Of a DNA stretch of 64,000 nt, positions 1 to 64,000 are shown in pieces. Below the pieces are notes generated by a model. It was not told the DNA's origin. It saw only the letters and a list, made by a program, of their open reading frames with translations, and made no database searches. Origin of the DNA: Alphaproteobacteria bacterium (lineage in GTDB: Bacteria; Pseudomonadota; Alphaproteobacteria; MPNO01; UBA830); assembly GCA_964291215.2 (NCBI GenBank), contig OZ219790.1, positions 1,440,001 through 1,504,000 on the forward strand, read 5' to 3'. The number at the start of each line of letters is the position of its first letter. Position 1 is the stretch's first letter. Made by a program: the position numbers and the translations under genes.

Positions 1-1
1 G

Positions 2-859
2 CCAGTACTTAACCCTGTTGCAAGGCTGGCGAAAGAAGCACTGGAACTCCGGGGCAAGGAACGAGGTTCATGCCATAGTCTTAGGGCTGCTTACCGGAAA
101 TTGGCGGATATAGAAAGAAACGACAAAATTCTGACAGGACCTGTGCCAGGAACTCTACCTGAGATAGCGCCGGTGATCGCGCGCATCGATATCGAGTTAG
201 ATGAAAGCGCTGTGAGTGAAGAAACTACAGGAACAACGATAACGCCTTGGGGGGGCGTTGTATTCAAAAAACCGCAAATACCTGCGGAACGAAATAATTC
301 TATTATTTTTGGAACAAGTTTCCACCCCCCAACACAAAACGATTTTCTTCTACGATATTCGGATATGGTCAGAGCGAACTTCAAGAATAGTTTTACGGAA
401 GCGGTCAACATGATTCTTCCGAAAATTCGCGATATAGAAATCCTTACGAACGAAATCGGTGAGTCGTATCTTTCTGCTCACACGAACGACGGTATGCAGT
501 TACCGCTCCACGACTTGGGTGGCGGTGTCCAGCAGTTGTCCCAGTTGTACTTGGGTTTTTTCGGCTCTCGCGGTGGTGCATTTTTTGCGGATGAAATGGA
601 AAACGGACTGCATCATTCCGTTCTGGAAAATGTTTGGTCCCATTCGCGCACGTGGATGCGCGAATGGGACGTGCAATTGGTGGCAACGACCCATAGCGGC
701 GAGTGCATCCGGGCGGCGATGGCTGCGTTCGAGGACGCACCGGACGAACTGGCAATTCACAAGCTCTACAGGAACGGTGAAACGGGGAAAGTGGAGGCGA
801 CGACCTTCACCAGCGGGGCCTTGGAAGGTGCGCGCGAGATCAATCTGGAGACCCGGTAA
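2..859 (+). CDS. AAA/ABC-type ATPase (AAA_15/AAA_21-like), 5'-truncated by window edge
   Basis: Frame is open from base 2. ABC-signature-like LHDLGGG, Walker B FADEMENGLHH and H-loop ATTHS. Visibly more AT-rich than the rest of the window. Confidence 0.8.
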   Translation, partial: PVLNPVARLAKEALELRGKERGSCHSLRAAYRKLADIERNDKILTGPVPGTLPEIAPVIARIDIELDESAVSEETTGTTITPWGGVVFKKPQIPAERNNSIIFGTSFHPPTQNDFLLRYSDMVRANFKNSFTEAVNMILPKIRDIEILTNEIGESYLSAHTNDGMQLPLHDLGGGVQQLSQLYLGFFGSRGGAFFADEMENGLHHSVLENVWSHSRTWMREWDVQLVATTHSGECIRAAMAAFEDAPDELAIHKLYRNGETGKVEATTFTSGALEGAREINLETR

Positions 860-1506
860 TGGCGGCCGCGGACGATGGTGCGCCAAGGCTGGAAATACGT
901 TCGGACTGTCTCTTGCTTGTGGAAGGTCGGGACGAGGTCAACCTGTTCGACCCGCTCCTCAAACACTCTCTCGGCACCACAGGGAAGCGGGACATACAGA
1001 TTATCGATGCGGGGGGAAAGCACAGATTCCGAAATAATCTCGCGGCAATCGCAGCTGCCGCCCGCGTACCGCCGCCACTCCGTGCAATCGGCGCGGTTCG
1101 GGATGCGGACGACAACGCTCGAAGCGCATTCCAGAGCATTTGCTACGCGCTTCGCGATGCCGGCTACGAACCGCCTTCGGCCCATGGAGCGGTTTCGGAC
1201 GGCAACCCGCGGGTGGGCGTTTTCATTCTGCCGGACGGCGCAGGAACCGGCGCTGTCGAGACCCTCTGTCGGCAATCCGTCACCGGGGATAAGGCAAGCC
1301 GGTGCGTCGAAGCCTTTATCGACTGCCTGAAGGAGCGGCGCGTCCTGTGCCCCCGGAATGAGGACAAGACCTTCGCCCATGCTTACCTGGCCGCCGGGAA
1401 GGACCCCGTGGCGCGGGTCGGCGAAGGCGCCCGGCAGGGTGTGTGGGATTTCGGTTCCGAGGCGTTCGCGGAAATGTCCGATTTCCTCCGAGAACTGTTC
1501 GCATAG
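859..1506 (+). CDS. DUF3226-family protein (TOPRIM-like), partner of the AAA ATPase
   Basis: LLLVEGRDE, IGAVRDADD and GVFILPD...GAVETLC motifs. Start overlaps the ATPase stop (TAATG). Confidence 0.7.
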   Translation: MAAADDGAPRLEIRSDCLLLVEGRDEVNLFDPLLKHSLGTTGKRDIQIIDAGGKHRFRNNLAAIAAAARVPPPLRAIGAVRDADDNARSAFQSICYALRDAGYEPPSAHGAVSDGNPRVGVFILPDGAGTGAVETLCRQSVTGDKASRCVEAFIDCLKERRVLCPRNEDKTFAHAYLAAGKDPVARVGEGARQGVWDFGSEAFAEMSDFLRELFA

Positions 1507-1636
1507 GTGCTGTCTGGAATTAGTCGGAACTTGCAAGCGTTCGTCGTGCGGTGATGACGATCTGCGCACGAACGAACGCTTGCCACGTCCGGATACCTAT
1601 TGATCGCGGGCCGCGGCAAGGAGTATCAATAATGGT

Positions 1637-1870
1637 ATGAAAACAACCGTCTCGATTCCCGACGACATTTTCGAACGCGCCGAGCGACTGGCCTTGCAGA
1701 AACGGCGGTCCCGGAGCGAAGGGTACGCGGCCGCGCTCGACGAGGATCTCGCGCGCCATGCGCAGGACGAGGTCACGGACGTAATGGACCGGGTATACGG
1801 CAAGGTCGGAGAGAACGATCGTGCCTTCCTTCCCGCAGCCGGCAAGCAGGTGCTCGCCGACACCGAATAG
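1637..1870 (+). CDS. Ribbon-helix-helix antitoxin (ChpI/MazE-type)
   Basis: MKTTVSIPDDIFERAERLA...SRSE..AAAL pattern, 77 aa. Stop overlaps a GTG that begins a MazF-like N-terminus. Confidence 0.65.
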   Translation: MKTTVSIPDDIFERAERLALQKRRSRSEGYAAALDEDLARHAQDEVTDVMDRVYGKVGENDRAFLPAAGKQVLADTE

Positions 1871-2181
1871 TGATCTCCCGGGGCGATGTGTGCCGGGCCG
1901 GGCGGGGACAGGAGGATCTCGGCGACATGCGGCCGAGGGATCCAGGCTGCTCGCTTCACGACCATACCCTGATCCAGCCGAAGACAGAATTCTCCCACAA
2001 CATCGCGCTCTCGACCCAGACCATATTTCCGAGCCTGATCATCCAGGCACGGTCCGATACCCTGGCTACCCGTCACGTGATTCCGGAGGGCATTGACCGG
2101 TATGAGCTGATCTGGACGTTTTTCGGCCATGCGGAAGACGATGCGGGGACACAGCAGGCGTCCAAAGCCTGCATGACGTGA
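1870..2181 (+). pseudogene. Chimeric remnant: MazF/PemK-like N-terminus joined to a C-terminal fragment of a Rieske ring-hydroxylating oxygenase alpha subunit
   Basis: Starts (M)ISRGDVCRA, like the MazF start ISQGDVWWA. Continues as TIFPSLIIQ...LATRHVIPEGIDRYELIWTFFGHAEDD, resembling the salicylate/terephthalate-type oxygenase alpha C-terminus. Confidence 0.5.
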
Positions 2182-2228
2182 CCCCGCCAGCCGCCACGGA
2201 GCGCATCGAAAATTCTCGGAACAGGGGT

Positions 2229-2304
2229 TGGTGGGCGGTGACGGGATCGAACCGCCGACCTACGCGGTGTAAACGCGTCGCTCTCCCAGCTGAGCTAACC
2301 GCCC
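2229..2304 (-). tRNA. tRNA-Val(TAC)
   Basis: Reverse complement GGGCGGTTAGCTCAGCTGGGAGAGCGACGCGTTTACACCGCGTAGGTCGGCGGTTCGATCCCGTCACCGCCCACCA folds as a 76-nt cloverleaf with anticodon TAC and encoded CCA. Confidence 0.97.
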
Positions 2305-2354
2305 GGTGGCGGGATCTTATCACGGCGGATCGCCCGCCGCACCATGTTCCGGGC

Positions 2355-3812
2355 TCAGGAAAACGCCTCGGGGAACTTCTGTCGCACCTCGGCGGCCAGT
2401 TCGGGCGACGTCATCGCGACATCCGGAAAGTCGTCTATATGCTCGTAGGGAATGCAGGCATCGATGACAACCCTGCTGTTGTAGAGCCGGTCGTCGAAGA
2501 CCATCGTGTCGAGACGCGACGACCAGTTGCGGTCGAGCACCGTGAAGTCGCGCTTCGGATCAGACCGCGTTCCCATGGCCCAGATGACGTCGTTGATGTC
2601 GGTCGGATCGATGTCGTCGTCGACGACAACGATGTAGCGCCCGACATAGCCTGTCGGGTTGACCTGCGAGGCCACAAGCCCGACCTGGTTGGCATGGCCG
2701 AAATAGCGCTGCTTGATCGACACCGCGACGAAGGTACGGCCCGACCCGGCCTGATGGACCCAGACACCCTTGACGTCCGGAATGCCGGCGCCCTCGAGCG
2801 AATCGAGAAGCCCGGCCGAACGGATGAAGCAACGCTCGAACAGGTGCGAATGAGGCGGCTTCTGGCTAGCGGCGCAGGTCAGGATGGGATTGTCGCGATA
2901 ATAGGCCCGCTCGATATGGATCAGCGGTTCCTCCCGGGCGGCGCCGGCATAGTAGCCGGTCCATTCGCCGAACGGCCCCTCGAGCGCGGTCTCGTCCGCA
3001 GATACCCACCCCTCAAGCACCAGTTCCGAGCGGGCCGGGAACGGCAGTCCGGTAACCTCGCCCTCGACGCATTCGAGCGGCTGTCCCGCGAGACCGCCGG
3101 CCCAGTCGAGTTCAGGGACGTTATCGGCGAGCGTATAGCGCGCAGCGACATAAGTCGCCGGGTCGATGCCGACGACGATGACCATCGGGCATTTCCGGCC
3201 CTCGCTCAGATATTTGTCGCGATGGATCCGGCCCTGCTTGCCGTTCGAGATGTACGACGTGGCGAGGTTCCTGCCGTTGAGCATGACGCGGTAGGTGCCG
3301 ACATTGACGCGGCCGCTGTCGGGATCGCGGGTAACAACACCGCAGGCGGTTCCGATATAGCGCCCGCCGTCCTTCTCGTGGTGCACAGGCACGGGAAACT
3401 TCGCGAGATCGACATCATCGCCACGGTCGATGTTCTCGAGCACGGGACCGTCGGCGACGATGCGCGGCGGCATCGGCTCGTACTGGCGGATCCTCTTCCT
3501 GTAGAGGTCGAGCATGGCGCGCCGGTCGCCTGAGACAGATGGGTCGAGTCCGAGCGCGAGGGCGAGACGCAGCGGCGAACCCAGCATGCCATAGAGGCAG
3601 CGGAAGCCCTCCGGATAGTCCGTTACGCGGTCGAACAGCAACAGCGGCGAGCGGTCGACCTTCTCGCGATAGAGAACCTCGGTGACGGCGCCGATTTCCT
3701 TGTCCCAGTGAGCGCCGTCGACGGTCCGCAACTCGCCGCCATCGGCGACCGCGGCGAGGAAGTCGCGGAGATCGGTCTGCACCTGCCGGTTGGAGCCGGT
3801 CTGGCCTGTCAT
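2355..3812 (-). CDS. UbiD-family (prFMN-dependent) decarboxylase, copy 2
   Basis: DGGRYIGT, NVGTYRVM, EGPFGEWTGYY and VVVDDDIDP motifs. ATG at 3812 has a GGAGG RBS. Confidence 0.92.
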   Translation of the reverse strand: MTGQTGSNRQVQTDLRDFLAAVADGGELRTVDGAHWDKEIGAVTEVLYREKVDRSPLLLFDRVTDYPEGFRCLYGMLGSPLRLALALGLDPSVSGDRRAMLDLYRKRIRQYEPMPPRIVADGPVLENIDRGDDVDLAKFPVPVHHEKDGGRYIGTACGVVTRDPDSGRVNVGTYRVMLNGRNLATSYISNGKQGRIHRDKYLSEGRKCPMVIVVGIDPATYVAARYTLADNVPELDWAGGLAGQPLECVEGEVTGLPFPARSELVLEGWVSADETALEGPFGEWTGYYAGAAREEPLIHIERAYYRDNPILTCAASQKPPHSHLFERCFIRSAGLLDSLEGAGIPDVKGVWVHQAGSGRTFVAVSIKQRYFGHANQVGLVASQVNPTGYVGRYIVVVDDDIDPTDINDVIWAMGTRSDPKRDFTVLDRNWSSRLDTMVFDDRLYNSRVVIDACIPYEHIDDFPDVAMTSPELAAEVRQKFPEAFS

Positions 3813-3964
3813 TTCGTTCCTCCGTCCGCGCCGGCCGCACCACGGACGACCGAAAGGTTCCGCTGCAGAGCGGCCGGGCAGTTTCTCCCGGGATCGGACG
3901 GCGGCGCGGGACCGGCAGCGGGGCAAGCCGGGAGCCGCAGCGCGCCGCTCCCGGCCGGGTCAGG

Positions 3965-5473
3965 TCAGTCGCAGAGGTGGCCCCACTTCTCGCGCGATTC
4001 CTGGGCAATTTCCCGCGACGGCGCGTTCACCGGCGGAAACTCGTCCTTCCAGTGAAACGGGCGGCACGCGTCGATGATCGCACGGCTGTTGGTGAGGTTG
4101 CCCTTCTCCTTCTCCCACGGCGGAATCCGCGGATCAAGATGGGTGGACCAGGCATTGTGGATGATGTCGATCGACGTTGCCGGATCCGACCGCGTGAGCA
4201 TCGCCCAGATGAGTTCCTCGAGATCCGAGACGTCGACATCCTCGTCGGTGACGATGACGTACTTGCCGGCATAGGCGCCAACATGGCACTGGCAGGCGAT
4301 ATGGCCGGCCTGCCTAGCGTGGCCGGGATAACGCTGCTTGATCGAGACGCCGATCAGCATACGCGCAGTGCCGACCTCGTGAAGCCACGCCGCGGTGACG
4401 TCAGGCACGCCGGCCTTGGCGATGTTCTCCTTGAGGAGAGCCGAGCGCGTCACGGCACGGTAGCGCGCAAGCTCGTCAGGCGGACGCTGCGGCGGACAGC
4501 CGAGGAGGATGGGATTGTTGCGATAGTAGACCGCCTTGACTTCCATCACCGGCTCCTCGCGCATCAGCGAACCGTAATAGCCGGTCCACTCTCCGAAGGG
4601 GCCCTCAGGCCGCTTGTCAACCGGATGCACGAACCCCTCGAGCACGATTTCCGCGTCGGCGGGGAACGGAAGACCGGTATGCCGGCCCTCGATCATCTTC
4701 ATCGCCTTGCCGCGGAAGCCGCCAACGACATCGAACTCGCAGACGCCGGGCGGGACCTCGGAGCATCCCATCAGGAAGGTCATCGGATCGCCGCCGCAGA
4801 CGATGATCGCCGGCATCGGTTCGTTCCGCTGCTGGTACTTGTCGCGGTGGATGCGCCCGTGCTTGCCCGGCGAGATGTAGAAGCCAACCTCGTTCCTGCT
4901 GTGGACCATGACGCGGTAGGTGCCGATGTTGATCCAGCCGGTGTCCGGATCACGGGTCACATTGTAGGACCCGGTGCCGATGTAGCGGCCGCCATCCTGT
5001 TCGTGCCACATCGGGGTCGGGAAGGTCTCGACATCGATGTCGTCGCCCTCCATGACGTTTTCGAGGACAGGGCCGTCGGTGACGATCTCGTGCGGGATCT
5101 CGCGGAGATCCGCCATGTAGTTCTCGCGGAAGGAATCGGTGAGCTCGAGCTTCCGCATTTCGGCATCAAAGCCGAGCGTCATGTTGGCCCGCTTGCCGGC
5201 GAAGAAGTTGACCAGTACCCGCGAGCCGTCGAGCGATCCGGGAATGTTCTCGAAAACCACGCAGGGCGCCTTCTCGTCATGAAGCACCACTTCCGAGGCC
5301 ATGCCGATGTCGCGTTCCCAGGTCGCGCCCTCAACATGCTTCACCTCGCCAAGCTTCTCCGCTTCCTCAAGCCAGTCGCGAAGATTGTCGTACGGTATGC
5401 GAAGCTCGTTCGGGGCGAGGGCAACGGGCCCGCCGGACACCTTGCCAATCGCATTTCCCATATCGTCGGCCAT
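3965..5473 (-). CDS. UbiD-family (prFMN-dependent) decarboxylase, copy 1
   Basis: DGGRYIGTG, NIGTYRVM, EGPFGEWTGYY and VTDEDVDV motifs. Start placed at MADDM. Confidence 0.92.
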   Translation of the reverse strand: MADDMGNAIGKVSGGPVALAPNELRIPYDNLRDWLEEAEKLGEVKHVEGATWERDIGMASEVVLHDEKAPCVVFENIPGSLDGSRVLVNFFAGKRANMTLGFDAEMRKLELTDSFRENYMADLREIPHEIVTDGPVLENVMEGDDIDVETFPTPMWHEQDGGRYIGTGSYNVTRDPDTGWINIGTYRVMVHSRNEVGFYISPGKHGRIHRDKYQQRNEPMPAIIVCGGDPMTFLMGCSEVPPGVCEFDVVGGFRGKAMKMIEGRHTGLPFPADAEIVLEGFVHPVDKRPEGPFGEWTGYYGSLMREEPVMEVKAVYYRNNPILLGCPPQRPPDELARYRAVTRSALLKENIAKAGVPDVTAAWLHEVGTARMLIGVSIKQRYPGHARQAGHIACQCHVGAYAGKYVIVTDEDVDVSDLEELIWAMLTRSDPATSIDIIHNAWSTHLDPRIPPWEKEKGNLTNSRAIIDACRPFHWKDEFPPVNAPSREIAQESREKWGHLCD

Positions 5474-5675
5474 TAGCCTGTTTCCTTCTGCTGATTTGCT
5501 GATGATTGCCGGATAGCGACTGCGGTTGCCGCCCGCCACGCAATGTCCTGCTGACCACTGCCGATAATACGGCGATCCGCCCCGCAGCACAAACCGGCAC
5601 CCCATGATCAATGACGGATCACGGGGTGTGCGGGTCCCGGATGGCAGCGGACGCAGGCATGAATCGGCCCGGGGG

Positions 5676-6377
5676 TCACCGGGCCTCACGCGCCCTTATC
5701 GCATGGAAGAGATGGGTTACTAATGCGGCGCCGAAGACGGGCGCCAGCAAGTTAATCACTGGAATCATCATCATGAAGGTGATCGCGACACCGGCCACGA
5801 ACAGCGGACGGCGATGTGATTTCCGCCAGTCCGCGGCCTGTGCCGGCGGCAACCGCCGCAGAATCACGATGTCGGCATATTCCCGCCCCACGAGCCAGCC
5901 GTTGAGCAGGTAGAACAGCGTCAGGCTCACCACCGGAACCAGGAGCCCGACAAGGTAGACCGGGGCGGCAAAGAGGTTGACGGCGACGAGAAGCGCGGTA
6001 AAGCGGATACTGGCGGCAACGCTGTCGGTCAGCCCGAGCCCCGGAACCGGAGGCAGCTCCGGATAGTTGATCTCCTCGACGCGGGCGACGACGCGATCGA
6101 GAAAGAACGCAGCGACATTCTGCGCGACGACGACAAAGCAGAACCACAACAGCATCGCGAAACCGGCCACCGCGAGAAGGCCGGCGATGACGCTGGCCAG
6201 CCAGCCCGGCAGCAGGCCCGCCGCCCACGCTCCGGGATCGAGGCTGTCAACGCCGACAAACAGCAGCGCGAGCACCGCAGCGAACAGAGCCATGGTCCAG
6301 AGCACGATTGCCATGAGGACGGCGCGTATCCGGGCGTCGCGCAAGTCGGCAATCCCGCGAACAAGTGCTCTGATCAT
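5676..6377 (-). CDS. EI24/CysZ-like membrane protein
   Basis: Hydrophobic helices with LNGWLVGREY and IPVINLLAPV motifs. Confidence 0.75.
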   Translation of the reverse strand: MIRALVRGIADLRDARIRAVLMAIVLWTMALFAAVLALLFVGVDSLDPGAWAAGLLPGWLASVIAGLLAVAGFAMLLWFCFVVVAQNVAAFFLDRVVARVEEINYPELPPVPGLGLTDSVAASIRFTALLVAVNLFAAPVYLVGLLVPVVSLTLFYLLNGWLVGREYADIVILRRLPPAQAADWRKSHRRPLFVAGVAITFMMMIPVINLLAPVFGAALVTHLFHAIRAREAR

Positions 6378-6540
6378 GACCCTTCACTCGTCGTGTACAC
6401 GCTATTCCTGCGCCGCCAGGCGCCGACCCCGGACAGCGGCCGGCGAATCCGTTCCAATCCGCTGCACCATGTCATACCCTGTCCGGGCCCCGGGCACTTC
6501 CCGGCCCGATGAGCGATGCCCGACAGCCGACGAGGACAAC

Positions 6541-8367
6541 ATGCACGACCATCCGGACGATTTTTCCCGCCACGAAGCTCCCGTCAACCTGCCGTCCAAC
6601 AGGGCGGACCCCGAATATGTTTCGGACGCCATAGCGGAGCTGCTTGGCGCGATGGATTTCGGGTATGTGTTCCTTCTTCCCGGCGCAAGCTACCGGGGCC
6701 TGCACGACTCCCTGGTCAATCACAACCGCAACCTGAACCCGCAGATCATTCTTGCAACCAGCGAACTCTCGGCCGCATCGATGGCGCACGGCTACGCCAA
6801 GGCCGCCGGCAAGCCGTCGCTCTGCATACTGCACGACCTCGTCGGCGTCATGAACGGCTCCATGGGCCTCTACAACGCCTGGTGCGACCGCGCGCCCGTG
6901 GTCTTCCTCGGCGGCGCGGGACCGCTCGATCCCGACCGGAGGCGGTTCATCGACTGGGTCCATTCCGCAAGCACCCAGTCCGATATCGTCAAGAAGTGGG
7001 TGAAGTGGGCCGACGAGCCTCCGACCGCCAACACCATGCTCAAATCCATTCTCCGCGGCCGCAAGATCGCCGCCACCCCGCCGGCCGGGCCCGTTTACGT
7101 CTCCATCGACAGCCACGTCCAGGAGGAGCCCGCCGGCGAAGACATCGAGATGCCAGATCCGGGCCTTGCGCGTTTCGACCCGCCGGCGCCGATGGCGCCG
7201 AACGCCGAGGCCCTTGCCCGGGCTTCCCGATGGATCGCCGGTGCAGAATTTCCCGTAATCGTCGGCGGACGCCTCGGAATCCACGAGAGAATGCGCGCAC
7301 CCCTGATCGAGCTTCTCGACCTGTCCGGCGCCGGCGGCCTCAACGACCGCGCCGTCTTCTGCTGGCCGAGCGATCATCCGCAGAACCTCTCGGGCGACCG
7401 CAACGCGCTTCTTGAAGCGGACGTGGTGGTGTGCATCGATGTCATCGACATCAACCAGACGATGGGGGCCTACGCGGTTCGCAGGCGGTCGGACCAACTC
7501 GAGGCGAGGCAGAAGCCGCCGCCGAGGGTTGTCGACCTCTCGCTCAATGCCGTAGATCACACATCCTGGTCAGGTTTCGGCGGGCCGGTTCCGCCGATCG
7601 ACCTGCAGATTGCCTGCGAGCCCGAGCACGGGCTGCGGTGCCTGATCGCGGAGCTGAAGACGGCGATCGGAGAGAGCGCCACCGCCGAGGCACGCATGGT
7701 GGAGCGCAAGGAGAGGCTGGCAGCGCGCCACGACGCGTTGCGCGCAGCCCAGGCCGAGGCGGCGCAAACCGGCTGGGATTCGTCGCCGCTGAAGATCGAG
7801 CGCATGATCCACGAGGTCTATCAGGCGGTGAAAGACCGGCCCTGGCTGCTCGCAACCGCCAACCACCGCAGTTTCAGCGAGGCGGTATGGAGTTTTCCGG
7901 GCGCCGGCGCCTACCTTGGCGCCGACGGCGGGGGCGGCGTCGGCTACAATGCGTCCGCAGCGATTGGCGCCGCGCTCGCCTGCCGCAGCCAGGGCCGCTT
8001 CTGCGTCGCGATCGGTGGAGACGGAGACTACCTGATGGCGCCCGGCTGCATATGGACGGCCGCCCATTACGGCATTCCGCTCCTCTACGTGATCAACAAC
8101 AACTCGACCTGGGGCAATGACGAGGTGCACCAGATGGAGGTTGCACACAATCGAAGTCGACCGTCCGAAAACGCCTGGATCGGCCAGGCGATGCGCGATC
8201 CGGCGATCAATTTCGCCAAAGTCGCGCGCGGTTTCGGGGCTTGGGCCGAGGGTCCCGTCAGCGACCCGGACAGCCTCGCCCGGGCACTTGGCGAAGCCGT
8301 GCGCGAAGTCGAGAAAGGGCGCGTCGCGGTGCTCGACGTCGCCACGAGCCTGGGTGCCATCTCGTAG
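6541..8367 (+). CDS. Thiamine-diphosphate-dependent enzyme (acetolactate synthase/benzoylformate decarboxylase superfamily)
   Basis: PGASYRGLHDSL and AHGYAK at the N-terminus; ThDP-binding motif GDGD...NNN. ATG at 6541 follows a GAGGA RBS. Confidence 0.88.
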   Translation: MHDHPDDFSRHEAPVNLPSNRADPEYVSDAIAELLGAMDFGYVFLLPGASYRGLHDSLVNHNRNLNPQIILATSELSAASMAHGYAKAAGKPSLCILHDLVGVMNGSMGLYNAWCDRAPVVFLGGAGPLDPDRRRFIDWVHSASTQSDIVKKWVKWADEPPTANTMLKSILRGRKIAATPPAGPVYVSIDSHVQEEPAGEDIEMPDPGLARFDPPAPMAPNAEALARASRWIAGAEFPVIVGGRLGIHERMRAPLIELLDLSGAGGLNDRAVFCWPSDHPQNLSGDRNALLEADVVVCIDVIDINQTMGAYAVRRRSDQLEARQKPPPRVVDLSLNAVDHTSWSGFGGPVPPIDLQIACEPEHGLRCLIAELKTAIGESATAEARMVERKERLAARHDALRAAQAEAAQTGWDSSPLKIERMIHEVYQAVKDRPWLLATANHRSFSEAVWSFPGAGAYLGADGGGGVGYNASAAIGAALACRSQGRFCVAIGGDGDYLMAPGCIWTAAHYGIPLLYVINNNSTWGNDEVHQMEVAHNRSRPSENAWIGQAMRDPAINFAKVARGFGAWAEGPVSDPDSLARALGEAVREVEKGRVAVLDVATSLGAIS

Positions 8368-8397
8368 CGCGCCCCCAGCTGGCGGGTCCGCTCCCGA

Positions 8398-9384
8398 TCA
8401 TTGCAGCAGATCGTCCTCGCCGGCGATGAAACGCGGCTCCTCGCCGACAAGCAGCCGGCGCGCGTTCTCGGCGCCGCGGCGGACAAACCCGGCGATGGCG
8501 CCATCGGTCATCGCCGAATTGTGCGGCGATGCGATCACGTTGGGTTGCTCAAGGAACGGATAGTCAAGCGCGAACCGGCCGTGGCGGATCGGCTCGACCC
8601 ACCAGGCCTCGAGACAGGCGGTGAATTCCGGCTGCGCCTGCAGGTGACGGTACAGGGCCCCCTGATCGACGATCTCGCCGCGCGCGACATTGACGAGGAT
8701 GGCGTCCCGCTTCATGCGCCCGAGACGGGCGGCATCGAGAATTCCCTCGGTCCGCCGCGTCAACGCCACCGTGATCACGAGGATGTCCGAGGCCTCCAGC
8801 ACCCGGTCAAGATCGTCGAGCGTGCCAATGAAATCGACCGGATCCTCCGTTCTCCCGGACCGGTTGAGCGCCTGGATCCGGACATCGAGGTGCCGCATGA
8901 GCCGTGCGACCTCGCGACCGGTCTGGCCGTAACCGAGAATGCCGCAGACCCGGCCGGCGAGACGCTTCGTCGACTTGAACTGGTTGAACTTGCCGCCACG
9001 CATCGCCTCGTGTTCCTGTGGCAGGCGCTTTGCCGCACTCAGGGCCATGGCCAGCACATGCTCGGCCATCGGTTCGGCATAAGCACCGGCGTTGTAGGCC
9101 ACCGAGATATGGCCGGGCCAGGAACGGAGCGGCAGGAAGTCAATCCCCGCGGTCAGGCACTGGAGGAGCCGGCAGTTGTCGAGCCTGCCAATGGCGTCAC
9201 TGCCGAGATCGGTGAAAGGATCGTAGCTCAGCAGAACGTCACTCGCGCGAAGGACGGCGTCGCGATCGCTATCCTTCTCGTCAGGCCAGTAGCGAATCTC
9301 GGCGATGTCCGCCAGCGCGTCCGCTATCGCTGCGCGCTCCGCCGCTCTGGCGGCGAAGGTCACGAGCACCGTCGGGCGCGTCAT
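8398..9384 (-). CDS. D-isomer-specific 2-hydroxyacid dehydrogenase
   Basis: GILGYGQTG Rossmann motif, LVNVARG and SPHNS motifs. Confidence 0.88.
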   Translation of the reverse strand: MTRPTVLVTFAARAAERAAIADALADIAEIRYWPDEKDSDRDAVLRASDVLLSYDPFTDLGSDAIGRLDNCRLLQCLTAGIDFLPLRSWPGHISVAYNAGAYAEPMAEHVLAMALSAAKRLPQEHEAMRGGKFNQFKSTKRLAGRVCGILGYGQTGREVARLMRHLDVRIQALNRSGRTEDPVDFIGTLDDLDRVLEASDILVITVALTRRTEGILDAARLGRMKRDAILVNVARGEIVDQGALYRHLQAQPEFTACLEAWWVEPIRHGRFALDYPFLEQPNVIASPHNSAMTDGAIAGFVRRGAENARRLLVGEEPRFIAGEDDLLQ

Positions 9385-9484
9385 GGCGCAATCCGGCCCC
9401 GATCCGGCTTCGCAGGCGGGCGTGCGGCCGCACCGAGCATCGCGTCCAAGTCTTGACTTTCCATCTCTTCCTGATCCCTCCGGC

Positions 9485-10577
9485 TCAGTCGCGAATGTCC
9501 TGTAGGAACCACTCGGTGGGAATCGTCCGGCCGCGCCCTTCGGCGAGCGCCTTGCGATAGACAAGGCCGCCGACCGCGACGAACCGGAGGCCCTGGTTGC
9601 CGACATTCTGGTAGAAGGTGATTTCGGTTTCGGAACTCCGTCCCGGCGACGAGGTCGCAATAATCGGGATAGGCCATCCGAAAATTGCTCCGCCCGCGGC
9701 TCTGCAGCGGCAGGCGCCGCATCTCGTCGTCGGTGCCCGCGATGAAGGCCATCGGCGAATGGCCTACGCCGCTTTTCAGGCGTGTGCCTCCCTTGACCTC
9801 GATTCCCGGAGTTCCCTGGCGAATTCGAACGTCTAAGCGCTCGAGCGCGGCGCGGCTGATCTCGTCCGGGCCGAGATTGGTGACGTGCATGCCGGGCTCT
9901 AGCCAGTCCGCCTCGAAAGTGGGCTCCATCGAATCCGTCGCAGGCGCGAGAATATCGACGCCGCGCACCGCTTCGCGGGCGCTGTCGACCGGCACGACCT
10001 CGACTCCGAGTTCGCCGCCCATCTCCTCGGCGAAACGCTCGCGGTTTGCCGGCGTCGGGCTGTAGACCTTCACGCTCTCGATTCTGCGCACGGCGCAAAA
10101 TGCCTCGAGGTAGGTGTGCGCCATGCCTCCCGAACCGAGCAGGCCGACGACGCCGGAATCGCTCCGCGACAGATGGCGCACACCGATCCCGGCCCCGCCA
10201 CCTACCCGCACGTGCTGGATCACACCGTCATCGATCACGGCCAAGGGCTCGCCGTTCCGGATCGAGAACAGGGCGTCGAGCCCGCAATGGGTTCCCGGCT
10301 CGACGCAGTACTTGTCCTTGCTCCAGCGTCCCGAGGCATCGCGCGGCCAGGTGATGACGTCGGACTTCATGCGGATCGCGAAGATTCCGTCGAAGACGCC
10401 TTCCATGGTGCCCCAGCGATAGTCTCCGTCATCGCGTTCGCACGGCGCGTACATGTCGAGGCGGGGCCGGTAAGCAGCGTTTCCGGACGGGATCGCGCAG
10501 AAGGCCTGCTCCTGGACGTCTATGCAATCCTCTATCGAGAGGAGTTCGGCAACAAGGGCATTGTCGATTATCAGCAT
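9485..10577 (-). pseudogene. Ornithine cyclodeaminase/mu-crystallin family protein, frameshifted near the C-terminus
   Basis: RVGGGAG, GLLGSGGMA and DWLEPGMHV motifs. The conserved tail EITFYQNVGNQGLRFVAVGG...EWFLQDIRD* lies in another frame after about 9640 and ends at 9485. Confidence 0.75.
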
Positions 10578-10729
10578 GACGCCTCCTGCATCGGTTCAGG
10601 GGCCGGTACGCACCGGAAATCAGGCACCGGCCGCAGACGCGGCTCGGGCAGCGCCGACGATCCCGTGTGATACGGCTGCGACAGGATACTCCATAGTCGG
10701 AGTGGAGACAGGCCGCGCGGCGCGCCTTT

Positions 10730-11719
10730 CTATACCCGGAATTCGCTCTGCACCTCTTCGGGGAAGAGCTCTTCGACCGCGACCCGGCGGCGGCAGACGC
10801 CCTGCTCGAAACCGTACTGCAGGAACGCCTCGAGTGTGGTGCGGTTCTTCTCTATGCCGTAGGGAAAGAAATCACCGCCGAACAGGCGTTGGGCGCGGCG
10901 CGCGCTCTCATAGCACCAGGCGAAGGGCAGGCGTGTGGCGGTGATCTCGAGGGCGCGGGCCATGGCGCGGTTCTTCGCCTCCTCGAAGGCCTTGAAGAGA
11001 TTCATCGCGATCCAGCGATTGGCGTGGAACACGTCCCCGCGAATCGCGATGACATGCATGATCGGAAAGATCCCGGTGTCGCGATAATAGGCCTCCTCGA
11101 TCTCCTGATAATCCGCATAGAGATGGACTATCTCGTCGCTGCCGTCCTCGACCGGCGCCGGCGGATGGGCAGCCATGACGCAGTCGATCTCGCCGGAGAG
11201 AAGCAGGTCGGTCAGCGACCGGTCGGGGCGCGGCGTGTAAGAGACCCCGTCGGGAAGATGCAGCTGCACCTTCTCCTGACGCCCCGGCTGGTTGACGCCG
11301 GCCTGCACCCATTCGATCTCCTGGAGCGGGATGCCGACATTGTGGACGAGCCAGCCGCGGGTGTAGATCGATGCCGTTTGCGCCCATTCCGGAATGCCGA
11401 GCCTCTTGCCGCGAAGGTCGCCGGCATCCTTGATCGCGCTTCCCGCCGGCACAAAGAGCGACGACTGGCGGAACACGCGCGACGGGAACACCGGAATGGC
11501 GGTGACGCTGTCGTCGTCCTGGGACTTGAGCGCGATATACTTGCCGAACGACATCTCGGAGACGTCCCATTCCCGGAACTTGGTGAACCGGTAGAATGTC
11601 TCCTCGATTTGCAGGTTGAGGTAGCGGAGGTCTATGCCCTCGGCGCCAATGTCGCCGCGGGTCAGGTCCCGCATGTGCTCGTAGTCGCTGCCCGCGAAGG
11701 TAAGCGTCAGTGCGTTCAT
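10730..11719 (-). CDS. 4,5-dihydroxyphthalate decarboxylase-like protein (periplasmic-binding-protein fold)
   Basis: DVSEMS, AIPVFPSRVFRQS, GIPEWAQTA, TGIFPIMH and PYGIEKNR motifs of the OphC/Pht5 family. Confidence 0.8.
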   Translation of the reverse strand: MNALTLTFAGSDYEHMRDLTRGDIGAEGIDLRYLNLQIEETFYRFTKFREWDVSEMSFGKYIALKSQDDDSVTAIPVFPSRVFRQSSLFVPAGSAIKDAGDLRGKRLGIPEWAQTASIYTRGWLVHNVGIPLQEIEWVQAGVNQPGRQEKVQLHLPDGVSYTPRPDRSLTDLLLSGEIDCVMAAHPPAPVEDGSDEIVHLYADYQEIEEAYYRDTGIFPIMHVIAIRGDVFHANRWIAMNLFKAFEEAKNRAMARALEITATRLPFAWCYESARRAQRLFGGDFFPYGIEKNRTTLEAFLQYGFEQGVCRRRVAVEELFPEEVQSEFRV

Positions 11720-11798
11720 TAAAGGACCTCCCTCCTTGTCAAGATTGCGAAGGGCCTGACGCCCACCGTCATCCGCGGTGCCACAGGAAGAGCGGCAG

Positions 11799-12545
11799 TC
11801 AGGCCACCTTCCTGCGCCAGCGCATCTGCCTGTCCATCTCGTCGCCGGCCTTGGCGATACCGTCGAGATAGTGCTCCCAAACCATCAGATTCTCCTCGCA
11901 GGCATCCACGACCTCGTCCTCCATGCGAAGCTTGCTCGCATACTTGGCGACCGTCTGCCATCCGAGGTTCGAGTGCTTGATATCGGCCTCGGAATGCATG
12001 CCGAAGAACAAGCGTTGCTCCTCGTTGAGACCGAACATCTTGCCCCAGCGACGATTCTCGTTGCCGAACCAGCCCTTTTTGCGGACTTCGCCGTTGCCGT
12101 AGCCCGGGATGTTGGAGCGCTCGGCGCAGGTGTTGGCCATCAAGCCGAGCAGCCAGTGCCGGTTGCTCATCAGGCCGTCCCAAGCGCGCCAGGCGAGACG
12201 GGTCGACGGCAGGAGCGGCGCGCCGATGATGTCCTCTCGCTCCATCCCGCAATCGACGCCGAGATCCTCGAGCACCTTCCAGTGTGGACGCCCGTCGCCA
12301 TGCTCGACATCGGAGACGATCTCTTCGACACAGGCCTCGAGAATGCCGAGCTTCACATCCCACTCGGGACAGTTGGTCGCGACCCGCAGCTTGAGGACGG
12401 AATTGCGCTGCCGCGTGTTCTGACGGTGCTGCATCACGAATGTGTAGGCCCGGCCCTTGGTCAGCGGCTGGTTGATCAGGGCAACGCGTTTCGAATAGTC
12501 GTCGACGACCCTGTCGAGTTCGGCAATCACGGTCTTGGCGCTCAT
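11799..12545 (-). CDS. Heme-oxygenase-like diiron redox enzyme (PqqC/CADD/TenA-like fold)
   Basis: Candidate metal ligands EE...H (VEEIVSDVEHGDGRPHW), E (CAER) and HxxxDxxH (MHSEADIKHS). GGAGGAG RBS. Confidence 0.65.
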   Translation of the reverse strand: MSAKTVIAELDRVVDDYSKRVALINQPLTKGRAYTFVMQHRQNTRQRNSVLKLRVATNCPEWDVKLGILEACVEEIVSDVEHGDGRPHWKVLEDLGVDCGMEREDIIGAPLLPSTRLAWRAWDGLMSNRHWLLGLMANTCAERSNIPGYGNGEVRKKGWFGNENRRWGKMFGLNEEQRLFFGMHSEADIKHSNLGWQTVAKYASKLRMEDEVVDACEENLMVWEHYLDGIAKAGDEMDRQMRWRRKVA

Positions 12546-12637
12546 GCTGACGCTCCTCCTTGTCCGATGTTGGTAACGGGCTCCGAATCTATCCTCGAAG
12601 GACGGCTGCGTTCAAACACTGTCCGGCAATATGAGAT

Positions 12638-12652
12638 ATATCGAAATCCTAT
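12638..12652. promoter_or_regulatory. Putative LysR binding box (ATA-N9-TAT) upstream of the diiron-enzyme operon
   Basis: ATAtcgaaatccTAT fits T-N11-A and sits in an AT-rich intergenic stretch. Confidence 0.5.
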
Positions 12653-12674
12653 ACCAGGGCGTTCGACAGTCGAT

Positions 12675-13595
12675 TTACGGATTGCGCCAGCGGCCCCCGC
12701 TCGTGGCGATGATGTTGGCGATCACCCGGTCGATGATCCGGCGCACGGCGCGGGACACGTTGGTTTCGAGGTAGTCGGAAGCGCGGGCAAAGTAAAGCGT
12801 ACGCGATACCCGCGGGCGGGCAATGCGCATGGCCGAGAGCCGACCGGCCTCGGCCAGGGACTGGACCGCGGCGAAAGGCAGGATCGTCGCGCCGATGCCG
12901 CCCTCGACGAGTTCGCGCATCGTCGCAACCGAGTTGATCTCGAGACAGATGTCGAGCGACAGGCCGCGTTCCCGCGCCGCCGTCTCGACGGTCTCGCGGA
13001 GCCCGAACCTGGCCTCGGGGAGGATCAGGCGCTCACGGCTGGCCTCGCTGAGGGACACCACCGCTTCGCGCTCCGGCGCCCGCCCCGGGCGCACGAGATA
13101 GAGGTCCTCGACCAGGAGCGGCTCGGCCACGATGCCGCGAGCGGCCGCGGGATTGTAGGTAAAGCCAATGTCAACCGAGTTCTCGTCCAGCCTCTGCATG
13201 ATCTCCTCGCTCATGCCCTCGACGAGCTTGAGGGCGATTTCGGGATGGGTGGCGCGGCACGCGGAGATCACCGGTGTCGCCAGCAGCGCGGTCGCGGTCG
13301 GCGTGATGCCCAGCGCGATCTCGCCCCGCGGCGGGCCGGAAAGGTCGGTGACCTCGTGGCGCGCGCGCTCGACCTGGCGGATGATGGCGACGGCATGCTT
13401 GAGAAGGAGCTCTCCTGCCTCGGTCGGCTCGACCCCCCGCGAATGCCTGACGAGGAGCAGCGTTCCGAGTTCCTCCTCGAGCTTCTTGACCTGGGCCCCG
13501 AGCGCCGGCTGGGCGACACGCAGCCGGTTCGCAGCGCGGGTGAAGCTGCGGGCCTCGACGATTTCCGCGAAATAGCGAAGCTGGCGGATGTCCAT
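12675..13595 (-). CDS. LysR-family transcriptional regulator (Nac-like)
   Basis: MDIRQLRYF...SFTRAA..LRVAQPAL..QVKKLEEELG helix-turn-helix. Confidence 0.93.
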   Translation of the reverse strand: MDIRQLRYFAEIVEARSFTRAANRLRVAQPALGAQVKKLEEELGTLLLVRHSRGVEPTEAGELLLKHAVAIIRQVERARHEVTDLSGPPRGEIALGITPTATALLATPVISACRATHPEIALKLVEGMSEEIMQRLDENSVDIGFTYNPAAARGIVAEPLLVEDLYLVRPGRAPEREAVVSLSEASRERLILPEARFGLRETVETAARERGLSLDICLEINSVATMRELVEGGIGATILPFAAVQSLAEAGRLSAMRIARPRVSRTLYFARASDYLETNVSRAVRRIIDRVIANIIATSGGRWRNP

Positions 13596-13638
13596 CCTTG
13601 TCCTTCCATCGCGATTTGCTATATGTTTCGGCCTCATC

Positions 13639-13653
13639 ATACAAAAACGCTAT
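13639..13653. promoter_or_regulatory. Putative LysR autoregulatory box (ATA-N9-TAT)
   Basis: ATAcaaaaacgcTAT lies between the lysR start and the divergent MFS gene. Confidence 0.5.
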
Positions 13654-14148
13654 CTATCGGCCACCCGGTCGCGGGACGGCGTCCGGACGGCAGCGTTGTC
13701 GGAAACCGGGCGCGGCCGGACGCATGGCGACCGGCCACGGGAATTCCGGCGCTTGTGCGGCCCCGAACCGTGTGCAAGCCTTGATCGCGGGAACCGGTGT
13801 GGGCGGGACGGCAGGAGAGACGGGTCGTGACGAGCAGTTCCGCGCTTTTTCCTGCCGGCGCAGATTTTCAGCGGTGAGCGCTCCCCGCGAGGCGGCCGAC
13901 ATCACGCCATTGAACCGGCTGGCTATCTTCGCGGCCGGCTTCTTCAGTCTGAGCCAGATCCCGATGATGACGCTCATCGTGCCGCTGTGGGCGGCCGACA
14001 TCGGCGCCGGCCCGCTGTGGATCGGAATCGCGGTTTCGCTGCGCGCCGCCCTTGCGATGGTCTTTTCGATCCAGGCCGGCGCGCTGATGGACAGGCTCGG
14101 CACTGCCCGGGTCTGCAGCGTTCTCGGCGTGGCCGCCGCGCTGCTCGC

Positions 14149-15850
14149 GTCGGGTAGGCCGCTGGCGCGCGCATCCTTAGGCGGAGGCTTTATCCGTCAC
14201 CGCTCTTTCGATTGCGGGCGGGTTCGCAGAATCGCCATAGACCACGTTTCCAGCAGCCCCCCTAAAATTCCGTACGTCCGGTTTTCCCGGTTCAAGCATC
14301 AGGCACCCACTTGGAGTTCGGTGCGAAGCCTTCCCACGCCATGGTCAAGGTCGGGTAGGCCACTGGCGCGCGCATCCGTAGGCAGAGGCTTTGTCCGTCA
14401 CCGCTCTTTCGATTGCGGGCGGGGTCGCAGTTCTCCCATAGACCACGTTTCCAGCAGCCCCCCTAAAATTCCGTACGTCCGGTTTTCCCGGTTCAAGCAT
14501 CAGGCACCCACTTGGAGTTCGGTGCGGAGCCTTCCGCCGGACACGCCATGGTCAAGGCTGACCCAACCGTACCCACGGCATCTCCGAGCGTTTGCTCCGT
14601 CCTTCGACCTCGCGGCCTTTGTCGGTCGGTGCCAGTTTCTGAGCACTGGCGTTGACCTACCGCGGAACAGGCCACCTGAGCCCTGAGGTCCTCGCTCAGG
14701 ACGGGTTGTGTTGTCCCGCCCGTCAACGCTTAATCAACCTCATCCGCCAGTCAGGAGGACTCCGCGTCCTTTCCCGTTTCCCGGTTATGGACGCGGTCCT
14801 TGACATTCAAGGGTCACTTCATCCTGTCCGTCCTCCTCACCTTCCGATCTTTCACTGCTGTACTGTCCCGGATTGCCGCCGTCTCTACCACCGGGGAACC
14901 CGATGCGTGCTCTCCAGTTCTTCCGCATCGACGCTGGCCATCGGGCAGTCAGCAGGCCCTTGGCATTCCCGTTTACCCCACTAATCAGCTTCGTGTGGGA
15001 TGGTTATTTCGGGGCTTCATCCAATCGTTCGCTTTCGCTGCGGCCCTCCGGTTTGCTCGCCGCCCTGGCTGACCGAACCGGCTGGACACTGTGTTCCAGC
15101 CAGCCCACAACGGCTTTCTACGTCCCAGCTCGCTGATCCAGGGTCACCCCTGAACCAATGCTACGGCGCCAAACTGGAAATTGCGCCGGCGGGACTCGCA
15201 CCCGCAAGTACAGCATCTAGACTCGCTGCACGCTGACCCAACCATACCCACGGCATCTCCGAGCGTTTGCTCCGTCCTTCGGCCTTGCAGTCTGTCGGTC
15301 TGCGTACCGGCTTGACCTGCCGCATAGGCTACCTGAGCCCTGAGGTCCTCGCTCGGGACGGGTTGTGTTGTCCCGCCCCTTAGGCGACCTCATCCGCCAG
15401 TCAGGAGGACTCCGTGTCCTTTCCCGTCTCCCGGTTATAGACGCGGTCCTTGACGGGTCTCTTCATCCTGTCTGTCCTCCTCACCTTCCGGTCTTTCACT
15501 GCTGATCTGTCCCGAATTGCCGCCGTCTGTACCCCGGGGAACCCGATGCGTGTTCCTCAGTTCTTCCGCATCGACACTGGCCATCGGGTAGCAACCTTGG
15601 CGTTCGCCGTCTATCCCACAATCAGCTTCGTGTGGGTGGGGAATTTCGGGGCTTCCCGTTCGCTTTCGCCCTCCGGTTTGCTCGCCGCCCTGGCTGACCG
15701 GACCGGCTGGACATTGCGTTCCAGCCAGCCCACGACGGCTTTCTACGTCCCAGCTCGCTGATCCAGGGTCGCCCCTGAACCAATGCTACGGCGCCAAACT
15801 GAGAATTGCGGGACTTTCACCCGCAAGATCAGCAGCTAGACTCGCTGCAC
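14149..15850 (-). mobile_element. Outer ORF-less group II intron (about 820 nt without the nested intron)
   Basis: Minus strand starts GTGCAGCG at 15850 and ends CCTACCCGAC at 14149. DV/DVI-like GGAAAACCGGACGTACGGAATTTTAGGGGGGCTGCTGG. No RT ORF. Confidence 0.85.
14350..15231 (-). mobile_element. Inner (nested) ORF-less group II intron, 882 nt, paralogous to the outer intron
   Basis: Same termini (GTGCAGCG...CCTACCCGAC). Removing it restores ggtcaag|gctgaccc, the sequence found intact inside the inner copy at 14550-14564. Confidence 0.85.
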
Positions 15851-16823
15851 GCTCGCCTATCCCCTGTGGCCCTCGATCAGCGGCCTGCTGCTGTTGCAGA
15901 CCCTCCTCGGCTTCCTGCACGTCACGTGCTGGATCGGCGCCCAGGCCATGATCGGCACCCTCGCCGGCGGCAACCCGGGGACCATGGGCCGCTTCACCTT
16001 CGTCACCACGCTCGGCACCTTCCTCGGCCCCCTCCTGGTCGGGCTGGTCTGGGAGTTTCTCGGACCGTGGGGCGCCTTCACGCTAGTGTCAGGCTGGTCG
16101 CTCGCCTTCGCCCTGACCGCAGCCGCGACCCCGCGCGCTGGCGGCGCCGCGTCCCGCGCGTCTGTCCGACCCGCGGACCTGGCCCCGAAATGGGCCGACT
16201 ACGCGGCCGGCTTCGGGCTTCTGCGGTCGCCGATCATCGCCTGCTTCATGGTGATCTCCGCCGCGCTTGCCGCCACCTACGCCATGCGCCACACCTTTCT
16301 TTCGGCCTTTCTCGACGGGATCGCGTTTCAGGGCACCGAGATCGGCATCATCTTCGGCTCAATGGCCCTTTCGGGCGGCATCGCGGGCCTGACAGTCGGC
16401 TATCTGTCGCGTTATGTCCGGCCGCACTGGCTCACGATAGCGGCGACCGTGCTCGGTGCCCTGAGTTTCTCGACCCTGCCCCTGTTTACGGGATTCTGGG
16501 CGCTGCTGGCCGTGTCCCTGGCAACCGGAATCTGCACGGGACTGGCCTTCCCGCTGGTCCTGTCGATCCTGACCCGGGAAATATCCATCGGCGACCAGGG
16601 GCTCAGCGCCGGACTGCGGTCCACGACCAACAGGACGGCATCGCTGACGATTCCGGTGATCATGGGGGCGGTGATCGCCGCCACCGACATAGCGTTTGGT
16701 TTCTTCGTCATGGGCGCCGTCGTCATATGCATCGTCGCGGCGCCGGTGCCGTTTCTCGTGCGCGCGCTCAGGCGCGCGAGCCATTCCTGAGACAGGACGC
16801 GCCGCTGGCGGCAGCACCCGCCG

Positions 16824-16852
16824 TTGACGTTTCGCCGGCACCCGACTAGCCT
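16824..16852 (+). promoter_or_regulatory. Putative sigma70 promoter for the PhyH gene pair
   Basis: TTGACG-N17-TAGCCT, about 36 nt upstream of ATG 16889. Confidence 0.5.
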
Positions 16853-16888
16853 TCGGCTATCGCGTTCCAGGCGGCAGGGAGCACGGTC

Positions 16889-17701
16889 ATGAAGCTAAAC
16901 CGCGACCAGATCGACCGGTTCCACGAGACCGGTTATCTGATGCTGCAGAACCTGTTCTCGGAGGCCGAGGCGCAGATCCTCCGCCAGGCAGCTGCCGAGG
17001 TCTACGCCATGGACCGCGAGGAGGTGCTGTGCGAGAGGGACGGCGTGTCGCCGCGCACCGCCTTTGCGGCGCATTGCTACCATGACGCCTTCCGGCGGCT
17101 CGGTCGCCATCCACGCCTGATCGAGCCGGTCATGCAGATCCTCGAAGGGCACGTCTACATGCATCAGTACAAGGTCAACGCCAAGGTGGCTTTCGACGGC
17201 GATGTCTGGCAATGGCACCAGGACTACGGCACTTGGTCGCGCGACGACCTGATGCCTGAAGCGCGGGCAATGAACATCGCGCTGTTCGTCGACGACGTCA
17301 CAGAATTCAACGGCCCCCTGTGGATCATACCAGGCTCGCACCGCGAGGGCGTTTTCGATGCCGGCCACGACCTCAAGACCACCAGCTACCCGCTGTGGAC
17401 GCTGGACAAGGCCACGGTCACCACACTGGCGGAACGGGGCGGCATCTTTTCGGCCAAGGGCAACGCCGGCAGCGTGCTGATGTTCCACAGCAACGTCGTG
17501 CACGCGTCTTCACCCAACCTGTCGCCCTGGGGGCGGACGATCGTCTATCTCTCGCTGTGCCATGTGGACAACCACATCCGGCGCTTCAAGAGGCCGGAAT
17601 GGATCGCGCATCGCGATTTCGCGCCCATCGAGGCGCTTCCGGACGATTGCCTGACCGCGCCGGCACCGACACAAGCGGGGGCAGCGGAACGGGTGGCGTG
17701 A
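16889..17701 (+). CDS. Fe(II)/2-oxoglutarate dioxygenase, PhyH family (ectoine/proline hydroxylase-like)
   Basis: HQYKVNAK...WHQDYGTW (HxD), NGPL.IIPGSH, FHSNVVHAS and distal R. Confidence 0.88.
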   Translation: MKLNRDQIDRFHETGYLMLQNLFSEAEAQILRQAAAEVYAMDREEVLCERDGVSPRTAFAAHCYHDAFRRLGRHPRLIEPVMQILEGHVYMHQYKVNAKVAFDGDVWQWHQDYGTWSRDDLMPEARAMNIALFVDDVTEFNGPLWIIPGSHREGVFDAGHDLKTTSYPLWTLDKATVTTLAERGGIFSAKGNAGSVLMFHSNVVHASSPNLSPWGRTIVYLSLCHVDNHIRRFKRPEWIAHRDFAPIEALPDDCLTAPAPTQAGAAERVA

Positions 17702-19089
17702 ACCTTCACCGCCTCCTGCTCGACCGCCAGGTTCTGGACGATCCCGTCCGGATCGGAATTGTCGGCTGCGGCAAGTTCGCCTCGATGTTCCTGGCCCAGG
17801 CAATCCGCACGCCGGGCATCCATGTCGCCGCCATCGCAGATCTTAACCCGGAGGCCGCACGGCACAGGCTGACGCGCATCGGCTGGCCGGCCGAACGCCA
17901 TGCGGCGGCGAACTGCGCCGCGGCGCTGCACTCCGGTGGCACCTGGGTTACGGAAGATGTCGAAGCGCTGTTCGCCGAAGACTCGATCGAGCTCGTGATC
18001 GACGCCACCGGCGATCCGGCCTCCGGCGTGCAGCATGTCCTGCTGGCCTGCCGCCACGGCACGTCGATCATCATGGTCAATGTCGAGGCTGACGCGCTGG
18101 CCGGGCCGCTGCTGGCACAGAAGGCGCGCGAAGCCGGCATCGTCTATTCGCTGGCCTATGGCGATCAGCCGGCCCTGATCTGCGACCTTGTCGACTGGGC
18201 GCGAACCAGCGGGTTCGAGGTCACCGCCGCCGGCCGCGGCCACAAATGGCTGCCCGAATACCAGTTCTACACCCCGGACAATGTCTGGGACGGTTACGGC
18301 CTGACGCCGCAACAGGCCGAACAGGGCGGCCTCAACCCGAAGATGTTCACGTCCTTCCTCGACGGCACCAAGCCGGCGATCGAGAGCACAGCGGTCGCCA
18401 ACGCCACCGGGCTCACGCCGGCGCCCGACGGGCTTGGCTATCCACCCGCCAGCATTGACCAGCTGCCGAACGTCTGCCGGCTGCGGTCCGAAGGCGGCGC
18501 GCTCGACCACAAGGGGCAGGTGGAGGTCGTCTCGTCGCTGCGGCGCGACGGCCGGCCGCTCGATTACGACATCCGGTTCGGCGTTTTCGTCGCGTTCGAG
18601 GCGAACTCAGACTACATCGCCCGGTGCTTCGAGGAATACGGCCTGCAGACCGACGACAGCGGCCGTCATGCCGCCATGTACAAGCGCTGGCACCTGATCG
18701 GGCTGGAGCTCGGCGTCAGCGTCGCCAGCGTGGCGCTCCGCCGCGAACCGACGGGCGTAGCGACCGGCTGGCGGGCCGACGCCGTGGCAGTCGCCAAGCG
18801 CGATCTGCAGGCGGGCGAGATGCTCGACGGCGAGGGCGGCTACACGGTTTCGGGCAAGCTGATGCCGGCCGCGCGCTCACTGGCGGAAAGCGCCTTGCCC
18901 ATGGGCCTCACCCATCAGGTTCGCCTGGTCAACCCGCTCGCGAAGGGACAGCTTGTCCGGTGGTCCGATGCGGCGGCAGACTCCACGCATCCGGCCGTGC
19001 AACTTCGCCGGGAGATGGAAGACCTCAACCGAGCTGCACTGCTCCAAACCATCGACAGCGCTCCTGTCAACCTTCTCCTGAGGTCTTGA
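17698..19089 (+). CDS. NAD(P)-dependent oxidoreductase with C-terminal SAF domain (homoserine-dehydrogenase-like, COG4091 type)
   Basis: GIVGCGKF, MVNVEAD, GDQPAL, FLDGTK and AKRDL..GEMLDGEGGY motifs. GTG overlaps the upstream TGA. Confidence 0.82.
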   Translation: MNLHRLLLDRQVLDDPVRIGIVGCGKFASMFLAQAIRTPGIHVAAIADLNPEAARHRLTRIGWPAERHAAANCAAALHSGGTWVTEDVEALFAEDSIELVIDATGDPASGVQHVLLACRHGTSIIMVNVEADALAGPLLAQKAREAGIVYSLAYGDQPALICDLVDWARTSGFEVTAAGRGHKWLPEYQFYTPDNVWDGYGLTPQQAEQGGLNPKMFTSFLDGTKPAIESTAVANATGLTPAPDGLGYPPASIDQLPNVCRLRSEGGALDHKGQVEVVSSLRRDGRPLDYDIRFGVFVAFEANSDYIARCFEEYGLQTDDSGRHAAMYKRWHLIGLELGVSVASVALRREPTGVATGWRADAVAVAKRDLQAGEMLDGEGGYTVSGKLMPAARSLAESALPMGLTHQVRLVNPLAKGQLVRWSDAAADSTHPAVQLRREMEDLNRAALLQTIDSAPVNLLLRS

Positions 19090-19153
19090 CGGCAGCCCGC
19101 CGACACCATAATTCGCATGCTATCGAGTGTCGTATTTTTGCAAGTTGGCAAAC

Positions 19154-19711
19154 ATGACATCACCACGGTCCCAGCCTTTGGAAAAGCGGATCGCCCGGCG
19201 CATTGCGCGCAAGAAGGCCAGCGTCTTTCTGTGCCATGACTTCGAGGATCTTGGCAGTTACGACCAAGTAGGTCACGCGCTGAAACGCCTTATCGCCAAG
19301 GGCCGCCTCGTCAAGATCGGTTATGGCCTGTACGCCCGCACCATCATTTTACCCGTATCCGGCCGGACTGTCGTCGCCAAGCCCCTTCCCTTGCTTACGC
19401 TTGAAGCTCTGGAGCGACTTGATGTGCAAGCCATGCCATCCACATTTGCCCAGGCCAATAGTGCAGGCACCAGAATCCAAGTCCCGCCCGGACGCGTGAT
19501 CGCGGTCCGGAGCCGTATCTCCCGCAAGATCGGCTACCACGGAAAATACGTCTCCTTTGAGCACCTCCCCCAGTCAAGAGCTTCTTTAGGCGGTCGCCCC
19601 GGAGTTCGCCGTCGACCCGTACTTCGTCGAAAAAGATTGGCACGCCACCCAAATTATCGCCAGCATAACCACGCGGGGTTCCGCCACACCAGCGCTCGTC
19701 TTCTCGGGTAG
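19154..19711 (+). CDS. DUF6088/AbiEi-like type IV antitoxin (native stop apparently lost; reads into the toxin gene)
   Basis: VFL..DFEDLGSYDQVG.AL..L...G.LVKIGYGLY winged-helix pattern. Confidence 0.65.
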   Translation: MTSPRSQPLEKRIARRIARKKASVFLCHDFEDLGSYDQVGHALKRLIAKGRLVKIGYGLYARTIILPVSGRTVVAKPLPLLTLEALERLDVQAMPSTFAQANSAGTRIQVPPGRVIAVRSRISRKIGYHGKYVSFEHLPQSRASLGGRPGVRRRPVLRRKRLARHPNYRQHNHAGFRHTSARLLG

Positions 19712-20127
19712 CACGAGCCTGTCGAAAGGTTACGGTCTCGTACAGCGCTTCTCCGAAGACCTCGACTTCAAGCTCCTGCTGCCGGACTCCGGTATCGATC
19801 GCGATGCTCGCCGCAGCTATCGCGCTGCGGTCAAGGATGCGATTCGGGCCGGTGGAGCCTGAATACTATCGGAAGACGGCATAGCCGTCGGCGACGAAGG
19901 GCAATTCCTTCGCTGGCGACATAGCATATTCTCCGATGTATACGCCCTCTCAACCACTGCGTACAAGCATCAGGCTGGAAATAACCTTGAAGCCTCCGGC
20001 CCTCCGTCCGGAGCAAAGGCCTTTGCGTTCATTGGTGGCCCAGGCGCATGACCATCCCCCGGAAATCCCCGAAATCCATTGCGTCGTACCGGCGGAAACT
20101 GCTGCCGACAAACTCAGCGCCCTGACG
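19557..20127 (+). pseudogene. AbiEii/AbiGii nucleotidyltransferase toxin pseudogene
   Basis: VEKDW, FSGSTSLSKGYGLVQRFSEDLDF and ETAADKLSALT motifs. In-frame stops at 19587 and 19860, a frameshift, and truncation by an IS remnant. Confidence 0.8.
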
Positions 20128-21000
20128 ATGTCGAAGGTTTCGGGCGCCCTTGACCGGGAAGACGTGGTCAGCGCCGCAGCGCCGGGTGATCAGCGTCGCC
20201 GGCGTCGTGCGGGTGATCACCTTGCCGCGAACATCGGTGCGCTCAAGGAGGTGGCCGCCAGCTCGCCGTCGTCGAAGTTCAACAGCGCGAAGGATGCGCC
20301 GGAGGCGTGAGGGCCACGGTCTCGTGGTGGCCGCCACGGATGCGCTTGCCGTCGGCGGCAAGCGCCCGGGCGAGCCCGTGGCCGAGCATGTCCTCGAGCG
20401 CCTCGGGGTCGATCGACCGGACGACCCGGTGAAGGGTCGCCCCGGAGGGCGGCTCGCGCAGCTCCGTCCTCGGGTTCCGCCGATGGCCTCGAGTTCGTCC
20501 CGGGACAGCGACCGCGCAAACTGCGCAGCTGCCTTTCATGTTCGCAAGCTCGGCGAGAACGTGAGCACACCGTGTGCTTCCTGCGCGGCGGAAGTCCTCG
20601 ATCGCCGCCAGCTCGTCGTGCAGCGAACGCATCACCTCGGAACCCCGGGGAGCGAGGAGGCAGGCCACCGCAGCGCCTGCGACAGCAGCCGTCGCGCCGC
20701 ACAACGAAAATCTCCTTGCCATGGGGATCGGTGCAGCACCCGCGGGCACCCCCCCTGGCACGCCAGCCCGCCGCCTTGTGCCCGCAAAACGCGCCGGATC
20801 GCAGAACATCTCCGCCACCTGGTGGCCGCAGGCCCAGTCGTCGGCCAGCCGCCGCGTCGCAAGAAAGAAGAAGGCGAGGTTCGGAAACGTTCCCGGCGCC
20901 GCAAGCAGTCGCGTGTTGTCAGATCAAGCCACTGCTGCTCCGGCTTCCAGCCACCGGTCGCGGCACTTGAAGGCCCCGGCCAGACCACTGCCCCCTGAAG
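20128..21000 (-). mobile_element. Degenerate ISAs1-family transposase with DUF4338-like N-terminal part
   Basis: ISAs1-like fragments PSGATLHRV...ADGKRIRG and GADHVFPVKG. DUF4338-like fragments NTRLLAAPGTFPNLA...RRLADDW and EMFCDPARFAGT. Many frameshifts. Confidence 0.6.
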
Positions 21001-22025
21001 GACGCAACATGGCGCAGCCCCGCCAGACGGCGAAACCCGAGATAGTCGTCCATCAACGCAGCGGACGCTCCTCAGGCTTCGCGAACCTCGGACAGACCCT
21101 TCCGGAGCTGCGACGTGAATCGGACAGGACGCGATGTGCTTGTGAACCGACATCCCCGCACCGTGACAACTCCAGTGCAGGAAAGCCAGCGAAAACTGCA
21201 AAAAAATCCCCTCGCACCAACCCGCGCTCCTGCAAAATCGAAGTACTGCCTTGAAAAATCAAACAGAATTTAGCACAAGATCAAATTGACCCGAGCCGCA
21301 GGACTTTGCCACGCTGTAGCTGATGTTTTGAATGACCGCGGAACGGGGCACAAATTTTCGCATCCTGTCGGGTTTTCTGGCTGCGGGGCTGTCTGCGGAT
21401 CGTCGCAGCTGGAAAATTGGGCCGGGTTGGGCCTGTGCAACCTCCATCCATCAGCAGTCGGCAAGATCGAATGCAGCGTGGGAGAGTCCTGACCCGAGCC
21501 CCAGAAGCAGCTGGCACAGCCCGCTCGTCGCCTTCGATCCAAAGTAGCCCACCGGCGGTCCCCGTCGCTCTTGATGACCACCACTAACGAATCCGTCTAC
21601 AGTGTCAAATCTCCACGAAAACCCGTTCGTTGCTCTACCCCGATATCAAGCCGGAACCAGGGGGTGAGCAGTTACGCCGCCCCAACAGAACTCACCATGT
21701 TTCTGGCGCGACTTCCTATACCTCCGGAGTCCGGCACACACACCCATGCTTATGCTACGCGTGCCAACCAAGGCAGCCTGTTCGGGTCGGGCCAGCCCGA
21801 CCGAGCCCGCAGAAGTACTGCGATTGTCCCGACCCTCAACCGAAATCGATGCACGATCATCGCATCAGGCCGATTGTCTGACTTACTTGACCAGACCTGA
21901 GACTTTCGCGCCAATCAGAATGAGGCGGGGGAAGGCACCGTTTCGTGATATGGTTTTGAGTTGACCCCCTGCCCGCGCCCGGCACTTCTCCGGGTGTGCA
22001 GATATCTGACCTGGAAGATGGCGCA

Positions 22026-22949
22026 ATGGTGATGCAATCGATACGGCGCCGTCTCGGTTCGGGCGAGATCATCCTTCTGGACGGCGCCACAGGAACCGAA
22101 CTCCAGCGCCGCGGGGCGCGCATGGACGGCGGCGCCTGGTGCGCGCTCGCAACCGAGACCAATCCGGACCTTCTCCTGGAGATTCATGAGGACTACGTCC
22201 GCGCCGGAGCCGACATCGTGACCGCCAACACCTACTCGAACGCACGGCACATGCTGGACGAAGCCGGGGTTCCGGACAGGGTTGCAGACCTCACGCAACG
22301 CGCGGTGGAGACTGCCATGCGAGCGCGAGACCGCGCCGCGGGCGGGCGCGATGTCGCCATTGCGCTTTCACTTTCCCATCAAATGCCGTTGATATCCGGA
22401 ACCGGCGACAGCAATCCGGAGCGGTGGCCGCCATCCCGTCAATTGCTCGATAATTTCCGCGAACTCGTTGCCGCGGGCGTCGATGCAGGCATCGACATGA
22501 TCATCCTCGAGGCGGTCTCGCGCCCCGAGCATATCGCCCTCGCATTACAGGCCGTCGACGAGAGCGGGCTGTCTTACTGGTGCGGCTTGAGCGCCGTGCG
22601 CGAGAATGGCGCGATTGTCAGCTTTGCCGGCGAACGGTTTCCGTTTTCCGAGAGTATCGCCGCGGGCCTTGCCGGGAACGCCGAGGTCGTCGGCGTCATG
22701 CACAGCGGCGTCGACGTCACCACGCCGGCCCTCGAACTTCTCAGGCAGAGCTGGCCGGGCCCCATGATGGCCTATCCCGAGTCCGGCCATTTCACGATGC
22801 CGCACTGGCAGTTCGAGGAAGTCATCTCGCCAGACGATCTGGTGAGGGAGGCCAAGGTCTGGCGCAGCCTCGGCGTGCAGGCGCTGGGCGGCTGCTGCGG
22901 CCTCAGCCTTGAACATCTTCACGCCCTCGCCAGCCTGAGGACACCCTGA
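22026..22949 (+). CDS. Homocysteine S-methyltransferase family protein
   Basis: LLDGATGTEL, HEDYVRAGADIVTANTY and GGCCG motifs. Confidence 0.85.
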   Translation: MVMQSIRRRLGSGEIILLDGATGTELQRRGARMDGGAWCALATETNPDLLLEIHEDYVRAGADIVTANTYSNARHMLDEAGVPDRVADLTQRAVETAMRARDRAAGGRDVAIALSLSHQMPLISGTGDSNPERWPPSRQLLDNFRELVAAGVDAGIDMIILEAVSRPEHIALALQAVDESGLSYWCGLSAVRENGAIVSFAGERFPFSESIAAGLAGNAEVVGVMHSGVDVTTPALELLRQSWPGPMMAYPESGHFTMPHWQFEEVISPDDLVREAKVWRSLGVQALGGCCGLSLEHLHALASLRTP

Positions 22950-23065
22950 CGGCGCCTAGGCCAGGATCGTGCGCCCGCCCGGGCCAGGCAACACCGCCGG
23001 GAACCGAGAACCGCAAATGGAACCGCTCGGAGACTTGGCCTCGGTGTCTCTGCGCCACCGCCGAA

Positions 23066-24535
23066 GGGTGCAGTTCTCGCATGGCGAATGCAAGTCATTG
23101 ATTTAACACGGCTGTGTGGTTAAGAAGCAGCGGCGAAAACGGGTTTTCGTGACAATCGCCCGTTTCAGGACAGGATTTTGTCACGGGCCGAGCGGTGGAG
23201 GTGGGAACGCTCTGCACCGCAAAATGCGAGATGATATCGGTGACAATCCACAGCATCAGGAGCGCTCCCATGTCAGTTTCGCAGCCTTCCGCGTCGATCG
23301 ATATTTCCGGCTTGCCGCCTCGGGTTGTCGAGGCGGTCACGCAGATAACCGCGGTTTGTCATCGGCAACTCGGTTCGCAGCGCTCTGCCGAGGCCTTTGA
23401 GGAAACGGAGCGGCGGGTGCGTGTACGCGCTGCGAGATCCCGGGTGCCGAGGCCCGGGACGACGGTGCGCCCCGGATCGAGCGGGACGGGCAGAGATGGG
23501 GCGCCGAAGACGATCATGACCTCGCCCGATGACCTTTCGGCGTGCCGCACCGGCGCGCGCTGCCGGTCGCTGATGCCGGTGGACGAAAGCCTCGTCGCCG
23601 ACTACCTGACACGGCCGGCGGCTTGGGCTGATGATGATCGGCCACTGCACGGCGCGGGAAGCAGAGGCGTTCTTCGGCAAGCTCGGCGCCATGACGCCGT
23701 CTGTGGGCACCTTGCAGCGCCTGACCATGCAGGAGCGCCGGGAAAGTCTCGGCCCCCTGGATGAGATCCGGGAAGCTGAGGACATCCCGCAGGACGCGGT
23801 CACCGCCTCGCTGGACGGTGTCATGGTGGCGGGCTGGTGAGGACGGCCGTTCCGAGGCCTGCTGGCGGCGAGGCGGCCTGTGGCACGGTCTCCTTCCACG
23901 ACGGTGAGCGCCTGAAGACCGTCTGTCTCGGCCGCATGCCCGAGGGCCGAAAGTGCACGCTGAAGGCGCAGCTCGCAAGCGAAGTCGCGCATATCAGGCG
24001 GAGACGTCCCGAGATCAGCGCCGCCGCCGACAACTGGACTTTCCTCGGGGGTCTCGAGCCCGAAACCGAGGTATGCCTGCGAGCATCTGCGCGTGGCCCA
24101 TGCAGCGGCGCCCCACTGGTTCGAGAAGTACCGCGAGATCCTGCGTCACGACCCCCGCGGCATCGACAGGGTGATCCGGGCGCTGCGCCACCTTCGCGAC
24201 ACCGCGGCGCCAAATCGACAGGGAACCGGCCTTCTTCCGCAAGCATCGCCACCGCATGCGCTACCACGCGCTGAGGCAACCGGCTCGGGAATTGTCGAGG
24301 CGGCAAACAAGACCCTTGTCACACAGCGCATGAAACGCTCCGGCATGCGCTGGCGCATCGTCGGCGGACATTCACCTTCCGCACCCTGCTCGACCGCTTC
24401 GAGAGCGCGTGGGCGGCCATGATCGGTGCAGACGACGCACCAGCCAACGACAACATCAGCCCAAATCATACCCCGGCACTGTGAGATGAACAAATGGTAC
24501 TGAGCCTGCAACTATGCCATACGAAACTCTCACCC
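23066..24535 (+). mobile_element. Degenerate ISKra4-like (UPF0236-type) IS with imperfect terminal inverted repeats
   Basis: Fragments SLDGVMV, EAACGTVSF, ADNWTFL and GSGIVEAANKTLVTQRMKRSGMRW. Left end GGGTGCAGTTCTCGCATGGC; right end reverse complement GGGTGAGAGTTTCGTATGGC. Confidence 0.7.
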
Positions 24536-24841
24536 CCACGGCGATCCCACGCTGCTAATCCGGCGACGACTGGCGAGATTTTCTCAGTTTGCGTCGTGCT
24601 GCAATCATGCCGCCAAGGTTCGATGGGGCCTTTTTGGCACGAAAATTGCGATCAAGGAGGCGATCTGTGATGAGCCCCAACGCATTCGGATTTCCCGTCT
24701 CTGAATTAGCATGGGATCGTCGTGTCTCACCCACGCCGAAGGTTGAGGTCTTGAAGGGACTTGAGTAGTATCCGCCGACTTTTGCTCGCCTGGTCGCACG
24801 GCAGGCCGACAATCCCAACATGCACAGGAAGCCGATCCACC

Positions 24842-25165
24842 ATGAGTGACACGACCCTTCACAGAGTCGCCAGTACGTCCGATCTCGACGAGGACGAGGC
24901 CATGCAGGTCCTCGTCGACGGCAAGGAAATCGCAATCATCAAACTCGGCGGCGAGTTCTTCGCGCTCGACGACATCTGCACCCATGCCTACGCATCGATG
25001 GCCGACGGTTATATCGAGGGCGACTGCATAGAATGCCCGCTGCACGGCGCCCAGTTCAACATCAGGACCGGCAAGGCCGAAACGCCGCCAGCAACGGAAG
25101 ACCTGAAGAGCTACGAGGTCACGGTCGACGGCGAAGACATCCTCGTCGCCGTCGCCAGCAGCTGA
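24842..25165 (+). CDS. Rieske [2Fe-2S] ferredoxin (oxygenase electron carrier)
   Basis: CTH...ECPLHG Rieske ligands. Confidence 0.92.
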   Translation: MSDTTLHRVASTSDLDEDEAMQVLVDGKEIAIIKLGGEFFALDDICTHAYASMADGYIEGDCIECPLHGAQFNIRTGKAETPPATEDLKSYEVTVDGEDILVAVASS

Positions 25166-25188
25166 CCACACCCGCCGGCGCCCGCGCC

Positions 25189-26409
25189 GTGAGTTCGACC
25201 TTCGCAATCGTCGGCGCCGGACAGGCCGGCGGCTGGGCGGCCAAAACGCTTCGCGACGAAGGGTTTGACGGGCGCATCGTCGTCATCGGCGACGAGCCGT
25301 ACGCGCCTTATGAACGCCCACCGCTGTCAAAGGAGGTGCTCGTCGGCGACGCCGAGAAGGAGGCCTGCCTGCTCTGGCCGCCGGAGACGCTGACCGACGC
25401 AGGGATCGAGCTGCGTCTTTCAGAGCGCGTCGCGTCGATCAACCCCGCGGCGCATACACTGGCCCTCGACGGCGGCGAAACCCTGGAATGGACCAGGCTC
25501 CTGCTGGCAACAGGAGGCTCGGCGCGCACCCTCGGCATTCCCGGGTCCGGCCTCGACGGGATCTTCACGCTCCGCACGATCGCGGACACCGAGGCGATAC
25601 GCCCGCGCCTCGTCGACGGCGCCGCTGTGCTGATCATCGGTGCCGGCTGGATCGGGCTCGAGGTCGCGGCAGCGGCAAGAAGACGCAACGCCCACGTCGT
25701 CGTCATCGAGGCCGCCGATCGCGTCTGCGCGCGGGCTCTGACCCCGGAGATGTCGGAATGGGTTCTCGGGCTTCACCAGCGCCACGGTGTCGACATCCGT
25801 CTTGGAGCGTCGGTCGCCCGTTTCGAGGGCAACGGAAGCGTGCGGGCCGCGGTGCTCGGGGACGGCAGCGAAGCGCCCTGCGACGTCGCCGTCATCGGCA
25901 TCGGGCTGGCGCCCAACACCGATCTCGCCGCCGCCGCCGGGCTCGAGATCGACAACGGCATCGTCACCGACGAGCATGGCCGCACGTCGCATCCCGACAT
26001 CTACGCGGCTGGCGACGTCACCAACCACCCGAATCCGGTTCTCGGGCGGCGCGTCCGCCTCGAATCCTGGGAAAACGCCCAGAACCAGGCCATCAGCACC
26101 GCGAAGGCAATGCTCGGCAACACTGCCCCCTACGCGGAAATCCCGTGGTTCTGGTCGGACCAGTACGACGCCAACATCCAGCTCATGGGCCTGCCCGAGA
26201 GCTGGGACGAGACCGTCGTCCGCGGCAGCCGCGACGAGGGCAGATTCATCGAGTTCTACCTTGCCGGCGGACGCCTCCAGGGCGCGGCAGCGGTCAACAA
26301 CCCCCGCGACCTGAGATTTACCCGGCGCCTGATGATGGCCGACCGGACCTATGACGCCGCGACGCTCGCCGATCCCGATGTCCGGCTGCAGAAGCTTCTC
26401 CGGTCCTGA
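25189..26409 (+). CDS. Ferredoxin reductase (FAD/NADH, oxygenase-coupled)
   Basis: GAGQAG, YERPPLSK, GAGWIGLE, IYAAGD and PWFWSDQY motifs. Confidence 0.92.
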   Translation: MSSTFAIVGAGQAGGWAAKTLRDEGFDGRIVVIGDEPYAPYERPPLSKEVLVGDAEKEACLLWPPETLTDAGIELRLSERVASINPAAHTLALDGGETLEWTRLLLATGGSARTLGIPGSGLDGIFTLRTIADTEAIRPRLVDGAAVLIIGAGWIGLEVAAAARRRNAHVVVIEAADRVCARALTPEMSEWVLGLHQRHGVDIRLGASVARFEGNGSVRAAVLGDGSEAPCDVAVIGIGLAPNTDLAAAAGLEIDNGIVTDEHGRTSHPDIYAAGDVTNHPNPVLGRRVRLESWENAQNQAISTAKAMLGNTAPYAEIPWFWSDQYDANIQLMGLPESWDETVVRGSRDEGRFIEFYLAGGRLQGAAAVNNPRDLRFTRRLMMADRTYDAATLADPDVRLQKLLRS

Positions 26410-26435
26410 TCCGGTGTCCCGCGCCGCCGCCCGCA

Positions 26436-26873
26436 TCAGAGAAGTCCGAGGGACCGGAGTTCCTCCGCAATCTCGTCGGGAAGATCCTCGACCCCGTCAT
26501 GGCCAGCACCGGAATCGCGGGGCGCGTCAGCCGCCTCGAGATATCTCCATCCCTGGAAAGGGCGGCTCGGCCGCGGTTCAACCCGTGCGATCGCCGGGTC
26601 GAGGATGAGGGCGCAGCGCGTCCGCCCGTCATCGCCGACGACGGGCTCGATTCCGAGAATCACCTGGCGGGCGCGAATGGCGCGCCTGATCACCCAGTAG
26701 ATCGAGCCGCCGTCGAGAATCTCGGCGGCACGGCGCGGCGTCGCGCGGGTCACGTGCCGGAGCCGCACCAGGCCTCCCGCTGTGCGCGCCGCCTCGAGCC
26801 GGAGGCGCTGGCGTTCGGCAAGCCCCGAGACGCTGTCGATGCCGACCGCAAGCTTGACGAGATGCACCGTCAT
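26436..26873 (-). CDS. DUF1489 family protein
   Basis: MTVHLVKLAVG, GGSIYWVI and RPFQGWRYL motifs. Confidence 0.85.
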   Translation of the reverse strand: MTVHLVKLAVGIDSVSGLAERQRLRLEAARTAGGLVRLRHVTRATPRRAAEILDGGSIYWVIRRAIRARQVILGIEPVVGDDGRTRCALILDPAIARVEPRPSRPFQGWRYLEAADAPRDSGAGHDGVEDLPDEIAEELRSLGLL

Positions 26874-26893
26874 CGCTGCCCGGTCCGCCACGC

Positions 26894-28297
26894 CTACAGC
26901 AGGAACCAGGCGCCGAGGCCGAGAAAGGCGAGGAACGCGACCACATCCGTGACCGTCGTCAGGAACACGCCCGACGCGACGGCCGGATCGAAGCGGGTCT
27001 GAGACAGGCCGAGCGGAATCGCGAGGCCGGCGAGACCAGCGACGATCATCGTGATCACCATGGCCGCCGCCATCACCCCCCCGATCGCGGGGTTGTCGGA
27101 CCACAGCCACGCCACGCCGCCCACGATGACCGCAAACAGGATGCCGTTGAAGAGCCCGACGAGGATCTCCTTCGACAGCATGCGCGGGGCGTTGGCCACC
27201 GTAAGCTCTTTCATCGCAATGGCGCGGACGGCAACCGTCAGCGTCTGGGTCCCCGCATTCCCGCCCATCGACGCGGCTATCGGCATCAGCACGGCGAGGA
27301 TGACGATCTGCTCGATCGTGCCCTCGAAGAAGCCGATCACGATCGACGCCGCGATCGCGGTCAGCAGGTTGAAGAACAGCCAGCCGAACCGCGACCGGCC
27401 AGTATTGAGGACGGCGTGATAGAGGTCGTCCTCGCGCACGCCACCAAGCCGCATGATGTCCTCCGCCGCCTCCTCGTGAATGACATCGACGACATCGTCG
27501 ACGGTGATCACACCGATGAGGCGGTTCGACGCGTCGACGACCGGTGCCGACACAAGGTCCTGCCTGGAGAAGACGTATGCGACCTCCTCCTGGTCCATCG
27601 CAAGCGGTATGGTGACAAGCACCGGCGCCATCAGGTCGAGTATCGCCACCGGACGCCGCGTCCGCAGCACCCTGCTGAGCGCGATCATCCCGATCGGCCG
27701 GTGGCGCGGATCGACGACGAATATGTCGTAGAAGTCGTCGGGCAGATCATCGCTCTCCCTGAGAAAGTCTATGACCTCTCCGACCGTCCAGAACGAGGGT
27801 ACCGCCACGAGCTCGCGCTGCATGAGGCGGCCGGCGCTGTCTTCGGGGAAGGCGAGACCTTCCTCGAGCATGTTCCTGAGCGCTTCGGGCACCGCATGGA
27901 GGACACGGCGCTGCATGTCCTCGCCGAGGGTCAGGATCAGCGCCAGCGCATCGTCGGAATCGAGCGCCGCGATCGCGCGCGCGATCACCGTCGTGCCCAG
28001 TTGCGCAGCGACCTCCTCGCGCACCGTCTCGTCAAGCTCGGCAAGGACCAGCGGATCGAAGAACCCGGCGAAATGCTCGACCATCAGCGTCCGCTGGGCG
28101 CCGTGCAGGATCTCGATGAGGTCGGCGACCCCGGCCGGCCCCATCGGCGCCAGGATCTCGCAAAGGGCGTCGTCGTCGCCGGCGTCAAGCGCCGCCACCG
28201 CGCTGCGCACGAGTTCTGCGTCGAGCCCGAGGAGATCCTCGGCCTGCACCGGGTGCACGGCGGGCGTCGTCTCCGGATCCGTCGCAAATTCCGCCAT
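26894..28297 (-). CDS. mgtE: Magnesium transporter MgtE
   Basis: CBS pair (EDSAGRLM), [10 protein letters not shown] and [15 protein letters not shown]. Confidence 0.95.
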
Positions 28298-28382
28298 CAC
28301 GCCCCCTTCCGCATCCCGCGAAGATGGAAACGGACAGGTCCCCAAAAAACCAGGCCCGCGCGATGGCCGGCGGGCCTGCAAA

Positions 28383-28469
28383 TGGTGCGGTCGAGAAGAC
28401 TCGAACTTCCACGGGATTTCTCCCACAGCGACCTCAACGCTGCGCGTCTACCAATTCCGCCACGACCGC
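28383..28469 (-). tRNA. tRNA-Leu(GAG)
   Basis: 87-nt cloverleaf with long variable arm, anticodon arm CAGCG-TTGAGGT-CGCTG, and CCA end. Confidence 0.97.
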
Positions 28470-28514
28470 ACCGTGCTGCAGATCTCCCGAACGCTTGATT
28501 TCCAGAGAGGATTT

Positions 28515-28543
28515 ACCATATCAGATCGCCGACAGGGTTGCAA
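28515..28543 (-). promoter_or_regulatory. Putative sigma70 promoter for tRNA-Leu/mgtE
   Basis: TTGCAA-N17-TATGGT on the minus strand. Confidence 0.55.
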
Positions 28544-28556
28544 GGATGGGACCGCG

Positions 28557-29195
28557 ATGCATGACCCTTCTACCGTCGACTGGCGCATCGATGCGGGCCC
28601 GATCGACTATGATCTCGCCGTCGCTGCGATGGAGCGCGATGTCGCAGCCATCGCCGCCGGGACGGGGCGCGAGACCGTGTGGCTGCTGGAGCATGCCCCG
28701 CTCTACACGGCGGGGACCAGCGCCCGCGCCTCGGACCTGCTCGACCCCGAGCGGTTCCCCGTGTACCGGAGCGGACGCGGCGGAGAATACACCTATCACG
28801 GGCCCGGCCAGCGCATCGCCTACGTCATGCTCGACCTCAATCGCAGGGGTCGCGACCTGCGCAGTTTCGTGTGCGGCCTCGAGGAGTGGATGATCGCCAC
28901 CCTCGCCGGATTCGGCGTCGTCGGCGAGCGGCGCGCCGGGCGGGTCGGCATATGGGTCGCCCGTGAGGGACGCCGCGAGGACAAGATCGCGGCCATCGGC
29001 GTGCGTGTACGCCGCTGGGTGACCTATCACGGCATCTCGCTCAACGTCGATCCCGACCTCTCCCACTATGACGGAATCGTGCCCTGCGGGGTCACCGGCC
29101 ACGGCGTCACCTCGCTCGCCGATCTCGGCGTCCGCGCGTCCCCGAAAGACATCGACGACGCGCTCCGCGCATCGTTTGCGCGGGTGTTCGCATAG
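28557..29195 (+). CDS. lipB: Lipoyl(octanoyl) transferase
   Basis: [29 protein letters not shown] and IVPCG motifs. Confidence 0.96.
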
Positions 29196-29202
29196 CCGCC
29201 GA

Positions 29203-29478
29203 TCAGGCCGTCGGCAGGATGGAGAATCCGTCTTCGTCGGCTGCCTCCGCACCCGCGACCCGGATCTCATCGACACGGGCCGCGGGCGGCCCCGAGCGGC
29301 AGGCATTGAAGACAGCGTCGACTGCCGCCTCTGATCCGGAGAGAACCGCTTCAACGCTCCCGTCCCGGCGGTTTCGCACCCACCCCCGGACATCGTGCCG
29401 CCGCGCCGTTTCGCAAAGCCAGGCGCGATACCAGACGTTCTGCACGCGGCCCGCGACGAAGACGTGAACGGTTTTCAC
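29203..29478 (-). CDS. acyP: Acylphosphatase
   Basis: GRVQNVWYR, GWVRNRRDGSVE and GPPAARV motifs. Confidence 0.9.
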   Translation of the reverse strand: MKTVHVFVAGRVQNVWYRAWLCETARRHDVRGWVRNRRDGSVEAVLSGSEAAVDAVFNACRSGPPAARVDEIRVAGAEAADEDGFSILPTA

Positions 29479-30176
29479 CGGCCGTCTTCCGCCAGCGCCA
29501 GAAACGCAGCCGCAGCCTCAAGGTCGGCACGGAGCCTGGCGCCGCGTTCTTCGGCCTCCCCGTCCCTGCCCCAAGTCTCAAGTTGCCGGTTCTCGTCGAG
29601 CCGGCAGGCCTCCCACGCCTCGGCCGCACCGATCCGGCGTCCGGCAAGGGCGAGAGCAAGCACAACCGAGCCGCAGATCCCGGTCGCCGCGTGCACCGCG
29701 GTGAGCGGGAAGTCCCCGTGAGCGGCGGCAAGCTCGCGAATCCGCGCCAGCGAGCCGGGAGGTTGCGGCACCGGCAGGATGCCGTCGGTGACGTTGAGCG
29801 CCACGCCGTGCCGTTCCTGCATCCAAACGACAAGCGGATCCCACGCCGCGCACTGGGCGCGGCGGAGATCCTCGGGCCTGTCGGCGCGGTAACAGACGAG
29901 ATCCGTCTCACCGTAGCGCTGAATCTCTGTCAGCACGGCCTCGCGGTTGCCGGCGACCCGGTCGATGGTGGTGTTGGCGAGGCGGGTGAGGCGCATTGCC
30001 GAGAGATCGATGTCCGTGCCCTGCTCCGACCATTCCCGCGCCACCGCCTCGGCGAGTGCGCAGCTCGGCAGGACGAGCGCCCGCTCGCGCGGCGTCCGCG
30101 CCGGGCGGCCGTCGAGACGGATCGCGGTCCCGCCGCCACAAGGCGCCGCGTCGACTGTCGCGTATTGCCGCTTCAT
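29475..30176 (-). CDS. ATP12-family chaperone
   Basis: LDGRPARTP, MRLTRLANT, TDLVCYRA and DE..Q...WG motifs. Confidence 0.9.
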   Translation of the reverse strand: MKRQYATVDAAPCGGGTAIRLDGRPARTPRERALVLPSCALAEAVAREWSEQGTDIDLSAMRLTRLANTTIDRVAGNREAVLTEIQRYGETDLVCYRADRPEDLRRAQCAAWDPLVVWMQERHGVALNVTDGILPVPQPPGSLARIRELAAAHGDFPLTAVHAATGICGSVVLALALAGRRIGAAEAWEACRLDENRQLETWGRDGEAEERGARLRADLEAAAAFLALAEDGR

Positions 30177-30862
30177 TGCCGCCGCGCCGTCCCGGCGAGG
30201 GCCGCGACGAGGCCCGGCAGATCCTCAAGTCGGCGGGCGACATGGTGGGCGCCGGAGGCGCGCAGTTTGCTCGCGTCATGGACGCCCCAGACAACCCCGA
30301 CGGCGCCGGTGCCGGCATTGCGCGCGGTCTCGACGTCATAGGTCGTGTCGCCGATCATGACGGTGTCGCGAGCATCGGCTCCGGCCTCACGCATCGCCTG
30401 GAGAAGCAGGAACGGATCCGGTTTTCCCGGGCCGCAATCGGCGGTCTGCACGGACAGGAACCGGTTCTCGAGCCCGGCATGCGCAATCAACTCGTCGATG
30501 CGGCGGCCCGACCGGCTGGTCACCAGCGCAAGGCCGTAGCCGCCGGCCACCAGCCGGTCGAGAAGGTCGTCGACCCCGGAGAACAGGCGCTCGGGCGGCC
30601 GTGCCGGCCGCGGCCGTTGGCCGCTGCTGACCTCGGCCTGATACGCCTTGATCATCTCGACCTCACGGGCGCCGCCACCGGGTATGAGCATCTCCACGCC
30701 ACGCTCCCATGGCAAGCCGATGATCTGCCTGATCGCCTCCGGACGGGCTTGCGGAAAGCCGAGCGCCTCCCAGCACGCCGTGACGCCAGCGACGATCGAC
30801 GGAATGCTGTCGAGGAGCGTACCGTCGAGGTCGAAGGCGATGAGTTTCCGCCGGCCGGTCAC
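30173..30862 (-). CDS. HAD-family hydrolase (phosphoglycolate phosphatase-like)
   Basis: FDLDGTL, KPDP and MIGDT motifs. Confidence 0.9.
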   Translation of the reverse strand: MTGRRKLIAFDLDGTLLDSIPSIVAGVTACWEALGFPQARPEAIRQIIGLPWERGVEMLIPGGGAREVEMIKAYQAEVSSGQRPRPARPPERLFSGVDDLLDRLVAGGYGLALVTSRSGRRIDELIAHAGLENRFLSVQTADCGPGKPDPFLLLQAMREAGADARDTVMIGDTTYDVETARNAGTGAVGVVWGVHDASKLRASGAHHVARRLEDLPGLVAALAGTARRQ

Positions 30863-31824
30863 GAGCGTTCCACGTTCGGGTCGAAACCAAGGAATCTCCA
30901 GCTCTCGGCCATCGGCGCGCAGAGCGGCGCCTCGGAGCGGAGTGTGCCGCCCGACGGGTGCGCGATCTCTATGGCGCGGGCGTGAAGATGGAGGCCGCGG
31001 CCGGCGGGAAGGTCCGCGACAGGATCCGCCGCATCGCCGTACTTCCGGTCGCCGATGATCGGCGTCCCGAGCCCGGCGCAATGCACCCGGAGCTGGTGGG
31101 TCCGGCCGGTGAGCGGGTGGAGCGCCAGCCAGGCTGCCCGGCGGCCCGCCGCCTCGACCACCCGGTACCTGGTGACCGCCTGCCGGCCGGCGGCGCCGGC
31201 CACGACCCGTTCGCGCCCGTCCCCGCCCACGCTCTTGGCAAGCGCGCTGTCGACCACGCCGGCGCGCCGACGCGGCACTCCGGCGACCAGCGCCCAGTAG
31301 GTCTTGTGAACGTCGCGTCGGCGGAACGCTGCCGCCAGCGCCGCCGCCGCCGCCGCATGGCGGGCGACCACGAGCACGCCGCCGGTATCGCGGTCGAGGC
31401 GGTGGACCAGGCGCGGGGCTCCACCGCCATCGTCGACGAGCGCACCGAGCATGCCGTCGATATGGGTAGCGACGCCGCTTCCGCCCTGGACAGCAATACC
31501 GGGCGGCTTGTTGAGCACGATGACATCGTCGTCGCTGTGAATGACCAGCGCGCGGATCCAGGCGCGGTCCGACGGCGAAACGGTGCGGCCGCGGGCTCCG
31601 TCCGGCTGCGCCGCGGCGGCGTCGAGCGGCGGCACCCTGACGGTCTGACCCGGGGACAGGCGTGTGCCGGAGCGCACCCGGCGGCCGTCGACGCGGATCT
31701 GGCCGGTACGCAGGAGCTTCTCGAGACGTCCGTGGGTCAGCCCCGGATAGTTGCGGCCGAACCAGCGGTCGAGGCGGATATCGGCCTCGCCCGGCCCGAC
31801 GCTGTGAAAGGCAACGCGGGCCAT
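30859..31824 (-). CDS. rluC: RluA/RluC-family pseudouridine synthase
   Basis: S4 domain RLDRWF, VHRLDRDTGG and TGRTHQLRVH. Confidence 0.85.
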   Translation of the reverse strand: MARVAFHSVGPGEADIRLDRWFGRNYPGLTHGRLEKLLRTGQIRVDGRRVRSGTRLSPGQTVRVPPLDAAAAQPDGARGRTVSPSDRAWIRALVIHSDDDVIVLNKPPGIAVQGGSGVATHIDGMLGALVDDGGGAPRLVHRLDRDTGGVLVVARHAAAAAALAAAFRRRDVHKTYWALVAGVPRRRAGVVDSALAKSVGGDGRERVVAGAAGRQAVTRYRVVEAAGRRAAWLALHPLTGRTHQLRVHCAGLGTPIIGDRKYGDAADPVADLPAGRGLHLHARAIEIAHPSGGTLRSEAPLCAPMAESWRFLGFDPNVERS

Positions 31825-31825
31825 G

Positions 31826-32203
31826 TCAGGCAACCAGGTGCGCGAGGCGCAGCCCGGCAAACAGGCCGCCGACCGCCACCACCACCGTCGAGGCGAGATA
31901 GAGCGCGGCGAGGTCGGCGCGGCCGCGCTCGAGGAGCAGCACCAGTTCAAGCGAGAACGCGGAAAAGGTCGTGAACCCGCCAAGCACGCCGACGGTGAGG
32001 AACAGCCGCATTTCGGGCGACGGCGTCCAGGCGAACGCCATGAAGCCGGCGAGGAGCCCGAGGAGGACGGATCCCGCGGAATTGACGGCAAACGTCGCCC
32101 ACGGATAGGCGCCGCCCCAGAAATGGCCAATGACCGCGCCCGCGAGATAGCGCCCGCTTGCGCCGAGCGCGCCGCCGAGCGCGACCATGAGAACAGCGTT
32201 CAT
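31826..32203 (-). CDS. crcB: Fluoride efflux channel
   Basis: GGALGA..RY and GVLGGFTTFSAF motifs. Confidence 0.95.
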   Translation of the reverse strand: MNAVLMVALGGALGASGRYLAGAVIGHFWGGAYPWATFAVNSAGSVLLGLLAGFMAFAWTPSPEMRLFLTVGVLGGFTTFSAFSLELVLLLERGRADLAALYLASTVVVAVGGLFAGLRLAHLVA

Positions 32204-33513
32204 GTTCCGCCCTCCGCGTTCTGCCGGCGGCGGAGTTCCCGCCAGCGCCCGAGGCGCTCCGCCACATCGCTCTCGTAGCCGCGGTCGGTCGGGCGATAGA
32301 ACGTGCGCGGCGGAACCGAATCGGGAAAATAGTTCTGGCCCGAAAACGCTCCCCTAGCGTCGTGGTCGTAGTTATAGCCGCTGCCGTAGCCGAGGTCCTT
32401 CATCAACCGCGTCGGAGCGTTGAGGATGTGCTTCGGCGGCGCTTCCGATCCGCTCTCGGCGGCTGCCGCCATGGCCTGACCGAAGGCACGGTAGACGGCA
32501 TTGGACTTGGGCGCCGTGCCGAGATAGACGACGCACTGGGCGAGCGCGAGTTCGCCCTCGGGCGAGCCGAGCCGCTCATACGCCTCCCAGGCCGAGACTG
32601 CCTGGGCAAGCGCCGCGGGATCGGCTAGGCCGACATCCTCGGACGCGAACCTGGTCAGGCGTCGGGCGATGTAGCGCGGATCCTCGCCGCCCGAAAGCAT
32701 GCGCGCGAGCCAGTAGAGCGCAGCATCGGGATCGGAGCCGCGAAGCGACTTGTGAAGGGCACTGATCAGGTTGTAGTGGGACTCCTGAGCCTTGTCGTAG
32801 AGCGGCACCCGCTTCTGCACGAGTTCAGCGAGCCGGGCCGGATCAACCGCATCGCCAGCGTCGAGGAGCGCCAGCTCCTCGACCATGTTGAGAAGGTAGC
32901 GCCCATCGCCGTCGGCCATCGCGCGCAACGCTTCGCGGGCGCCGCCGGCCAACGGAAGACGGCAGCCGAGTTCGCGCTCGGCGCGCGCGAGCATCTCCTC
33001 GAGTGCCGCATCGTCAAGCCGGTGGAGGACAAGTACCTGACAACGCGACAGGAGCGCGCCGTTGAGCTCGAAGGACGGATTCTCGGTAGTGGCACCGACG
33101 AGGGTCACGGTGCCCTCCTCGACATAGGGCAGGAAGCCGTCCTGCTGGGCGCGGTTGAAGCGGTGGATCTCGTCGACGAACAGCAGCGTCCCCTGGCCGC
33201 CGCCGCGGCGGCTGTGCGCAGCCTCGAATATCCGGCGAAGGTCGGCAACACCGGAGAACACCGCGGAAAGCGGCTCGAAATGCATGTCGCTGACGTCGGC
33301 GAGAAGCCGCGCGATCGTGGTCTTGCCCGAGCCCGGCGGCCCCCACAGTACCGTCGAGACGACGCGGCGTGCCGCCGCCATGCGTCCGATCGGACCGTCG
33401 GCCGACAGCAGGTGGTCCTGGCCGAGCACATCGGCGAGGCGTGCCGGCCGCAGGCGATCGGCAAGGGGCCGCGGCGCCTGACTCTCGAAGAAGGTTGGCT
33501 CGTCGCCGGTCAA
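32200..33513 (-). CDS. rarA: Replication-associated recombination protein A
   Basis: PLADRLRP, WGPPGSGKTT, DEIHRFN and ISALHKSLRGSD motifs. Confidence 0.95.
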   Translation of the reverse strand: MTGDEPTFFESQAPRPLADRLRPARLADVLGQDHLLSADGPIGRMAAARRVVSTVLWGPPGSGKTTIARLLADVSDMHFEPLSAVFSGVADLRRIFEAAHSRRGGGQGTLLFVDEIHRFNRAQQDGFLPYVEEGTVTLVGATTENPSFELNGALLSRCQVLVLHRLDDAALEEMLARAERELGCRLPLAGGAREALRAMADGDGRYLLNMVEELALLDAGDAVDPARLAELVQKRVPLYDKAQESHYNLISALHKSLRGSDPDAALYWLARMLSGGEDPRYIARRLTRFASEDVGLADPAALAQAVSAWEAYERLGSPEGELALAQCVVYLGTAPKSNAVYRAFGQAMAAAAESGSEAPPKHILNAPTRLMKDLGYGSGYNYDHDARGAFSGQNYFPDSVPPRTFYRPTDRGYESDVAERLGRWRELRRRQNAEGGT

Positions 33514-33517
33514 GGAT

Positions 33518-34954
33518 TCAACCCGGTATCATGACGCTGAGCCGCCGGGCGCCGCGCTCGATCTCGATCCGCCACTGTCCGGCGGGACGTTCCAGGATGC
33601 GAGCGAGATCGCGCACACGGGCGATCCGGCGGCCGTTGACGCCGATCACGATGTCGCGGCGCTCGAAGCCGACGCGGGCCGCCGGCGAGCCGTCGGCGAC
33701 GCCGAGCAAGATGACGCCCGCGCGGGCGGTGTCGAGCGACAGCTCCTCGGCCAGCGCGGGCGAGAGATTCGCGACCTCGGCGCCGGCGAACGGGTTCCGG
33801 CCCCCGAGGAGGGTCACGTTGCGCGGCGGCGCTTCAACCGGCGGCACCAGCGACACGTGAAGCGTCCTGCGCTGTCCCCGGCGCAGGATCTCGAGGCGGG
33901 CGGTGCCTCCGGTCCCGAGCGTCGCGATGCGGAACTTGAGCGCGTTCGCATCGGCGATTTCCCTGCCGTTCACCGACAGCACGACATCGCCCACGCGAAG
34001 GCCGGCGCGCTGTGCGGGGCCACCCTCATGGAGCCGGTTGATCAGCACGCCGACGGCGCGCGAACGCCCCAGCCCCTTTGCGAGCTCGCGGTCGACGCTC
34101 TGGCCGCCGGCGCCGAGCCACGGCCGCACGACCTTGCCGCCCGCAACCGCGGCCCGGATCACCGTCGCCACCATGTTGGACGGGATCGCGAAGCCAATGC
34201 CGTTGGAACCGCCGGCGCGCGAGTAGATCGCCGTGTTGATGCCGGCGAGCCGGCCGTCTCCGGAGATCAGTGCGCCCCCTGAATTGCCGGGGTTGATCGC
34301 CGCGTCGGTCTGGATGAAGAAGCTGAAGTCCGACACGCCGTCGGCGGGACGCGCGAGCGCCGAGACGATACCGCTTGTGACCGTCTGGCCAACGCCGAAG
34401 GGATTGCCGATCGCAAGCACGATGTCGCCGACCTCGAGAGTGTCGGAATCGCGGAGCTCGAGATGGGGCAGCTGCTTGCCGGCGGCGGCGCGCAGCACGG
34501 CGAGGTCGGTACGGCTGTCGCGCACCACGACCTCGGCGCGGAATTCCCGGCGGTCGGCGAGCACGACGCGGATTTCGTCGGCATTCTCGATGACGTGGTC
34601 ATTGGTGACGACCAGCCCGTCGGGGCGGACGATGACGCCCGAGCCGAGGGAATTATGGACGCGTTCGCGGGGCGCGTCGCCGAACGGGTGGACGCCGCCG
34701 AAGAAACGGCGGAAGAACGGGTCGTCGAAAAGTGATCCACCGCGCCGCGCACGGACGCGGCGGGTGGTGTAGATGTTGACGACGGCGGGAGCGGCAGCCT
34801 TGGCGAGCGGCGCGAACGACAGGCCGATTTCGGCGCGCGAGGCGGGCACGCGGGCATCGGTAGCGCCTCCGACCGTGAGCAGGGCCGCACAAAGAAGGTG
34901 CGCCGCGCAGCTGGCGCCGCGGCGCCACGGCCGGTCCCTGCGGAACGTGCCCAT
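33518..34954 (-). CDS. DegP/DegQ (HtrA) serine protease with two PDZ domains
   Basis: SLGSGVI, TNDHV and AINPGNSGG motifs. Confidence 0.93.
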   Translation of the reverse strand: MGTFRRDRPWRRGASCAAHLLCAALLTVGGATDARVPASRAEIGLSFAPLAKAAAPAVVNIYTTRRVRARRGGSLFDDPFFRRFFGGVHPFGDAPRERVHNSLGSGVIVRPDGLVVTNDHVIENADEIRVVLADRREFRAEVVVRDSRTDLAVLRAAAGKQLPHLELRDSDTLEVGDIVLAIGNPFGVGQTVTSGIVSALARPADGVSDFSFFIQTDAAINPGNSGGALISGDGRLAGINTAIYSRAGGSNGIGFAIPSNMVATVIRAAVAGGKVVRPWLGAGGQSVDRELAKGLGRSRAVGVLINRLHEGGPAQRAGLRVGDVVLSVNGREIADANALKFRIATLGTGGTARLEILRRGQRRTLHVSLVPPVEAPPRNVTLLGGRNPFAGAEVANLSPALAEELSLDTARAGVILLGVADGSPAARVGFERRDIVIGVNGRRIARVRDLARILERPAGQWRIEIERGARRLSVMIPG

Positions 34955-34977
34955 GCCTCCTCCGGCACCCGGCTAGA

Positions 34978-35409
34978 TCATGCGGCGGCGTCTTCCCTAG
35001 CGGGCCCGCTGCGCTCGACCGGACCCGAATCCAGGCCCTTTGCGTCCTCGTCGCGATCGACGAGTTCGATGATCGCCATCGGCGCGTTGTCTCCGTACCT
35101 GTAGCCTGCCCGAAGCACCCGGGTATAGCCGCCGGGCCGGTCGCTATAGCGCGGAGCGAGGACGCTGAACAGCTTGTCCGCGAGCTTGCGGTCGCCGTGC
35201 AACCGGGCCACGGCAAGGCGCCGCGCATGCAGGTCGCCGCGCTTGCCCAGCGTGATCAGCCTGTCGACCACGGAGCGCAGTTCCTTTGCCTTGGGCAAGG
35301 TGGTCCTGATCTGCTCGTGCTTGATAAGTGCTGCGGCCATATTGCCGAACATCGCTTTGCGATGGGCGCTGGTACGGTTCAGCTTGCGGCCGCTCATCCG
35401 GTGGCGCAT
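34978..35409 (-). CDS. rplQ: 50S ribosomal protein L17
   Basis: [20 protein letters not shown]. Confidence 0.98.
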
Positions 35410-35439
35410 TGTCCGCTCCCTCTCTCCGCCTGTCCCTCT

Positions 35440-36453
35440 TCAGAAGGTCTCGTCGAGACTGCCGCCAATCTCCTCGGGCGGCCAGTCGCCACAATCCATG
35501 CCGAGCTCGAGGCCCATGCCGGCAAGCACCTCCTTGATCTCGTTGAGCGACTTCCGTCCGAAGTTCGGGGTCCGCATCATGTCGTGCTCGGTCTTCCTCA
35601 CCAGGTCGCCGATATAGACGATATTGTCGTTCTTGAGACAATTGGCCGAGCGCACCGACAATTCAAGCTCGTCAACCTTGCGCATGAGATGGCGGTTGAA
35701 GCGGGGCTCGACGGTCTCGGCAATCTCCGGGTCGACCTTCGGCTCCTCGAAGTTGATGAACGTCTTGAGCTGGTCCTGAAGGATCAGCGCCGCCTGGGCG
35801 ACAGCATCCTCGGGCGAGATGATGCCGTCGGTCTCAATGTCCATGATCAGCTTGTCGTAGTCGGTGCGCTGGCCGACGCGGGCGTTTTCGACCTTGTAGG
35901 CGACCCGGCGCACCGGGCTGAAAATCGCGTCCACGGGCACGAGTCCGATCGGCCAGTCCTCCTCCCGGCTCTCGGCCGCCGGCACGTAGCCCTTGCCGGT
36001 CTCGACGGTGAGTTCCATCGAGATCTTGGCACCGCGATCAAGCGTACAGATAACCGTGTCGGGATCGACGATCCTGATGTCGTGGCTGGTCTCGATCATG
36101 CCGGCAGTGATTTCGCCGGGTCCGTCGGCCCGCAGCGCGATGCGCTTCCTGTCATCGCCGATCTTGCTCAGCGCCAGCGACTTGATGTTGAGGATTATGT
36201 CGGTCACGTCCTCGCGCACCCCCGGGATGGACGAGAATTCATGCAGCACCCCGTCGATCTCGACGGCGGTGACCGCAGCGCCCTGCAGCGACGACAGCAG
36301 CACGCGCCGCAGCGCGTTGCCGAGCGTCATGCCGAAACCGCGCTCAAGCGGCTCCGCAGTCACCGTCGCGAAGCGCATCGGATCGTCGCCGCCCTGTATG
36401 TTGAGACCGGCAGGCTTGATAAGTTCCTGCACATCCTTGCTGATCACCGTCAT
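35440..36453 (-). CDS. rpoA: RNA polymerase alpha subunit
   Basis: [23 protein letters not shown]; [11 protein letters not shown]. Confidence 0.98.
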
Positions 36454-36529
36454 ACAATCATCCTTTCGCGATGGAGTCCGCGAGTTGTCCCCGGGTTCTG
36501 ACCGATGCGCCGCAGGCGGCGCGGCTGCC

Positions 36530-36922
36530 TCAGATGCGGCGGCGCTTCCTCGGCCGGCAGCCATTGTGCGGAATGGGCGTCACGTCGCGGATGGCCGTGA
36601 TCGTGAAGCCGATGGCCTGAAGCGCCCTGAGCGCGGACTCGCGGCCCGAACCCGGGCCCTTGACCTCGACCTCAAGGGTCTTCATGCCGTGTTCCTGGGC
36701 CTTGCGGCCCGCCTCCTCACCGGCCATCTGCGCAGCATAGGGCGTCGATTTGCGCGAGCCCTTGAAGCCCTGCGAGCCTGCCGACGACCACGCGATCACG
36801 TTGCCCTGGACATCGGCAATCGTGATCATGGTGTTGTTGAAGGTCGCGTTCACATGCGCGACGCCGGCGGTGATGTTCTTGCGCTCGCGTCTGCGGACGC
36901 GGCCCTGTGTCTGTCTCGCCAT
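36530..36922 (-). CDS. rpsK: 30S ribosomal protein S11
   Basis: [15 protein letters not shown] and [10 protein letters not shown] motifs. Confidence 0.98.
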
Positions 36923-36943
36923 CGTGCTCTCCGTAGCCCGCGA

Positions 36944-37306
36944 TCATCTCTTGCCGGCGATCGGCCGCGCGCGCCCCTTGCGGGTGCGCGCGTTGGTATG
37001 GGTGCGCTGGCCCCTGACCGGCAGGCCGCGGCGGTGGCGGAGACCGCGGTAGCAGCCGAGATCCATGAGGCGCTTGATGTTCATCGCCATCTCGCGGCGC
37101 AGGTCGCCCTCGACGACCCATTCGCGATCGATGACCTCGCGGATGCGCGCGAGCTCGTCGTCGCCGAGGTCGTTGGCCCGGACATTGCCCGGAACGTTGG
37201 CGCGGTCGCAAATGGTGACCGCCGTCGACCGGCCTATGCCGTAAATGTAGGTCAGCGCAATTTCCACCGGCTTGTTGGGCAGGTTAACGCCCGATATGCG
37301 TGCCAC
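36944..37306 (-). CDS. rpsM: 30S ribosomal protein S13
   Basis: GTG start ARISGV; [19 protein letters not shown]. Confidence 0.97.
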
Positions 37307-37384
37307 GACGCTATCTCCCGAGTTTCTGGGTTCCGATCTGAAGAAGGGACTGGTCTGCGGACCGCCTCGCGCCGCGCCCGTGCG

Positions 37385-37414
37385 AGTATAGCATGGCTGC
37401 CGCAGCTGCGTCAA
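37385..37414 (-). promoter_or_regulatory. Putative alpha-operon (rpsM) promoter
   Basis: TTGACG-N18-TATACT with TG extended -10; the -35 overlaps the adk stop. Confidence 0.65.
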
Positions 37415-38067
37415 ACATCACCGGCCTCCACGATGGCAGCGATCTGGCGCTTCACCTCGTCGATCGACGCCATGCCGTCGACCGTCGCGAGAGCGCCGCG
37501 CGCGCGATAGTAGGGCAGCAGAGGCGCCGTCTGGTCATGATAGGCGGCGAGCCGGGTCTTCACGGTCTCCGCATTGTCATCCTTGCGGCGCGAGAACTCG
37601 ATGCTGCCGCAGCTGTCGCACACGCCCTCGGTGCGCGGCCGGCGGTGACGATCGTGATAGCCGGCGCCACAGGCGGCACAGCTGAAACGCCCGGAGATGC
37701 GGTCGACAAGCGCGTCGTCGTCGACCCGCATCTCGATCACGCGGTCGAGACAGCGGCCCTCCTGTGCGAGCATGCTGTCAAGTCCCTCGGCCTGCGCGAC
37801 AGTGCGCGGAAAGCCGTCGAGGATGAAGCCGCGCGCGCAATCTGAGCGGCCGATGCGTTCACCGATCATCGCGATCATGATGTCGTCCGAGACCAGTTCG
37901 CCGCGCTCCATGACCGCCTTGGCGCGGCACCCGATCTCGCTGCCCGACGCCACCGCGCTCCGCAGCATGTCACCGGTCGAAAGCCAAGCAAGGCCGTGGC
38001 CCTCCTCGAGTTCCTTCGCCTGCGTGCCCTTGCCGGCACCCGGCGGCCCCAGGAGTATGAGGTTCAT
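37411..38067 (-). CDS. adk: Adenylate kinase (Zn-LID type)
   Basis: [14 protein letters not shown] and CAACG...CDSCG LID. Confidence 0.97.
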
Positions 38068-39407
38068 CGCCGCCGCCCCCTGAGCCGCGATTTGCGCACC
38101 AGCCCTTCGTACTGGTGGGCGATCAGGTGCGACTGCACCTGGGCCACGGTATCGATGGTCACCGTCACCACGATCAGGAGGCTCGTCCCCCCGAAATAGA
38201 ACGGCACCGCGTATTGCGAGATCAGGATCTCTGGCAGGATGCTGATGGCGGTCAGATAGGCGGCGCCGACCACCGTGAGCCGCGTCAGCACGTGATCGAG
38301 ATACTCGGCCGTATTGCGCCCCGGGCGGATGCCGGGGATGAACCCGCCATACTTGCGCAGGTTGTCCGCGGTTTCGGTGGGGTTGAAGACCACCGAGGTG
38401 TAGAAGAAGGCGAAGAACGCGATCAGGGCGCCGTAGATGAAGAGATACCCGGCCTGGCCGCGCCCGAGATAGGCAGTCACGGCGCCAAGCCACTCGGGTC
38501 CCGAGTTCGCGGAGAAGCTGGCTACCGTGATCGGCAGCAGCAGCAGCGAGCTTGCGAAGATCGGCGGGATAACGCCTGCGGTGTTGACCTTGAGCGGAAT
38601 GTGGCTGCTCTCGCCGCCGAACATGCGGTTGCCCTGCTGGCGCTTGGGGTACTGCACGACAACCCGGCGCTGGGCGCGCTCGACGAAAACGATGAAGGTG
38701 ACGACCACAAGCGCGAGCACCAACAGGAACAGGATGACGAGGCCGGAGAGCGCACCGGTGCGCCCGAGCTCGAGGGTGCCTGCAAGCGCCGCCGGCAGGT
38801 TGGCGACGATCCCGGCGAAGATGATCAGCGAGATGCCGTTGCCGACGCCGCGCGCGGTGATCTGCTCGCCGAGCCACATCAGAAAGATGGTGCCGCCGAC
38901 CAGCGTGATAACCGTGGTCGCGCGGAAGAACATGCCCGGGTCGATGACCGCCGAGCCCTGCTGTCCGGTCGTGCCCTCGAGCCCGACGGCGATGCCGTAG
39001 GCCTGGAGCGCAGCGAGCAGCACGGTGCCGTAGCGCGTGTACTGGTTGAGCTTCTTGCGCCCGACCTCGCCTTCCTTCTTGAGCGCTTCGAAATGCGGGT
39101 GGATCGCCTGCAGGAGCTGCATGATGATCGCCGCCGAGATGTAGGGCATGATATTCAGGGCGAAGATCGTCATGCGCCCGAACGCGCCACCGGCGAACAT
39201 GTCGAACATGCCGAGGATGCCGCCAGCCTGCTGGCGGAAGATGTCCTCAAGGATGGCGGGGTCGATTCCGGGCAGCGGAATCCAAGTGCCGAGGCGGTAG
39301 ATGATCAGCGCCCCGAGGGTGAACCAGATCCGCTTCTTGAGCTCGGTTGCCTTCGCCAGATTGGAGAAGCTGATTTGGGATGCGAGCTGTTCGGCCGCCG
39401 ATGCCAT
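38064..39407 (-). CDS. secY: Preprotein translocase SecY
   Basis: IMPYISA, WLGEQIT.RGVGNG and IPGIRPG motifs. Confidence 0.98.
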   Translation of the reverse strand: MASAAEQLASQISFSNLAKATELKKRIWFTLGALIIYRLGTWIPLPGIDPAILEDIFRQQAGGILGMFDMFAGGAFGRMTIFALNIMPYISAAIIMQLLQAIHPHFEALKKEGEVGRKKLNQYTRYGTVLLAALQAYGIAVGLEGTTGQQGSAVIDPGMFFRATTVITLVGGTIFLMWLGEQITARGVGNGISLIIFAGIVANLPAALAGTLELGRTGALSGLVILFLLVLALVVVTFIVFVERAQRRVVVQYPKRQQGNRMFGGESSHIPLKVNTAGVIPPIFASSLLLLPITVASFSANSGPEWLGAVTAYLGRGQAGYLFIYGALIAFFAFFYTSVVFNPTETADNLRKYGGFIPGIRPGRNTAEYLDHVLTRLTVVGAAYLTAISILPEILISQYAVPFYFGGTSLLIVVTVTIDTVAQVQSHLIAHQYEGLVRKSRLRGRRR

Positions 39408-39410
39408 TGC

Positions 39411-39923
39411 TCAGCCGTCCTCGGACGCCGGCGTCCCGCTGCCGTTCGCACCGGATTTCTGCGCCGGCGCCGCAACCGTGATCCGGCCGCCGGCCTTCTC
39501 GACCGCGGCCACCGCGCTCTTCGAGGCGCCGGCGACGGTGATCTCCAGGCTGGCCGTGATCTCGCCACCGCCGAGCAGCCGCACGCCGTCGCGCACCGAC
39601 TTGATGACGCCGGCGGCGACCAGCGCCCCGGCGTCGACGGGCTGGTCCGCATCGAGCCGGCCGGCATCGACGGCCTGCTGCAGGCGCCCGACATTGACCG
39701 CGCGGTAGCGCTTGCGGGAGATGTTGGTGAAGCCTGACTTGGGCAGCCGGCGGTGGAGCGGCATCTGCCCGCCCTCGAAACCGAGCAGCGACACGCCGCT
39801 GCGCGATTTCTGGCCCTTGTGCCCGCGCGTCGCGGTCTTGCCGGTGCCCGAGCCAATGCCGCGGCCAACCCGCTTGCGGGGCGTACGCGCCCCAAGCCGG
39901 CCGGAGAGTTCGTTGAGGCGCAT
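39411..39923 (-). CDS. rplO: 50S ribosomal protein L15
   Basis: [12 protein letters not shown]; FEGGQMPL. Confidence 0.97.
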
Positions 39924-39964
39924 TGCCTGTCTCCCGAAACGCCGCGCGCTGGTGCCGCGCCGCG

Positions 39965-40153
39965 CTACTGGTCCTCGACCCGGACGAGGTGCCGGATCTT
40001 GTTGATCATGCCGCGCACTGCGGGCGTGTCCTCGAGCTCACGCGTGCGCCGGAGCCTGTTGAGCCCGAGCCCGGCGAGCGTCGCGCGCTGATCCCGCGGG
40101 CGCCCGATGCCGCTCCGCACCTGGGTGACGCGCAGGGTCTTGCGTCCGGCCAT
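39965..40153 (-). CDS. rpmD: 50S ribosomal protein L30
   Basis: VTQVRS.IGR...ATL.GLGL; position in spc operon. Confidence 0.95.
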
Positions 40154-40157
40154 GATG

Positions 40158-40709
40158 CTAGCCCTCGGCCTGGCTGCCATCGCGCTGCGACCAGATCTCC
40201 GAGACCTTGCGACCACGGCGGGCGGCGACGTTGCGCGGCGATTCCATGCTGGCCAGGGCCTGAAAGGTTGCCTTGACCATGTTGTAGGGGTTCTGGGTGC
40301 CGAGCGACTTGGCGACGACATCCTGCACGCCGAGGCTCTCGAAAACGGCACGCATCGGTCCGCCGGCGATGATTCCGGTGCCCGGCGGCGCCGTGCGCAG
40401 CACCACCCGGCCGGCGCCGTAGCGCCCCTGCACATCGTGGTGCAGCGCGCGCCCCTCGCGCAGCGGCACCCGCACGATGCTGCGCTTCGCCTTCTCGGTG
40501 CCCTTGCGGATCGCCTCGGGAACCTCGCGCGCCTTGCCAACGCCGTAGCCGACCCGGCCTTTCTGGTCGCCGACGACGACGAGCGCGGCGAAGCCGAAAC
40601 GGCGGCCGCCCTTGACCACCTTGGCGACGCGGTTGATGCTGACCAGCCGGTCGACGAGGTCGCTTCGTTCCTCGGGCTGTTCGCGGCCCCGCCGCGGGTT
40701 ACGTGCCAT
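40158..40709 (-). CDS. rpsE: 30S ribosomal protein S5
   Basis: [16 protein letters not shown]. Confidence 0.98.
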
Positions 40710-40720
40710 CGGTCACTCCC

Positions 40721-41071
40721 CTAGAATACCAGCCCGGCCTCGCGGGCTGCCTCAGCCAGCGCCCTGACGCGGCCGTGATACAGATAGGCGCCGCGATCGA
40801 ACACGACCTCGCGCAGGCCCCTGTCGACGGCGCGTTCCGCGACGAGACGCCCTATCGCGACTGCGGCTTCGCGGCCCGGCGCGCCCGCGACCGCCTCCTC
40901 GAGGGAGGATGCAGCGGCCAGCGTTTCGCCACGCGAATCGTCGATGACCTGAGCGTAGATGTGCCGGTTCGACCTGAACACCGACAGGCGCGGGCGCGCG
41001 TTCGGTGTCCGGCGGATGCGGCGGCGCACGCGGCCCTGCCGGCGCACCCTCAACTGGTGTTGGACGGTCAT
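40721..41071 (-). CDS. rplR: 50S ribosomal protein L18
   Basis: [10 protein letters not shown]; VVFDRG.YLYHGRV. Confidence 0.97.
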
Positions 41072-41073
41072 GG

Positions 41074-41607
41074 CTATTTCTTCTTGCCTTCCTTGCGCAG
41101 GACGTGTTCGCCAACATAGCGCACGCCCTTGCCCTTGTAGGGTTCGGGTTTGCGGAAGCCGCGGATCTCGGCCGCGACCTGCCCGATCTTCTGGCGATCG
41201 ATGCCCGAGACGGTGATCTCGGTCTGGGTCGGCGTCTCGATGGTGATCCCGTCGGGCACCGGATAACGGATCTCGTGGCTGTAGCCGAGCTGCAGCACGA
41301 GTTCGCGGTCCTGCATCTGGGCACGGTAGCCGACGCCGACGATCTGCAGCTTCTTCTCGAAGCCCTTCGAGACGCCAACGACGAGGTTGTCCACGAGGCT
41401 CCGCGTCGTGCCCCACATCGCGCGCGCGCGCTTGCCCGGACCGGCGGGGCGCACGCGGACGGCGCCGTCCCCGCTCTCGACCTCGACCAGCCGGTCGATG
41501 TTCATCGTCAACTCGCCAAGCTTGCCGACAACCGTCATGGCGCCGTTCTCGATACGGACATCCACGCCTTCCGGGATCTCGACCGGCGACTGGCCAACTC
41601 GCGACAT
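41074..41607 (-). CDS. rplF: 50S ribosomal protein L6
   Basis: MSRVG; [11 protein letters not shown]. Confidence 0.98.
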
Positions 41608-41622
41608 CGGACGCCTCCGTTC

Positions 41623-42021
41623 CTAGAATACTTCGCAGATGACTTCGCCGCCGACGCGCGCAGCGCGCGCCTCGCTGTCCGACATGACGCCGGCGGGCGT
41701 GGACAGGATCGAGATCCCGAGGCCGTTATAGATGCGCGGCAGGTCCCTGATCTTGAAGTAAACCCGGCGCCCCGGCTTCGAGACGCGCTGGATGTGGCGG
41801 ATGACGGGCGAGCCGCCGTGATACTTGAGTTCGATGCGGAGCTGCGTGATGGTCGGCTTTATCTCCTCGACCTGATAGCCGCGGATGTAGCCTTCGCGCT
41901 TGAGCACATCGAGCACGCCGACCCGCATCTTCGAACCCGGCGAGGTCACGGCGGCCTTCTTCGCCCGCTGGCCATTGCGGATACGGGTCAACAGATCGGC
42001 GATGGGATCCGTCATGGTCAT
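41623..42021 (-). CDS. rpsH: 30S ribosomal protein S8
   Basis: [12 protein letters not shown]; SKPGRRVY. Confidence 0.98.
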
Positions 42022-42032
42022 GCCTGCCCCTC

Positions 42033-42338
42033 CTACCAGCTCGACTTCACCATCCCCGGGATCTGGCCCAGCGAGGCCAGTTCTCTCAGGGTGATGCGCG
42101 ACATCCGGAACTTGCGGTAGGTGCCGCGCGGGCGCCCGGTGATCTCGCAGCGGTTGCCGACGCGCACGGGCGACGAGTTGCGCGGCAGCTTCGCAAGCTT
42201 GAGACGCGCCTGGAAGCGCTCGTCCATCGCCAGCGAGCGGTCCTCGGCCATCGCCTTCAACTGCGCCCGCTTGGCGGCGTATTTGCGCATCAGGCGCTGC
42301 CTCTTGCGGTTGCGTTCAATGACGCTTTTCTTAGCCAT
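42033..42338 (-). CDS. rpsN: 30S ribosomal protein S14 (long, Zn-independent type)
   Basis: MAKKS; [11 protein letters not shown]; PGMVKSSW. Confidence 0.97.
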
Positions 42339-42356
42339 GACGCCCCTCCTGGTCCA

Positions 42357-42899
42357 TCAGCCGGTGAACGGAAAATCGAGCCCGCCGAGCAGCGCCCGCG
42401 CCTGCGCGTCGTCGGGCGCGGTGGTGCATACAACGATGTCCATGCCGCGGAACTCATCGACCGAATCGTAGTCGATTTCTGGAAACACGATCTGCTCGCG
42501 CAAGCCAAGCGCGTAGTTGCCACGGCCGTCGAAGCTCCGCGGCGACAGGCCGCGGAAATCGCGCACGCGCGGCAGCGCGATATTGACCAGCCGATCGACG
42601 AACTCGTACATGCGCTGGCGCCTGAGCGTGACCTTGACGCCGATGGGCATGCCCTCGCGCAGCTTGAAGGCAGCCACCGAGCGCCGCGCCCGGATGATGA
42701 CGGGCTTCTGGCCGGCGATCGCCGCCATGTCCTTGGCGGCGCTGTCGGCCTTCTTGGAATCGCCGATCGCCTCGCCGACGCCCATGTTGATGACGACCTT
42801 GTCGAGGCGCGGCACCTGCATCGAGTTGGCATAGCCGAACTCGGTGCGGAGCGCATCGCGGACCGTGGTCTGATAGTGTTCCTGGAGGCGCGGAATCAT
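42357..42899 (-). CDS. rplE: 50S ribosomal protein L5
   Basis: VINMGVG; LPRVRDFRG. Confidence 0.98.
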
Positions 42900-42908
42900 G
42901 GTTCGTCC

Positions 42909-43223
42909 TCAGTCGAGCACTTCGCCGGACCGCCGGGCAAAGCGCACCTTGCGGCCGTCCTCGAGCAGGCGGAAGCCGACACGCGTCGGCTTGTCGTCGC
43001 CGGGGTCGGCGAGCGCCAGGTTCGAGAGGTGGATCGGGGCCTCCTTGCGCACCTTCCCGCCGTGCTGGCTCTGGGTCGGGCGGTAATGGCGGACCACCAT
43101 GTGGACATTGCTGACGAGGGCGCGGCCCTCGTCAGGCATGACTCGAAGCACGGTGCCCCGCTGTCCCTTGTCGCGTCCCGAGATCACCACGACCTCGTCG
43201 CCCTTGCGTATGCGTGCTGCCAT
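42909..43223 (-). CDS. rplX: 50S ribosomal protein L24
   Basis: [16 protein letters not shown]; EAPIHLSN. Confidence 0.97.
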
Positions 43224-43246
43224 TGTCCTTTCCCCGCCGCCGGCCC

Positions 43247-43615
43247 TCAGAGGACCTCCGGCGCCAGCGAGATGATTTTCATGTAGCGCTTGGCGCGCAG
43301 TTCGCGCGTCACCGGTCCGAAGATCCGGGTGCCGACAGGCTCGTCGGCGTTGTTGAGCAGCACCGCCGCGTTGCGGTCGAAGCGGATCGAGGTGCCGTCC
43401 TCGCGGAAGATCTCCTTGGCCGTGCGCACGATGACGGCGCGGTGGACATCGCCCTTCCTGACGCGGCCGCGCGGGATCGCGCCCTTGACCGAGACGATGA
43501 TGACGTCGCCCACGGTGGCCCAGCGCCGCTTCGAACCGCCAAGGATGCGGATGCACTGCACGCGGCGCGCACCCGAATTGTCGGCGACTTCCAGATTAGT
43601 CTCCGGAATGATCAT
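43247..43615 (-). CDS. rplN: 50S ribosomal protein L14
   Basis: VADNSGA; GTRIFGPV; IISLAPEVL. Confidence 0.98.
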
Positions 43616-43877
43616 TGCCCTGTTCCCCTTGGGCGCCGACCGCGGCGCCGGCGTCAACGAGCTCCCATCGCTTGGTCTTCGATAGCGGGCGGCTTTCGCG
43701 AATGGTCACGCGGTCGCCCTCGCGGCACCGGTTCTCCGGATCATGGACGGCGAACTTCTTCGACCTGCGCATGATCTTCTTGTACAGCGGATGGCGAACC
43801 TGGCGGTCGACGCGCACGATCGCGGTCTTGTCCTGCCTGTCCGACACCACCGTCCCCTGCAGTTCTCGTCTCGGCAT
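43596..43877 (-). CDS. rpsQ: 30S ribosomal protein S17
   Basis: GTVVSD..DKT; [11 protein letters not shown]. Confidence 0.97.
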
Positions 43878-43890
43878 GCCCCTGCGCTCC

Positions 43891-44094
43891 CTAGCCGCCG
43901 ACCGCGGCGCTGCGTTCGTTCATGATCGTGCTGATGCGCGCTATGTCGCGCCGCACCTCGCGGACGCGGCTCGTCGATTCGAGCGTTCCCGCCGCGGCCT
44001 GGAACCTGAGGCGGAAGCGTTGATGCTTGAGGTGCGCGAGCAGGTCGCGAAGTTCGTCGTCGGTTTTCTGGCGCAGATCGGCGGCGCTCGTCAT
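43891..44094 (-). CDS. rpmC: 50S ribosomal protein L29
   Basis: F.LRFQ.A.G.L; VRRDIARI.T. Confidence 0.95.
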
Positions 44095-44098
44095 TGCT

Positions 44099-44521
44099 TC
44101 AACTCCCCGCGCCCACGAGGCGCGCGACAACCCGGGTCCTGATCGGCAGCTTGGCGGCGGCGAGCTGCAGCGCCACCTTGGCGACATCCTCGGACACGCC
44201 GTCGACCTCGAACATGATGCGCCCCGACTTGACCCGCGCCGCCCAGTATTCGGGCGTGCCCTTGCCCTTGCCCTGGCGCACCTCGGCCGGTTTCTGGGAT
44301 ACCGGCAGGTCCGGAAATATGCGTATCCACACCCGGCCCGAGCGCCGCATGTGACGCGTGATCGCGCGCCGCGACGCCTCGATCTGGCGTGCCGTGATGC
44401 GTCCCGGGGACATTGCCTTGAGTCCGTACGACCCGAAATTGAGCGTCGTCGCGCCCTTGGCCTTGCCCCTGATGCGCCCCTTGTGCGCCTTGCGGAACTT
44501 TCTCTTCTTCGGTGCCAGCAT
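44099..44521 (-). CDS. rplP: 50S ribosomal protein L16
   Basis: [11 protein letters not shown]; WIRIFPD. Confidence 0.98.
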
Positions 44522-44545
44522 GGTTCCGGTTCCCCTGCGCCGCGC

Positions 44546-45226
44546 CTAGCGGCCGCCTTCCCTTTCCTGCCTGCGCGTATCCTGGGCCATCGGATCGTGG
44601 GCCAGGATCTCGCCCTTGAAGACCCAGACCTTGACCCCGCACGTGCCGTAGGTGGTGCGCGCGGTCGCGGTGCCGTAATCGACATCGGCGCGCAGCGTGT
44701 GCAGCGGCACCCGCCCCTCGCGGTACCACTCGGTGCGCGCGATCTCGGCGCCGCCGAGGCGGCCCGAGCAGTTGATGCGAATGCCGTCGGCGCCGAGCCG
44801 CATCGCCGACTGCACGGCGCGGCGCATGGCGCGGCGAAAGGCGACGCGGCGCTCAAGCTGCTGGGCGATGTTCTCGGCCGCCAGCCGGGCGTCGATCTCG
44901 GGCTTGCGCACCTCGACGATGTTGATGTGGATCTCGCTCTCGGTCATGGCCGCGACGTCGCGGCGCAGCTTCTCGATGTCGGCGCCCTTCTTGCCGATGA
45001 CGACCCCGGGGCGCGCCGAATGGATGATGACGCGCGCCTTCTTGGCCGGCCGCTCGATGATGATCTTGCTCACCGCGGCTTCGGAGAGCCGCTTCATCAG
45101 GAACTTGCGCAGACGGATGTCCTCATGCAGGAGATCCGCATACTGCCCGTCGCGGGCGTACCAGCGCGAATCCCAGGTGCGGTTTATGCCGAGACGAAGC
45201 CCGATCGGATTGACCTTCTGGCCCAT
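44546..45226 (-). CDS. rpsC: 30S ribosomal protein S3
   Basis: [13 protein letters not shown]; [10 protein letters not shown]. Confidence 0.98.
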
Positions 45227-45606
45227 TAGAACTCCTCCTCGACCTCGCGCAGCACGATGGTCAGGTTGCTGAACGGCTTCTCGATACGGTTGAAGCGGCC
45301 GCGCCCGCGCAGCCGGGAGCGTCTCATGACCATGGTCCGCCCGGTCGTCGCCTCGGCGACGATGAGGCGGTCGACATCGAGCTGGTGGTTGTACTCGGCG
45401 TTGGCGATCGCCGACTCGAGAACGGCCCTGACGTTGCCGGCAACGCGGCGGCGCGACATCGCGAGCTCGTTGAGCGCCCTTTCGACCGGCAGACCGCGAA
45501 TCGACTGCGCCACCAGGTTGAGCTTCCGCGCGCTCCCGCGGATCATGCGCGAGAACGCCATTGCCTCGTTGCCGCGCAGCCGGCGCGGTCGGGAACGCTT
45601 GCCCAT
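45226..45606 (-). CDS. rplV: 50S ribosomal protein L22
   Basis: SARKLNLVA; LESAIANAE. Confidence 0.97.
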
Positions 45607-45607
45607 G

Positions 45608-45886
45608 TCAGCCCCTCCGCGCCCTCTTGTCGGCAGCGTGGCCGTGATAGGTCCGTGTCGGCGCGAACTCGCCAAACTTGTGGCCGACCATGTTCTCGGT
45701 CACGAGCACGGGGATGTGCTTGTGGCCGTTGTGCACGCCGAAGGTGAGCCCCACGAACTGGGGCAGGATGGTCGAACGCCGCGACCAGGTGCGGATCACG
45801 TCATTGCGCCCCGAAGCGCGCGCGCGTTCCGCCTTCTTGAGCAGGTAGCCGTCGACGAACGGGCCTTTCCACAGGGAGCGGGCCAT
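45608..45886 (-). CDS. rpsS: 30S ribosomal protein S19
   Basis: [10 protein letters not shown]; [12 protein letters not shown]. Confidence 0.98.
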
Positions 45887-45898
45887 GGTGCGGGCCTC

Positions 45899-46729
45899 CT
45901 ACTTCTTGCGCCGCCGACGGCGCATGATGAGCGCATCGGACTTCTTCTTCGAGCGCGTTCGCGCGCCCTTGGTCGGCTTGCCCCACGGCGACACCGGGTG
46001 GCGGCCGCCCGAGGTGCGGCCCTCGCCGCCGCCATGGGGATGGTCGACCGGGTTCATCGCCACGCCGCGCACCTGCGGCCGGCGGCCGCGCCAGCGGTTG
46101 CGGCCCGCCTTGGCGAGGTTGATGTTCTGGTTGTCGGAGTTCGAGACCGCGCCAACCGTGGCCATGCACTTGGCCGACACCATGCGCAGCTCACCCGACG
46201 ACAGCCGGAGCTGCGCGTATCCCGAGTCCTTGCCAATGAGCTGCACGTAGGTGCCCGCAGCGCGCGCCATCTGCCCGCCACGGCCCGGCTTCATCTCGAC
46301 ATTGTGGATGATGGTGCCGACCGGCATGTTCTCCATCGGCATCGCGTTGCCGGGCTTGATGTCGGCGCGCTCGGCGGAGACGATGACGTCGCCGGGGCCG
46401 AGCCGCTGCGGCGCCAGAATGTAGGCCTGTTCGCCGTCCTCATAGCGCACCAGCGCGATGAAGGCCGAACGGTTGGGATCGTATTCGAGCCGTTCCACGG
46501 AGCCGGGCACGCCGAACTTGCGGCGCTTGAAGTCGATGACGCGGTAGAGCCGCTTGTGACCGCCGCCGCGGCGGCGCGAAGTGATGCGGCCCTGGTTGTT
46601 GCGCCCGCCGCTCTTGCTCAGACCCTCGGTCAGCGTCTTGACCGGGCGGCCCTTCCACAGTTCGGAGCGGTCGACGAGCACGAGGCCGCGGGTTGCGGAC
46701 GTGATCGGGTTGTAGTGCTTGAGCGCCAT
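45899..46729 (-). CDS. rplB: 50S ribosomal protein L2
   Basis: GRNNQGRIT; [13 protein letters not shown]. Confidence 0.99.
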
Positions 46730-46732
46730 CGG

Positions 46733-47056
46733 TCAGAACCCCGTCTCGATGTCGATGAAATAGCCGTCCTCAAGGCAGACGATCGCCTTCTTGTAGTCGG
46801 CCTGGCGGCCGATGCGGCCGCGGAAGCGCTTGACCTTGCCCTTGCAGCGCACGGTGTTGACCGACCTGACCTCAACCTCGAACAGCAACTCGACGGCAGC
46901 GCGGATCACCGGCTTGGTAGCGCGGAGCGGCACCCGGAAGGTCACCTGGTTGAACTCGGAGCCGTGCACCGACTTCTCGGTGACGACGGGCCTGAGGATA
47001 ATGTCGCAGGCCGCGTCCGGACTCACACGGGCCGGCCGGTAGTACTTCCAGCTCAT
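46733..47056 (-). CDS. rplW: 50S ribosomal protein L23
   Basis: PVVTEKS; KKAIVCL. Confidence 0.95.
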
Positions 47057-47673
47057 GACAGCCGCTCCTGAAGATGTTCGGCCGCCGCGCGCGTGAGCAC
47101 CAGCATGTCGCGGCGCACGATGTCGTAGACGTTCGCGCCCTGCTGCGGCAGGACGTCGACGTTGGGCAGGTTGGCGGCGGCGCGCGCGAGGTTGGAGTCG
47201 ACCTCGGAACCGGTGACGATGAGCACGTTCGACCAGCCGAGGGCGGCGAGCCTAGCCGCAAGCTCGCGCGTCTTCGGCGCATCGAGCGCGGCGTCGTCGA
47301 GAATGGCAAGCCGACCCGCGGCCTGCTTGTCCGAGAGTGCCGAGCGCATGGCGAGCCGGCGGACCTTGCGCGGCAGCCGGTGCGCGTGGTCGCGGACCAC
47401 GGGACCGAAGACGGTGGCGCCGCCGCGGAACTGGGTCGCCCGCGTGGTGCCGGCGCGCGCGCGTCCGCCGCCCTTCTGGCGCCACGGCTTGGCAGTGCTG
47501 CCGCGGATCTCGCTGACGGTCTTGGTCTTGTGGTTGCCCGAGCGCCGCTTGGCGAGCTGCCAGTTGACCATGCGGTGCACGATGTCGTGGCGAACTTCGG
47601 CGCCGAAGACGGTCTCGGAAAGGTCGACGGAGCCGGCGGCGCCGTTGTCGAGCGTGATGACATCAAGTTTCAT
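47053..47673 (-). CDS. rplD: 50S ribosomal protein L4
   Basis: [12 protein letters not shown]; FRGG..VFGP. Confidence 0.97.
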
Positions 47674-47707
47674 GGTGCGCGATTCCGTCCTGTCCCCGCC
47701 TCGACAT

Positions 47708-48430
47708 TCACGATGCGGCTTCGCCGTCCGCCGGCATGCCGTCGTCGGCCGATGCGTCGCCGCGCAGTCCGGCCGGGAAAGGCACGCCGTCGGGAAGCGG
47801 CCGCTTGCTGGCGTCGAACACCTCGACCCAGGCGCCGTCATGGCCGGGCACGCTGCCGCGCACCAGGATGACGCCCTGCCCGGCATCGGCGCGCACGACC
47901 TCGAGGTTCTGCACGGTCGCCCGCCGCGCCCCGAGATGGCCGGCCATCTTCTTGCCCTTGAAGACCTTTCCCGGATCCTGGGAGTTGCCCGTCGAGCCGT
48001 GGCTGCGGTGACTGACGGAGACGCCGTGGCTGGCCTCGAGCCCGCCGAAATTGTGCCGCTTCATGCCACCGGCAAAGCCCTTGCCGATCGACACGCCGGC
48101 AACATCGACGAACTGACCCGGAACGAAATGGCCGGCGGTGAGTTCTGCGCCGACCTCGAGAAGCGCGTCGTCGTCGACGCGGAACTCCGCCAGCACCCGC
48201 TTGGGCTCGACGCGGGCGCGCGCGAAATGTCCGCGCATCGGCTTCGAGACGTTCTTGGCCTTGGCCCGGCCGGCGCCGATCTGGACCGCGGAGTAACCAT
48301 GGCTGTCGCGCGTGCGCACATCGACGACCTGGCACGAATCGACCTCAAGCACGGTGACCGGCACGTGGCGGCCGTCATCCGAGAAGACCCGCGTCATGCC
48401 GGCCTTGCGCGCTATGAGTCCGGAACGCAT
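47708..48430 (-). CDS. rplC: 50S ribosomal protein L3
   Basis: K.GMTR; GKGFAG.MKRH; GKKMAGHLG. Confidence 0.98.
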
Positions 48431-48442
48431 CGGCCGGCCGCC

Positions 48443-48751
<309 letters not shown>

Positions 48752-48777
48752 CTCGGGGCCTCTCGCTGCCGGGTGTT

Positions 48778-49968
48778 TTATTCGGTGATGGCGGCGACGA
48801 CGCCGGCGCCGACGGTGCGTCCGCCCTCGCGGATTGCGAAGCGCAGCCCCTCGCTCATCGCAATCGGCGCGATCAGCTCGACCTCCATCGACACGTTGTC
48901 CCCCGGCATCACCATCTCCGTGCCCTCCGGAAGCGCAACCTGACCCGTCACGTCCGTCGTCCGGAAGTAAAACTGCGGACGGTAGTTCGAAAAGAACGGC
49001 GTGTGACGGCCGCCCTCGTCCTTGGTCAGAACATACGCCTCCGCCTTGAACTTCGTGTGCGGACGTATCGAGCCCGGCGCCGCCAGAACCTGACCTCGCT
49101 CGACGCCGTCGCGGTCGACACCGCGCAGCAGACACCCGACATTGTCGCCAGCCTCGCCCGAATCCAGAAGCTTGCGGAACATCTCGACGCCCGTGACAAC
49201 CGTCGACGACGTGTCGCGAATGCCCACAACCTCCACATTGTCGCCGACATTGATCACGCCGCACTCGATGCGGCCCGTCACCACCGTGCCACGGCCCGAT
49301 ATCGAGAACACATCCTCGATCGGCATCAGAAACGGCTGGTCGCGCGGACGCTCGGGCTGCGGAACATACGAATCCACAGCCTCCATCAGCGCAATCACAG
49401 AGCCCCGACCCTGCTCGCCGTCGCCGCCCTCGAGCGCCTCAAGCGCCGATCCCTGAATAACCGGGATGTCGTCGCCCGGAAAATCATACGAACTCAGAAG
49501 CTCGCGCACCTCAAGCTCCACAAGCTCCACAAGCTCCGGATCGTCAACCTGGTCAACCTTGTTCAGATACACGACTATCGCCGGAACACCGACCTGACGC
49601 GCCAGAAGTATGTGCTCGCGCGTCTGCGGCATCGGACCGTCCGCCGCGCTCACAACCAGAATCGCCCCGTCCATCTGCGCCGCGCCGGTGATCATGTTTT
49701 TCACATAGTCCGCGTGACCCGGACAGTCGACATGCGCGTAGTGACGATTCGACGTCTCGTACTCGACATGCGCCGTCGCAATCGTGATCCCGCGCTCGCG
49801 CTCCTCCGGCGCCTTGTCAATCTGGTCGTACGCCGTAAACTCCGCGCCGCCAGACTCCGCCAGAATCTTCGTAATCGCCGCCGTCAACGTCGTCTTCCCA
49901 TGGTCAACATGACCAATCGTACCGACGTTGCAGTGCGGCTTCGTACGCTCAAACTTCGCCTTCGCCAT
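48778..49968 (-). CDS. tuf: Elongation factor Tu
   Basis: [21 protein letters not shown] and NKVD motifs. Confidence 0.99.
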
Positions 49969-49997
49969 TGCCGTGTTCCTCGAAAACCGCCGCCCGG

Positions 49998-52073
49998 TCA
50001 CGCCAAGCTGGCGCGCACCTCGTCGGCGACGCCCTGCGGCACCTGCTCGTAGCTGTCAAAATGCATGGTAAACTGCGCCCGCCCCTGGCTCATCGAGCGC
50101 AGGTTGTTGACGTAGCCGAACATGTTGGCGAGCGGAACGCGAGCGCTGATGGTGCGCGCGTTGCCGCGCGTGTCCATGCCCTGGACGTGCCCGCGGCGCC
50201 CGTTGAGATCGCCGATGATGTCGCCCATATACTCCTCGGGCGTGACCACCTCGACGAGCATCATCGGCTCGAGAAGCTTCGGCGACGCCTTCTCGAGGCC
50301 CTCGCGGAAGGCGGCGCGCGCCGCAATCTCGAAGGCCATGACCGAGGAGTCCACGTCGTGGCTGTCACCATCGACGAGCGTCATGCGCACGCCGGTGACG
50401 GGAAAGCCGGCGAGCACGCCCGATGCGGCGGCGCCGCGCAGCCCCTTCTCAACGCCGGGCACGTATTCCCGCGGCACTGCGCCGCCGACGATGCGCGATT
50501 CGAACTCGAGCCCGTTGCCCGCTTCGAGCGGCTCGAACAGGATCTTCACGCGCGCGAACTGGCCGGCGCCGCCGGTCTGCTTGCGGTGGATATGGTCGAT
50601 CTCGGTCGACCTCGAGATGGTCTCGCGGTAGGCGACCTGCGGCGCACCCACATTGGCGTCGACCTTGAACTCGCGGCGCATGCGGTCGACGAGAATCTCG
50701 AGATGAAGCTCGCCCATGCCGCCGATGACGGTCTGGCCGCTCTCCTGGTCGCTGGCGACGCGGAAGGACGGGTCCTCCTGGGCGAGCCGCGACAGCGCGA
50801 CCGACATCTTTTCCTGGTCACCGGCGGTGCGCGGTTCGACGGCGACCTCGATGACCGGCTCGGGAAACTCCATGCGCTCGAGAATAACGGCGGCGGCAGG
50901 ATCGCACAGCGTGTCGCCGGTACCGACATTCTTGAGCCCGGCAAGCGCCACGATGTCGCCGGAGCGCGCCTCGCGGATATCCTCGCGGCTGTTGGCGTGC
51001 ATGAGCAGCATGCGGCCGACGCGCTCGCGCGCGCCGCGCACCGGGTTGAGCATGCTGTCGCCGGACCGCAGCACCCCGGAATAGATGCGCACGAAGGTGA
51101 GCGTCCCGACGAACGGGTCGGTCATGATCTTGAAGGCGAGCGCGGCAAACGGCTCGTCGTCGCTGTTCGAGCGCGTGATCTCGGTCTCGTCGTCGGCGGC
51201 GACGCCACGGATGGCGGCGACGTCAGTCGGCGAGGGCAGGTAGCGCACGACGGCGTCGAGCAGTGGCTGCACGCCCTTGTTCTTGAAGGCGCTGCCGTTG
51301 AGAACCGGCACGATCGCGTTGGCCGCCGTGCCCCGGCGCAAGCACGCGATCAGGACCTCCTCCGGCGGCTCAGTGCCGTCGAGATAAGCCTCCATCGCCG
51401 CCTCGTCGAACTCGACCGCGGCCTCGATCAGCCGTTCGCGCCACAGCGCGGCCTCGGCGGCGCTGTCGGCCGGTACCGGGCCGGTCTCGAACTCGGCGCC
51501 GAGGGTCTCGTCCTTCCACACCACGACCTCGTTGCGGATCAGGTCGATGACACCCTCGTAGCCGGCTTCGGCGCCCAGCGGCAGCTGCAGTACCACCGGG
51601 CTGGCGCCGAGGCGGTCGCGGATCATGTCGACACAGCGGAAGAAATCGGCGCCGGTGCGATCCATCTTGTTGACGAAGCAGATGCGCGGCACGCCGTACT
51701 TGTCGGCCTGGCGCCACACCGTCTCCGACTGCGGCTCGACGCCGGCGACTGAATCGAACACGGCAACGGCGCCGTCGAGCACGCGCAGCGAGCGCTCGAC
51801 CTCGATGGTGAAGTCGACATGGCCCGGCGTGTCGATGATGTTGATGCGATGATCGTCCCATGCGCAAGTGGTGGCGGCCGAGGTGATCGTGATGCCGCGT
51901 TCCTGCTCCTGCTCCATCCAGTCCATCGTCGCGGTGCCGTCATGCACCTCGCCGATCTTGTAGGACCGTCCGGTGTAGTAGAGGATGCGCTCCGTCGTCG
52001 TCGTCTTGCCAGCGTCGATATGCGCCATGATGCCGATATTGCGGTAGCGGTGGACGGGTGTACTGCGCGACAT
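49998..52073 (-). CDS. fusA: Elongation factor G
   Basis: [17 protein letters not shown] and NKMD motifs. Confidence 0.99.
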
Positions 52074-52105
52074 GACGGGATTTCCTGAACCGACGTTCCG
52101 CTGGC

Positions 52106-52958
<853 letters not shown>

Positions 52959-53119
52959 GCCGTCCGTCCTGTCACTGTGGTTGCGTGGCGTCTGAACCGG
53001 AACGTTCGCGCACAAGGGTGCACGCGGCCGCTGATCCGGTTCACAGCCCACGCTGTCTGTTTATCCGTTTTCCTGCCGCGGCAGCTTCGGAGGGCCAGCG
53101 TCGCGATGCAGGCCCGCGG

Positions 53120-53169
53120 AACCTAGCCGCAGGCCGCGGCGCCGTCAACCCGGCCGCACGATTTTTTTT
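53120..53169 (-). promoter_or_regulatory. Putative str-operon (rpsL) promoter with A-tract UP element
   Basis: Minus strand reads A8 tract...TTGACG-N17-TAGGTT. Confidence 0.65.
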
Positions 53170-53177
53170 GCCGCCGC

Positions 53178-57371
<4,194 letters not shown>

Positions 57372-57415
57372 CCGCCGTCTCCTCGAGGGCCCCGGCGCCC
57401 GCAGGCACCGGGCGC

Positions 57416-61567
<4,152 letters not shown>

Positions 61568-61663
61568 GGGGCCCTCAATCGAATCGACGGGATGCCGGCG
61601 CCGGGGCGCCGGCGGCACTGGTACCGGAGCGGCCGGCGGCCCCGCACGGGGCGCCGGCCGCCA

Positions 61664-62041
61664 TTACTTGACCTCTACGGTCGCCCCCGCTTCTTCGAGC
61701 TTGGACTTGATGGCCTCGGCCTCGTCCTTGGCCACGGCTTCCTTGACCGCCTTGGGCGCGCCCTCGACGAGATCCTTGGCCTCCTTGAGGCCGAGCCCGG
61801 TGATGGCGCGCACCTCCTTGATGACGTTGATCTTTTTCTCGCCGAACGAGGCGAGGATGACGTCGAACTCGTCCTTCTCCTCGGCAGCGGCGGCCTCGGC
61901 CCCGCCAGCGCCGCCGGCAGCGACCGCGACCGGAGCGGCGGCCGAGACACCCCACTTCTCCTCGAGCATCTTCGACAGCTCGGCCGCCTCCAGCACGGTC
62001 AGGCTGGACAGGTCCTCGACAATTTGTTCAAGATTGGCCAT
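61664..62041 (-). CDS. rplL: 50S ribosomal protein L7/L12
   Basis: [20 protein letters not shown]. Confidence 0.98.
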
Positions 62042-62091
62042 TTCGTGTTTCTCCCGTTCTCTCGATTGGATGTTGTTGATGTGTGTCCGGT

Positions 62092-62610
62092 TCAAGCGGC
62101 CTCGTCCTGGCGTGCGCGCGCAGCGAGCACGCGCGCGATCTGGCCGCCGGCAGCCTGCGTGCAGGCGGCGACGCGGCCCGCCGGCGCCTGGAGGAGCCCG
62201 ACGAGGCGCCCCCTGAGTTCGTCGAGCGACGGCACTCTGGCGAGGGTGACGACGCTGGGCACATCAAGCGTCCGATCGTCGAGGATGCCGCCGAGGACGG
62301 TGATGCCGCGGTTATCATCGGCATAGCCGACGATGACGCGCGCCGCCGCGACCGGGTCCTCCGACCAGGCGATCGCGGTCGGTCCCTGGAGCAACTCGGC
62401 GAGCGGCTCGAGCCCGGTACCGCTCACGGCGAGGCTGGCAAGGCTGTTCTTGGCCACCCTGAAGGCGGCGCCAGCCTCGCGCATCTGTCGCCTAAGCCGC
62501 GTCGATTCGGCAACCGTCATGCCGTGCTGGCTGACGATGACGACGAGGGTCGCGTCGGCGAGCGTCTCGCGGAGTTCGGCGACCACCTGTTCCTTCTCTC
62601 TCCGGTTCAC
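62092..62610 (-). CDS. rplJ: 50S ribosomal protein L10
   Basis: GTG start NRREK; VAKNSL; GPTAIA. Confidence 0.95.
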
Positions 62611-62698
62611 CTGACCGTCTCCCGTCCGTTCGTAACGCAGCCCCCGCGGGACACTCGCGTTCCGGTATCCATTGCGGCCCGCCGGCCGCCTCCGCGCG

Positions 62699-63409
62699 TC
62701 AGCCCTGGGTCGCGCGCTCAAGCACCGGGCCCACCTCAAGACGGATCCCGGGGCCCATGGTCGAGGACACCGACATCCTGCGGATATAGGTCCCCTTGGC
62801 ACCGCTCGGCTTGGCCCGGTTCACGGCGTCGACGAGCGCACAGATGTTCTCGGCGATATCCTCGGCGGAGAAGCTGGCCTTGCCGATGCCGGCATGAATG
62901 ATGCCGGCGCGCTCGACGCGGAACTCGATCTGCCCGCCCTTGGCGTCGCGCACCGCTTGGGCGACATCCTGGGTCACGGTGCCGAGCTTGGGGTTGGGCA
63001 TCAGTCCGCGCGGCCCGAGCACCCTGCCGAGACGGCCGACGACGGGCATCAGGTCCGGCGTCGCGATGCAGCGCTCGAAGTCGATGTCGCCCTTCTGCAC
63101 GGCCTCGGCGAGATCCTCGGCACCGACCACCTCGGCCCCTGCCTCGCGCGCCTCGTCGGCCTTGTCGCCGCGCGCGAACACCGCGACGCGGAGCGACTTG
63201 CCGGTGCCCTTGGGCAGCGAGGCGACGCCGCGGACCATCTGGTCAGCATGGCGCGGATCGACGCCGAGATTGATCGAGAGCTCGATGGTCTCGTCGAACT
63301 TCGCGGTTGCGTTCTCCTTGAGGAGCGCGACCGCCGCGTCGAGCGGGCGCGGCTGTTCGCGGTCGAACCCGTCATCGATCGCGGCGCGGCGCTTTCCCTT
63401 CGCTGCCAT
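62699..63409 (-). CDS. rplA: 50S ribosomal protein L1
   Basis: KFDETIE; [11 protein letters not shown]. Confidence 0.98.
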
Positions 63410-63413
63410 GATC

Positions 63414-63842
63414 CTACTCCTGCACCTGGATGCCCATGGACCGCGCCGAGCCCGCGAGAATGCGGACCGCGGCGTCGACGTCGTTGGCGTTGAGATCGGC
63501 CTTCTTCAGCTCCGCGATCTCGCGGAGCTGAGCCACGGTCACCGCGCCGGCGACCTGCACGCCGGGCTCGGACGCGCCCTTGGCGGCGCGCGCCGCCTTC
63601 TTGATGAAGTACGACGCCGGCGGCGTCTTGGTCTCGAAGGTGAAGGACTTGTCCGCGAACACCGTGATCACGGTCGGGATCGGAACGCCGCCTTCCTCGT
63701 TCTGGGTGTGGGCGTTGAACGCCTTGCAGAATTCCATGATGTTCAGGCCCGCCTGCCCGAGCGCCGGGCCGATCGGCGGCGACGGGTTGGCCTGCCCGGC
63801 CGGAACCTGCAGCTTGACGTATCCTTCAATCCTCTTGGCCAT
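63414..63842 (-). CDS. rplK: 50S ribosomal protein L11
   Basis: [12 protein letters not shown]; [10 protein letters not shown]. Confidence 0.98.
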
Positions 63843-63896
63843 CGTTCCTCGCATCCTGCACCGACGGCGGCGTCGGCGCGCGCCGGGCGGCGCGCC

Positions 63897-64000
63897 TCAG
63901 AGTTTCTCCACCTGTCCGTATTCGAGTTCGACCGGGGTCGAGCGCCCGAAGATCGAGACCGCGACCTTGAGCCGTGCCCGCTCCTCGTCGACGTCCTCGA
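63897..64000 (-). CDS. nusG: Transcription antitermination factor NusG, C-terminal part
   Basis: ...[29 protein letters not shown] directly upstream of rplK. Confidence 0.95.

Follow-up and report, generated by a model that had tools for sequence, protein, structure and literature searches.

The window, the whole 64,000-nt stretch of DNA that was analysed (G000:C1:1440001-1504000), contains an MFS transporter gene interrupted on its antisense strand by a group II twintron (Table 1). An outer element that runs from 15850 to 14149 on the minus strand is split by a second minus-strand element, its paralogue, of 882 nt. Both begin with GTGCAGCG and end with CCTACCCGAC, and the outer element holds the inner one at the junction between GGTCAGC and CTTGAC, with no duplication of the target. 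A reading made earlier from the sequence alone had described two minus-strand paralogues with shared ends, the inner placed precisely inside the outer; ends and junction are as it claimed. One intron thus lies precisely inside another on the same strand, as in a group II twintron, and the arrangement is repeated at G000:C2:128654-126933, where a second twintron has the same junction in a different flank. The inner introns of the two differ by 8 substitutions and the outer introns by 7 substitutions and 3 indels. The twintron is real, and the contigs listed for the sequencing runs, X1-X4 among them, include none that bridges the inner/outer junction. The outer limits are fixed by the empty site, since exactly 1702 nt are passed over in contigs from runs X3 and X4; in G001, which is 93-95% identical, the insertion site is contiguous. 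The MFS junctions are present in runs X1 and X2, with identical flanks in X1. Because the MFS gene lies on the plus strand, the twintron is antisense to it, an orientation that had been missed, and an intron antisense to a gene cannot be spliced from that gene's mRNA. Sequential splicing does not restore the host gene here, the twintron being antisense and without its DV triad, and the outer insertion likely inactivates the gene. Elsewhere in the window, a minus-strand gene at 9381-10577, which we take to be ornithine-cyclodeaminase-like, is frameshifted relative to G001 by an 11-nt deletion (gap at 9647), and further gaps of 6 and 7 nt relative to G001 lie at 13892 and 13715.

Table 1. Features of the twintron and of the gene that it interrupts (positions in the window).
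Feature	Position	Strand	Basis
First (5′) segment of the MFS transporter gene, which probably starts at GTG; broken by the antisense twintron	13874..14148	+	Single 418-codon open frame after in silico intron removal
MFS transporter gene, 3′ part	15851..16790	+	Pfam MFS_1, E 1.5e-11
5′ exon of the outer intron (IBS2/IBS1), antisense strand of the MFS gene	15851..15864	-	EBS1 5.5/6 using the intact loop; EBS2 5/6
Variant B, the outer ORF-less group II intron, 5′ segment with DI-DIII and the beginning of DIV	15232..15850	-	Weak RF02003 match; domain layout from consensus fold
Outer intron, 3′ part: remaining DIV, damaged DV, DVI	14149..14349	-	3′ end set by empty-site contigs
Variant A1, the inner ORF-less group II intron (882 nt), lying in domain IV of the outer	14350..15231	-	RF02003 44.3 bits, E 4.7e-08, below gathering score 49
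The inner intron's target site, within the outer intron	15232..15245	-	12/12 pairing
Inner EBS2 (UAACCAU)	15000..15006	-	Register and permutation tests
Inner EBS1 (GCUGAC), loop of d3 hairpin (14937-14964)	14948..14953	-	Hairpin fold; sole register with 5.27/6 mean pairing
Inner EBS3 (G), pairs with C at 14349	14885..14885	-	Column Watson-Crick with first 3′-exon base in 32/37 elements
Inner intron's own copy of the target, T-to-C at 14569 mismatching its own EBS2, unoccupied	14557..14570	-	Alignment of copies
Inner DV remnant; 7 nt of triad-bearing strand gone between 14492 and 14491	14467..14494	-	Comparison with intact relatives
Inner DVI, long stem, predicted branch A 7 nt from 3′ end	14350..14462	-	Fold -47 kcal/mol, z -2.16
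Outer EBS2 (UUCCCCA)	15637..15643	-	Covariation test
Outer EBS1 loop remnant; 6 nt gone between 15595 and 15594	15589..15596	-	Intact loop in G000:C2:153677
Outer EBS3 (C); its partner, read on the intron's strand, is G at 14148	15529..15529	-	EBS3 column
Outer DV remnant; same 7 nt gone between 14291 and 14290	14266..14293	-	Comparison with intact relatives

[quoted passage not shown] The consensus fold, built from 10 elements of 71-95% identity, comprises DI-DVI with a non-coding DIV of ~190 nt and a long DVI, in which a bulged branch A is predicted at -7. DV folds with the AGC triad and AC bulge at all 25 loci of intact relatives. The family starts with GUGCAG, not GUGYG, and ends with AC, a fit to the AY expected at group II 3′ ends. 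In a column-pairing search delta is a nearly invariant U, with several columns tied for delta′. All 37 complete elements parsed are 820-899 nt long, and the spacer between IBS1 and IBS2 is 2-3 nt. By its predicted structure and exon pairing the element is a group II intron of IIB type. RF00029 gives no DV/DVI match in the family, intact copies included, so surveys based on DV, such as the pipeline outlined in passages of PMC8919778, would likely miss it; at gathering score, Rfam finds only two tRNAs in the whole window.

The assignment of two loops of the inner copy as EBS1 and EBS2 had been made at the right coordinates, and both register and permutation tests agree with it. With the d3 loop, exon positions -1 to -6 pair at 5.27/6, compared with 3.38 for the runner-up register. 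When EBS and IBS were tabulated across copies, as had been suggested, covariation was apparent over 12 variants from several genomes, each counted once: EBS1 formed 5.19/6 pairs, against 2.93+/-0.33 after permutation, and EBS2 4.93/6, against 2.69+/-0.33, scores reached by none of 100,000 permutations in either case. These values derive from the 29 of 46 starts that have a full d3 hairpin and EBS2 segment; the other 17 had the hairpin deleted, truncated or unparsed, and 9 of them, deleted B copies, were scored separately. The weakly pairing variants L045 and L039 were retained, and flank pairing is poor in these two and in some single copies. EBS3 was added to the tabulation, and the three C-C exceptions in its column are B copies whose 3′ exon has apparently lost 6 nt. 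Between the inner intron (A1) and the DIV site of the outer, EBS1 and EBS2 together pair at 12 of 12 positions and EBS3 pairs as well, which bears out the proposal that the inner guides specify their own family; no position in a scan of one strand over 1.5 Mb of contig C1 equals this 12/12 score.

For the outer intron the earlier assignment held in part. Its EBS2, placed in the GGGGA region, stands, and the segment GGGTAGC read as EBS1 is instead a deletion remnant. The EBS1 loop is 6 nt short in the outer intron and in 9 of the 10 B copies, so the match with the MFS exon is only partial; the intact B loop, GCUUGC, found in copy C2:153677, pairs with that exon at 5.5/6. Nor is the MFS site the main target of this variant, since 7 of 10 B copies lie in domain I of an RT-encoding intron family. 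The notion that the family varies only its guide loops also fails, as inner and outer differ by 64 substitutions along their whole length and by several indels. Taken together, the alignments and predicted folds show a family in which the ribozyme scaffold, with its structured and non-coding DIV, stays the same and the guides are exchanged.

The family is represented in G000 by 20 5′ ends and 13 3′ ends, and in other genomes by 25 loci; it also occurs at 18 metagenome loci with a related DV, many cut by contig ends, and in further genomes. Searches of 60 relatives, of plasmids and of viral contigs did not find it. Judged by the flanks read, 8 of the 12 variants have a group II intron as their site; for 3 the site is other DNA, and for 1 it is ambiguous. 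The RT-encoding family mentioned above, with ~60 copies in G000, houses all three A2 copies as well as the seven B copies, whose usual site is in domain I, and the host introns checked (L029, L038, L110) match RF02005, not RF02003. The reverse nesting is also seen: at G000:C1:2334692, C1:1752240 and C2:1604600-1610800, RT-encoding introns sit inside ORF-less copies, at four different positions. Two distant relatives from other metagenomes were noted (L061, L055), one ending inside the apparent DVI of another group II intron and the other beside a short palindromic repeat.

Two variants target their own family, one in domain IV (A1, in the window) and one at the DV/DVI junction in G061 (A4, with EBS1 GCCCCC, nested at that junction of its own family and found in two different outer variants). 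On this comparison of guides and flanks, self-targeting has arisen at two sites. We also tried L045 as a third self-targeting variant and rejected it, its best family site pairing at 10/12 with 0.38 expected by chance. At L045 a complete element is followed directly by the 3′ two-thirds of another, and the 5′ flank fits the guides of the second; this is possibly a collapsed nest. L050/L051 (G061:C2:3769200-3772760) consists of two whole twintrons arranged head to tail in a single target site, which may reflect a tandem duplication or a circular intermediate. The DIV motif targeted by A1 (14557-14575 of the window, minus strand) is a small hairpin conserved in members down to 72% identity and is a candidate binding site for a helper protein.

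With no ORF in 37 complete elements and no intact or cognate RT found in G000, the family appears non-autonomous, as had been proposed. The search that had been suggested for a cognate RT-encoding copy gave none: BLAST detected no ORF-bearing copy of the ORF-less family in G000, and the 19 RT matches there are all partial or broken, those examined belonging to the invaded intron family. The RT introns of G000 (for example C2:3402931) occupy, in ~60 copies, one conserved site of a repeated element, which by its appearance is presumably an IS66-type transposase gene; several are head-to-tail tandems, and an intact RT frame was found in none of the ~60. Other genomes, in which RT extraction covered 4 of 8 loci, present a range of situations. 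G061 contains 13 near-identical copies of the ORF-less family with intact DV, together with 16 full-length RT matches, near-identical to one another, of which the one read is of the invaded-family type, and 2 partial ones. In G062 there are intact RTs of both the invaded-family (RF02005) type and the RF02003 type, and the ORF-less element is inserted into domain I of introns whose RT frame is intact. G063 has the ORF-less element and no RT match. The one RT scanned, that of L110, combines RT and maturase domains and gave no match to an endonuclease. In G000 the G-rich strand carries family starts in 18 of 20 cases and, for the RT family, 59 of 69 ends, nested copies not being independent. This bias fits the fork-coupled retrohoming of endonuclease-less introns treated in passages of PMC4424553 and PMC8919778.

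We consider it very probable that two ORF-less group II introns from one family make up the twintron at this locus, EBS1, EBS2 and EBS3 of the inner intron exactly matching a site in domain IV of its sister, and that it formed by guide-directed retrohoming with an RT supplied in trans. Reverse splicing would have placed the intron RNA in the DNA at replication forks, and it would have been copied by the RT/maturase that an endonuclease-less intron in the same genome encodes. Variant B, which normally homes into domain I of the RT intron, would have struck the antisense strand of the MFS gene as a near-cognate site.

Decay appears to have followed. Both copies in the window have lost the same 7 nt of DV, which the sequence-only reading overlooked together with the 6-nt loss in the outer EBS1, and the strand bearing the catalytic triad is gone in 13 of the 13 G000 copies that reach DV, compared with none of the 25 loci from other genomes. 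Set against an intact G061 copy, the G000 copies show 11 deletions of at least 5 nt, each measuring 6, 7 or 12 nt; of these, two are common to 12/12 complete copies, and two show a four-gamete pattern among B copies. Within the RT family DV is deleted in 37 copies and intact in 14. Repeats of at least 3 copies make up ~30% of G000 (745 regions, 1.8 of 6.15 Mb) and are eroded by 5-7 nt deletions with mosaic sharing; in 120 of the 745 regions, taken as a sample, gap lengths peak at 5-7 nt. Such a pattern hints at gene conversion biased towards deletion, or at a process that removes 6-7 nt. The RT intron copies of G000 range from 1434 to 1835 nt with few substitutions, and a B-type copy at G000:C2:97377-94960 has its DV split by a 1.6-kb transposase-bearing insertion. 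Precise insertion requires a working DV, from which we infer that DV was lost after insertion and that the loss then spread by gene conversion or recurred. Deletions of 6-7 nt would have passed among paralogues until the DV triad was lost from all G000 copies. Because 13/13 copies reaching DV lack 7 nt of it, the twintron and the other G000 copies are now likely fossils.

Two readings would remove or simplify this history. The 7-nt DV deletion, or the nest, might be an artefact of assembly or polishing, the real copies being catalytically intact. An identical deletion in 13/13 copies, across three variants and unrelated sites, is odd, and among the contigs listed for run X1 only intact DV is seen, at depth 738. 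However, contigs of this run, which is possibly the source sample so that its support is not independent, contain five other deletions of the outer intron (records 6 and 7; depth 340 and 409), and X1 matches 13400-14177 without a difference, including two places where G001 has 6-7 extra bases. X1 also holds intact-DV copies of the G061 type, with loose ends that match L050 and L131, and contigs of this kind drop one side of a bubble, so the missing deleted DV was not counted as proof of an artefact. With a genome completeness of 99.3%, and a nest that recurs in another flank and follows its guides, an artefact seems quite improbable. It is also unlikely, though less so, that the nest formed once, after which the composite, an outer intron with the inner one in its DIV, moved or was copied whole, leaving the two twintrons as one homing event. 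DIV is peripheral, so an outer intron could splice while carrying a passenger; both outers are variant B and 99% alike, and G061 provides a tandemly duplicated twintron (L050). Yet the outers are not each other's closest copies, lying 7 substitutions apart where C2:128654 is 3-4 away from copies that are not nested, 8 positions distinguish the inners, and the inner variant of G061 occupies two different outers. Even a single origin still requires one guide-directed insertion, and guide-directed homing of one sister into another remains the preferred account.

The identity of the helper and the meaning of a mismatch shared by the self-targeting variants are more evenly contested. We give somewhat less than an even chance to a helper encoded by a closer, RF02003-type RT intron, lost from G000 or supplied from elsewhere, in place of the RT of the invaded family. 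RF02003-type RT introns with a similarly long DVI do exist in G062 (L156, 456-aa frame), and in passages of PMC2882425 the helper of Thermosynechococcus comes from the nearest relative; on the other side stand the 13 near-identical, intact-DV copies of G061, where the one RT read among the 16 near-identical full-length matches is of the invaded-family type, and among 150 candidates scored per genome no RF02003 hit lies beside an intact RT in G000 or G061. As for the mismatch, each of the two self-targeting variants carries a single one in its own copy of its target site. In G061, matched sites are occupied in 6 of 7 cases and mismatched sites in 0 of 6 (Fisher p 0.005), or 5/6 versus 0/5 when the tandem duplicate is set aside (p 0.015). 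The base altered in A1 does not vary among the remaining 9 of the 10 diverse elements that were aligned, and the G-to-A change of A4 preserves DVI pairing (A-U instead of G-U). These observations only suggest that a single mismatch in its own target keeps a self-targeting variant from entering itself. It is equally plausible to us that the mismatch is a neutral lineage polymorphism and that deeper nests are missing since recombination collapses them. The A at the DV/DVI junction is found as well in variants without self-targeting (L175, L180; G000:C2:931508), the T-to-C change in two A2 copies, and the mismatch is common to six G061 inner copies and so may be one mutation; in G000 the contrast in occupancy is 2/7 versus 0/6 (Fisher p 0.46). 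Since the DV search patterns demanded a G-run at the DV/DVI junction, they cannot demonstrate conservation of that base. An ATGGCT allele in two G000 copies was rejected as an escape allele, being common in distant members. In the truncated copy G000:C2:1604293, the guides pair best with the mismatched ('escape') DV/DVI allele, at 11/12, where 0.008 such matches are expected per element and 15 variants were tried; its own flank mismatches its guides, and we regard this copy as a lead at most.

The basic arrangement, an ORF-less intron in an ORF-less intron with families set apart by EBS, is already published for Thermosynechococcus elongatus, whose TeI3/TeI4 introns form families of ORF-less copies with distinct EBS1/2/3, in passages of Mohr, Ghanem and Lambowitz (2010; PMC2882425). 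As described there, one family enters a conserved DIV site of its sisters, ORF-less ones included (TeI3i in TeI3h), other families target IS or intergenic DNA, and an RT acting in trans mobilises them. The present family is likewise without an intron protein and has many precise insertions, as the 5′ ends in G000 attest; a close RT-encoding intron in the same genome, as in the TeI3 case, was not found in G000. Other differences emerge from the same passages. Those ORF-less introns are deletion derivatives of a resident RT intron and retain ORF remnants, whereas here no ORF-bearing member was found, DIV forms a structured RNA whose conservation extends to members of 71% identity, and a different Rfam D1 model (RF02005 versus RF02003) is matched by the RT introns that are invaded. 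Self-targeting here occurs at two sites, and self-avoidance is absent from those passages. Introns also nest in introns in Methanosarcina acetivorans (Dai and Zimmerly 2003, via passages of PMC4424553), with repeated site-specific homing into group II introns, some of them ORF-less, and nests balanced by recombination; to go by the title, insertion there is into the ORFs of related introns, whereas the ribozyme domains DI, DII-III, DIV and the DV/DVI junction are entered here. The twintron of Trichodesmium erythraeum (Pfreundt and Hess 2015, passages of PMC4649490) is likewise a bacterial group II twintron in a protein gene; it lies in sense, both of its introns have an ORF and it splices in vivo, whereas the present one is antisense, ORF-less and without the DV triad. 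RF02003 introns resemble the family in their 5′ domain I, which exceeds the cut-off in intact relatives, and RT-encoding L156 shares the long DVI; RF02003 RT introns differ from it in that the family here has no ORF. What appears to be new is repeated self-targeting with apparent self-avoidance; a literature search found no report of self-avoidance in group II introns.

The arrangement is thus already in print and the copies in the window are likely dead, which bounds their significance. ORF-less bacterial group II introns are under-counted, as the standard DV model misses this ORF-less family; passages of PMC4424553 had raised the caveat before. A compact, natively retargetable ribozyme may be of interest for targetron work. 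The family supplies at least 12 naturally occurring guide/target pairs on a single ribozyme of ~880 nt, and it opens to testing both the reach of an RT/maturase across intron lineages and the immunity of an intron to its own guides. A broader view, which we hold to be doubtful and offer tentatively, is that these are RNA-only group II satellites, widespread, which borrow the RT of another ribozyme lineage and wage an arms race of guides on themselves: guides would evolve against conserved family sites, one structure-neutral mismatch would give self-protection, and counter-variants, with the truncated copy C2:1604293 as the candidate, would respond. If true, this arms race would be target immunity encoded in base pairs, in a ribozyme retroelement.
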